In this document: one piece after another, positions 1-64,000 of the stretch | How positions within the stretch are numbered: the stretch's first letter is position 1 | Layout: every line of letters begins with the position of its first letter | Source: Botryllus schlosseri | Taxonomy: Eukaryota | DNA: 64,000 nucleotides | Assembly (NCBI GenBank): GCA_051294905.1 | Contig: CM119373.1 | Span: 1,614,001 to 1,678,000 of the forward strand | Direction: 5' to 3' | Program-made: the position numbers and the translations under genes | The notes under the pieces: model-generated | Told to the model about the DNA's origin: nothing | Seen by the model: the letters and a program-made list of their open reading frames with translations, nothing else | The model's database searches: none

Positions 1-1522
1 AACCACTAGAATATAAGTAGCTCAAGTAGGCAACATTGGAAAACCTACTTGAGTATGCCAAAATAATAGATATAGATATACTTGATTACAGACCAGCGCC
101 TCAGGTTATCTGCACAGTCTCTATTTCATAACCTAGCCAATGGCGTTAAATGTGCTGCATACTAACAATGCATTTTTGTGTTAGTCATGGATCCTGAGAA
201 GATAATTAACCTTATATTGATGCCTTGCTCTTCTGAAGTGCCTACTAGCACTACACTCGAGTGGTTGGATTTTTACGCTTCTTCTACTCGTAATTGAGTA
301 TAAATTTATGACAGTAGCCCTACATCTAGTTGAGTAGCAGCGCTGACTACTTTACAACTTTTGTTTATTTTCAGGCTCATCGAACTACAATGTGAAGGAG
401 TTCGTGGTAACTGCTGAAAGATCAATGATATTCACCACGGACTCCTACGTTGCTTTGGCGTATCTGTTCGTCACATTCTATGTTTTCAACATGGAATACC
501 CGAGCGAACTGACAGCCACGTTGGAGTTTATGCAAAGGTAAACTGAGTGAGAGTTAGACTATCAAATGTCAACCCGTAATGGCAATGACTGATTATGTTT
601 CTTCGCTCGGCTCAGCTGCTTGCGCTCACTGCTGCGCAGTGCAAAGGCACCTTTATTGGTGATCTCACAGCTGGCAACTGGGGCGCAAAATATTAATGAA
701 TCCGGTCTTAACGAAAAGCTAGTGTAACGGTGATTTCTAAATTAATAATTAAAATGCGGTATGGGCACTAGAAATGCCTTAAAATCACCTTGAAAAATCT
801 GACATCTGCATTATTTTAAACAATCAGAGCGCTGCAACACATTGACAATAACAATTACCTATTGAGGTGCTCTGCTTGCTTATAACAATCACAATTTAAC
901 ACAAAAATGTTAACATATTGGGTACTGGTAGCCCATAGTGAATAGGCTTCAGAACTTTGTTAATACAGCAATATAGTTTTGTCTGAAGCAAATTCGCTCT
1001 TGTTGATGGCCAGCCCCCAGTTATGTTATAAGATGTATTTCATAAATTACAGAGTCTTCGCCGAGATTTCCGACGTAGGCGCGAAGTGTTCAAGAAAGAG
1101 AAAGACACTTAGAGTTCATCCAAAAGTGATGAAACTCACCAACCTCCTGCGGGAAACGGAATAGAACATGAAAATAAATGCTTTCATGCTGCAACATTTG
1201 ATTCAATTACTTCCATGGAGTTGTGCGTATTACCAGGGCGCAAAGTGTTTAGCATTAAGTCAATCAATACTTTGATTGACACTAGACAGGGCTGTAAATT
1301 CAGTGCTAGCTTTACTAGTAATTTACTAGAAGGAGTAAAAATATTACTAATTTTTAGCATCAAGGTTACCAGAGTGAGTAGAAATGCTGCTTATCCTGAG
1401 TCAGAAAATTTACTAAAATTATAGTAAAAAAATTACTAATTTTTAGTATTTAACGTTACCAGGGTAAGTAAAACTGCTGCCTCGCAATTAGGAGTAAATT
1501 TACTAAAATTTTTCTAACAGTG
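1..1522 (+). mobile_element. 3' part of CACTA/EnSpm (CMC) DNA transposon, left end outside window
   Basis: Ends ...TTTCTAACAGTG at 1522 (reverse complement CACTGTTAGAAA, CACTG-type TIR); subterminal TTTACTA/ATTACTAATTTT repeats 1310-1510 including a ~50-bp duplicated unit (1342-1390, 1432-1480); carries spliced accessory ORF. Confidence 0.7.
375..1164 (+). CDS. Last two exons (375-537, 1053-1164) of CACTA accessory protein (SAMD3-like / TnpA-type C-terminus)
   Basis: TTTCAG acceptor at 374, GT donor at 538, TTACAG acceptor at 1052; phases join in frame to ...LAYLFVTFYVFNMEYPSELTATLEFMQR|VFAEISDVGAKCSRKRKTLRVHPKVMKLTNLLRETE*; FYVFNxEYP...TLEFxQR motif is typical of animal EnSpm accessory ORFs. 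Confidence 0.7.
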
Positions 1523-3174
1523 TAGGACGGAAGTAAGTAACGTAAGTAAGACGAGATTTACAACTAATTTTGCGTTAACGAACAAACGGGGGTTTGCGCA
1601 AACACCGGGCGGCGCGTATTCAAAACGAGACCGTTCATTGCTAGTTTATTTTGAACTTGATGGAACTACGTAGTCCCAATTGCAGCGGAATGTTGATACT
1701 AGTAGGCGTTCCTTGCTATCGACTCCGGCGCGTTTAGGCCAGCCTTCCTCAGCGCTGGAATGTTCTGGCGTTCTAAACCGCAACAAGTCATCGCACATTA
1801 GGTCGCGCCAGTGTTTGAATTCGTTGGTGTTAACGTCGTCCGGGGCATTACTTTCGGCTGTCCTGGCGCGTTATGATTTCTTCGCGGTCCAATGACCGCT
1901 GTATGTAGGGCGACAGCGTGTTCTAGGCAGCATGCCGGGCAACAGACTACAGTACCCGACAGAGAAATCTGTATTATGATCATCTTGTTCAGAACAGGGT
2001 CGCGAAATTGCCGAAATAACATCTCACCTCTTGCTTACTTGCACGGTACACGTAGTGAACGCGCGTCACTCAAACCCGTGACCGCCACTCTCGCAATGCG
2101 TTCCAGGGCTCTCCCGACACTCATTCTCTGTAGTTCTTGAGATACCTCTTTACCAAGCTTGTAATTGATTCTCTTGAAATGGTATCGTTGTGTTTGCAGA
2201 TTGAAATGTAACGTTAAAAACCTGTGTCATCTGAAAGACGGCCTTTCCAATCGGTTCATGAAGCCGGCTTTCTCAATAGATAGATCATTTATTAAATTCG
2301 TCTCACCAGGAAAATTTGAAACATTCAAATAATCGGTATGGACAGGGAAGGGACGATACGACCGAGTGGTCATCTAGTCAATCCCTTTCCTAGAGAGCAT
2401 ACCATTATATCTCACGAGACGGACGAACACAACCTCATGGATCTCGAAAAGTTATTTCTCTATTTCCTATGACTTCTGATAATGCAGATGTTCCCTTTTT
2501 TGTTCGTGAGTCTATTACGATTGACCGACTAAACGAAATGCAAATTGAAGAAATGTGAGAATGCACACATGATGACTGAAAAACTATTTTCTTGAAAGTT
2601 GACTGGTTGGTGCCTTTGAAACCTGGAGCCTTTGAAACCAATGTGGTTCGCCGTTAATGTCCATGAAAGTCCGCTGGCATTCACGATCCTCCCCAGGGAC
2701 GACCGACCCAGATGGTTTGTTTGCGTGCATGATTGTTCTGCCTGCGTGGATGATTCTGGATTTCCTGGTGAGAGACAGCTGGTTGGTCTACGTCAGAGGT
2801 GGGCAACCTTTTTGGCGTCCACGGCCGCATTTCGAATACTTCGGCGCCATACGGCCGCCAGCCATATGTGAGTTGACTGAAAAAATCTCAATCTTCCGTT
2901 TTGAATCCCGAAATACCCGTTAACGTTATTTGGGTTGATAAAGTCAACCACGTTATTTGGGTTGATAAAGTCAACCATACCCATTGTCGTCGCGAATGCC
3001 GAAATCCACATTTCACGCCACTTTAGTGCAATCCACAAGCATAAAGACGCGGTATAATTGCCTACGAAGACATTTGGCCGCCCTCGGAGGACATTTTAGC
3101 TCTGTTTAAAAACCTAATTTCTACTAATCTTATCATATCTAATAAATACCAAACATATTTTGAAACGAATATAT

Positions 3175-5046
3175 TTAAGGAAAGTCTCTAACATTGAAAT
3201 CAGTGACTTCCTTGATTTTGCATACGAGATGACAAACTTGCAAAATTGGGAACCTCACCGACAAACTTGCAAAATTGGGAACCTCACGCGACACCATAAG
3301 TCTTAGTTGCGACTCTGGGTTTCCGTTCAGTAAGCGAGTTCGGTACTCGTTTTTCAGGTATTTCATTTGCGAAAAGGCAGACTCGCACACGTAAGTGCTT
3401 CCGAAAATAACAAGAGTTTCTCTAGCCAATTCTCGCAAAAGTGGATATTCATGGGCCATTTTCCACGTGTCAATCAAATTCTCCTCGCACTTGAACTTTG
3501 TCACAAGCTGCTCATCATTCTTCAATTCCAACAGCTCCATCTGAAGGTGTGGCGGTGCACTTTCCGTTTCCACCAGGTGTGGAAAGGCAACAAGTCGTAA
3601 TGTATGTGATATTTTTTGGAAATCTTTGAAACGATCTGCGAAATCCTGCAACACAGTATCAAAAATCCCCGAAAATAAAGTGATCGTAATCTTTTCTACC
3701 TTTATTTCGCAGCTGTCGATGAGAGACTTAAGTTGTGTAAAATGGAAAAAATCACGCTGCTGAATATGAAGTCTAAGGAGACGACATTTGTCACGAAAAT
3801 CCGATACTTTTTTGTACATGGTGCATATCGTTGCTTCTTTTCCTTGTAGGCTTCGGTTTAAAATGTTAACATGGGACAGAAAATCCACAAGAAACGCCAA
3901 ATATATGACAAAGCTCTCATTTTGTAAGGGGCAGTCTTTATTTTTTGTGGAATAAAATTCCAGTATTTCTTCTCGCAACTGTAGAACACGACGAGATGTG
4001 TCTCCTTGGGACAACCAACGTACTGCGGCGTGGTAGAGAATGTCTTCTGCCGACGTTTCGCGCTCTTGCAGAAGTTCTTGAAATTGCCTATGATGAAGAC
4101 CATTTGCACGAATGTACAAGATGATGCGATTGACGTCTTTCAGAGTGTCATTTAAGGCAACAGATTTGACACTCAAGGCTTCTTGGTGGATAATACAATG
4201 AAGGTTTGTGAGCTGGTTATTATCGTACTCTTTCGACACGAATTCTGAAAATCTTGTCACAAAGCCATTTGTGTTACCTATCATTGCAGGTGCTCCATCT
4301 GTACAAATACCGCGAAGATTTTTCAAGTCTAATCCATTGCGAATGCAAGCATTCTTAACAGCCCCAAATATGTCTTCACCACGAGTGTGGGTGGAGAGTG
4401 TTTCCATTGAGAGCAGATCTTCGCAGAACTCAAAATTTGGAGACAGAGAGCGAATGAAGATCAATAGTTGTGCAGAGTCCTTAATGTCAGTCGATTCGTC
4501 GATAGCCAGTGAAAATAAAGTTGCTTCCTCATTAACCTTTGTCTGTATGGAGATCGTCAACTGTTTGGCGATATCATCTTGCCGACGCTGAATTGTACGA
4601 CGCGAGAGAGGAATTGGAGAATAATCAGTTTCCTTACCAGGATGAATGCACCTAACAACGTCCACGAGACATCGCTTATGTAGTTCGCCATCTGAATAAG
4701 GCTTTCCCGCCGCACCAAGATGATGTGCGACTATATAAGACGCTTCGCACAACTTATTTTTCGACTGAATGAAAGCTGATATGCAAGATGTCTGCATTTG
4801 CACACTTTTCTTCAAACTTTCGAGACGACTTTTCCTCGACTCACCCACCATTTTTGCGTACTTGTGTGACACATGACGACGAAAATGCTGCCTTGCATTA
4901 TCTCCTTTAACAGTTTTGACCACTTGATTGCATATCAGACACATCATAGTATGGGCTGCCGTTTCTACCATAAAATAATCCAACTCCCATTTGATATTTA
5001 ATGCCCTCTTCTCCTCTGTTACTGTTCTTTTTCGTTTTACTGACAT
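3175..5046 (-). CDS. hAT transposase, GTF2IRD2/SPIN/Buster-like
   Basis: Uninterrupted ORF (likely ATG at 5046, MSVKRKR): N-terminal CxxC...H...H zinc finger, FSLAIDESTD, CTDGAPAM, HCIIHQEAL, VRWLS, FGSTYVCESAFS motifs (DDE catalytic residues present). C-terminus frameshifted by a 29-bp duplication. Confidence 0.92.
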   Translation of the reverse strand: MSVKRKRTVTEEKRALNIKWELDYFMVETAAHTMMCLICNQVVKTVKGDNARQHFRRHVSHKYAKMVGESRKSRLESLKKSVQMQTSCISAFIQSKNKLCEASYIVAHHLGAAGKPYSDGELHKRCLVDVVRCIHPGKETDYSPIPLSRRTIQRRQDDIAKQLTISIQTKVNEEATLFSLAIDESTDIKDSAQLLIFIRSLSPNFEFCEDLLSMETLSTHTRGEDIFGAVKNACIRNGLDLKNLRGICTDGAPAMIGNTNGFVTRFSEFVSKEYDNNQLTNLHCIIHQEALSVKSVALNDTLKDVNRIILYIRANGLHHRQFQELLQERETSAEDILYHAAVRWLSQGDTSRRVLQLREEILEFYSTKNKDCPLQNESFVIYLAFLVDFLSHVNILNRSLQGKEATICTMYKKVSDFRDKCRLLRLHIQQRDFFHFTQLKSLIDSCEIKVEKITITLFSGIFDTVLQDFADRFKDFQKISHTLRLVAFPHLVETESAPPHLQMELLELKNDEQLVTKFKCEENLIDTWKMAHEYPLLRELARETLVIFGSTYVCESAFSQMKYLKNEYRTRLLNGNPESQLRLMVSREVPNFASLSVRFPILQVCHLVCKIKEVTDFNVRDFP

Positions 5047-5648
5047 ATTGCGATGTAGACCAACTTTATAATGTAATTGGGCTATAAGGAAAAAGTTTTG
5101 TCTCAATGTATTATTCTCTTTCCGTTTGCTCAATACACCCACACCCACTCAATGTTATCCGCTTACCAAGGCTTTTATAACTACGGTTCAACCTATCGCA
5201 GTATCGCCAATAGGCCCCTCACATTTGGACCTCGCGACAAGACTGACTAAGCTTAGTCCTTGGTCCTCATACTTAACCGACATTGGCGAAGTGTGACGTA
5301 ACAATGCAATAATAAAACGCTAGGCGAAGTCAGCTTTACCGGCAACCGGTAGTCATGACAAGTGACGACTGGAAATAAAATTATCCAATTCACTGAAGGC
5401 GTTACACAGACAATTACGGGTTCATGTTAATGGAAACTTTCAAGATTGTATAGAAACTCCTTCTGTCCACATACATGAGGATTCGTCAATTTCATAATGG
5501 TTGACTCCAATACATACAGATGAGAAGCAGATCTATATTTAGCAATCATTATTGTGCCCTCAACTCTCGATAAAGTGCACGATAGTCGCATATTCGTATC
5601 GCAGGAAGCCTAATAAGCAAATCTGAAATTGACGAACCCGGACGAGGA

Positions 5649-5730
5649 CGGGGCTCGTTCACTTTCGGACCAAAAACACATTTTCCCCGTAAGGATGTAG
5701 TGAGTTTGGTCCGAAAGTGAACGAGCCCCG
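5649..5730. repeat. Perfect 26-bp inverted repeat (hairpin) with 30-bp loop inside hAT 5' region
   Basis: CGGGGCTCGTTCACTTTCGGACCAAA (5649-5674) and TTTGGTCCGAAAGTGAACGAGCCCCG (5705-5730). Confidence 0.85.
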
Positions 5731-6175
5731 CAGGTCCGTCTTTTAGTGGGTAGATTGCAGTATTATATTATGTCGCTAAAAGCAGCTGGAAACGCAGTCA
5801 CAGAGTATGAAGTGAAAGAGTTTACCACAGTGATTTAACAATACCCTCCCTCCATCGTCGTAATAAGTTTTATCATACATGTAACATATGATCCATCAAC
5901 ACACGGCCGCACAATTATGCCTCCACGGCCGCAGCCGCAAGGCCGCAGGTTGCCCACCCCTGGTCTACGTGATCGTAGATTTCCTGGCTGGAGCCTGTTG
6001 AGAAAACAGTCAATTAAGGGTGTTTATGAGGATAAAAGGGTGTTTATGAGGATAAAAATTCCATTTGTATTTTTTTAACCTCAATATTGTTGAAGATATC
6101 CAAGGCCCATATTCAGAGAGACACTTCTAACTCCTCTGTCTTGCTCAGGTCGAGTTCAACTCTATTGGAGTAGAG

Positions 6176-7316
6176 CAGGGGTGGGCAAACTACGGCCCGC
6201 GGGCCGCATGCGGCCCGCCACGCCGTTTTGTGCGGCCCGCGAGAGTCTAAATAAACTATTTAAAAATTTTGATAAAATGCGTACTAAAAATCGAATTAAT
6301 GCAGGGATTTGATTAATTTTTTCTTATTATTTTTCAACATGATAATTCTAAGACAGTGGTTTTCAAACTGGTGGGCGCGTCCCCCTTGGGGGCGTGAAAG
6401 CATCTGGGGGCGTGAAAGCATCTGAAAGGGTCGCGAAGCTGAGCTCGACTGAAAAAATTTTCGCGCTCCGCGCGATTTTCATCCGATTCAGTGTTAGTGC
6501 TATGTAGGGTTGTAGGCTATTTAATCTGAATTACATATTTAAAAATCTCTAATCCACAGTCGTAACCTTCCACGCCATCAAAATACCCGTTAGGTTTGCT
6601 ACCATCCTGGTTGCGCTTTGTGATATGACGATAAGGGACCGAGAAATCTTTGACCATCATAAGGGGGCGGGGCGTGTCTTAAAAAGTTTGAGAACCACTG
6701 ATCTAAGGTAAATACTTGATATCACAGCGTGATAGCTGCAACGAGATTAACATAATTTGGATCACCAGTGAGATTTCAGATTGCCCACTTCATTTTTAAT
6801 TACTTCAGTAAAGTGCTTATAAAAAACGATTCGGGCGTGTCTTAAGTACATTCGTTGTCTGTATGCGTGGAATGGGGGTATTTATATTTTATCTACACAT
6901 AGTAGAAGCGTGTTTGAAGCTAACATGGTTATGATGCTGTCAGCATTTTGTGTCCTGGAACTGAGCTAAAAGTGGAATTACTAAATCTATAAACAGATCA
7001 CTGCTCACAGATTTATATTTCAATCCTATTCTAAGAATCGGGCAAACCGCCTTTTATCTCTGTAGTTTTGACAAATTGGTTATTGAGGTCCGCCTGCCTA
7101 TGAAATCTCGCCACTATGTTTCTGACGCGTGTACGATATCATCAAAGCAATATTTGGCTTGTTTTAAATAAGCACATATATTGTCTCCATGTCCTCACTA
7201 TATAATCAGATATCAATATTGCGTTTTAGGTTATAATCCCAATTTTAATAGTGCGGCCCGCGAATGAATTCAGATGTTGAATGCGGCCCGCGAGCTCAAA
7301 AGTTTGCCCACCCCTG
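6176..7316. mobile_element. Non-autonomous hAT (Charlie/Buster-type) element
   Basis: TIRs CAGGGGTGGGCAAACT / AGTTTGCCCACCCCTG; perfect TSD GAGTAGAG (6168-6175, 7317-7324); GGCCCGC subterminal repeats. Confidence 0.92.
6354..6700. mobile_element. hAT MITE nested in 6176-7316
   Basis: TIRs CAGTGGTTTTCAAACT / AGTTTGAGAACCACTG; degenerate TSD TTCTAAGA / ATCTAAGG. Confidence 0.75.
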
Positions 7317-7855
7317 GAGTAGAGGTTTCGTATTCCTCCAATCATTTTCGATCTGCCCCCAGTTCTGAATCTCAACTCAACAGGGGCATTATTTGCAGCT
7401 GTGCGCTCGATCGGTATATGAACTGCCCAGATAGGTATACGGTACCTGTTTCATTCCTTTCAAATGAATAGATATTGACATCGATATGTTGGAATACTAC
7501 ATGAAAGTGAATGGGAACAGCCTACAGCAGGTTTACAGCAGTACCTTACAACTATTTGAGCATGAGCACCCAAATACCTCAATACGAATTTGTTGGGTAT
7601 TTCAATGATATGATGTGAGTGTCAAAACAAGAGATTATTGAGCATTAACCGGAACACCCTCATTAATGCAATTGAGCCACACCAATTACGGTTTGTGCAT
7701 TTTTTTAAAACTCTTGGTAATCTCGATACCTCAATTGTAACATGCAATTCAAATATTCGACATGCCACGCTATTGGCATTCAGTAATAAATTTACAAGGT
7801 AGCTGAGACGGAACATAAACGTCTGAAAGGACTTGGAGGCACGTAATGTAGACAT

Positions 7856-8130
7856 TAGGGCTGTTGAAAAATAGCTTTTTTTCCTGAATCTTGATGGTTA
7901 TGTGATTAAATCGTTAGGTTGCCTTAAAAAACGACGCACACCAAATTTTAATTGATTAGAACCAATAATAGCTGATTTCGTACAGTTTGAAAATTCAAAA
8001 TTTTTTTGTCAACCCCATGAAATTGTTGTGCTGTCTTCAAAGACGATGCAAAACAAATTTGACTCAATTCCAACCAGTAGAAGCGGAGTTTTTGAGTTTT
8101 TCGATGATAATTCTTGGATTATCCACCAAT
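7856..8130. mobile_element. Truncated relative of the foldback element at 30763-31310
   Basis: Starts TAGGGCTGTTGAAAAA; shares CACACCAAATTT and AACCCCATGAAATTGTTG...TCTTCAAAGACGATGCAAAACAAATTTGA blocks with 30763-31310; second arm not seen. Confidence 0.65.
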
Positions 8131-9339
8131 AATGAATGGAACGTCAAACGTCGAGATGACGTAACTGGCAACATGATAAACCGTTTTTGTGAAAATTAGC
8201 TATTCTTGCCTGATCCTGTCTTTTTGCATGCTTCATTGGATTTTGTGTTAAGGTCTGAAAAGGCAAACGATAAGCTACATGACTGTTAACATAATGTTAA
8301 CATACATGTCACGTAATACGCTACACTCACACCCTAATGAAATTTACCGAAATGCATAGATAAGTGTATATGATGAACTATTAATACTTAGCAGTACTTT
8401 GTATGTATGCGCCAAAGCAGTACTTTTTGTGTATGTATATTAAGAGCTGCCTAGCAAGCATGCATATTTCAATCGTAATTTTCTCGAAACCGCCTCTGCC
8501 ACTAGTGTAGCAAACTTTCAGTGCAGCAGCACCGCTGTATATCGAATCGTTGTCGCTTGCCATGTCTATATCCAGTAGTCTGCTGGAGTTGGTTACGCCA
8601 GCCGCTGTCTTCCTTGCACGACCAATGCCATCATAATGTGCCGCAGCAATTTCGGCACTGTGCACAGACGACATGGCAACGTGTCCAGCGGAGGCTGCCG
8701 GCCATAGTGGCGACTATCTTTCTTATATGTTTGGTACGTAAGCGTGATGTCTTCTTTCTTGAAATATCCTGACTCGTATGGCAACTTGTGAAAGTTAGCC
8801 TTATACGCGCTCGATCCAACGTTGTGTCCGTCGGCAATTTTGTCAGAGTGCTTTTTTTCGCCAATGGGTTGAAACATACGAGAGGTGTCAACTGACACTG
8901 AACTTGAACACAGTCACACCATGAGACTTATTGTGTTGACCTATTGTGTACCACTTAAACTATTGCTGACCCGACGGTTATACCTATATTCGGCGCAATA
9001 ACTGGTTTGCAGTACAGGCTAATGATTTTATACCCGTTAGCGGTTAGCAGTTAGTTTACTGTCGAATTGTCAGCGACAGCTTTTTCCAGAATGAAACACA
9101 TGCTGAAAATGACCCAGGAAACAGGATAGTAATTTGAATCTTTTTTGGTGGATACGGTGCAATAATTATGTTCTTACCACATTTACTGTATACATAGTGA
9201 AATTTGAGTATCACATTTACTGTATACATAGTGAAATTTGAGTGGGAACTCCTTAACGAGAAACCTCATTTTCATGTATGCTCAGATAGTTAAAATTGGT
9301 CGTCCACGTAGGGTTATAAATGGTAGCTGTATAACTTTC

Positions 9340-9880
9340 CTGATTCTAGTAAAAAAAAATGACACAGACCTCCTTCGCAACTGGTTTGAATTTGCCATGC
9401 AGACTTTGGATGAATTCTTCCTGGTCATAGCGGTGTCATCGGATAACCATGTTTGTAACAGGAAACTCTTCCTAGAGCTTTGTGGTGGTCAGCTTCGTTC
9501 CAGTATCAAGCACCCAGTGAGGAGTGGAGAAGAGCTCTCATTTTTGACTTAACAATAACTTTGTGTACAAAAAATCGGATGAATCCTCCCACTGCTGGCC
9601 ATGAGGATATTTTAGGAGTGTCGTGCGATGTCAAGCTCGATGCATACGAAAATTGTATGAATGTGAAGAAGGCCGTCCCGTCAAAACTGCTCACAAATTG
9701 ACAAGATTATCTTTGAATCCTAGCGGCATTGCTCGAACGTCGCCTATACATTCTCTTGCTGTTTTCAGTGAAAGTACTGTGATTGGGATTAAGGCATATG
9801 GGCAACCCAACCCCTGCATGAAGGAGCCTCTTGATATTTTCTGGATTATTACAAACTGCGCGTTATCTGGAATCCATTGA
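9340..9880 (+). pseudogene. P-element/THAP9-like transposase fragment (frameshifted)
   Basis: VIAVSSDNHVCNRKLF and IRKLYECEEGRPVKTAHKLTRLSLNPSGIARTS...LAVFSESTV motifs in two frames match P-element transposase RNase H/GTP-binding segments. Confidence 0.7.
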
Positions 9881-10829
9881 AAATATATCAAATCTCATGT
9901 CCTGTGACAGTTTATCTTGTGTTTCTAATCAATTAATTGCATTCATTTCATGAGAATATTATATAATAAAGATAGGTATTTGTGACGTCATAGTCGCTAT
10001 GATGTCATCAACTGCCTAACTTGAAAGAGTAATAGTGAGCAACAATTTTCCGTAGGTGCTGACAGCAGTCCTCTCAGATAATTTTGATTTTGCCCTCGTC
10101 ACGTAACAGGCCAAAAAGAGTTATCAATCCCTAGTCTAGATATCCCTGACAGAAGCTTTGCATCGTCGACATAGATTGAGTCCCGGGAAGGCAAGAACAT
10201 GTAGAATAATTATATTTGTTATTCTAAAATAGAAGCGACATGATTCGTACTCCAATACGAGATTTGTAATCCATTACGGAACACTTCCATTGACAGAGAA
10301 TAATACCCTCTCCCGTTACGGATAAGGTGAGCAGTCTCTAGCACAGATATATGTTGATATATAAAATTGTATAAGTCCTATATAATGTGTCCAGTCATGC
10401 ACAAGGACTGGAGTACAAGCACAAATGACTCGATCGAATTGAACAAAAATTGTAAAATTACAAGATGTCTCCAGGTATGAGTTAGTCAAATTGGACTGAA
10501 TTGTTGCGAGTATGCCGATAATTTAATTCTAATCTATTTTGTAAAATGTTTCTATGCTTCATTCAATGCTCATATAATTACCATAGAAAAAGTTTTGTAC
10601 GCTATCATTTTAATTCGATTTATTGCAGGGGTCTCCAACACGCGGCCCGCGACATGATTTGAGATTTCGGAAGAAAACATTTTGAAATTCTGAAATTGAC
10701 GTGCAATGGCCCAAACACTTCCAATACCGAGACGCCTAGAAAACTGCTTAGGGAATTGGTTCTAAAACTGAGGGTACGTCCCCATATAAAGGAAATGACG
10801 TAGTTTATTTTTGTCCTTGATGTTTTTTA

Positions 10830-12790
10830 GCGGTATATACATCGACTCATGACACACATGCACACGATCTGCGCATATGCATACCATGATGCATGATGTG
10901 CATTGTGCATATGCCGCTGGATAAGGAAGTACAGATATAGCCTTAGGCTTTCTAAGTCATGCACCACCTCCATGCAGTAACGCATGAGCGCAAAGCAGGG
11001 AAGTCATGGATACCAGTGTTCATAGGCGCTGAACTCTAATTTTCCCTAGGTATGCGAGATCGATGACGTCACAAAGGGATGACGTCATAGTGCGCCAGAA
11101 TTGGCAAATTAGCCGACTCGCAAGCGTTCAATATCGCCTGGCACTTGACAAAATTACGATATGATTAAGCAGGCCGCGTAGCCAGTCGGCTGCTTGCTGA
11201 ATTGATTGAATCTAATTCAAATTTACCAAGGTAGCATCAGTTTATTATGGTTAAGTACATGCACCAATGCCGATAATACATCGATCGGATCAGCATCCTT
11301 GTGTAATATACTCGACACATCACGCTACCATAAGATTACCAACGCGTGCGACTGTGTAGTCAATTAGCGAGCTCGCAATCTCCGCAACATATTCGCCAAC
11401 ACACGCGCCGACAATCGGGAGATTTCAATCACTCCGCCTCGAGAACAAACGAATACGCATCTTCGGCGACGCCTAATAAGGTTGCAGGAATTATTTTCCC
11501 AAATAGAAAGTCTGTTCTGGACTCTATTCATTAGTGACTTTGATTTCATAGGAGTTAGAAGTTTCAATATCAAGAGCCTGCAAGACATTTTCTGATCGTT
11601 CAGTTTTAGTATTAGCGTTAGTCAAAATCAATTACGCCGCTGTCTGTTCACGGTCAGTATGTATTTCAATCAATTCCGTCCATGTTCAATGTCTGAGCCA
11701 GTCTGACAACACAATCACAGAAAAAGCGATACTTCCGGCCGACGCATAAGATATCATGTTCCTTCACAGCAGGAGATGACAATCGCAACATTTCGCGCAT
11801 ATATAGAAATTGACATCTTTAGTATCGAGTTCTCGGTCTTGTTGCCTCGCGTTGCGTCTTCTGACCACTCGCGTTTGATCAAATATTCAGGCGCATAGCC
11901 GAGTTGTTATGGAGTGTGTCCTATAATGGAATCCGCATCGATTTCAGGTGGTTCAAACCTTTCTCAAAACTCAAGCCTTGACTCGCATCTTCTGATGGTT
12001 ATTGGTTATGTTTAAGTATTAGCGGAAATCAAGTACGCATGTACGCACAAGTCACACATTTTTGCGGACATTCGATGTCAGTAAGTTTCGTGATATCAAT
12101 CTTTAATCACAACCGATAGATAGGAGCCAAAGCATGCTAGGCCGGAGACGCGATAGATAGGCCGGCAATGATATACTTCGAACCACGCAGACACAATTGT
12201 GTAGGCCAACGATGTTATCGTGCGCAGGCCAGTGATGGTATAGTGCGCACCGGGCCTATTGCAGATGCGATTCATCAAGCCAGCGGAACTAGACCTGACG
12301 GAGACGCGATAAATCAGGCCTGCGACGATTGCGCGCGGTAATCAATGACCTAATTTCGCAATCATCTCAGCGTCGAGATCGCGTTGCGTTACATAGCGCG
12401 CAAACGATTCTCGCAAATTGGAAACGCGCTTCCGGCTAATTGGCCGTGGCCGCGCGCAACACTGATAAAATACTGACAACTGAATTGTAACTGAAGGACG
12501 GAGTTTTGTTAAGCGCCTGAACGTATTGCTGCCGGTTTACTTACGTGTTCAGCAGCACTACGAAACGCTTATTTCTAAATCGATCAATTCACCAGCCAGT
12601 CAGTAACAGACCAAACCGAATTCTGGGTATGCCGCATACCCAAAAAAATTCCTAGGTATGCGCGGCATACCTAGCATACCTGAGTTCAGCGCCTATGCCA
12701 GTGTTACTAATCAGGTCTTTGGTCTGACCCGGCCGGGAATCGAACCCACGACCTACCGATCAAGAAGCCGGACGCTTAACCATTACGCTA
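10830..12790 (-). mobile_element. tRNA-derived SINE (Meta-domain-like core), interrupted by 11021-12697 insertion; 3' boundary approximate
   Basis: Minus strand head TAGCGTAATGG (box A)...GGTTCGATTCCC (box B) at 12790-12735, followed by GGTCAGACCAAAGAC...AACACTGG|TATCCATGACTTCCCTGCTTTGCGCTCA which rejoins across the insertion. Confidence 0.7.
11021..12697. mobile_element. Non-autonomous DNA transposon with CATAGGCG TIRs (hAT Tip100-like or P-like)
   Basis: 16-bp TIRs CATAGGCGCTGAACTC / GAGTTCAGCGCCTATG; perfect 8-bp TSD CCAGTGTT (11013-11020, 12698-12705); GGTATGC subterminal repeats; no coding capacity seen. Confidence 0.9.
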
Positions 12791-13053
12791 TAGGGTCGTG
12801 AAAGCATCTGAAGGGGCCGTGGAGCTGCGTTCAACTAAAAACTAATTCGCGCTAGGCGCCATTTTCCTCGAATTCATAGTTATAGCTAGTGCTCCGGAAT
12901 TCATATTATAGAATTCTCTCGTCAACATTCATAACCTTCCATACCATCAAACTATCCGTTCGGATAGCCAGCATTATGACGCATGACTTACCGCAGGGCA
13001 TGGTATGGAACAAGTATTTTCCATACTCCATACTTGCCTTACTCCCTCCATAC

Positions 13054-15001
13054 CAGTGGTTCCCAACCTTTTTCGGCGTGAGGGCCAAATTTAGAATTTC
13101 AGAGTACGGCCGGGGCCGCACAAATACCAGGGCAATGAAAGGAACCCAAAATTGTCACCAAAATATGGAAATTGGTATTGTTCCGATCATTCGCTTGACG
13201 CCATTGGCCATTGTGTTGCCGCGCTCCCGTTGTTCAGAACAATCAACCTTTGCTGGCTATTTCGGAGTAGTTTTATTGCCCTGGCGAGATTTCAATTCGT
13301 ATTTTTGGAATCAGTGCGACACGTGCTTTCGATAAACACCGACATATCAAATTATTCGGACGCTTGGGTCGCGAGCTATAGGAGTAGGACTACCAATTAT
13401 GCTGCTTTTTGCCGGCTAAATAAGCAGTACGCATCTCGGCGTATTCAATCGTGAGTCACTTGTTGCACATCTATCCGTAAATTAGTTATCAATACCCAGG
13501 GCCGTAACAGCACTTCGTCAGCCCCCCCCAAAAAAACGTTTCTCTTGGCCCCCCAGAGGGTGATAAACCGAACTTCAAAGCCCCCAGACCCCCTCAGGCT
13601 AGATGGCTGTTTACCGCTATTTATCATCTAAATCGGGTGTCCGTTTTAGGCAGCTTCCCTCGACAAATCGCGCCAAGCGCGAAAAATTTCTATAATTCAT
13701 GATTGAATCGGTCAATATAATCGGGAATTGCATATATATTGGTATCAATTTTTATCCTCTCTCTGCTCACGTAATCAGATTGACCGGTTGAGCCGAGTGA
13801 GTGTGTTTGAAAAGGTAGGACCACTCATTATAATAATTAAACATCTTCGGGAGTATACCCAGTGGCACTAACGAAACAGCACTTCGTCAGGCCCCCCAGA
13901 ACACTTAGGTCTTGGGCTCCCATAGGGTCATAAACCGACCCCCGTGCCGTTGTTCGCTTCTGCCACGAAATCAGGATCCCCGTTTAGTGAGCCAGCGCGG
14001 AGCGCGAAAATTTTCGATAATTCATAATAAAATAGGTCAATAAGATCCGGAATTGCATATATATTGCTATTTAATTGCTTGTCCTCTCTGCTCACGTAAT
14101 CAGATTTACCCATAGAGCTGAGTGAGGGGTCTTGGAAACTGTAGGGCCCGTAAATAATAATTAAACATATTCGGACGGGCGGAGCCGTTGGTACGACTTC
14201 GTTACATGATGTTATTTTTTATTTCGTGACCTCCAGTCTGCTGTATCAAAAATATAGAAGCGCCCAAACGTACTAAACTAAAAGATGCAAACTATTTCAA
14301 ATTGGTAGTTCTTCACTGGCATATAATTCTTCCCTTCAATTATACCCTGTATGTATTTTGAATATACATAACGACGTTTTCGGTCAGCGTAAGGGCAGTT
14401 CTTTTCGGCCAAGGTTTTCTCGCTGCCGATCGTTCTGGCACACTTATTGGCGTCGCATGTTACATGGCCTAAAACTTTATATGTCTTCGTGCGGCGTGGC
14501 GCGGTAATGGCTAACGCCGATATGCCCACTTCTATAAATCTTGCGTATTTTATCTTGGTCGAAGAGTACCCAATAATTAAGGTACTTGGAAAGTTGAAAT
14601 CGCGCGCAGCGCGAAAAATCTTTGAAAAAGTTGCATAAAATTTCATAAAATACTCTATAATTTTGGGCCCCCTTCGAGCTCGCTCCCCCCAATTGGGGGG
14701 CTTGGGGTGCGGCAGTTACGGTCCTGTCAATACCTCTAACCATACTTATATCTATAGGTACTGCCCGTTCAACTGGAAAGTTCGGGCACATTGCAATGGA
14801 ACAGCAGTGACGTAATCTTAGCAGTCTACTCACAACTTGCGTGCAACCCTAATTGAAAACTCCAGACTCCAAGCCAAGCAAGAGTATTTTATAAATATAA
14901 TTTTTTTTTCATAGATCGATTTCTCAATATTTTTGTGGGGGCCGCAAGAAGTCTAGTTGGGGGCCGCATGCGGCCCTCAGGGCCGCGGTTGGGAATCACT
15001 G
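13054..15001. mobile_element. Non-autonomous hAT element nested in subterminal region of 12994-19991
   Basis: TIRs CAGTGGTTCCCAACC / GGTTGGGAATCACTG; perfect TSD CTCCATAC (13046-13053, 15002-15009). Confidence 0.9.
13497..14726. mobile_element. Non-autonomous hAT (Tip100-like) element nested in 13054-15001
   Basis: TIRs CAGGGCCGTAAC / GTTACGGTCCTG; perfect TSD TCAATACC (13489-13496, 14727-14734); GCCCCC subterminal motifs; internal diverged duplication (~13507-13860 vs ~13875-14175). Confidence 0.88.
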
Positions 15002-15237
15002 CTCCATACCATACCAACATTGTTCCATACCATACTTGAAACATATTCCATACTTCCAAATACTCCAATATCACAAGTATAGTACCTTTTCTAGCACCTG
15101 TATTATTGATATTTCGGGTGTAATTATTGCTAACCAGCCATGATGCGAATCTAATTCACAGTAATAGTTTTACAGAGTCTGTTTGGTAAGGATTAGTTCA
15201 CGGTGGTGAGGTGTCGACGTGTCGTGTACATCTGCAG

Positions 15238-15910
15238 CAGGGGTGGCCAACCTTTTCAGCCGAAGGGCCACATTTGATTGATTGACGAACTATTGCGCGG
15301 GCCACTAGCCGCGCCAAGCGCGAAAATTCATAGGTCAATGATATTGTCGCTTGACTATATTGCGGGCTTGCTGTATATCACTGGGCTCATTTTGCAAGGA
15401 ATGGACTATTCGGCACCTGGACATATCAATATCGAAAGCTTCGACCAACATGCGTCAATCATTTTTAGCCTGGGTTTCATAGTCGTTCTGCGAGGGCAAA
15501 CGCAAGGTCGCATATGTTGAACGACACTTTGTCTTGTTATCGCGAATATAGTTAGACTCAATCTGATACATTAGGCGTTCTTTCATTTTCAGAAAGGGGC
15601 AACAATATTAAAAGCAAGAAATCGAGCGAAAACATGTTGCGCGAAGCGTGTATAAATTTTTTACTTTTGATAAATCTATCGCAAAATTATTCTGCTTTAC
15701 TGTAGTGTACGAAGATTTACCAAGATGTGACTGGATCTGCCAATGCGTCGGAACTGATATTTTATTCATCACATCTCAACTGTTGCGTCCAGACTACTCG
15801 AATTTTTGGTTGGCTTTGCAAGTTCACAATATGTGCAATCCATTTTTCTTAATATTACTAATTTCGGAAATAATATTATAATATTACTAATTTCGGGTTG
15901 GCCGGCCCTG
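15238..15910. mobile_element. hAT MITE (same family as 31858-32774, opposite orientation)
   Basis: TIRs CAGGGGTGGCCAACC / GGTTGGCCGGCCCTG; TSD ATCTGCAG / ATCTACAG; internal sequence matches reverse complement of 31858-32774. Confidence 0.88.
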
Positions 15911-16518
15911 ATCTACAGCTTCCACTAGCAAAATCAAATAGTCAGCGGATTGTTATCTGGGACCCTCCACAAGAAGATCATCGCATTTCCGATACATTGG
16001 CATGAGGCACATGCCAGTTTGAAGTAAATATTTGCACAATAGTTATTAATAAAGGCTCGACCACATAATATCCCAACTCCAGGCGACCAATACTGCAGCG
16101 ATCTGCGTGATGATTAGTATTTGTTTATCGTTAGCGTGGCTAGAAGTTCAAACTATATCTACCCCACTTCCTGATCTATAATCCTAATGCGAGAGCGTTT
16201 GAAAATTGACTTTTTTGATGATTCATTTGTATAATTCGTTCCCAAAATAAAAAATGAAGCACTTCAAATCACACCATCACCGCAAGAATATTAACACCGA
16301 TCACACCATCACCGCAAGAATATTAACACCGAACAGGCATCAAGGGAACACCGATCATTTGATCACGTTGTTACAGAAATCGATTATGACGATGAATGTC
16401 ATTCTTCAGTACCGTATAGATAGGTGGATCAACGTGACCACAGTCCAATACACTATTTACAATGCGGTCATTCTAATTTCGGAGTACGGTAATAGATTTC
16501 ACTCTCAAAAAGACAATA

Positions 16519-17099
16519 GGCCCATTTACATGGTCAAGTCGTCTTGAAGCCAAGTCGTCTTGGAGCGACGTCATGAGACGGCTTGCCAAAGTGATCGAGT
16601 TTACATGGTCATGTTTATCTCAGCTCGAGTGATACACAGCACTGTGGGATTCAGCTCGGGAATATGCTACGGCAGTTGAGATATCTACAGAGATACTTCA
16701 ACACAATTCTAGAATGACCAAATACACCGCGTTCTTTCTGATTGTGAGTTGTGCAAGTCATATTGTTGGCTGTACTCGCTTCATAAGTTGTCACGCTGAC
16801 CGAATATGACCACGGGCATATTATAAAAGCAATATCATGTACTGATAGAGCTTTCATATTCATCCATTTGAAATACGTGCCGGTTTCGTGAAATATGAAC
16901 ATGAAATGTTGGTATGTTGCTGTAGTCTGGATTCGTTTTCAAGTACCGGTAATGTTCAAGTCGTCTCCAAGCGACTCTGCGAAACGGATTGAGCTCAAGA
17001 CGGATTGAAGCCGTCTGCCTTTTTCTCTTTTTCAAAAACGAGAGAGTCGGATTGACGAGTCAGCGTCGAAGCTGACCCAAACGGCCATGTAAATGGGCT
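16519..17099. mobile_element. PIF/Harbinger-like MITE
   Basis: TIRs GGCCCATTTACATGG / CCATGTAAATGGGCT in TA-rich flanks; internal repeat of TTTACATGGTC and AAGTCGTCT motifs. Confidence 0.7.
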
Positions 17100-18047
17100 T
17101 ATTGACCAATAAGATATCTTGAAATGTAAATGTGGCGGACAATGTTTCAGAATAAATGCAATTATCAATCACATTAAGCTATTAGTACGTTGCAGCATGA
17201 TTGCTTGTAAAGGCTGCTGCACACTGGCTCTCGCGACACGACAAAACGAGAGAATCGCGCCTGTCTGTGACAAAACCATGCACACCGCGTCGCCAGACTA
17301 CGCAACAAAGCGTCGGCGAGCGGGCTGCGCAACTCGCCGACAAAGTTGAAAAATTCCAACTTTGTCGCGAGTTGCGGGCTCAGTCGCAGTAGAAAATAAG
17401 CACGCGCTCTTATTTCGACGGTGCTGTTGCAATCTTTTCTAATCGTTCAACTTCCTAATTTAACATACTCGTGTACCAGATGCGTACTTTATCTTGGGAT
17501 TGACTCAGGGCGCAGTATGATATCCAACAAGCCCAGAAAAAGAATGATTCAACCTCAAGTTGATAACTTAAAGATGGATGAACGAAATGAAGATATATTT
17601 GATAATTAAATTACTATATGTTCACAATACAAGATGAATAACAGATAACATGACCGCTAGCCCGCCAATGCCACTGACATGCTTGACATTACGAAAGTAC
17701 CGGTAGGCCAAGAAGAGTAGGCCTATATTAGGGTTGTTCAGAATACCTTAAAAACATATTCTGGCTACTTTTTTTTGTAACTCGTGCCCTCCATCCGTGA
17801 GCACATTGAGCTGGAAGAATAGCAGCTGAAAATAGGGGATTCCCCTAAAATCTGAGTGTCACGATTTTACCTAGCCTAGTTAAAGTGACATATAACATGG
17901 ATTTATGCAGCTGTTGCGGTTTGGAGTGCTACAGAACCCCACTATATAAGGCATTCCTAGTTCAGGATATCATTTCCATTTCCAAACTGATAGTCATTTT
18001 GTTGGATCACATATCCTACACCCCTCAAACCTACCCGGCACTGTTCA

Positions 18048-19503
18048 TCAATTTCCTGGATCCCCATGTGCAAGAATACAACTGCAAATGTAACATCCAC
18101 TCACAGCCACATAATAAACATCACAGGACATACGCTCTGCTAATGGTGTAGAACGTTTGCCCAATGTTAACATTGTCAACTGCCAGTGTCCGATAGTTTG
18201 ACCACGTGTCAAGGAACTGTTTTGAAGTTTTATTGTAAGTTCGCGTGCAGGCGCTAATGACTCGACCAATTCCTCCAATCTTCCCCATTCATATTTCAGT
18301 CATTCGATAAGCATCTCATTATCCTTGCAAAATGTGGAGAGTTGCATGAGACGCTCAAGCATGTCGTAGGTTGATCCCCAACGAGTTTCAACATCTAGTA
18401 TAGCCATAGACAAATTCTGTCGCTTCAACTCCTTCCGTATGTTGTTTGTGCGAAGAGTGCACACCACAGATCGTGCACGCTGTAGAAGACATTTGGTAGA
18501 CTCGGGTGCCTTCTGGCCGATACATACAATCATTGACTGCGAGAGCCAACGTGCAGCACAGCGAACCTGATGTACTCCGTATGTCGACATCAGAAACTCC
18601 GTGGTGCTCGATTGGAGAAGTCCCTCAATTTTCTCTCGTCATCTTGATCGTCTCTATTTTCTTCCTGTACTTCAACCCTTGATTCTACACACGCAGTACT
18701 AATGAGTCTTCCGGCTAACAGTGCATTTGAACCATTGTCAGTGGTTATTGTATAAATTTGAGTCAAGGTAATGTCGAAGTCGTCCTGCAGAATGTTGACT
18801 ATCAACTTTGATAATTCCGAGCCTGTACTGGCAGTCAGTACCTCCCTCACAGCTAAGGTCCTGATCTGTATACCCATAGAGTCTCCATATTGTACGTTCA
18901 ACCCTAAGAAACTTCTTCCTAATCTTGTAGCCAAATCAAATTTTAAACACAACATTCGACCACTAATCTCCTGCTCGATTCTTTGCTTTGATTTGACAGC
19001 TCCCTCTAAAACGATGTCGCGGACTTGATGAGACGTTAGCGAAATGGGCTGACCTGATTCCCTCAGCTGTCGCACAATAGGATTAAGATTTGCGACATGC
19101 CGGATTTTTCAAACGTATTGAATGGAAGTCCATCGACGGTACATATTTGACGAGCGTATTCCTTCAATATCTGAACATTCAACTCCAAGACAACACCAAT
19201 CATCGTCATGTTTTCCCTTCCATTATCATCCAGTTTCTGTTTCTTGAAAAATGACTCCATGGTGCCAGCAGACTCAGTAGATGTCTTTAGCGATCTCAAC
19301 GCTTCCGAGTATTTAGCCTGGTGACAATTGAATATATGCTTTCGCATAATATTCCAATTAGGATATACAGTTGTCTTGCCCGAAACAAGTGTTCGTTTTT
19401 CCGGTTTCTTTTTCTTGCTTAAGCATAGCTTACAAGTACTAACGGTTGAAGATGGATAAATGTTCCAAAATTGCCTTATATTGACTTTACTGTTATATGG
19501 CAT
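18048..19503 (-). pseudogene. hAT transposase (BED zinc finger, Ac/hobo-like), frameshifted and C-terminally truncated
   Basis: Four consecutive ORF pieces: BED-like FW...CKLC...NIMRKHIFNCH; DGLPFNTF; LKFDLATRLGRSFLGLNVQY; TITTDNGSN; RCAA; LDVETRWGSTYDMLERL; dimerisation domain not seen. Confidence 0.85.
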
Positions 19504-20388
19504 TTCAAAACCACGAGCAAATATTTCATGAACAACGTATATGCCAGTCTACTGCTGATCGTTTGCGAGTGAGGTAGTTGGAGTAGCCTACTTACCAATT
19601 ATTGCGTCACATGGTAGATAGACTATACTCGGCGACGTCGTGTCTAGACTCAGTAGAATACCGGATCAACATTATACTGTTGTCATTATTGCATCACAAA
19701 ATCATTTCATTCCAAGTGCTCCTAAAACCGTTGCACAAGCGTGTATTTGTGCCTACACAGCGTTCAATAGTTCACTCATAGCGTTCAACAGTTCACTCAT
19801 AACAAAAGCAATCGTATTCCGTGAACTGCGAACAACGCTTCATGAAGCTTGCACCGATCACGATAAAATGTATAAAATACCAAAGTATGGAAAAATGTCG
19901 TTCCATACCATACCATGCTTGCATTGTTCCATATTCCATACCAAAATGTCGATCCATACCATACCCTACTTCCATACCATACCATGCCCTGGACTTACGC
20001 ATTATCTGAGCTGACGAACTGGAACGGTTGTTTTGCACCGCTTTCAAAACATTCCACACATTAGTAACGGGCATTTATTGCTTGGTATACGATAGCTGCC
20101 GTTTAGTGCAATATTCGTAATGTATACATGGTTATCTTGGTTGTCTAATTATAAATTTATGCCTGCTAATGCCATTGCTGACAGGTATATTTCATAGCTG
20201 TTTACTATATCAGCATTCTACGAATACGGTAGTTTGTGTATAAGTAGAAATTTAGTAAGCATCAAACCACTTTATCATGGATTATCATCTCGATGCGATC
20301 CTGCTGCTCTACAATTTGAAGACCGTGAGAGACCGGAGTAATGAAGTGGAGCACCTATCAAGCGGAGAGTTTGTTTGTTTGGTTCTAA

Positions 20389-22045
20389 TCTTCAGGACAT
20401 TTTCAGAGGACTGGCGGAGACTTACTGCAAATAGATAAGACCTCAGTGGGCAGAATTGTTCACTAGGTCTCGAAAGCAATTGCTAAAAGAAAGCGTAATT
20501 TTATGAACTTTCCTAACACGCAACATCAAATCAATTCAGAACAGATGGCATTTCATAGCGAGCATCAGTTCCCCGGGCTAATTGGACGCATAGATGGTAC
20601 ACTGCATTCTCACCACCTGGACTCTGAATACGAACATGAGTGCAATCAATTGCACCTATCACATCTGGAAATGATGCGATTGCAAAAAATTCCTCCTTCA
20701 CACTCCGTAGGTTGGAATGAGGCCATCGTACGAAAGTCCAGAGATTAGCAACTATGACTTTTGAAACCTGTAAATGAAAATAACTGAATTTGCAAAAGGG
20801 CATGCAATCGAACACCATCACTTCCTTACCTCCTTGATTACATTTGATACTGCCGGCTGCGAAATGCCTTCCAAATCACCAGAAATCAATTGAAAAGAAC
20901 CGCTGCTTGTGAAGCGTAAGAATATCAACATTTTATGCAGTACTGGTAGAGCAACGCCTTTACTAGAATGTCTGAAGTCATTCTGAATGATCGCAATGAA
21001 GTCATGAAGGCCTTGTTTTGTGAAGCGATAGCGTGCTCTAAATTGGTCGTCAGAGGTATTTTCCATAGGGTTTTGCAAATCTGCCAGTCGACGTTTCGGT
21101 ACTCTTTCATGAACTAAATCACGATCACGATAATACTCTTCCCCAGTCCACCTCATGAACTCTAAAAAGTTCATCTTTTCATCAGCAGTCGCGCAGTACA
21201 GCTACCACGATCCCAATCCCAACAAATGAGAGATTATTCCCCGTTTTTGGCGACTTAAATGTAAACAAGTCTTACCGAGCGAAGAAATTTCTTCCATGAT
21301 ACCATCACGGATCCACCGGTTTCATTCTCGAATTACGCTCGGCATCACAAGAGTCGTCGATGCGTGACCATAAATAATTCCCGTCTTACGAAATAGTTGT
21401 TGTGATGCGAAACCGAATATAATTCGGCGAATTATCGTTAATACGAGTTTTACATTGGTTTCGAAATACGGGCATTAGATCACCTGGTGGACCTAATGCA
21501 GAGTTATTCAGGAATCGCATAGGTTATTTATCCGTAAATGTACAAGTTGTTTGCAATTCTGCAATGGAATTCACGCACATTGTCGCGAGATGGCCAGGAT
21601 CGACTCATGACAGCAGGATATTTGAATCCAGCTCACTCCCCGTGTATATGTCACGAACAAACAAACTGCATCTTGGTGACAGTGGATACCCACTGTTGCA
21701 AAATCTGATAACTCCGCTCTCAAATCCTCAAACCGTCGCAGAGAGGCGCTATTATCGCTCCCACATATCTACCCGCATTAAAATTGAAAGAGCGTTTGAT
21801 GTATGGAAGCAAAGGATTTAATGCTTGATGAATCCACTGCACACCAGATTAGATAACTCGCTCGTGATAATTGTTTCTACTGCGTGCATCCGCCGACACG
21901 AAGACCTAAGTGACATTATGCAGCTCTCAGATAACGTTGCTGATGTAATAAATACACTCGGGAGCGATTTTGGGCATACGCCAGATAGTACTATTTCAGG
22001 TAGAGCCAAACGCAGAGAAATAGTGTCCAGTCATTTTACCGAACT
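20389..22045 (+). pseudogene. Harbinger/PIF (HARBI1-like) transposase, split by an opposite-strand insertion at ~20601-21473
   Basis: SSGHFQRTGGDLL...FPGLIGRIDGT (to ~20600) resumes at 21474 as IRSPGGPNAELFRNR...VNVQVVC...ARWPGSTHDSRIF...LGDSGYP...IERAF; stops and frameshift present. Confidence 0.85.
20601..21473 (-). mobile_element. 5' fragment of a second Harbinger element: terminus plus intron-containing HARBI1-like transposase N-terminus (exons 21174-20830, 20767-~20601)
   Basis: Minus-strand start GCCCGTATTTCGAAACC at 21473 (Harbinger-type TIR); DDQFRARYRFTK, LRFTSSGSFQ..GDL.GISQPAVS, FPDVIGAIDCTHV motifs; 62-bp GT-AG phase-0 intron 20829-20768. Confidence 0.82.
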
Positions 22046-23467
22046 GGAACGTGATAAGCTTTGTCAACAGAAGGAGTTTGTGTACCATCTAAGATTCCAT
22101 GCTGGTGACGTCATATATTTCATGATACGATTGTAAATATACAATGCTCTCAATTCTGTAAACTAATTGCTGCCAATTACCCCGACAAGCGTCAACCGAA
22201 AAATATTTGGGTTCATTTCAATATGAATATTGAATGTAATATTCAATTGTTAATAAACAAAGAATTGCAGTCAAAATATTAGCAAAGTTGGGCAAGGTTT
22301 GGAATGGTAGGCCTATTTGAAATTCAACCAGTCACACATTGGCATATCTATTTATTTTCAAGAGGTGGAGTTCCTCCGCCATTTCTTTTCAGGAGGTAGA
22401 GTTCCTCCACAATTTTCATCTTCTTCTCTTCATTACAGCATTTTCCATTTGGAAGCGATATAGATCCATCCTCATTGAATGCTCCTTTGCATTCATTGCA
22501 TGGATCTGACTGGACAAACCTGTATTGAAATAGGCTCATCAAAGATCATGCATGGCAATTGATATGCAATGGGAAAATCCTTGTCTACTGTGGCATTCAA
22601 TGCAAATATAGACCTGTTGAAGCAAAGAGTTGAAACTTGAACAGTGACGTGACCTAAATGCTAGGACCCAAATGGTGTCACTGAGATATTTGCACGTGCC
22701 GAAGGCCCCAACACAAGTAACATTCGCAATATCTCTTATTCGAATTATGATGAGTTGTTTGTATAGTGAGTAATGCAATGACTGGCAAGTGGCAACACCA
22801 TTGAAAGCACCATAAGCATTTGCTTGTGTGCAGGTAAAATTAGCAACAAACCTTCAAGTTTAGGATTATCCGCACACGGTCTTTTTCGCGCCTTCACAAT
22901 TGGAGTAGACGCTGCTGCATGCGAGATGTTTACACTATCATCGCTAATAATGCTGCCTGAATAAACGATAAATTGAAAATGCCGAGGTTCACAGGCGTAC
23001 AGTCCCTTAGAAAGTTTTCTTTCTCATTGATCCTACGGATAACCTGAGCAATTGTATCAATAGAACTTCGAACTAAGCGCTTCAACTTTCCAAGCATGGA
23101 TTCAAAAGGAAAACATGAGATTTTTGTAATGAGCCATAGCGCTTAGCATCTGCAACAAGATGGATTAAGCTGTGCACGTTGTAAACTAAAGACTGCTTCC
23201 CATATATGGTTGAAAATACTTCAACAAAAATCTTGAGAAGTTGCTCTAGGTAGTCATATTCCAAACCATACATGTCATTATGTAGCAGGCATCGGATGCA
23301 AACTGACAAAAGCAGGAAATGTTTATATATTTTCATCTTTAAAATACCACGAAGGCAAACTGGGCCGGTATAGAGGAGGAATTGGCGGAATTCAGTAGCT
23401 TTCCACAACTTTGATTCAAGGAGGGATCTTGGCTTGCGACAGAATTCCTCTGATAGATGTGGCCTTA

Positions 23468-24435
23468 AGGCTGTATCAGACGAGGCGATGTCGGCGGAGC
23501 GCTAGTGTTTGTTTTATCATCGCTACCATCGGCCGAATCGCCGCCGATTTTAATTGACAGTGTCAATTAACTCGGCGATGAGAGAAGTGGGAGATGCGCT
23601 CATGCGTATCCATATATAAACCAGTGTCGAGACTTGAATAGCGTCACTTTTGCTCAAGCCGTTTGGCGGACGGACCTTCTGGCGAGGCATTGCGAAACGA
23701 ATTACTTCGATGTAGTACTAAATTATTGAGCTGCTCCACTTATCCAGTATAGGCCGGCGTTGCAAAATCGGATGTACCCACCACCTTCAAGTAGCACCAG
23801 CACGCGCACATTCTTCTACAGCTATCATGGCAGTCAAAACTCGTGCTACTTTCAACTTTTTTGACCTACCCTTACAAATACCATACTACCATGGTTCCGT
23901 TCTGTTCGGATTTTCTGGATTATGGACAAGATTTTTAGGATTTGCATGGGTATTTGGATGAGATTGTTCGTATCCGGAAGGATTGCTCCTCAGAGCTTTG
24001 AGCAGTCGGATGGATTCGGATTCTCAGAAATCACTATCCGCCCATCACTGATCATAATACGGTAGTATGTACTTGTACACTGTACAGCAGAGGTCTCAAA
24101 CTCAAATGTGCTCGCGGGCCAGTTTTCCAGTTTTAACGACGCCGCGGGCCGCAGCATTTATAGGGGTATTTTATGTCTTTCGAAGTAGGCCTTCTTTGGC
24201 GGGAATGAATTGTCCTATTGAAAGTGAGCGGGCCGCGTGTTTGAGACCTCTGCTGTACAGTGTACCTGACCTGTACAACAACATAAAACCGATTCGCAGA
24301 TGTCAATCATCCCCGAGCAGGTTTAAATGCAACGGTTCAACGCCTTCTGAAACTAATCAAGTGCAACGATCTCTCACATGATAGTAGAGAATATATCGGC
24401 CGATATCGCCGGCATCGCCTCGTCTGATACGGCCT
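23468..24435. mobile_element. PIF/Harbinger non-autonomous element
   Basis: TIRs AGGCTGTATCAGACGAGGCGATG / CATCGCCTCGTCTGATACGGCCT; 3-bp TSD TTA (23465-23467, 24436-24438). Confidence 0.9.
24088..24252. mobile_element. 165-bp hAT MITE nested in 23468-24435
   Basis: TIRs CAGAGGTCTCAAAC / GTTTGAGACCTCTG; perfect TSD CTGTACAG; partial copies start at ~41300 and ~52263. Confidence 0.92.
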
Positions 24436-27400
24436 TTAAAGTCAACAGAGTATTTGAAATCTTCTGGATGTCCCTAGCATGCCAATACCTAGTTGCATCA
24501 AAGGGGATTCTTGCACATGGTGATTTTCATCTTCCATGGTTTGGAAGGTTTCGTCGGTGCGGAGGGGGGCGTCACGTTCAGGAAAGGTAATGCTGCCGTC
24601 ATATTCTCCTTCTTGGATGCAACGTTCACATGAGCTGTACCATTATGCCTTTTTAATCCTTTGATAAAAGATCGAGCCTGCGAATAGCGACCTGGTATGT
24701 TTTCCTGAATTTTCATTCCGTTCATTAATAGGTCTTTCATTTTTTCTACAATTCACTACATTCTCAAATATTCGGTTCCTGATGATGGCTTTCCTGCTCC
24801 GTAAAAGATGGCCACAACAAATGGATCAAATCCTTTCAACTCCTTTACTTCTGCGAGAATTGGATAAAGAGACGACTTTGCACTTTTGAAGAGAGGTATT
24901 CCATCTATGTTAACGTCGATGGTGATTTGTGTGGTCCTGCTTCCCTGTACTGCTCTTTCTATGGCATTTTGTAGCCCTACGTAATGATATACCCCCCCCC
25001 CCCCGACAACTTTTTAATTCCGTAGTCTTCTGTTCTCGTCGTCTGCAGCAATGTCCGGGGTCCTTAGGTAAATCTGACAGAGTGTCAATGCGGAGAATCA
25101 ACAGCAATTCCCGTAAAGCACAATGTGATATGTTATGTTTAGATGCCCAGTCTCTGAGTCGACTAGCAAAAGTACGAACTGTGTTACCAGTCAGCGTCTC
25201 CTCTTCTGAACTATCTGAACTAGACGAGTAATGAGTAGGCGAGGGAATTTCTTGCCTCTCGTGATTGATAGCAGCATCAGAACTGATGCCAAGACTTGAG
25301 GTAGTTGTGGCTTGAAAAACAGCCTCATTAGAATTTTCACTATCATTAAAAAAGGCTGTGATTGTGAATCATATTCGAGAGGGTTTCCACAAGGCTTCGA
25401 GCTATCACAGTGCATTTTTGTTAATTCAGATTGAATTTCATCCAAGTAATTTTCATAAGCTTGTTTTCCTTCTACCGATACGTGTTGTATCAGATTTATA
25501 CATTTCAAATACGTAGCTATATAGGACATCAACTACCGAAATCAGAATATTCCCGGTAATCTTAGAGCTGGCAACCAGAGCTGAAAGTCTAATTGAACCG
25601 ATATCAATCGAAACCTACTTTCGCACTGATTCCAGAAATATAAATTAAAATTTGGTTTTGGCAATATTGTAATATATATTTAGGTGTTGAGCATTTTGCG
25701 GCGCACCAATCGATATAGTGCGGATAGGTCCTAATGCGATAACACATCAGTTGTTCTCTACGCGTAACAGGCTGATTAAAGAAACATTTCGCTCATCCTA
25801 GTTAGTTACATAAATGTACCTATAATTGGAATGTTTAGCGGTTTGGAATCACAAAGTTGCGTTACCTCCGACGCCGAAACAAACACTTCTGTTATCAACT
25901 GTTAATCATTGGATTTGCTCGGACTCGGAATTTTATGGGGTTGATGTATCACGTATGCATTGTCACACTAACATGCGCACTGCGCAGCTAGAAGAAGAAC
26001 TGGTGTGTTATCATTTCTATTTGTCCAAATTCGTAAATGCGAGACACAAAATACGACAACTACTGGCATCATAAAACGTGCAGGCCCTATTCACGTTTTC
26101 AACGACTGATACAACGCAAAATAGGCAAGAATGGTAGCGACGCTGGAAAATACGTTCCAATATTATCAATTCCAATGAAATTCATGAACCGCTGAGAGCC
26201 TAATGGAACTATATAGCTGTTTTGAAAATTGGTCAGTTATGTGCAAAATAGTATACGTTACTAGTAAATTCTACGATATGCGTAAGCTTCTGTGCTATAT
26301 CATTTGTATTATCAAAATTGGTAAATATAGCCTACGCTACGACGGAAAGTATCTAACTACTCGAACAGGACGTATTCGCGTCACATCATTGGTACGCCGC
26401 AAAATACTCCGAGTGTCACAGGGAACACAGCTCGACTCCGCCAAGACGCTCTCAATGGTGTCACAATCGGTACGATACGTTGATCGGCATTCAGCTCAGG
26501 GACCCCTATTGTTCGCTATTCGGGACAACCTGTATATGGAATCGTGTCCTGTGCTCACACTATACGTTTTCTTATTTAATTAACTTGGAGAATCATCGCG
26601 GCTCGCCTGATATATCTTTTGAACTTCCAGGGCGATTATAGGATTTTAGTGCCCGGGCCAGATTTTCATTAATATTTTCGGAATCAGTGAAAAGTACCTT
26701 CCAATTGAGACTAGTTTGAGTAAATATTGCGCTCTGGTCGCCAGCGCGAAGATATTTCATGTGATGCACCTATTTCGTTGACAATTTTAGTGCTTACAGA
26801 CTACAGCAAAATACGCGAGTGATTACAGTCTTACCAGTTGCCGTTGTAATTAGTAATTACGACGTCAACATTGCGCCGCCATTCACTAAATATAGATAGA
26901 CCAGGGTTCCAGTTCCTTGGCCAGATTTAAATTGATGTTTACGTACCAACAATATAAAAATATATATAAAATAAATACTGATGGGAACTAACTACTGGGA
27001 CCCATGTGGGAACCATATGGAATATCGACACATCTTCATTGACGAAAATCGCTATCTTGAATGATTTGATTACTGAAATATAATGAGTAAAAGTCGCCCT
27101 GAGTTAAAAATAGTAGATACAAACAAAGAAGTGAGAAAGGGTATGGGATATAGGTGGGATTAGTATGGTATATCCCAGCAACTCATAGGCTCCTGGCTAG
27201 GAAATCCCACATGGAGCCTATGTGGGACCCATGTTATGAGACCCTTCAATTTTGCCAACTCATCTATCCACCTAAATACCACATGGGTACTACGGGGTTG
27301 AGTCTTGGACTATATTTTCAAACTCGAAATAGTGCCAGGTGAGTACTACATAGTGTAGTTCATACACGGATGTTGTACCATGGAAATATCTGCTGCTACT

Positions 27401-28079
27401 ATTGCTGCTGTACTTAGACGAATCATACGGTAATAAATGAAACAGAATCCAAACGAAACTCTTTAATGACCAGAAAATTGTGGAGTTTGAAGTGAATTCT
27501 CGGTTATTTTCAGTACAGCATGATTTTTGATATTAGATACGAACACAAAACTGAAGAATTTCGAGTGCTAGCTGTTTCCCGAAATATGCCCCAAGAGGCT
27601 CGAATTATCCGACGAGGCAAAAAATTCTGACCCACTCTGTGTGGAGTACCAATTGAAGCACTGCAGCAATGGAGAGAGATCCATCTGCGGCCCATTTATC
27701 GTGACATTAGACATAAGCATCGCATCATCTCTGTATTATTCAATTCGCCAGCAACTGACCGAGAAGTAGTAAAATATTATCAAATAATTAGTCATTTGAA
27801 AGCCATATGACAGGTCTTCACCATTCACCAACCCGTTTGTTTTTCAAACAACCGCTACGTCGAAGCAGCGTTGTTAATCAAGAATGGATATTTTGCTCGG
27901 GGTGTGATCACTGCGGATCATGAAACCGTGAGGAACGATGAAGGCGATACAACGTTTCTCACAAGACCGCAAAATCCGTTCCATTATAACGTCCGCAAAA
28001 TCCGTTCCATTATAACGTAACGCTGCCGGCGAATTTTTCCCGGATGTTCGATTACGCACAAGTTGGTCTTCGCACCACA

Positions 28080-28533
28080 ATGTTCGAGGAAATTGCAGGA
28101 GACGCTTTCGTGTTGATGCACTATGATGGCCGGATTAGTCGTCAACCCGGAATTCGAAGCACAAATGCACGTCTTTTGTGATATACACGTCGGCCAGGAT
28201 GGAATGGGCGGAGAAATTCTACTTCCCTTAATGGTTGAGACTCCGCCCTACGATAACTTTGTGCCGGGGGTTATCCAGGACATTGCACCAAGAAATCCAG
28301 GCATTCCAGCACCTTCGCCGGACCCCACTTCAGGTGGGGAGTCGACTCACATGGCTGCCTCTGCTTCTGCGCGGTCTGATTCGGGACTTATCCCGAAGGC
28401 GGAGCCGGCCCCGTTTGTGGCGGAAGAAATTCTCGAGGCGGAGCCTGCTGTAAGTCCTCCGCCGCCCCCTGCAGATGAAGGAAACCAAAGGCCTCGCAGA
28501 ACCATAAGGAGGCCGGAAAGATTGAATCTTTGA
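28080..28533 (+). pseudogene. Probable Gypsy pol/integrase C-terminal remnant
   Basis: Pro-rich tail ending RPRRTIRRPERLNL*, typical of Gypsy pol C-termini; upstream frames decayed, no LTR identified. Confidence 0.45.
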
Positions 28534-29872
28534 TGATTCTGATAATTGTTCATATTACCGTTTTCTTTCATTGCTTGAAGTTTCGGTGGGAAGTTTTCAT
28601 AATGTTGTATTTTACCGCAGGTATATTGCTTGTAGTTCCTGTATTTTGGTAATAGTAAGTTGGTAATAGTAAGTTAAGTCTTTTTTGTTGGCCACCTTAT
28701 GCAATTGTGTAATTATGTTTTAATGCCGTTTTTTGTCATTCTATTTTATTTTGGCCATTTGATTAGAGTTTTTTTTCTTAGCATTGTGAGGTATTTTGTT
28801 TAGTTTGTCGCTTTTATGATTTCATTTCTAAATGCAATTTTGTAATATTCAGATAATGCTTTCACAGCATCAGTTTAAAGGTTTCTAAAACATTAGTGAG
28901 CCGTTTCAATGTTGGCGTCGAGAGAATTCGGGATAAAGCGTGTGGTTTCAGCTTGTCGGAACAGATGTTTGGTGTCAATGAAGTGAGGAATAATCGTCGT
29001 TGGAGAAGGACATGTGTAAAACTATGAAAACTTTAGGGAGCATGGCGTTGTTCGGTAACGCCATGGTCCCTGAAGTTAGAGGCAGTGTTACATAATATCA
29101 CATCAATAATATAAAATAGTTGTATTCAAAGTGTTTGTGGTTGCAATGTCTGTGTATATATAGTTTATTGCCTCTCTGAGATTATACTGTTTCATGGTTT
29201 CGTCGTATATTTGCAGGAACGTATGCGTCACTATTTAAACTTCAGATAGCATGCGGTTGTTTCATGAACTCATGTCATTTGAAGTTTAACATAGCGTTGC
29301 ATAACATGACGATAATTGTCGGATGAGTTGTCTTGAAAGATTTTGTGCTTCCAAGTTTTATATACAGTGTGGTGCCGGTTTTGCACTTCCTTGTTTCATG
29401 TTGTAGGTGCAATGTCCGACACCACACTGTGTCATGACGTAGCCTTCGTCGTCGAATTAGGATCGACCTACAATTCGTATCGAAATTCTCACCATATTTG
29501 TTCGCGTATTATGACGATGGTGATAGCATTAATCCTGGTCCTTTACTTTCTTTAATGTACTAATCTTCTTCCTTCAATAACACGCGTTCATACAGTTTTT
29601 ATTTTGCGTTTATTTTTTATTTTTTGAACTTGCGTACGTGAGGAAGCTGCGTGAATGCGAACAGGCACTCTCACACAACCCAAATCATTCGAGAAACACG
29701 TTCAAAAAGCAGTAACATCACAATCGGCAAGACATCGAACAAGTTCACTTATACCCACATGACTGCAACACAGAACATTAATACAGAATGCCAACACCAT
29801 ATCAAGATATCTCGTTCAGCAGCTGCAACATCCATCGATGCCATACTTACAGGGATACCCACAAAAATTACC

Positions 29873-30677
29873 GGCGCTTCTTCGATATACGCCCGAGATC
29901 GAAACAGTGCTTCACGTAACACCATCAAGTGCTTCCCATGAGCACGATACAATTTTATAAGCGTCAAAATATTTTATTTTTGCCTTTGGAGAGACAGATA
30001 TTAGGGTTGGAGGTGGGTTAGGGTATTCCACGATTAGGGTTGGGGAAGAGGGATATTAGGGTTGGATATGGGTTAGGGTCAAAGTTGGGGTTAGGGTATC
30101 CCAAGATTAGGGTTGGGAAGGGGGATATTAGGGTTGGGGGAGGGTATAAGAGTTGGATGTGGGTTAGGGTTAGGGTCAAAGTTGAGGTTGGGGTATCCCA
30201 AGATTAGGGGTTGGGGAAGAGGATCTTGGGGGAGGGGGAGTTGGATGTGGGTTAGGGTCGAACTTGAGGTTGGGGTTTCCCAATATTACGGTTGGGGGAG
30301 GGGGTTGGATGTGGGTTAGGTATACCCTAACCTAAACTTTGACCCCAACCTTAACCCTAACCCACATCCAACCCTAATATCCCCCTCTCCCCCAACCCTG
30401 ATCTTGGGATACCCTAACCCACATCCAACCCTACTATCCCTCCCTTTTCTACCCTAATACCCCCTCACCCAACCGTAATCTTGGGATACCCTAACCCCGA
30501 CTTTGACCCTAACACATATCCAACACCAATATCTCCATCCCCCAACCCTAATATCCGTGTATTCAAATGCAAAGAACTATTTTGACGTTTATAAAATATT
30601 ATCGTGTTCATGGGGAAACAATTACGGGTGTCATGGGGAACACTGTTTTGATCTCGGGCGTATATCGAAGAAGCGCC
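29873..30677. mobile_element. Foldback non-autonomous DNA transposon (GG...CC ends, 8-bp TSD; Merlin- or MULE-like) with telomere-like internal arrays
   Basis: Arms start GGCGCTTCTTCGATATACGCCCGAGATC and end GATCTCGGGCGTATATCGAAGAAGCGCC; ~100-bp unique inverted arms; perfect TSD AAATTACC (29865-29872, 30678-30685). Confidence 0.88.
29997..30555. repeat. Head-to-head TTAGGG-containing minisatellite (G-rich 29997-~30322, C-rich ~30323-30555)
   Basis: Degenerate units like GGGTTAGGGTATCCCAAGATTAGGGTTGGGGAAGAGGGGATATTAGGGTTGGATGT, strand switch at TTAGGTATACCCTAA (~30316-30330). Confidence 0.9.
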
Positions 30678-30762
30678 AAATTACCGACCCGTCTACCCCA
30701 TCCTTACAGGGGGACCCCTTCAATCCTATCCTTTCAGGGAAATAACTGCAACACACGCACAC

Positions 30763-31310
30763 TAGGGTTGTTCAAAAAAAACTTTTTTTTCCAAATCTCA
30801 CTCGCCTGGTGACTAAATCGTCAGGTTGTCCAAGAAAACGATGCACACCAAATTTGACTCAATTCGAACCAGTAACGGCCGTGCAATCTTGAATTGAAAT
30901 TTTTAAATTATTATTAAAAATAAAAAAATTCTCAAATTTTTCTGTCAACCCCATGAAATTGTTGGAGTTTTTCGTTGAAATTTCTCGGATTATCCTTGAT
31001 TGGTGGATAATCCGCGATTTATCAACGAAAAACTCACATAAACCCGCTTCTACTGGTAGGAATTGACTCAAATTTGTTTTGCATCGTCTTTGAAGACAGC
31101 TCAACAATTTCATGGGGTTGACAGAAAAATTTGAGAATTTTTATTTTTTTATTTTTAATAATAATTTAAAAATTTCAATTCAAGATTGCACGGCCGTTAC
31201 TGGTTGGAATTGAGTCAAATTTGGTGTGCATCGTTTTCTTGGACAACCTGACGATTTAGTCACTAGGCGAGTGAGATTTGGAAAAAAAAGTTTTTTTTGA
31301 ACAACCCCTA
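30763..31310. mobile_element. Foldback MITE with ~200-bp near-perfect TIRs (TAGGG ends, 8-bp TSD; hAT-like)
   Basis: TAGGGTTGTTCAAAAAAA... arm to ~30965 is the reverse complement of ~31102-31310; perfect TSD ACGCACAC (30755-30762, 31311-31318). Confidence 0.92.
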
Positions 31311-31857
31311 ACGCACACAGATGAAGCGTCAACGAAGGACAAAAAAGCCATCCCAAACGTCAAGAGTCCAACGCTATGATTCTGATCAGCCTCGATCGTC
31401 CTCACCCGGGAGCGCCCTTTCAATGTCTTCCTTCAAAGAAAGTCACACATGCAAAAGTTCCGCCGATAAGAAAGTCAATGCAAAACAAAGTGGCTCGAGT
31501 AGTCTTCAACCAAGATAGCAAAGCACTCCTCCAAAGATGTATCTCTCTCCAGCATGTCATGACCGAAATCCAACATATCTTCAATTCTTCAGTAACACAC
31601 TGCCCGTACCGTGGTCCTGGCGTGCTCGCCACTGTAGAGGCCTTTGTTCACGGTACAGGTAAGTGTTTATTCCAACAACATAGCCCAAACCGGGCGTACA
31701 CACGTCAACACATCGGAAGAGCGGCAGACAGTCCGCTCGTCGAGACAGTCCAGCACGAAAGAGAGCGAGTACGGTACAGCATGCGTGACAACGATAATAT
31801 TGGTCACCTACGGCAGTAGCAAGCAGGGGTGCTACAGTTGGATTGCATGTTCTAGCA

Positions 31858-32774
31858 CAGGGCCGGCCAACCCATGGCCCGCGGGCCAAATTTGGCCCGC
31901 GAGAAGGTTTTGAGTGGCCCGCGAGATAATTTCGGTAATTTATAATATCATCAAAAATGGATTGCACAGATTGTGAACTTGCAAGACCAACCAAAAATTT
32001 GATTAGTCTGGCCGCAGCACTTAAGATGTGATGACTGAAATATCAGTTCCAACGCATTGGAAGACCCATCAGCCAGTCGTACACTACAATAAAGCAGAAA
32101 TATTTGAGATAGATCTATCAAAAGTAAAAATTTCCTACAAGCTTCGCGCAACATGTTGTCACTCGATTTCTTGTTTTTAATATTGTTGCCCCTTTGTGAA
32201 AATGAAAGAACGCCTAATGTATCAGATTGAGTCTAACTATATTCGCGATTACGAGACAAAGTGTTGTTCAACATATATGCGACCTTGCGTTTGCGCTCGC
32301 AGTAAGACCGTCGACTATGAAACCTAGGCACAAAAGGATTGACGCATTTCCTATACCCAAGTGTTGGAGGTTTATCTAGGCTCCTCCTCGCCACCTCATC
32401 CGCGTAAGCGGTGTCTTACAAAAAGCCTAGAAGTGGGCCGTGCTATACGTCGACAGTTACGGAATATAAATGAAGAATATCGGCCTGGTGTAAATGACCA
32501 TAGTAGTCGACAAACACCATGAATCTACCTCAAAACCAACCAACCAATTGACGCATGTTGGTCGCAGCTTTCGATATCGATATGTCCCGGCGACTAATAG
32601 CCCAGTCCTCGCAAATTTAGCCCAGCGAAATACAGCAGGCCCGCAATATAGTCAAGTGACAATATTATTGACCTATGAACTTCAAAAAAAATTCGCGCCT
32701 TGCGCGGCTAGTGGCCCGCGCAATGTTTCGTCAATCGAATGTGGCCCTTTGGCTGAAAAGGTTGGCCAGCCCTG
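31858..32774. mobile_element. hAT MITE inserted in P-like transposase
   Basis: TIRs CAGGGCCGGCCAACC / GGTTGGCCAGCCCTG; perfect TSD TTCTAGCA (31850-31857, 32775-32782). Confidence 0.92.
32348..32546 (+). mobile_element. 5'-truncated SINE (family of 59881-60165)
   Basis: 10-bp TSD ATTGACGCAT (32338-32347, 32547-32556), (CCAA)n tail; absent from the sister MITE at 15238-15910; matches reverse complement of 59881-60066. Confidence 0.88.
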
Positions 32775-35109
32775 TTCTAGCACCACGTTCTCTTTGCATG
32801 CCAAAGTGCCCTGGTTTAGTTTCCTCGTCATAACAAATTCTGCTCCGTTGCTCGGGGTTGTTTTGATAATTTCAGTGACTGATTTTGTGGCAATCCGCAA
32901 CCGTTTCTAGTCGCATCACTGAGAATCATTTTTGATCGATCAACTTCGCCTTCCAATTGAAGATTCTGGGAATTCACTTCCCAGCTATCCAAATATCCCA
33001 AGAATTCTGTGGACAGCCAGTTTACCGTGGGTAGTTTGTGTTTTCGAATGGTCTTCCTGAATCCTTGGTATTTTCGAATGGTTTTCTTGAGTCCTTGAAC
33101 TTTTTACCCTCATACTCAGTATTCATGCAATCGAACCAAGTATCAATTGTGATTAGGAATTTTGCCAACGCCTCACACCCTCTACTTTGAACAGCCTGAA
33201 AACAGCATAGGCTACAGCATAGGCTAATATGGGGTTGAGTGGCAAACTTCATTTAATACAATACCCACCCACAATTGAAGATAATGTTTGGGCGGCAATA
33301 CGCACATTCATTTTTTCCATGTATTTGGGGATGCTCCGTCCTTCACCAGTGTTACTGTCTTTGATTTATTTTTGTTCATTTCGTTACTCTTTGCGGTGCT
33401 ACTCGACTGAGAGAAGAAATTGATTCATATTATTGTTAATACTGCTTGGGTAACCCCGGCCTAGAAGAGTTCGGTCATATCGGGTCTCCCAGTCTACACC
33501 GTGTAAAATATAGCTAGGAAAATTAAAAAGAAATGTATACTATTGGACGTGAATGTTTGTGGACATTGCCTTTACTATATTTCATGGTTGACGAATAAAA
33601 GAATTCTCTCTCTCTGTGTCTCTCGCGCTGCTCTAGGTCTTTGAGGCGTCCGAACCTTGCCTTGTTCTTTTGGCGTCTTCTCGCGCCTTTACCCAATTTC
33701 TTCGGCCTGGCCCTGTAAGTGAAGCGCGTATTCATATAAACATATACAGACGTACCAATACACAGAGGGCAGATGAGCAGAGGCGGGAACAATACCTCTT
33801 ATGTTCATCGGCTTCGTTACTTATCTTGACCCTGATCTGTGAAATCGTCACATAACCGTAAGTTGAATACGCGAAATCAGACATTGCCCAAACTCGCGGT
33901 TTTAACGCGAGGCTTCCGGGACCTCGTTTTTATTCTGGTCTCGCGGGTTTGCGTTCCCTGGTCTTTGAAGACTTTGGCCATTATCAATCGTGTCGCTGTA
34001 CAGTGTCGCTGTACATAAGCTGTAATGTAGTGCAATGACAACAGTTTGCAGACGATTTCTTCCCACTGTCTTTAAAACGACGACAGATCTGTCGCGCACG
34101 CATCTGTCCAAACTCGATAGTGCACCCATCCCTCGGACGTGCGCGGTAACGATCGCATTTGGAGAACTACGTACGTGTTCGGGAGCGCAATCAACCATCA
34201 GTTGGCCTTGATTGACACACCTTAATCGAGCAGTCTGCAGTCACGGCTCATTTACGTAGCGTTGAGCGGATTCCGTAGTCCGTACCCAGTAATCGCAGCC
34301 ATGCGTTAGATTCGATGAACAGTCGTACACGCGTCAGCACAAGCCGATAAAATAAACCCGCTCCTTGAGGATTAATGTAGCACTTTCGTTGAAACGTTCA
34401 TCCGCTTGCGTTGTTTGGTGAAAGTGTTCTTGTTCACTTGCGGCGCGGCTAGGCTGCCATGAACAAATCGACAATTGCAATTGTTGCTAAGATTCTGACC
34501 TGGAATTATGTCGATGTGACGCCCCATCAAGCAAAGTCAACACTGATGGCATATAACTATGTTCACACTTACTTCGCTTAAAGTGATCTAGAAAAACAAC
34601 CCTGTGATGCTCACATACAGTAGTGATTTCTGCAGCATAACTTGACATTTTTGTTCGGTTTAAAACCAAGCCTTTGTCAGTAATATCTTAAAATTGAATC
34701 AGACCAGACCTTCTTGTCACAAAATGGAGTTCATGACAATCAATCGCTTTCTCAAAAAGGCAGCCAATACTGCAATTCTGGGGCTCAGCCATCATCGCCA
34801 AGCTATCAGAACCAATTCTAATGACGCTGCAGAACAACGTGAAAAGGGGCATTATTATAGCTTCAGAACAGCGGTTCTCAACCGGGGGTCATCGAGACGT
34901 CTGAATTTGCATTGATTGATAACCTAATTTTAAATTTATAAAATCGGGGAAATCACGAGGAAGCTGTGCTTCATAACTGCCGAAACTTCCGGACCGGACC
35001 TACATCAACAGAAGTATTGCCTGACATGAGATATCACATCGCGCAAACGCGTTTTAATTTTCAATTCGCCAATCGCCCGATGAAACGGGCGTATTGCTCT
35101 TTAAAACGG

Positions 35110-36400
35110 GATTCACTAGCATGTAAGTCAGAGTGGCGCGTGCTTGCAAATAGAAACATATTCTCAACGGTTATTTGGCATTCTTTGCGTACACCATCGT
35201 ATGCTAGGAAATGAAGCCAGTTGACGCAGTCTGGTGGCACCAACACTGGAACCAAATGGTTTATCCCTTTCCCACATTGGTATATAACCTTGAGGATTCT
35301 GCAACAGAACCTGTTCATTGGATCCCAAGCCTTCGGTTCTCTGTAAATTGGTCCATTTTTCGTTTTTACTATCGATCCAGTCGATCCTTGATGTGAAGAC
35401 GACTTGGCTCACCACCTCTTCTGGCATTAAACAAGGTTGACCTGGAAATTACCAAGTCCCGATGAAAATGATTTTTTCTGGATATGGGGCATCATACTAG
35501 TCAGCAAGTAGTGTCTAAAGTTGTTTCACCGTATATTCCCTTAGTCGTTTAACTTGGCCTTCATTCGGAAGTATTGTTAGCTTCCTCAAATCATCGATTC
35601 TACTATGTGCTGCCGGGTACTATGCGTCTGCAAAAATGACATACCATTGCATCTTCAATACATCTTCAAATTTTATGGTATCTTCTGCATATTTGTCGAT
35701 ATCCTGTATTAAATAGTGTGCTTTCAGTCGTTTTATAGTGGTTTTCAGCAAATTTGCAATCATCAGTTGTAGCCCTATTTCAAGTTTCCTTCATTATCGA
35801 AAGTAATGTTACGGATTGCCTAGGCCAGGGCATACAAATTTCTCTTGTTAAGCATTTCCTTGATGTCAATTGATTTGTTTCCGATTATCTTCGAAAACCC
35901 CGGGTATAGATTGGCAAGAAGCCGCAAACCGGTCATTACCGATTTTCTGGTTTTCACCATCTTTCCGACCTTGGGCTTGTTCTTGTTGAACTGACTTCTC
36001 CCAACAAGTTTTATAATTGGGTTTCGTCGACCTAACATACCGGCTTCGTCACTATTGAACCTCGATAGCAGGGTAACAAAATCAGGGCAGGCACTGCCCT
36101 CAATTATTTCCATGGTGTGTCCGACTACATTTCCAACATCATACCGTTTCACGTACAATTTGAGCATGTGTCGGAAAGGAGCGTCGGGCATAAAAGCCCT
36201 GGCAATATGGCGAATTTTTAATTTGGAAAGCCGGCTTCTTCTTTCACAGATCAATGGCATCTGCATTTGCAGCATTTTTTGATATGTTGCATGATTGCTT
36301 GTTTACTTATTATATCAAATTTGAGAGACCGTAATATCCGTTCAAAGCCAGAGCTTCTTTGAATTCATCTTCCTCTGGATGCTTATTTATTCAATATCGG
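35110..36400 (-). pseudogene. Decayed tyrosine-recombinase-like ORF (FNARRGGEP family)
   Basis: Across frameshifts: ...RKSVMTGLRLLANLY...GLQLMIANLLKTTIKRLKAHYL...RDLVISRSTLFNARRGGEPSRL..DW...LKVIYQCGKGINHLVPVLVPPDC...R...ENMFLFAST..S..HAS; box I Arg and catalytic Lys candidates visible, HxxR/H/Y portion missing. Confidence 0.6.
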
Positions 36401-37501
36401 TTGAGTGTCGGTTGGAACTTCTTGCAGTAAAGACATGGCCTTCCGGCCTTTTCTTTATTTTGGAAGCCACAGCTATCTGTTTTGGAGTCGAGGTTTCCAG
36501 GTCTGTCCACTCACAACCAGAACCATCTGAAGCCCACGTTGACGACTGTGAGCCGCACGAGTCCACTTCGAAATAGTAAATTTTCATAAACACACAATGG
36601 CGCTGTTAAATATGAGAATATTATGTCGAAGACTAATGTTGAGAATGAAATGGAGCAAAATATTGTAAACTCACCCCCTTGATGTCCGCTGCGACCAGCC
36701 TCTCCATCGTTATATTCATAATAGAGTGTTTTTTCGTCTTTTACACATATGAGAAGTTTCACACGAATCATCTCGATCACTGCATCGCATTTTAGTAGTA
36801 CTGATGATATGTAGTGATGATCCAAGCCTCTTCTGGGCACTATCTTAATTGTCAACAGTATCTGGAAGATGCTTATTGCGATTGGCTGTATTGAAACGAA
36901 TTTGCTTCGGTTAAGGCTATCATATTGCATCTATCATGTATCATGCTGCCTGTTACTTCAGATTCAAGAGTGACTGATGTGTCGCATATTGATATATGGT
37001 TTTCATAAAAGGGTTGCTGTCCATACGCTGTATTCAACATTGCAACAACAGTAAGTAACAGGTAGGCAGCGTGCCGGTGTTTTTGATGCTGTAGCCGAGG
37101 AGTGGCCAACCTGCGGCCGCAGCAGAAAATTTGTGCGTTCGTGAACACGTATTTCGATAAGTATGTGTTGGCGTCCGTCGACATGAAAATTGAATTTGCG
37201 AATTTACTCCCAAATTTTTAGGAGATTTTGGTCAACCTTGCAATTTTCTTCGCGCTGCACGCGATTCTACGCGTCTTCAATTTTCGATTTTAATATAGCA
37301 GCGCCCTTTGCAGCCTGAGCACCACGGTACAGATGTAAACAGCAACGAAAAGTGATGCGCTCCATATAGAAATACCAACTTGAAATCGTGTCCTCCTCAC
37401 GAAAGGAATTTGCTTCTATGATGCGTTTGGGTGATTTCGATATCGTTCCATATACCGCCAATCGTGATGGGAGATCAAGAAGTAACAAAGGGACTTATTA
37501 C

Positions 37502-39614
37502 TAGGGCTGTACACCAGAGTTGGATCAATTGTAATTTGTAATTGTAATTGAATGTATTTAATTACATTTTTCAATGTAATTGTAATGTAATTGTAATTGA
37601 AGCATTTTTATTTTGTGTAATTGTAATTGTAATTGTAATTTGACAAAAATTTTGCTCAATTACAATTTCAATTACATTAGATTGCTATTGAGACCTGACA
37701 AGCACAACATAAAACAATTGACTTATAATGCATTCTCTTTAAACGAACGACAAGGAATATGGTGGATCCATTCGCGGAAGCCCTTGACTGCGCCCTTGCG
37801 GGCGAAGTTTATTTTTATTTTTACCGCTATGCTGGCCTCGGCTGCCATTCAATACAATTTTTAAATTATACTAACCAACCGATGTATTCGCAACACGTGA
37901 CTCACGATTGAATACGCCGAGAAGCGAACTGCTGAGCCGGCTAAAAGCAGCAGAATAGATAGTCCCACAGCTGGCGATCCAAGAGTCGAAATTTGATATG
38001 TATGGTCGTAATCGAAAGCTAGTGTCGCACTGATTCCGCGATAAAAGTATATTTCCAGGCAATGGTACCATCCCAAAATAGTCGTGAAAGTCTGGGAATC
38101 GGCATTGTTCTGAACAATCGCTATGGGCGTAACTGGTAATTGTTGTAGTCATGCTGCTGAAGCGCTCTCACATTTCAGAACAGTCGGCCTCAAACGGCTA
38201 TTTTGGAGCAGTTACATTGCCCTGACGAGATTTTATTTTGTATTTTCGGAATTAGTACATCAATAGCTTACGATGAAGACCAGATGCATCAAATTCGGAC
38301 GCATGGATCGCCAGCTCTAGCACTATAAAGTTTGCTGGTTTTAGCCGACTTTTCAGTACGTTTGTCGGTGCATTCATCCGTGACTCACATATTGCGCATC
38401 TATCCGTGGGTTGGCAATCTACAATACGATTTCAGATCACGATGATGCATCGTTATTTCGTCTGGCTAACTAACCAGACCACTGGATATTATATAACGTC
38501 TTATCTGACAAAGCACGGTTTTGTTTTTACTCCTCATCCTAATTCCTACGTCCCTCGATAAAAATAATATTGTTTCTTTAATTATATACTATATACGCAA
38601 ATCCAACACATGCATATATTATAATACTTTTTCAACGACATACTGCACCCTATCCTCAATCCTAACCCATAGGAAATTAGGTAAATAACATTTTACATTT
38701 CCAATTACGTGAGCCATAATTACCTAGCATACAAAACACGCTTACATTACGTCACAGTGACATCTTACATAGCATACTATGTAGCCTACGCACATCAACG
38801 CAATTATTACTACACAATCTGAACTAGACTTGAATTGTTGTTAAATACGACGCTACGGTTGTCAAGGACCACGGTTGAATTTATGACTATTCAATTACAT
38901 GTTCAACAGCAGCAATTGTAATTGTAATGTAATTGATGCATGCAAGGAGTAATTGTAATTGTAATTGTAATGTAATTGATGCATGCAAGGAGTAATTGTA
39001 ATTGTAATTGTAATTTGATATTTTTAGCATGGAGTAATTGTAATTGTAATGTAATTGAAACATTCATGAAAGTAATTGTAATTGTAATTGTAATTGAACT
39101 GAAATAATGTAATTGATCCAACTCTGCTGTACACAATGATTTGAGTACTCGAATCTGAATTGAGTATTAATTTTAATGATTCGAGTCGAGTAGTAAATGG
39201 CGATTTTTTCGAGTACTGGAAATATACCCTCCTTGCCGCTGAAAGTTGATTTATTAACGAGAATTGTAGTTTCGATACTAATTTTCACTGTTGAAGCCTT
39301 GAAATCTTGATTGGCCGTATCGTAGCATACGAAACAAACAGTACTAAGTACAAAAGTTACTGGAAATAGCACATTTCCGAAGTCGTGGGATGGAAATAGC
39401 ACATTTCCGAAGTCATGGTCATCCCACAACATTGTCACCAAGTGCATTGAAATCGGTAATGTCGCAAAAATACCAAATCATCTTTAATGTGATGGATAAC
39501 AGACAGTATTCTTTGTGGTCGCATAAAAGGTATATATATATTTGAAGTTTGACATATTTATTCTGTTATGTCGTCATAATCAATCACTCAGGTACTCGAT
39601 TTTGCCCAGCCCTA
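37502..39614. mobile_element. hAT-like MITE with TAGGGCTG ends, disrupted in its left TIR by 37515-39126
   Basis: TAGGGCTG at 37502 / CAGCCCTA at 39614; TSD CTTATTAC / CCTATTAC; ACTCGA subterminal motifs. Confidence 0.7.
37515..39126. mobile_element. Non-autonomous hAT-like element with (GTAATT)n subterminal arrays
   Basis: TIRs CAGAGTTGGATCAATT / AATTGATCCAACTCTG; perfect TSD CTGTACAC (37507-37514, 39127-39134). Confidence 0.92.
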
Positions 39615-39853
39615 CCTATTACAATTGGTCCGTGGATACATCGTGATTTATAACTTGCCCTAAATTTTAGAAAACCCACCCTCCATTAATTTTACCGGGG
39701 AATCTGATCACATTGGCTGAGAATATGTGAAACTACGAATATTAATGACAAAATTCATTCGTGAATCTGTAAATCTTTCGCGCTTCGCGCGACCATGTCG
39801 TAATTAGGACTCTATTCATAACATGACCACTCGCGATTTTGGTGCTTCTAACC

Positions 39854-40695
39854 CAGGGGTGGGCAATTATTTTTCTTGGCGGGCCAAATGAGAAGCAGAA
39901 AATATGTTGGCGGGCCGAGTCAGAAATTTTAGCTGCGTTCTCGAGCGTACTGATTTTATTACTAAACTGAAAGCAATGAATTACACTAAATAGTGCTCAG
40001 AGGATGTGTTGATATTTGGGAATGAGAAAGTTATGGTTAATTATCATAAAAAAAACATATTTATTTGCCCTCATATTATGAAACAATGTTAAAACGATAA
40101 CTTTGAACTCTCTTTAAACCCCTATCCGCGTCTTTCTGTCAATACAAAAAAAAATGTGTGTGGAATGGCCGAAACAGCCCATCAATGGCCGAAACAGCCC
40201 ATCGTCAGCCCCCTCAGACGTTGATCTTGGACCCCAATTGTGTTTTATTTAAACCGAACTCCTGGGGCTTCGCCCCTAGACCAGACCCATCAGAATGCAC
40301 GTTTTTAACACTACTTCTGAGCGAGATTTCTTGTATAGACTAATTGGCAACGTTTCATGCCCTAATCGCGCGAAACGTGGAATTTTTCCATGATTCCTGA
40401 TTCAGTCGGTCAATAATTTTGGTAATTGCATATATGTTGCTATATTTATTAGCCTCTCTCAGCCCACGTACTCAGTTCTACCGATAGAGCTGACTGAGGT
40501 GCTGCCTTGGAAATATTACTTTGTTACGTGTTGTTATTTAGTGTAGTACCTCCCGTCTTCTATAGGAAAAGATGGTGAAATCGCCAAAGCGTACTAAACT
40601 AAAAGGCGCACACGAAAACGAATTTCCGGGTCAGTTTAACAACCTCTCGCGGGCCGCACAGAATAGCTTCACGGGCCGCACTTTGCCCAGGCCTG
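39854..40695. mobile_element. Non-autonomous hAT (Charlie/Buster-type) element
   Basis: TIRs CAGGGGTGGGCAA / TTGCCCAGGCCTG; perfect TSD TTCTAACC (39846-39853, 40696-40703). Confidence 0.88.
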
Positions 40696-41772
40696 TTCTA
40701 ACCTATATAGTAAGCCGATATCAATAAATAGGTTAGTCTGGAGCTCACCGAAAATGGATATGGACAGTTTGAATTGGGTATTGGGCGTCCAGTTTGTTCA
40801 TTACGAACTATGTCCTGGAATGCGGCCGTAGGCTGCATGCCTTCGAAATGCGGCCGTGAATAGCAAAAAGGTTGGCCACCCCTTCTGTAGCCTAATGATA
40901 TGAATGCATCGTATTGTTTTGAGATATTGGTTGTGTTTGTCCGAAGGTGTGAAATTAAAAAATCTTCGAGTAGCGTGCAGTCGCCCCTAACAAGACACCT
41001 TCCTTGCAAAGTCAATGCTATTAACCTTCAAAATTTTAACCGCTGATCATCACCAAGAAATGATTGCACGATGATTCACATCAAAGACCTCACATCGTAA
41101 TAACGTACGTTACGTATCAATGTATAATTGCTCGTTTAAGATATCGCACAGCTCACCCCAATCGCCATTATATTACGGGAGATTGTTGGACTAGGTTCTA
41201 TTGCCGACGTGGACGTTGTTTACGGGAATGGCAACTTCGGTCTAATGACCGCCGATTTCAGCAAATATCTTTCGCACTCAGAGGAGCTCAGAACCGTTTC
41301 AGAGGTCTCAAACTCAAATGTCCTCGCGGGCCAGTTTTGACGGGCCGCAGCATATATAGGGGTATTATATGTTTTTCCAAGTAGGCCTTATTTGACGGGA
41401 TGGAATTGTCCTATTGAAAGTAAGCCGATCCAACAGGGTGACAAACACACATCGTCAAAATGTGATTTTCTCTTGTATCAATTTAGGCGTGACAGGAAAA
41501 AAAATCATCACATTTATAACTATTTGAAGAGAATTCTTGTTGTACTTGATACATATTGATTATAAGATATAGACACAATATGATGTTATCAATAAAGTTA
41601 TCGCCTTTCGTTATTTCGAATTCATCATATTGATAATAGAGACTGATCTGATATCACAACATTTTTGGGTTGGGCAGTGTAATTCCAATCCAGGATTCGG
41701 GTATACTCCTGATAAATAGGCTATTAATCGCATGGTCAAATATCGTCGAAAATAGGAACAGAAAAATATATA

Positions 41773-42014
41773 TGTTATGTTCGTGCATTTACGTTCAGTG
41801 TTGTTCAACTCCTAATATCTATAGGACTAGTAATTACCGCCAATCATTATTTCCTAGTGTGTCGTGCTTGTATATATACCCTGTGTTCTGTTGTCTCGTG
41901 GTCTTTCATTTAACTGCACTCTGGATCGTGTCGCCTGCCTTAAAGTTATTCTGCTGATAATATACTGATTTCGTATTGCTACCTCGTCGTATTGAGTTAA
42001 TGTTCAAACAAGAT
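41773..42014 (+). repeat. 5' LTR (last 13 bp missing)
   Basis: TGTTATGTTC start; 5 mismatches to 3' LTR over 242 bp; breaks at AAGAT into inverted gag. Confidence 0.92.
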
Positions 42015-42563
42015 TCAGCGATTGGTTTGTGTTAGACAATGCCGTCTCACATCCGCGTGCGGCGTTTCTTTAATGATGAGATCGCGCATTAGCTCATCAA
42101 CGTAGCTCTGATCACAGCCATCTCTTGCGCATATGAAGTTGCAATCCTTGGAGATTCCGCGTAGAGTTGCAATCCAATCGGCGTACGATTGCCCCGGTTG
42201 CATTTTGCAATTGTAAAATTCGTACCTGGCTGCTTGCACATGAATGGAGTCCTTGAAGTGTGTAGACAACTTCTCAGTCAACGCGTCGAAGGTTTGCGCA
42301 CTGACATCAGCAGCCCCAAACAAATTACGTAGGAGCGAGTACGTTTCAGGTCCGACCCATGAGAGTAGACACGCTCTTTTTTTCTCCATGCTGGAAATGC
42401 CGTAAATTGCTAGGTGATGGTTGAATCGTTGCAGATATTGGTCCCATTTCTCCTTTGATTTGATGAACGAATCAAACTTGGGAGCAGTAGCTTCAGATGC
42501 TGACGTACCGGGATTCAACCTCTGCGTCAATTTCTGCTCAGTGCCACTCCTCTCCTTCGACAT
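42015..42563 (-). pseudogene. gag: Gypsy gag N-terminal fragment, inverted relative to LTRs and pol
   Basis: PKFDSF...EKWDQYLQRF...LLSWVGPETYSLLRNL...LSTHF...ARYEFYNCKMQPGQSYADWIATLR..SKDCNF is a typical Mag-type gag. Confidence 0.85.
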
Positions 42564-45500
42564 CGATCAACTATATCGACGCGTGGGAAACCAGCTCTGG
42601 ATCAACTCCAGCATCAACGGCATTCCCTTGCCGACACAGTGGGACACTGGTGCACCCTCCGCCATGGTGGGATTGACTGGGTACAAAACTTTGGTCTCTC
42701 CGAAACTCTCAGCATACCATTGCTCTTTCGTAGCGTACGGCGACAAGCCTTTGAAAGTGAAAGGTATTTGCACTGTAACCGTACAGGTGGGTTCTGAAGT
42801 TCGAGTTGGCTTAAAATTGGTGGTTCTCGACGAACACCGTGGGCAAAACATTTTTGGTCTTGATTGGAGCGATGCTTTCTCCATGACCGCTAAGGGAACG
42901 TCTGCTTTGGATGCAATTTCTTCGCAGATGGTCAAATCGCAATCATGTAATACTGTTGACATTTCTGATTCGAACGACAAATTGGTATCTTTTCAGTCCA
43001 AATTTCCCTCCGTTTTCTCTAATGTATTAGGACGATGCACCAAGACAAAGGTGACAATTCACTAGAAACCTAATGCCAAGCCCGTATTTAACAAGCCACG
43101 CCCTTTGCCTTTCGCAAGGCAAATCGCTGTTCAAACCGAATTGGATAGATTAGTCAATCAAGGTATCCTCGAACCAATCAATTACAGTGATTGGGCAGCA
43201 CCAATTGTTGCCGTCACTAAATCAAATGGATCAGTACGCATTTGTGGTGACTTCAAAGCATTGAATCAACAAATCCAGATAGATCAACATCCCCTGCCCG
43301 CCTTAGATGAAATTCTTCACAAGTTACAGGGTGGTTGTATTTTCACGAAAATTGATCTTGCCGATGCTTCTTTTCAGCTAGAATTAGATGATGATGCGAA
43401 GAATTTGTGTGTCATCAACACGCAATTGGGTCTATTCCGTTATCGACGCATGTGTTTCGGAGTCGCATCTAGTCCCGCAAATTTTCAACGCTGTATTGAT
43501 GCCATGATCGCCGGCTTACCCGGTGTTGCTAGTTTTATCGATGACATAATCGTTACAGGCATTGATGAACGCGACCATTTTCGCAACTTATCGCTACTCT
43601 TTGAGCGCCTCACCGAATACGGTTTCACCGTCAATTTCGCGAAATGTGAATTTTTCAAAAGTAGTATCGAGTACCTTGGTCATATAATCGACAAGGACGG
43701 CAAACGCCCCTCTCACAAATCCGTTGAAGCAATCAAACAGTTGCCTAAACCTCAGGATGTTTGTCAGCTACAGGCATTCCTGGGCAAAGTCAATTATTAT
43801 CGCGCGTTTATTCCTAATTTCACGAATAAAGCCGCTGCCTTGTACCGTCTTCTTCAAAAAGACGCGGAATTCATTTGGAATACGGACTGTGACGCAGCTT
43901 TTCGCATTCTCAAAAACGACGTAATCGACGCTACGCAGTTAGCTCATTATGATGTAAACAAGCGGCTCATTTTGTCAACGGATGCTTCTCAATTCGGAAT
44001 CGGCGCTGTCCTCTCAATCGAGCACAATGGCGAAGAGTGACCGATCGCGCACGCATCGAAAACACTTTCAGATTCGCAAAAATCCTACTCTAAAATAGAG
44101 AAGGAAGCTCTGTCAATCATTTACGGAGTCACTAAATTTCGTCAATTCTTGTAGGGTAGAAAATTTACGCTCGTAACGGACCACAAACCGCTTTTAGCTA
44201 TTTTCTCGCCGGACAAGACAATTCCCGTGATTACAGCGCAACGCTTACAGCGATGGGCACTAACGCTCATGGCTTACCAATACGATATTCGCTATAAACC
44301 GACTAATCAGCACGGTAACGCCGACGGTTTATCTCGCCTACCAAAGGGTCCAGACCTTGAGTTTGACGAACTGGAAATTCGTGAAAACGCGGAGATCGTT
44401 CACGCTATAAATATGGCATTCGATGGCTTACCGTTAACTCGCAATGAAATTCGCGACGCGACGCTGAAGGACAAAACCATGAAACTAGTAAAATTATCTG
44501 TCACTCATGGTAATTGGAATCCAAAGTTGCACATTGATGATTTTTCTTGGTTTTCGACTCGCAAACATTCGCTTTCTTTGCACGAAGGCATAGTCATGCT
44601 CAATATTGATGGTTTTCAGCGCGTAGTAATTCCGCAGTCACTTCGCTAGCGAGTCTTATCATTGTTGCACGAAGGACATTGGGGTATCGCGAAAATGAAG
44701 CAGATGGCTCGACGTTACATCGCATGGCCTTCCATTAATCGCGACATTGAAAATCTCGATAAGAGTTGCGACGCTTGCCGTAAGGTAATGAAAGCGCCTG
44801 ATCGTCAGTATCGCGAATGGCCTAAAACTTCTGAAAGCTTTGAACGAATTCACTTGGATTTCGCAGGTCCAATTAACAATAAAATGTTTCTTGTCATCGT
44901 CGATGCGCATTCGAAATATCCTTTCGTTAAAGTAATGAATGTCGGTTCTACCACAACCTTGCGTGTGGTCAACGCTTTGAGGGAAGTCTTCTCTATTGAA
45001 GGCTTGCCCGTAACAATCGTCACGCATGGCGGACCGCAATTCGCATCGAATGAATTCGATACGTTTTGTTCTAATTTGGCAATCAGCCATCTCGTATCAC
45101 CGTCTTTTCACCCTGCATCAAACGGGGAAGCGGAGCGTTTCGTCCAGACTTTGAAAGCTGGATTGATAAAAAATTGCGACGGGGGAAAAGATATTAACTT
45201 CGCGCTCCAAACACTTCTCGCTACTTACCGATGTGCACCGCACCCGGGCATAGACTGGAAAACGCCTGCCGAGATTTTACATGGTCGACAGCCGCGTAAT
45301 TTGTTAAGTTTGTGCTCGCCCTTCGACAAATCGAAACCCGTTACGCCTGGACAATCAGTCACTCATTTCGAGATTGGTTCCTCGGTTTACGCTCGCAGTT
45401 ACCGAAGCGGATCAAAGTGGGTTGCTGGCGTGGTGACGGAAATACTGGGGCGTGTTGTGTTCATTATAAAAACAGATCATGGGTATTGGAGAAGGCACAA

Positions 45501-45699
45501 GAACCAACTCCAACCACGCTTGATTTCAGCTGGCAATAATACAGCCACACAGGAAGTTGTTCAGCCTCAACAGTCACAAGCTGAGCAACCATTGGTTAGG
45601 AACAGGGCACAAGGTCCTGCAGCTAGTCCTGCCCGTACGTCGGGTAGACGTTATCCTCTTAGGAATAGGAAACCCCCGGATTTCTATAGACCTACGTAA
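42564..45699 (+). pseudogene. pol: Gypsy pol (protease, RT, RNase H, integrase) with four in-frame stops
   Basis: Single frame: WDTGA protease, WAAPIV/RICGDF/KIDL/FIDDII RT, TDAS RNase H, HEGHWG..C..C and RIHLDFAGP/SNGEAER integrase; stops at 43063, 44038, 44152, 44647; integrase second Asp reads His (VTHGGPQF). Confidence 0.93.
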
Positions 45700-45732
45700 A
45701 TGTGGGCATCCCTTTAACTTACAGGGGAGGAC

Positions 45733-45987
45733 TGTTATGTTCGTGCATTGACGTTCAGTGTTGTTCAACTCCTAATTTCTATAGGACTAGTAATTACCGC
45801 CAATCATTATTTCCTCGTGTGTCGTGCTTGTATTTATACCCTGTGTTCTGTTGTCTCGTGGTCTTTCATTTAACTGCACTCTGGATCGTGTCGCCTGCCT
45901 TAAAGTTATTCTGCTGATAATATACTGATTTCGTATTGCTACCTCGTCGTATTGAGTTATTGTTCAAACAAGATCAAGAACATAACA
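45733..45987 (+). repeat. 3' LTR (255 bp)
   Basis: TGTTATGTTC...GAACATAACA terminal inverted repeat, preceded by polypurine tract. Confidence 0.95.
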
Positions 45988-47111
45988 ATATAAATATAGC
46001 ATGAATATATTAATGAAGGCGTACTAGTAATAGAAATGTTGGAACGCCGAACGGCCCCTCATTGGAGCGTACCACTACGGTACTCGGTAGCCTTAATAAC
46101 ATGTTTCAGAGACCCAATATGAAACTAATAGATTGCCACTGGTTGCCATAACTATTTGCTTAGTTAGCGAATTACCAAACTGCGACCTTCTGATCTATTT
46201 ATTCCCACGACACGCGATTAGTTTGTTGTGTCCATGGTTCTAACAAATTCACGGCATTCCGAGTCCACTCGAGTCATTTTAATTTTTCCATCGAGTCAGT
46301 CCGAGTTCGAGCAATTTTTTATAAAGGTTGCGTCCGAATCCAACTCACAAATTTCAGACACGAATCGTCAAAGGGTCAGGTTTTATCATCATGAAGTGAG
46401 AATGTGGGGAAATAGTGAATCTTCCACGGCATGGTAGCGTTTGCAATTGATGTGATAGTGAAGTTTGATTATTAGTTTCAGGCTTTCAGAGCAAGGGAAT
46501 TTACACTTTATAACCTGAAAAGATATATGTGACACTTATATATTGTCAAATTTGTAAAAATCTAAAATGTCGTCGCGGGTCGCACAAACTGCTTTGGCGG
46601 GCCGCGTGTTTGAGACCTCTGGTTTATGGTATAGTGATATAGAAGCGAACACATCAAGAAATATCCCTGTTGGCAAACCGTACACATATTGTAAATGGAT
46701 AACAACGCTATTTAATAAAATATGCCATATCATCAATCATCGAAAAATTGCGAAACATTACTCCTCGTCAAACTGACTCAATTGATAACACGCTACGCAT
46801 AATGATGGATATATTTCCTTTTCAAAACTTGGTGTCAGCATTGAAAATATTTCGCGCTCGAATCAACAATTTAGAACTTTCAATCATTGCTCTGCTCGAA
46901 TAGTAAATTAACTGAAATGTGTTATAGACTTCTGTTGTTGAATAGAGATAATACTTCTAGGTTCAACTTCAACATGGATATGCTGTAGGCCTACTTCAAG
47001 CGAAACAACTAATATTATGCTACTCGTATAAGAAGCTATATGAACGTTTATCACTAAAATTATTCATTTCTGAAGATACGAGAAAGAAACATACCAACAA
47101 TATGTATAATT

Positions 47112-47488
47112 TGGGGTTACCATACGTCCTCTCTTAAGAGGATTTGTCCTCTTTTTGGGCCATTCTGAAAGTGTCCTCGGAGGACGCCGTTTGCCCTCTT
47201 TTTTGAGGATTTTGGTCATATATATAGCGAAATCCGAATTAGATGCCGTAAATCAGCACCGAAGTGACGCTCTGGTGGATATTCCGGGAGCTGAGCGGAA
47301 AGTTGATATTTTTTTAGTCAACCACCCGACAATGTGAGCGGAAAAACTGTATTTTGGCACCGAGCGAGAAAGATGACCCACCAAGTAGGTAAAATTTACC
47401 ATTTTTGAGAATTTTCCACCGGTTTTGCAAGTCTGAAAATTCTGAAAAGGTGTCATCTTTTTAGATTTCCAAAAGTTGGTAACATTAG
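47112..47488. mobile_element. Degenerate hAT (Blackjack-like) MITE
   Basis: GGGTTACCATA...GTCCTC repeats...TTGGTAACATTA ends; TSD not convincing. Confidence 0.45.
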
Positions 47489-48044
47489 TTTAATTGTATG
47501 TATGCATATAAATTACGATGACCGAAACGATGGCTTATAGTCCATGTCGCGGAAAGCCCGACGAACAAGCCGCTGCTTGATGCATTGGACAGATGTAAAT
47601 TTGCAATTATAATTTAATTGAAAGACTACTGTCATTCAATGCCCTAGAGCAGTGATTCTCAAACTTTTTGTCTTCGCGGACCCCTCGGACCCCCTCAAGT
47701 TTTCGTTCAAAATTAGCTCAATTATCGTGCAACCGTCTTCTGTCTCGTGCGAATAATAATTGCAGGCTAATGATAAACAGCCACAAAATGACTTTTCTAG
47801 AAAATATCATTGCACTTTATGTTGAAATTGGGTAGATTTTTTTTTCATTTCGAAGCGATTTGCAGCTGTATTTATTGTCTTGAAAATTCCTGTCTTCGAT
47901 TTGGTATGAACGAGTGCCGAAAATCCATTTCCACAAAGAACGTGGTGGCGAATGAAATATTAACGCGTAATGCTTTCGGTGAATGTTTTTACTGTGAGTG
48001 GTCAATGAAGTTATCACGTCCAGCCTAGTCATCTCTATCTAGCA

Positions 48045-48717
48045 CAGTGTTTCCCAACCGGGGGGGAATTCCCCCCTTGGGGGGAATTTTTAAATTTTCA
48101 GGGGGGAATCTGGCTTTGGCATTGTATCGGAAAATACACTGGGTTCTCAAGGTTTTTAGATTTTCATTGTGTAGAACTGTTGAGTAGAAATTAATTCTTA
48201 AGAATTGTATGTTTCTTTGGCGAATTTCAAGCTAGGTGTATGTTTAAATGCCTCCCGTAGATATTACACCCCCTGATAAAGTGAGGCTAATTCGTTGGGC
48301 CCGCGACAGCCTCTCGACCAAATTACTACTATGCAGGAAAATGTCAAGCCGAAATCAGCAAGAACGCCGCTAGTGAAATTGTTTAACTTTTTAGGCCAAC
48401 ACATGAGCTAACGTGAAAAACACACCAAATTCATCGATTCAACTCAAGTCCATAGCAAGCGGACTTGTTGATTTATTTTTCGTCAGTGGCTACATAACCG
48501 GTCAAATTTAACTGCACTTTACCAAAGTTTAAAGTGCGGTCCGCAAACGACATAGTTCGGACATATCTGAATATGTTTGGCCATTATTTGCTCAGTCAAC
48601 AAATGGTTGCGCGTTAAAAAGCATATTTTTTAGTCACAGGCAACTTTTTCATAGGGGGGAGTTTTAGCTGAAATATCGGCCAAGGGGGCACGAGACGAAA
48701 ATGGTTGGGAACCACTG
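48045..48717. mobile_element. hAT MITE
   Basis: TIRs CAGTGTTTCCCAACC / GGTTGGGAACCACTG; flanks ATCTAGCA / ACTAGCA (TSD with 1-nt deletion). Confidence 0.8.
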
Positions 48718-51700
48718 ACTAGCATCTCACTTGAAGTTATTTAGTGGATAAAGCAGGATAAAATGGATTTCGTGGCGAGGTTTCAATTCTTTCATTGGGA
48801 CAGATTAGGAAAATCATCCCCGTGTGCCTGTATATATGACGCGATGGATTAGTAAATGCCCAACAGCCAGCAAACAACACGAAACTTTCGACAATTTCTT
48901 GCTTGCGGTTATTCTAATTAATGCCGTGGTTTTCAACTGGGGTGCCGATTGGACTGCGGAGGAATGAAGCAATATCATTTGATAATTATGGTTACCGTCG
49001 ACATATAAGAAAAACTAAGTAGGTTTGAGAAGTGTTGTTCTTCAGTCAGCACCACTAAATATGGAGCTGAACCAGCTTTCTGAATCTTGCTCTTATGGTA
49101 CCCCGAAAAGCTGCATTGACGCAGACTATTTTTCGTTCTGAAGAGGTGCCTGTGGGTAAAAAGGTCAAGGACCCCTGAGCTAAATACATGCAAGCAATAT
49201 TACCGTGATATCGACATTGAGAGCTCCCTTCCGTGACGCACGACGTGTAGCAAATTATTACGGACTTGCAGTTCTGTACGATACCGTGGTAACAAACCGT
49301 TTGACTCGACTATTTATCCAGAAAAAATTTGAATCCCTATCAACGGTATATTTGATACGATTAGTTGTCGCTGAGTCATCCAGAAGTGTTTTTTTATTTG
49401 TTTGTATGATATTGTATGCGAACTTTTCACTTGTCGCTGAATCGATAAGATCGTCCATGACAGTGCTTTTCAATCTTTTTTGAACTTCATTCGCATTTTT
49501 GTTGTAAAATAAATTTCATTCGCACACACTAATCGAAAATTGCTATGCAAAAAGAAGATGAAGATACTTAACAACATTTTTTCAGATGTGCAACAAATTG
49601 GTTACTATGTAGATTGCGCTATCAAGTGTCTCATTAAAAAGGCAACATTTTCGCTCGTTTTGATTTCATCTATTTCACTGAAACCCTTCTCGGCCAAACA
49701 AGTTTATACAAGCTTATACTAGTTTATACAAGAACGTCTACCAGTGCTTGGATGGCCAGGTCTTAAAATCTGTTCTATACTCCTATCCAAAATACAGCGT
49801 ACTTTTCGCGATAGAAAAATGCTTGCTGGCAGAAATCTTTTTGAGAGCAGACACAAAGTTCCCGGAGGCTTCAGTTTGTGGAAAGGGTGAAAAAACATCA
49901 TGTTTGTGTTGGAGCTTTTGCCTTATCTCTTGGTAAATAAGGTGCAAAACGATCAAGGATAGTATAGGAACATGACAGCTCGTTACTTTATGATACGTTG
50001 CTCCAGCTTTTTGTCTCGCGCGTGTATACGAGAAAAGCAAATAAACTCACGATACTGTGTGTTCTGCTCTTCATCTCAATCCAACTTAACAGTTAAATAA
50101 CGGTAAGGCAGCTGTAAGACTACCACCAAAATCTGAGTTTTGTGGTATCTCGCGACCCGAGCCTCACACATGAAAACGAATTCATTTTTACTATTTCAGT
50201 TGTTTGCTACGATTTTACGGATATGTATGACATACAGAGCGGTCACACCATAATTTCACCCAACACAGCTCTACAAAGCATGTCTGACGCAACCGAATTC
50301 AAATTAGGGCAAATTAAATTGCTCTGCGTGTCGCTGTTGTAGGCTATTACTGTCTACTCAGATTGCAAGGACGGGACTATTTCGTACCGACAACGGAACA
50401 TATCCATATCGGAAGGTGTGACCATCCAGCATCGGTCAATTTTAGACCGAGGTTTTGTCGCCGCTCATGTTTTTCGCACCGCATGTTATCAGCGGTTTGT
50501 TTGCCAAAACTTTACATTTTCATGTGCCCCGACGCAGAGTAAGTTGGCCCGAAATGAATGAGTCACATAGGCCTGAACTCACTAGTTCATCCCCACGATT
50601 TTCGACCATGTTCTCCAGAGAAACCAGACGGACAAATCATATCAAGAATTCTCATGGGAAAGCCATATTTTCTGCGAATCTCGCTTATTGGCTACAGTAC
50701 CCAACACAGTGGATATGTAAAACGATCGCAGGATTTTTGCAATGAATTAAACAAATATTGCACACATATTAACTGATAGCTCTGGGACCGTGTCGACCCA
50801 AAATTATACCCTTTGCGTCCATACTTTAATCACCCTTGAAGGGGTAAAATTTGCGTTACAGGAATTTACCAATGTGAGTCTGTAATGATGGTATTCTATT
50901 GCCTCTCGCTAATCGAACAGTTATTACGAAAATATGATGATGGTTTAGTGAAAAAAGCAGGGAGTCAATTTGACGTAATTTTTCCAGCCTGTTGCAGGCT
51001 CAGTCGGACGATTAGTGGTGCGTCGTAAGTTAAACAAGTTTTTACAATTGCTTCGCCACTGCAAAAGTTACACTGACCTTAAATTTCCAATTAGTTTTAT
51101 TTGAATTATTTCACGTCAGAAAAATTAACAATTATATTCACGATTCTCATTCCCACTTGATCTGGATTTCCATTCGCCCTATTCGCACCACCTTCGCCAT
51201 TCGCACTGATTTTTTTTTTCGTTCCGCACAAGTGTGAACCGTTGAAAAGCACTGGTCCATGGTAAACGCAATAAGACGAACTAAAATCTGAAATTTACAT
51301 TACCGGCAGAACTTGTTGTATGCAATCCGTCACTGGGATATTTGTTGTTTGATACGAAAACGTCAACTAAAATTCATGACAACTATAATTTATGAATGAC
51401 AAATCTCTGTGTGGCTTGGCAATAATTACCAGAGACATCCATATATGTTGGTGTAGGCATTAGACCTAATAAGGAAAGACTCATGGCTTTGGAGAATTGC
51501 ATTTGTGAATTTGATGGTTCAGGTTTTCATGCGGCGTTCTTGCGTCAGCTTGTCATCCGTCTGACATATTTTGCGAGACCACAAATTCTCGCCCAATACT
51601 GTATCTCTGAATATGATTGCGTCACCGAATGTAGATTGCATGCAGCTCGATAGAAATCAGAAATGCCAATCATACCGCACTGAACGAGGTAATGAATTAT

Positions 51701-54700
51701 TTAGTAAAAATCCTGAAATATTGTTTCTATGTGTCTTCTGCGATGTGTACTTATTGGATGGTTTCAAACGGCAATGGCATTTAGCATTTCTATCGACGTA
51801 TGCAGTATTCCACAAACTTGCTATTGCATCACATGGCACGTGAAAGATATCGTGCTCTAATAGGGTCGACCGCGATATTTCTTGGGGATAAAAGGGGGGT
51901 ATTGGTTTCTGTTCGCGACAACATTAATAAAGTTTGTAATAAAGGAATAAAGTCGCGCAGAACAAGATTGATATCGTTGGTCGTTGATATTCTGCTCTGG
52001 TCCGAGTCCGAACCGATTTCCAGTTCTTCGTGTTTTTTTTGTCCAAAAGAGGTACGAGATAAGTAGCAATCTAAATAATTGTTACATTTCAACAGTTTTA
52101 TGAAAGTATAAGTGCACTTTTCATATGAGTTTAGTACAGAATGGTGTATATTTATATCAATGCATATACGCTATTCCATATCAATATTGAATTTTATTCA
52201 CTCACCGACATGCCATGTTCTACAGCACACGCTACTAAAAATAATGCTCGATTTCTTTATAGCAGAGGTCTCAGACTCAAATGTGCTCGCGGGCCAGTTT
52301 CCTACTTATTGATGGCGCCGCCGGCCACAGTAATGAGGGAATTCAATGTATTTCCAAGTAGGCCTTATTTGACGGGACCTTGCAGACTGACATTGCAAAC
52401 GCATCGTAACAATCTGATTTACCATTGTGAGTTCACGCCTGGCTCGGAAAAAATAACATTTTTAGATATTTGAATAAAAGTGTTACTGTACTTGGCATAG
52501 TTTGTCAAAACAATTAGTTGTAGAGTAGACACTATATGCGAGAGTACAAATGCATCAGGACATCGCAAAAGCTGTCAACGTTGTAATTTTGCAGCTAGCG
52601 GGCACTTGACGTGCCACAATTATAGGTAGAATTTTACAAAGATTAGTCTGATATTGGAGCAGCACGGCCTTATCCAGATCTCGGGTATACTCCTGATACC
52701 TATAGGCTATTGATCATGTCATTATCAAAGACAAATTAAATCAGCGTTAGATTTACTGTCGGATATTTGAACAGATCAATAACAACTTGAATATAATGAT
52801 TAGATTGATTACTGTACCATAGTAATGTCCAATCACCGAAGAATCCATTGTGTTACAGCTGTGAAGCGAGGCTACGAGTAGTTTATACTCGCACATATTT
52901 ACTTGGCGATATTAACATTGACAAAGATACCCAAGATGGCACAGGATGTAGCCAATTATACATCGAGAGGGCAACGCCATGTCAATGGTTGCCATTATGA
53001 CCTGCTTAGATATCTAAATAATCTACGAATATTTTACTATATTTCGTACCAGTTTGATAGTTCGCTGCGTCCGTGGTTGTACCAAGTCACGGCGTCCCGC
53101 GTCACAAAAGTCCTCCTATGATTGTATCTTTTGACGCCACTCAACTCGAGTCATTTTTATTTTATCACCAATTGATTCCAAGTTTGAGTAATGCTACAGA
53201 AGGTTGCGCACAAGTCCAAATCACAATTTTCAGTAGGCCTACGAATCAGCAACGGGTCAGTTTTAACCATCATAAACAAGTAATGTCACGTAAAATAGGC
53301 AATCTTCCACTGCGTCGTAACTTATGAAAGTGATATAATAGTAGCCTACAGTTTGATTAGTAGTTTCTGGCTTCTGGGGTACTATTATAGCGAGTTTTAA
53401 TTTCTCAAATTAAAAAAAATGGTAGGTAAATATTGTAGAATACTTCGAAATCCAAAATGCCGTCGCGGGCCGCACAAAATTGTCTCGCGGGCCGCGTGTA
53501 ATGTTACCTTTTCAATGTGGTCATAGGGTCGCGAACCTTGATTCCGGTAATCAGGTCCTATAACAATAGGGTTATCATATTTCGGAATCTGGAAAAGAGG
53601 AAGCCCTTTACAAATCATAAAAGCCGGATTACTGGACTAGAAAACTGCTGATTCTTGAATTTGTACTAAAAATCGTGTGTTGACTAAAAAAAGGTCACTT
53701 TTCCTACTCGACTCCAGAATTACTCACTTTTTAAGGATATACTGTTGACTAAAAAAAGGACACCTTACCGATTCCACTCCTGGAAAACCCCCTTTTTACC
53801 GGCATTGGGACTGATCTCCCATAAAGAGGTCATTTAGGCGACCTCGAAGGACATATTGTAATCTTATATACCAACCGTGTATGAACAGCTCGTGTACATT
53901 GTATTGTATATAGGCTTCTAGTTTAACATCTCTATAAATTCTACTGTAATGTAGGAATAGATCAACTATCGGAGCCCTTAGCGCACGATTGTGGTCGCTG
54001 GTAATTAGGTAACTGCGATGCGAAAATTCGGGACTGGCGTCACATGAGAGAAAGCTTGGTTTCACGTCTCTATTTACGGTAGTAGATCACAAAACGAATG
54101 CGCAATGCGCACTATGAGATTCGCTTCACGTTGACAAGCTACGTAGTTCGGTACGCTGTGCTTGTTGGGCCGCGGATATATTCGTGCTGTGAAGACATAA
54201 TAAACGCGCTGCATGGTGGACGAAGTCGGTCCAAAACTCATGTCCAGTTTCCGATCGATTAAATGTTCGCCGATACTATCGTATCGATATTAAACTTTGA
54301 AAGAAACATCGGTATCGGCCACGAAAGGAAAAGTATCGGCAATTTCCATCATATTACGACATGGTAATAGGGAGTCAGAGAATTACAATCTGTGACCGTT
54401 ACACTTGGAATATTGATCTGATTCTTGCAGATTACAGGCAGAAGTGATATAAGCAGTCATCGCTGATGCACAAGTGAAAGTAGAAGTAACGTCGTGAATT
54501 TTTACTCAAGTACAAGTAGAAAAGGCGATTTCCAAGAAATTACGAAAGTGAGTAGTCAAAGCCTGGACACCGAACAATGTGATGTAGAAGTAGTTTAAAA
54601 TCATAACCACTTGAGTAATAAACCCGAACCAGATTATATCAAGACCAGGCATAGCAATGGCCCTAAAGCAGTTCAATGTTCATATCAACGCTCTTATGTT

Positions 54701-54745
54701 TTGGAAATGTGAATTTATGCTGAATATTATCTGACTATATAGGGG

Positions 54746-55075
54746 TAATAATAATAATAATATAATAATTCATAGAGCGCCGAATACAACAATATATCAT
54801 TATTGCACTAGGGCGCTGTACATAAAAGGCAATAAAATATAAAACGATATGTATAAAAGACGAAGTGCATAGTTGTCGGGCGGAATGAACACTACTCTCG
54901 AACGCTCGTGTGAATAAAACGGTCTTGATTTTGCGTTTGAAAACATATAGCGAGTCGCATAGTCCGATAGAAATTGGAAGATTGTTTCACAGAATGGCGG
55001 CCGAGGAAGAAAAGGTTCTCTCGCCGTAGGTCGATGTTCTGACTCTTGGAACTGAAAAAAGCTTTTGCGACTACA
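54746..55075 (-). mobile_element. L2-clade LINE 3' end
   Basis: Minus strand LFSVPRVRTSTYGERTFSSSAAIL*NNLPISI..CDSLYVFKRKIKTVLFTRAF (L2/CR1 ORF2 C-terminus), 3' UTR TGTACAGCGCC...GGCGCTCTAT and (TAT)n tail. Confidence 0.8.
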
Positions 55076-57554
55076 AGTCTGTAAATACGGAATCAAAAAT
55101 TGGCCTGGCGTAACATGACCAATGTAGTCGAAACACCATGCTTATCAAAAACAAACAAACGCAGAGTAACTCGTATTGTTTGACTAAACATGCTTCTCCG
55201 GAATTCAAACAATCCGACGCACAAATCAAACGACCAATCGGGTAAATCGTGCTTACATAAAGTTACTAATTTACAATTACGAATTTACGCAACCGTTACT
55301 ACGTGGCGGCAAATACGCTATTCTCATAGTTCAGTCAACTGCTCAACATATAGCAACTGCGACATGTAGCATCTGTATATAGTTTGTACTTAGTTCGAGA
55401 TATGATTAGAAGTCGGTTGTATAAAGTTCATTGCGGCCAAGGTCTCAGTCAGTATATGGTTGGATTTGTTAAGTGTTTTGCTGTCAGGATCTAGGTTTAT
55501 TTTATGCGATTTACGGCGCTGGTATAGGTAATACAACTGGAAACAAGCGACAGTCAGACGAGTTTTTAGAGTTATTGTCTCATTCCGAAGACGCGCTCAT
55601 CGTTTCTTGCATAATTGGAGTAGGCTCAGCTCTTTTAAAGGAAAAAACACAGTTATTTTGCCACTTGATCCATAATGGATGGTGAAACTGAATACAATAT
55701 GCATATGTAGCCTAAGGCTTCCCGGTTCGGCTCTGTCACGAGCCACAATACCATAGCTTGAAATATTGGAGATGAATTGGATACACATCAGGCATTGCCC
55801 TACGATACTGCGTGCGAGATTATAATTAGTGATATCAATAGGTGGATAGATGAAGGCTTAAATTAGCGTCAGAATAGGCCACATGAAAAAATACGCTGAC
55901 ATAGACAAATCCGCTGCAAATATCAATTCATGAATGACTGGTGAGGATTCGGAAGTGGCTTCGTTGTCGGCTGCTACGAATACGGATTGATCGTTAACTG
56001 ACTGCTGTTCAGATTCTCCTAATATATTAATTACGACGTAGAGGACCTACTAGTCGTTCCTAGTACGCATAGTATATATCTATGTGCGGCACTTTCGTAT
56101 ACATACCATGGCCTATGCGTAAATGTCCTGTCCGTAGCAGGCAAAGGTTGTCTCAGAATTTTCCTCACAGAACGCTGTGAGGAATGTGTCACATCGTGTT
56201 TAACTGGGTTGTTATACATGTAAATGTATATGTGTATCGGAGTTTTGACATGGGGGAAATGTAGATAGTATTGAATGCATACGCTTTATGCGGCGACAGA
56301 TTTTGGAGCCATAAATCACAACGTTTACAGTACACAGTGTACAGGCTCTCTCTGACAGAAAGTAGTGTTTGTAAGGTTGCATTTAAATCAAAAATCAATT
56401 TAAAACAAACATGTTTGAAACAAGGCCCCAATTTAAAACATGTTTTTTTTAAGCCATGACGTCACGGATATTCAATTATGTTAGGTCATAGGGGATTGAC
56501 ATTGGCAATTGAAAATGTAGGGTAAAATTTCTCCTTTGACGAAATATATGTAATATTGCTAGTGAACCGACTATTTTGAGGGTTCCAGACACAATTTTGT
56601 ATTATAAAGGCCGTTTTTGAAAACACCGTTTGTTTTAAATGCAACCCTAAGTGTTTGGATAGAACCAAATCTCTGATATGGGCAATATTGTGCGAAGTGC
56701 AGTGGCATAACGTCGATAATCGCACTTATTTGCGACGCTGTTGGTGAATCTGCACTCGTTGTGAAGATGCATCTTGCAACTTTCAACGGTGTAAACAACG
56801 ATCGACAAACATAAGATTGTCAAATCTTGTCCCATCTAATTATCTGAAATAAAATAGTCCGAGTAATTGCAATACTTTCGTCTCATACTTCTACTTTCCA
56901 TAAGTAAATAGGCTCAAAAAAGTGTGTATTACTTTTTATTGCACTTTGACATTGTCCTGTGTAATTGTACTATGATCAACTATGTGTCCTACTGACCAGA
57001 TGACTATGTTCAAATAGAAATATGTAGCGGAAAAACAAAATATAATTAGGCTATGCGGTTTAATTAGCGAGCAGATGGATAAACGTTGCAGATGGATAAA
57101 CGTTAACTATTTTTTGTTGTCATTCGAATGTAATCGGCATTAACGAAATGCTTCAATATGACAGGTAACAAGAAAACTAGTTGCTAATCATCAAGCGAAT
57201 ACTACAATCAGAGAAGATATCAAACGGTTTCAATGGCAGTAGGAGGTCATGACCCACGTGGTCAGAAAATCAACCCGTCATCTGAAGGTATTGTCGCTCT
57301 TGAGGTCTTATTGTCACAATTTAGCCGTAGTAGGAAATATAATTCGTATACGAATGTCCGTATTGCAGTCGCTTCTGTTGTACATATCATTTTGAACAGT
57401 ATAGTCATACTGAAATGAACCCGAATATTTTCCGCGGACACTCGTCAGTGGTGGTGGTCGTCAGCAACTAATATGGAATTGGAAAGAGCATTGCATATTG
57501 CAGCAGTATAGGGACTTGACGGCATTCATGTAATAACAAAGTAGCTGACCGATT

Positions 57555-58118
57555 CAGGGTTGTAATGACTCGAGTCACGATTTTCTGACAACTCGACTTG
57601 ACTCGAGTCATTTTCTCAAAATTCTGAAATAACTCGACTCGAGTCAATCTGTGTGTTGACTCGACTTGGACTCGAGTCATTGCGCATGACTCGAACCAAG
57701 TCATATGACTGGAGACCGACATTTCATTGTAATTTCGAGTAATAGTGAAGTAACCGCACTATTGGGATTTCGTCTATTGGTACTGGTACTTGAAAATGCG
57801 ACCAGAAACTGCTAAAAGTGAGGAAAATTAGTATATTATAAAATCGAATCATTCGATATCATAATACAGAGTTATAAAAAAGTGGGTTTAACAAGACTTT
57901 GACTGGAAACTGAGCAGTCAACACAATGACTTAACTCGGTCTCGAGTCATAATACCATGACTCGGACTTGACACTGTTATCGAAGACTTGGCCTCGGACT
58001 TTACTCGGTGGTGAATTGAAAATGACTCGACTTTACTCGAGTCAAAACTATAAAAGTGAGATTGACTTTTGACTTGGACCCATGTGACTTGGAGTTATGT
58101 GACTTGGTTACAACCCTG
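57555..58118. mobile_element. hAT-like MITE with GACTCGAGTC subterminal repeats
   Basis: TIRs CAGGGTTGTAA / TTACAACCCTG; TSD GACCGATT / GACCGATA. Confidence 0.85.
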
Positions 58119-58500
58119 GACCGATATATATTGGGTTACCATTTCTGGCTACATAACCAGGAAATCCTCTACTGAGGTTTGCGAGTTCTTCAATCCCCAG
58201 ATGTTTACTCCAACTCGAAGTATATTTGGAGAGAATAAGACGTCCTTAGGGTAGCGGTTATCAATGAGTCAGCGAGTATTTTTCAGTTCACGCGTTAAGT
58301 AGCATACTCGACAAATGAGAGAATTAAGTCATACTCATGGCATGCATTGCGTAACGATAGCTGGGCTGGACAGTGACATTAAATATCGGGATAATAATCC
58401 TAAGTCCAATTCAAGGTGACACAGTCAACTGCAATATCAACAATCGTATCACGAAATATGACGTCACCAGCATGGAATGAAGTCTCAAATAAAAGAGCTT

Positions 58501-58740
58501 TCAATGTAAAAATTTAAGGTGGTACACGAACTCCTTCTGTATACGAAGCTTGGGCTGATGTATTTTGATAAAGGTCGACTCCAACACACACATATGAAAG
58601 CAAGACCGGCCCCTTCCGACGACGCGGAATATGTCGTCTCGATAACGTTTTGCACATACGCGATTATTCAACAGATGTTTGCCAATGGCAGAGTTTATGG
58701 GCTTTGATGGCTCAGCATCGAGCTTGAGCGGATGAGTCAA
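58501..58740 (-). pseudogene. Penelope-like element GIY-YIG endonuclease C-terminal remnant
   Basis: SAIGKHLLNN..CA..Y....FRVV..GRS.FH..VLES.FIK..QPKL..QKEFV.HL. Confidence 0.75.
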
Positions 58741-58864
58741 GGGCGATCTTTTCACCGAGCGTGATGCACGTGATCTGAAAAATCTAGGGGACATGCTGGT
58801 TTATGAGTTCCTGCAAACGCTGCGACGTTCTATCTACGTGGCCACAATCACAATGGCACTACAT

Positions 58865-61357
58865 CAGACATGGGGTAATCGCGATTAGTAATCGTAATCG
58901 ATTACGACGATTACAGCATTTTCGAGTAATCGTAATCGCAATCGATTACATTCGAAAAAATCCCGAAGTAATCGTAATCGTAATCGACTACTTCCCATAT
59001 TTAATCGATTTCTCTGTGAAAGAACGATTACTTTTTACTTTTGCAAGGACTATGATATAAACTGAACATTCGTGAACAAGGAAGAGATATTATACTGAGT
59101 TCGTGATAGCACAAACGTCTGATTTCCAAACGCCACAGCTCATTATTACGTCAGAAGCAGCTTATTAGCTGTGCGCGTCATTGCGTAAGAAGTATTCACA
59201 CTAAATAGATATTCGATGTACATTGTACATACGTCGCACATTAGTGTCGCTGTAAGAACACCCGTCGTGCTATATATCAGGTTATCAACACGTTCCACAC
59301 ACCACTACCTCGCAGCAGGATAATTTATCTCCACTCTGCCTAGTTTAAAATAGTGACTTATGCTTGATGTTTGGTTATGCTTATGCTCAGTTAAACGCAA
59401 TTTGACCGTCGCTGCTTGGCGAGCAGTAGGCCTATCTAGTACGTACGTACAACAATATTTGAAATTTTGTACTCGTCAAATAAAACATTGCGATTTGCAC
59501 GACGAAGCAGTAAAAATCAACAGCTTGTGATGTATATATATCAAAACCGAGCCGTTTTTGCCGTTTCTCGTAACGGCAGCTTGCAGTACAATATTTGTAT
59601 GAAGTTGAAGGCAGAATTTTATGTTCGCTTCGTCTTATTCTCATATGACTCTACTTGAAACGGGCGCCAATCTTTACCCAACATTGGGACTTGCCGCCAT
59701 GGCCATGGGCCTATATATCATGTTCGCATGGGCTGTAGCTGGAATTAGGATAAAACAGCAGTTCGTCCCCCATAGGGGTGTAATCGCAAGTTGAAGACTG
59801 AATTTCGTCAATAATTGCATTATATTACTATTGATTTTTAATCCTCTCTCGGCCCCCGATGGTCAGATTCACCTATAGAGTTTGTTTATTTGAGGTAATC
59901 TTGGTGTTTGTCGACTACAACGGTCAGTTACACCAGGCCGATTTTCTTCATTTTTGATTCCGTATCTGCCGACTTGTAGCATGGCCCATCTTCTAGGCTT
60001 ATTGTAAGACACCGCTTACGCGGAAGAGGCGGCGAGGAGGAGCCTAGATAAAACTCCAACACTTGGAAAGGATTTCTGAAGTCGACCTCGGTCGGACTCG
60101 AACCCGCAACCGTGGATTATACCACAGCGCTATCTCGCCACAGAATTACCTACGTCGGCTACGTGTAGAGCTGGGGCACGTAATTCATAATTATAACCTC
60201 TGGTATCTTGTTATAATTACTTTAGTGTGTGTTGTTAATTCGTGACCTCCGGTTGTTATATAATGAAACGATATTGTAGTGGCTCAAGCGTAGCAGACTA
60301 GAAGAAAAACTTTCGTGGGACGCACAAACAAATTATCATCTCTTTATATCTGACTGCATATGTCTAGGAACTCAAGTTGTAAATTAACAGGGTCAGTGGC
60401 GACATTAACTACAATAGGACTTGAAAACATTTTCATCATGGGGAAAAAAGCATTCATTCCATCGATGCGGCTGTTGAACTTAACAATCAAGTCAAATGAT
60501 CCATTGGTTTGATGGTCAGATACCTTTGTGAAACGTGTTGCGACACCACCTGCACTTAAATAAGTCTGATTTGAGCAGACTTAAATTTGAGTGACGATCC
60601 AAACGCATTTGAGTGTGAGCATACTTTTTGACGTGAGTTGAGTAACGAAATCGTTGCTGAGCAGAGAATCGCTACTCGACAGCAAAGGAATTGGTCTCCA
60701 CCCTTAATTAAAAACTCCAGATTTCAATCCAAGCAAGTGTAATTTTTGAAAATCAATTTTTTTGTTTGTTCTGAATTGATTTTATAATAGTTTTTTGGAT
60801 TTTCCAACGTCAAGGGGAGCCGCAAGTAGGCTAGCTCAGAGCCGCATCGAGCTCTCAGAGCCGCGGTTGGGAATCACTGATCTAGAGAGGATTTTCAAGT
60901 AAATTAGACCTCTCAAAAATACTCTATAACTTATGTTGGTTTACGAAATACTTTTTGAGTCCCCTTCGAGCTCGCTCCCAACGGTATTGAGAAATTTGGG
61001 GTGCGGTAATTATGGCATGGCAAGATTGCAAACCATTGGGCGCGATAAATTGACCCCTATAAAAATGGGCAATTGGCACATTATGACGTAACAAGCAAAT
61101 GACGCATCTCTTTTAAAGGGAGTTTGTTATATCATTAGGCCTCTTCAGCGCAATCCATATATTGTCTTCCAACATAGCGTCTAAGATGCAAAATAAATGT
61201 AATCGTGAGTAATCGTGATTACTTTTCCAATGTAATCGTAATCGTAATCGACTACTTCCTGATGTTGCTGTAATCGTAATCGTAATCGTAATCGCGTCAT
61301 TCATAAGTAATCGTAATCGCAATCGATTACAATCATAAAGTAATCACCCCATGTCTG
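58865..61357. mobile_element. Non-autonomous hAT-like element with (GTAATC)n subterminal arrays, containing nested SINE and MITE fragments
   Basis: TIRs CAGACATGGGGT / ACCCCATGTCTG; perfect TSD CACTACAT (58857-58864, 61358-61365). Confidence 0.9.
59881..60165 (-). mobile_element. Near full-length tRNA-derived SINE
   Basis: Minus strand TAGCCGACGTAGG (box A-like) and GGTTCGAGTCC (box B); body shared with 32348-32546; A-rich tail; short flanking repeat TAGAG. Confidence 0.8.
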
Positions 61358-62634
61358 CACTACATTACTTTGTTGCAGTGCAGGAAGCACGTCTTTCCGT
61401 GTGAAGGGAGCATATCATTTTATAATGTACAAAATTGACCAAAAGATAAAGTCGTTGCCATATCAGCAATCGTAGCAAGTGCCAAAGTAGCCTACTTATT
61501 CATTCGATTTTCATAGCCTTGCAATTATACCAGCACCAGAGTACATTTGTTTCGGTTCCTTCGCGCCATGATTCGAAGTCCATTGCATTCATCCTTACAC
61601 TGCACAGTGCACACCTTATCTGTTGCCTTTGCTATCTACTTATTCAAACACTGACCTCTCATCAAGTCTGCATACCTATCATTTTGTTTGTTTGATTTTA
61701 TGCCATCATTCGTTTACCAATGATATACATTGGCCACGCACATACAATGTACATCAGTACGAAATTGTGCACACATGAGAAAGCCGGTTGGCGATTGAAA
61801 TAAAGGCTTTGCGTTGACTGTCTGTCACACCACCGTCAATGAAATTTGCTACTGCAATTTCTTGATGGAAAGAACAAATACATTTATCTGTTAAGCGTCA
61901 CGGTGGCTTACAATATTCCTACAAAGTCAATTGTTGGAGTACTTGTCTCAATGTCAGATTAATTATTTCCGTTATTGTCCAACGATCCTACATCGAGATG
62001 GCACTAATCGCGTTTTACCAATCTTCTTTCGAAATATATATCCGCGATCTGAAAATAATGCATGGATACAACGTTGCGTTGAGTTTCCTTATCCAGCTCA
62101 ATTTGAAAAATAATCTCTGGATTTATATTGCCTTTGTAAGTGACTTCATATCTGATAATTACTAATTTACTAGGGAATATTTTCTGTGCGGAGCCTAATC
62201 GTCGTGGTGACGATAATCGTTCTGATTCAGACGACAAATTAGTAGCCGAACGCTTTATATAACCGCGAGTCAGACAAGACTGAACGAAGTTGATTACCGA
62301 TAAATAAATTCCGCCAGCGGTTTTTTTTCGGCAGGCGTGTTCAACCTTATAATCACGGCGGCATTTCACATTGTTTCACAGTTTTACAGCCGCCAGTTAC
62401 GCCCGGGCGGCACCGCATCAGCGCATCCCAAATCTCGCCCAGCCAGTCCCGTATAAACTTTAATGAATACTGCGAAGCTCCGCGTCTTGAACATCTACTG
62501 TTATTATTGCTGCAACCTCGACGCATCTGCATTATTGCAAAATTCCCTAGTATTCGTACATTTCGTAAAAAAACGGGGCATCAGCTACCTATATGGACAT
62601 AAAGGCATTTCGTGACATATTCTAGACTCTAGAG

Positions 62635-63458
62635 CAGTGATTCTCAAACTGTGTGCTTCGTGAGATTAGTTTGCCGCCAAAGATTCTCAGGTGTGCCGCG
62701 TATCATTTTTTCATACATTTTAAAAATGAGGGATTTAGGCTAGCATATCCGACTTGAACGCGTTCAAATTGCTTCATTGCTGATAAATAACCACACGTGG
62801 CCATTGCAACGGAACCAATCCAATCACGGCATTGCCGATGAGTTGAGTAATTGACACATAACATGTGGACTGTTTCAAAGCAAGTCTTTACTTGTTTCAA
62901 ACTCCCAATGAATCAACTCACAATCAAAAAAATTGCTCAGCATAGCGTTGGCACACGGCCTCGACTTCATCGTACACTGCAATATAAATTCTCAGAATTT
63001 GTTGTTCGCGTTACGTGGGTTGATTGCATGTCCAGCAATAATTTTGCAGAGCAACAGATGATTGATTTACGAAACTCTACGTTTTTTAAACGGTGTTTGG
63101 GTGGGTTTTGACTGTCTTCTTCAAAATCCTATACCGGTACCATGATAGGTACAAAAGCAATCTGAATTTTATTGCGATTTTGATCTTCATGACTTGATAT
63201 GAACATTTGTTTATTGGTTTATCGTTTTGGCTAAAATTAAGAAAAAAAAACTATTCAAGAATTAAGAAAGACTACTTGAAAATGAAATTGACGACGATAT
63301 GTTTGTCAGAAATGCAAGCTGTTTCAGTCGTATAAAGAAGAATAGCCATCGTATTACCACGTATAATATTTTCAAAATGCAACTTTCTTGTAAGTGTGCC
63401 AGGGGTGTTTTATAATTTTTCTAGTGTGCCACATACCGAAAAAGTTTGGAGACCGCTG
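62635..63458. mobile_element. hAT (Buster-type) deletion derivative
   Basis: TIRs CAGTGATTCTCAAACT / AGTTTGGAGACCGCTG; TSD CTCTAGAG / ATCTAGAG; GTGTGCC subterminal motifs; weak VR*SRGRV transposase trace on minus strand near 62960. Confidence 0.8.
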
Positions 63459-64000
63459 ATCTAGAGTGTGCATTTGCGGGGGTCATGTGATCATCACAGT
63501 CCTGATTTCACAGAGGACGCTGTTTCTCAATAATTGTCCATTGCTGTCTTCCATGTATTCGTAGCTGCTCAGCATTTCTGGTGAATGTTCCCTGAGATCA
63601 TAGGTCTTTTTTGAGTAATACCAGTTCAAAATTACAAGACAGAAATATTAATTTACGGTAGGGACATCTAGATATCCCTGATTTACAGTAGCGAGACCGC
63701 TGTTGCCATTTACACCATAAACAAACTGCGCTAGTTCTGATGTCGCTATTGGCTGCTGATAAAATACTCGTCCTGAATAGTGGTGATTTATTTGTCACCA
63801 GTCTAAAATTATGTGTATCTTAGTACACAGTAGACGGCGCTTATGACTTCATGGATCGACCATCGGCAAGGGGTTCTACCTGTGGCAAACAATGACTCAC
63901 GGACGATTAAATTTGTTTTATGAACCCGTGACAAACTATTCAAATCCAGGAAAGATGGATATAAACTGGACACTCTCTTGGTACAACGGGGTTTGCTTAT

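Follow-up and report, generated by a model that had tools for sequence, protein, structure and literature searches.

Telomere-fusion sites and interstitial telomeric sequences (ITS) take the form of head-to-head TTAGGG/CCCTAA arrays. PMC8101967 defines Merlin transposons by terminal inverted repeats (TIRs) of 24-462 bp, a terminal GG and target site duplications (TSDs) of 8-9 bp. The same source notes that Merlin elements often contain tandem repeats (PMC8101967), and its supplementary material tabulates mirrored arrays in Merlin-2_DR (79 bp x12.5 and x9.7), Merlin-N5_DR (113 bp x5.2, twice), MERLIN2_CB and MERLIN4_CB (PMC8101967 S1 Table). Many tandem repeats borne by MITEs are listed in PMC6947457.

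Here we describe a foldback element at 29873-30677 of a 64-kb window, the window being the whole stretch of DNA that was analyzed. We regard it as very probably a non-autonomous, Merlin-type cut-and-paste foldback whose head-to-head join arose by loss of the middle between mirrored arms. The resemblance to a fusion is a by-product of those arms, and the locus offers a clear case in which a transposon, not a fusion, yields the head-to-head TTAGGG/CCCTAA signature. Evidence on other copies is drawn from the assembled contigs of four out of thirteen listed sequencing runs, namely X1, X7 and X8 (organism A, three studies) and X5 (organism B); X1 may be the source sample.

Boundaries, ends and insertion site

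The element is 805 bp long and runs from GG to CC, with the coordinates exactly as given in the preliminary description, which also named its perfect 8-bp TSD correctly: AAATTACC is found as a direct-repeat match on the forward strand at 29865-29872 and again at 30678-30685. A 9-bp duplication is incompatible with the flanks. The ends form a perfect 28-bp TIR, which begins with GG on the left (29873-29900, forward strand) and ends with CC on the right (30650-30677, reverse strand), and contigs of other copies end at the same borders, at 29873 in records 5 and 19 and at 30677 in record 32. The TIRs belong to longer non-repetitive arms (29873-29996, forward strand, and 30557-30677, reverse strand), which align with each other at 79% identity (99 of 125 columns). 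These outer arms had been called unique and about 100 bp long; they are unique within the window, but they measure about 125 bp and, by contig depth, are highly repeated in the genome. When the left half of the element was aligned with the reverse complement of the right half, 306 matches were obtained in 458 columns, of which 111 were gap columns. The two halves are thus mirrored, with a DNA fold z score of -26.7 (against 20 shuffles), but what had been termed a near-palindrome is a loose, gapped one.

A degenerate 28-bp repeat of the host is split by the element, with one unit on the left (29832-29859, forward strand) and two on the right (30689-30716 and 30717-30744, with 21/28 and 19/28 matches), all of them outside the element. 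Contig record 9 of run X5, at a depth of 4.48, aligns to 29659-29868 and leaves 83 letters over, and a depth of 4.48 is encountered again at about 30689-30760; 72 + 7 letters of the remainder would match an empty site with one copy of the TSD. Judging from this equality of depth and length, record 9 is a probable empty site, and since the flank is itself a low-copy repeat, it may be a paralogue.

A telomere-like core and its strand switch

Between the arms lie two mirrored arrays that are built from four shared modules in identical order, forming higher-order units of 55-90 bp. The left, G-rich array (29997-30322, forward strand) comprises about 4.5 such units with modules D-A-(B)-C and contains 12 TTAGGG, 6 YTAGGGTTR, one TTAGGGTTAG at 30164 and 2 canonical G-quadruplex (G4) matches. 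The right array (30323-30556, reverse strand) carries the same modules in about 3 units, with 8 TTAGGG, 3 YTAGGGTTR and 2 canonical G4 matches. A core module with GGGTCAAAG occurs at 30073-30091 and 30170-30188, and we take it to resemble both the GGGTCA variant of the telomere repeat and the direct-repeat sites of nuclear receptors.

The earlier account of TTAGGG units followed by a CCCTAA mirror holds in part. The 12 TTAGGG of the left half and the 8 CCCTAA of the right were reached by none of 1000 dinucleotide shuffles of either half, but exact hexamers cover only 21% (left) and 20% (right) of the sequence, the repeat is organized in its modular 55-90-bp unit and there is no telomere array. 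Just one tandem pair of TTAGGG is present, at 30164, all other hexamers being single, and the longest run is 2 units if exact and 3 units if one mismatch is allowed in each. The view of TTAGGG as an incidental sub-motif is nevertheless weakened, as a lag of 6 gives the top autocorrelation in the left and right halves alike, and TTAGGG ranks first among 342 repeats of 5-7 letters over A, G and T (score 170; runner-up 134). The same score was 57 +/- 10 in 200 dinucleotide shuffles, with a maximum of 82, and the core is 67% identical to an ideal (TTAGGG)n, compared with 50-53% for base-shuffled controls. Because TTAGGG is the best-fitting repeat and lies far above the shuffles, "telomere-like" is a fair label. 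The probable ancestor of the array is a TTAGGG-type microsatellite, which first decayed and was later multiplied in the form of a 55-90-bp higher-order unit.

The strand switch lies at 30314-30332, where the assembly reads GGTTAGG-TATAC-CCTAACC; TTAGGG and CCCTAA do not directly abut there. At position 30321 nearly all of the depth in the four runs has G, with which the switch reads TTAGGG-ATA-CCCTAA. The point of the switch is a quasi-palindromic GGG(TAT/ATA)CCC module, which is a plausible site of crossover or template switching between the arms. At the center the perfectly paired stem measures only 7 bp, and the arms are gapped, which leaves a weak cruciform potential; the description of the element as cruciform-prone was accordingly abandoned. 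Its description as G-quadruplex-prone was borne out, in that all 4 canonical G4 matches of the window, and 8 of the 10 stretches with a G4Hunter score of at least 2.0, fall inside the element.

Other copies in the sequencing runs

In X1 the flank has a depth of 26 and the arm one of 10,203; in X7 the figures are about 100 and 61,403, so that the arms stand at very roughly hundreds of times the flank depth in organism A. A rough depth conversion gave 160-420 copies in X1, 315-670 in X7 and about 30 in X5, with the reservation that summed depth is not copy number. Diverged contigs begin or end at the termini of the element, or within a few bases of them, pass from arm into core and continue into foreign flanks (records 5, 8, 19, 24 and 32). 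With this step in depth and these diverged copies in different flanks, the element is mobile and multi-copy, as the preliminary description had proposed. The core travels with the ends: contigs run from arm to core, and each TIR pair is accompanied by 408 bp of core sequence in X1 and by 545 bp in X7, against about 560 bp in 29873-30677. Most of the core-like DNA in X1 and X7 can therefore be attributed to elements, and other copies do not lack the TTAGGG core. The family is present in X5 too, as is a flank of 94% similarity, at lower relative depth and with more core, 1505 bp per end. The copies are 5-15% diverged, with frequent core substitutions, and no second copy was found within the window.

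No contig among those listed from the four runs spans the whole locus, and none of those listed bridges an element-flank junction under the 31-letter rule, record 3 having 27 letters inside. The first of these observations could speak for an assembly or chimeric-read artefact that gave a false palindrome. We hold that reading to be exceedingly improbable, given that the arms disagree in 26 of their 125 columns, unlike a read fold-back, and that the center is bridged in two other studies, by record 13 of X5 (30249-30373, 6 differences, no gaps) and by records 29-31 of X8. The strand switch is genuine in these contigs. In X1 and X7 a center identical to that of 29873-30677 reaches only about 1-2% of the depth at element ends, and further joints from G-rich to C-rich strand occur in other copies, among those listed 30117>30340, 30088>30361 and 30117>30209; most copies may have other middles.

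These joints also bear on whether the locus is the decayed relic of a true telomere-telomere fusion that joined ends sharing homologous subtelomeres. The head-to-head G/C geometry and the 67% identity to ideal (TTAGGG)n would fit such a relic. A fusion or ITS would, however, be expected to show tandem head-to-head (TTAGGG)n arrays at a single locus lacking TIRs and TSDs, whereas only a degenerate 6-bp period is present here, in a multi-copy element with TIRs and an 8-bp TSD that interrupts a continuous flank repeat and for which there is a probable empty site. The copies have different flanks and several strand-switch points, and the modular unit is common to both arms. We consider a fusion relic at this locus largely refuted and highly unlikely, although an ancestral element may have captured one. 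The claim of telomere-fusion mimicry thus survives for the geometry and for nothing beyond it, and 29873-30677 is a transposed insertion, neither an artefact nor a fusion scar. Such copies could mislead scans for telomere motifs, calls of interstitial telomeres and inferences of fusion in this genome.

Run X8 departs from the other runs. Over the core (29973-30574) its median depth is 29x that of X1 and over the arms 0.048x, a difference of about 610-fold, compared with 1.1-fold in X7. The head-to-head center per end is 6.6 in X8 against 0.01 in X1. Because the center is enriched as well, selective capture of element cores is a better account than a free unidirectional satellite. The pattern comes from one run, one of the three listed runs of its study, and is probably technical. 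It could stem from a reduced-representation library or from amplification with G/T-rich primers, with convergent priming on a core of this kind; ChIP, ATAC or RNA enrichment may also be its source.

X8 is of interest for a further reading, in which TRF/Myb sites and G4 tracts in the core attract proteins of telomere type or give rise to TERRA-like transcripts, with effects on chromatin or on persistence of the element. Nine YTAGGGTTR motifs, predicted to be of TRF1 type, are present in the element; according to PMC3241663, a human TRF1 dimer requires two of them, whatever their spacing or orientation. The concentration of G4 matches in the element and the enrichment in X8 of core and center, arms excepted, would agree with such a function. 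Against it, the POT1-type TTAGGGTTAG occurs once only, the divergence of the copies extends to frequent substitutions in the core, and the X8 pattern is equally given by amplification or reduced-representation bias. We think a functional core unlikely. The same low credence applies to its fullest version, in which a Merlin foldback captured the host telomere repeat and reworked it into a higher-order unit laden with TRF-type sites and G4 tracts, hundreds of scattered islands are bound by telomere proteins or transcribed in TERRA-like fashion, and the roughly 600-fold effect in X8 is the footprint. Were the core bound by telomere proteins or transcribed, a cut-and-paste element would be spreading telomere-like chromatin over hundreds of internal positions.

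Classification and comparison with described elements

Several features place the element among foldback elements and MITEs, including long modular inverted arms, internal tandem repeats, nil coding capacity and many dispersed copies with sharp common termini, the counts being rough. Its ends agree with Merlin, as the inverted repeat (28 bp perfect, about 125 bp imperfect) is within 24-462 bp and has a terminal 5'-GG-3', and the TSD, AAATTACC at one locus, is 8 bp. A DDE_Tnp_IS1595 transposase was not found inside the element, where no stop-free frame exceeds 88 aa and Pfam gave no match to the three longest overlapping frames; this is expected of a non-autonomous member, and membership in Merlin is thus by ends only. 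No Merlin or MULE domain was detected among the 78 window frames scanned of 162 listed, and no transposase with these same ends was identified. The Merlin assignment accordingly remains a sequence-based proposal from one TSD and the GG ends. MULE TSDs measure 9-11 bp, and of the Merlin/MULE ends proposed earlier, the Merlin part is retained for its GG and 8-bp TSD and the MULE part is dropped for TSD length. No Rfam match was found in the window, and short words of the element recurred elsewhere only as chance matches without extension: a 16-mer at 23 viral loci (sequence-collection scan), a 19-mer at 2 metagenome loci and a 21-mer at 1 genome locus. A 19-mer core motif was found at 0 viral loci.

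TSDs of 8 bp are not exclusive to Merlin, and the ends could instead belong to a MULE or to another superfamily with such duplications (hAT, P-like), the rest of our interpretation being unchanged. Three more window elements have 8-bp TSDs (6176-7316, 11021-12697 and 37515-39126), and a hAT transposase is present at 3175-5148. Those three elements start with CA or TA, whereas 29873-30677 starts with GG, and GG ends are a stated Merlin hallmark in PMC8101967; we therefore judge a different superfamily to be quite unlikely.

The window is transposon-rich animal DNA. At 3175-5148 (reverse strand) a 657-aa stop-free frame encodes a hAT/Spin-type transposase, to which a 410-aa protein in the protein collection is 97% identical; the best named match is a Styela clava protein (74% over 58%), which is weak evidence on the host because transposases move between hosts. 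A palindromic element, 30763-31310, lies 77 bp to the right of the foldback, with TAGGG-type ends, an 8-bp TSD ACGCACAC (30755-30762 and 31311-31318) and 165-bp arms that are 99% complementary, so that it is nearly a full palindrome; related sequence is found at 7852-8130, and we presume it to be a young hAT-type MITE. The TIR element at 37515-39126 has CAGAG ends, the 8-bp TSD CTGTACAC, an internal palindrome at 37873-38412 and, close to either end, degenerate AATTGT arrays that share one orientation, which indicates that subterminal arrays of simple repeats are not rare here. A DDE_Tnp_4 fragment is present at 21423-21821 and a Gypsy-type pol at 42418-45699, the latter in a Gypsy-type LTR element (41773-45974) that has 242-bp LTRs 98% identical and pol in several frames and is nested in another repeat. 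The superfamily labels hAT and Gypsy for window elements are our assumption and go beyond the Pfam names. Perfect tandem duplications of 12-34 bp, in two copies each, are also numerous (e.g. 2923-2977, 9178-9243, 16268-16332 and 27967-28018).

For the Merlin-type foldback we propose the following origin. A TTAGGG-type microsatellite would have decayed and then been amplified as the 55-90-bp higher-order unit. The resulting G-rich array may form the inner part of a long TIR and would hence be mirrored by construction. The ends would be recognized by a Merlin transposase (IS1595-like DDE) whose gene lies elsewhere, and this enzyme would excise the element and insert it at a cut staggered by 8 bp. 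Recombination between the arms at GGG(TAT/ATA)CCC, or a template switch between them there, could have removed the middle and produced the head-to-head join; other copies switch strand elsewhere. The element would then spread G4-prone, telomere-like DNA as passive cargo.

With ITS and fusion sites the locus shares the switch from G-rich to C-rich sequence, the dominance of TTAGGG and the G4 potential; unlike them, it has a longest exact run of 2 units, is bounded by TIR and TSD and is multi-copy with different flanks. The literature searched, which lacked most subscription papers, yielded no description of a Merlin element or foldback built around a TTAGGG-based core. Mirrored repeat arrays in Merlin elements are already known, and the telomere-like cargo is real and was not found described.

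The Tetris element of Drosophila virilis is likewise a non-autonomous foldback with tandem repeats in its TIRs and modular and rearranged forms (PMC4079207). Tetris has a 220-bp unit and seeds kb-size satellite arrays (PMC4079207), whereas the core of X1 and X7 is about what the elements alone hold. Also comparable are Merlin-N5_DR, Merlin-2_DR, MERLIN2_CB, MERLIN4_CB and Merlin1m_CI, which, according to PMC8101967, have the same GG-terminal TIRs, an 8-bp TSD, no transposase and mirrored tandem arrays, the 79-bp period of Merlin-2_DR being similar to the 55-90-bp unit of 29873-30677. S1 Table of PMC8101967 gives periods, not sequences, and an array listed there (e.g. Merlin-1_Aplcal, 6-bp x39.5) may be TTAGGG-like. 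In comparison with the Merlin elements as described in that survey, 29873-30677 differs in that its array is a degenerate TTAGGG-period unit and its two arrays abut without a spacer.
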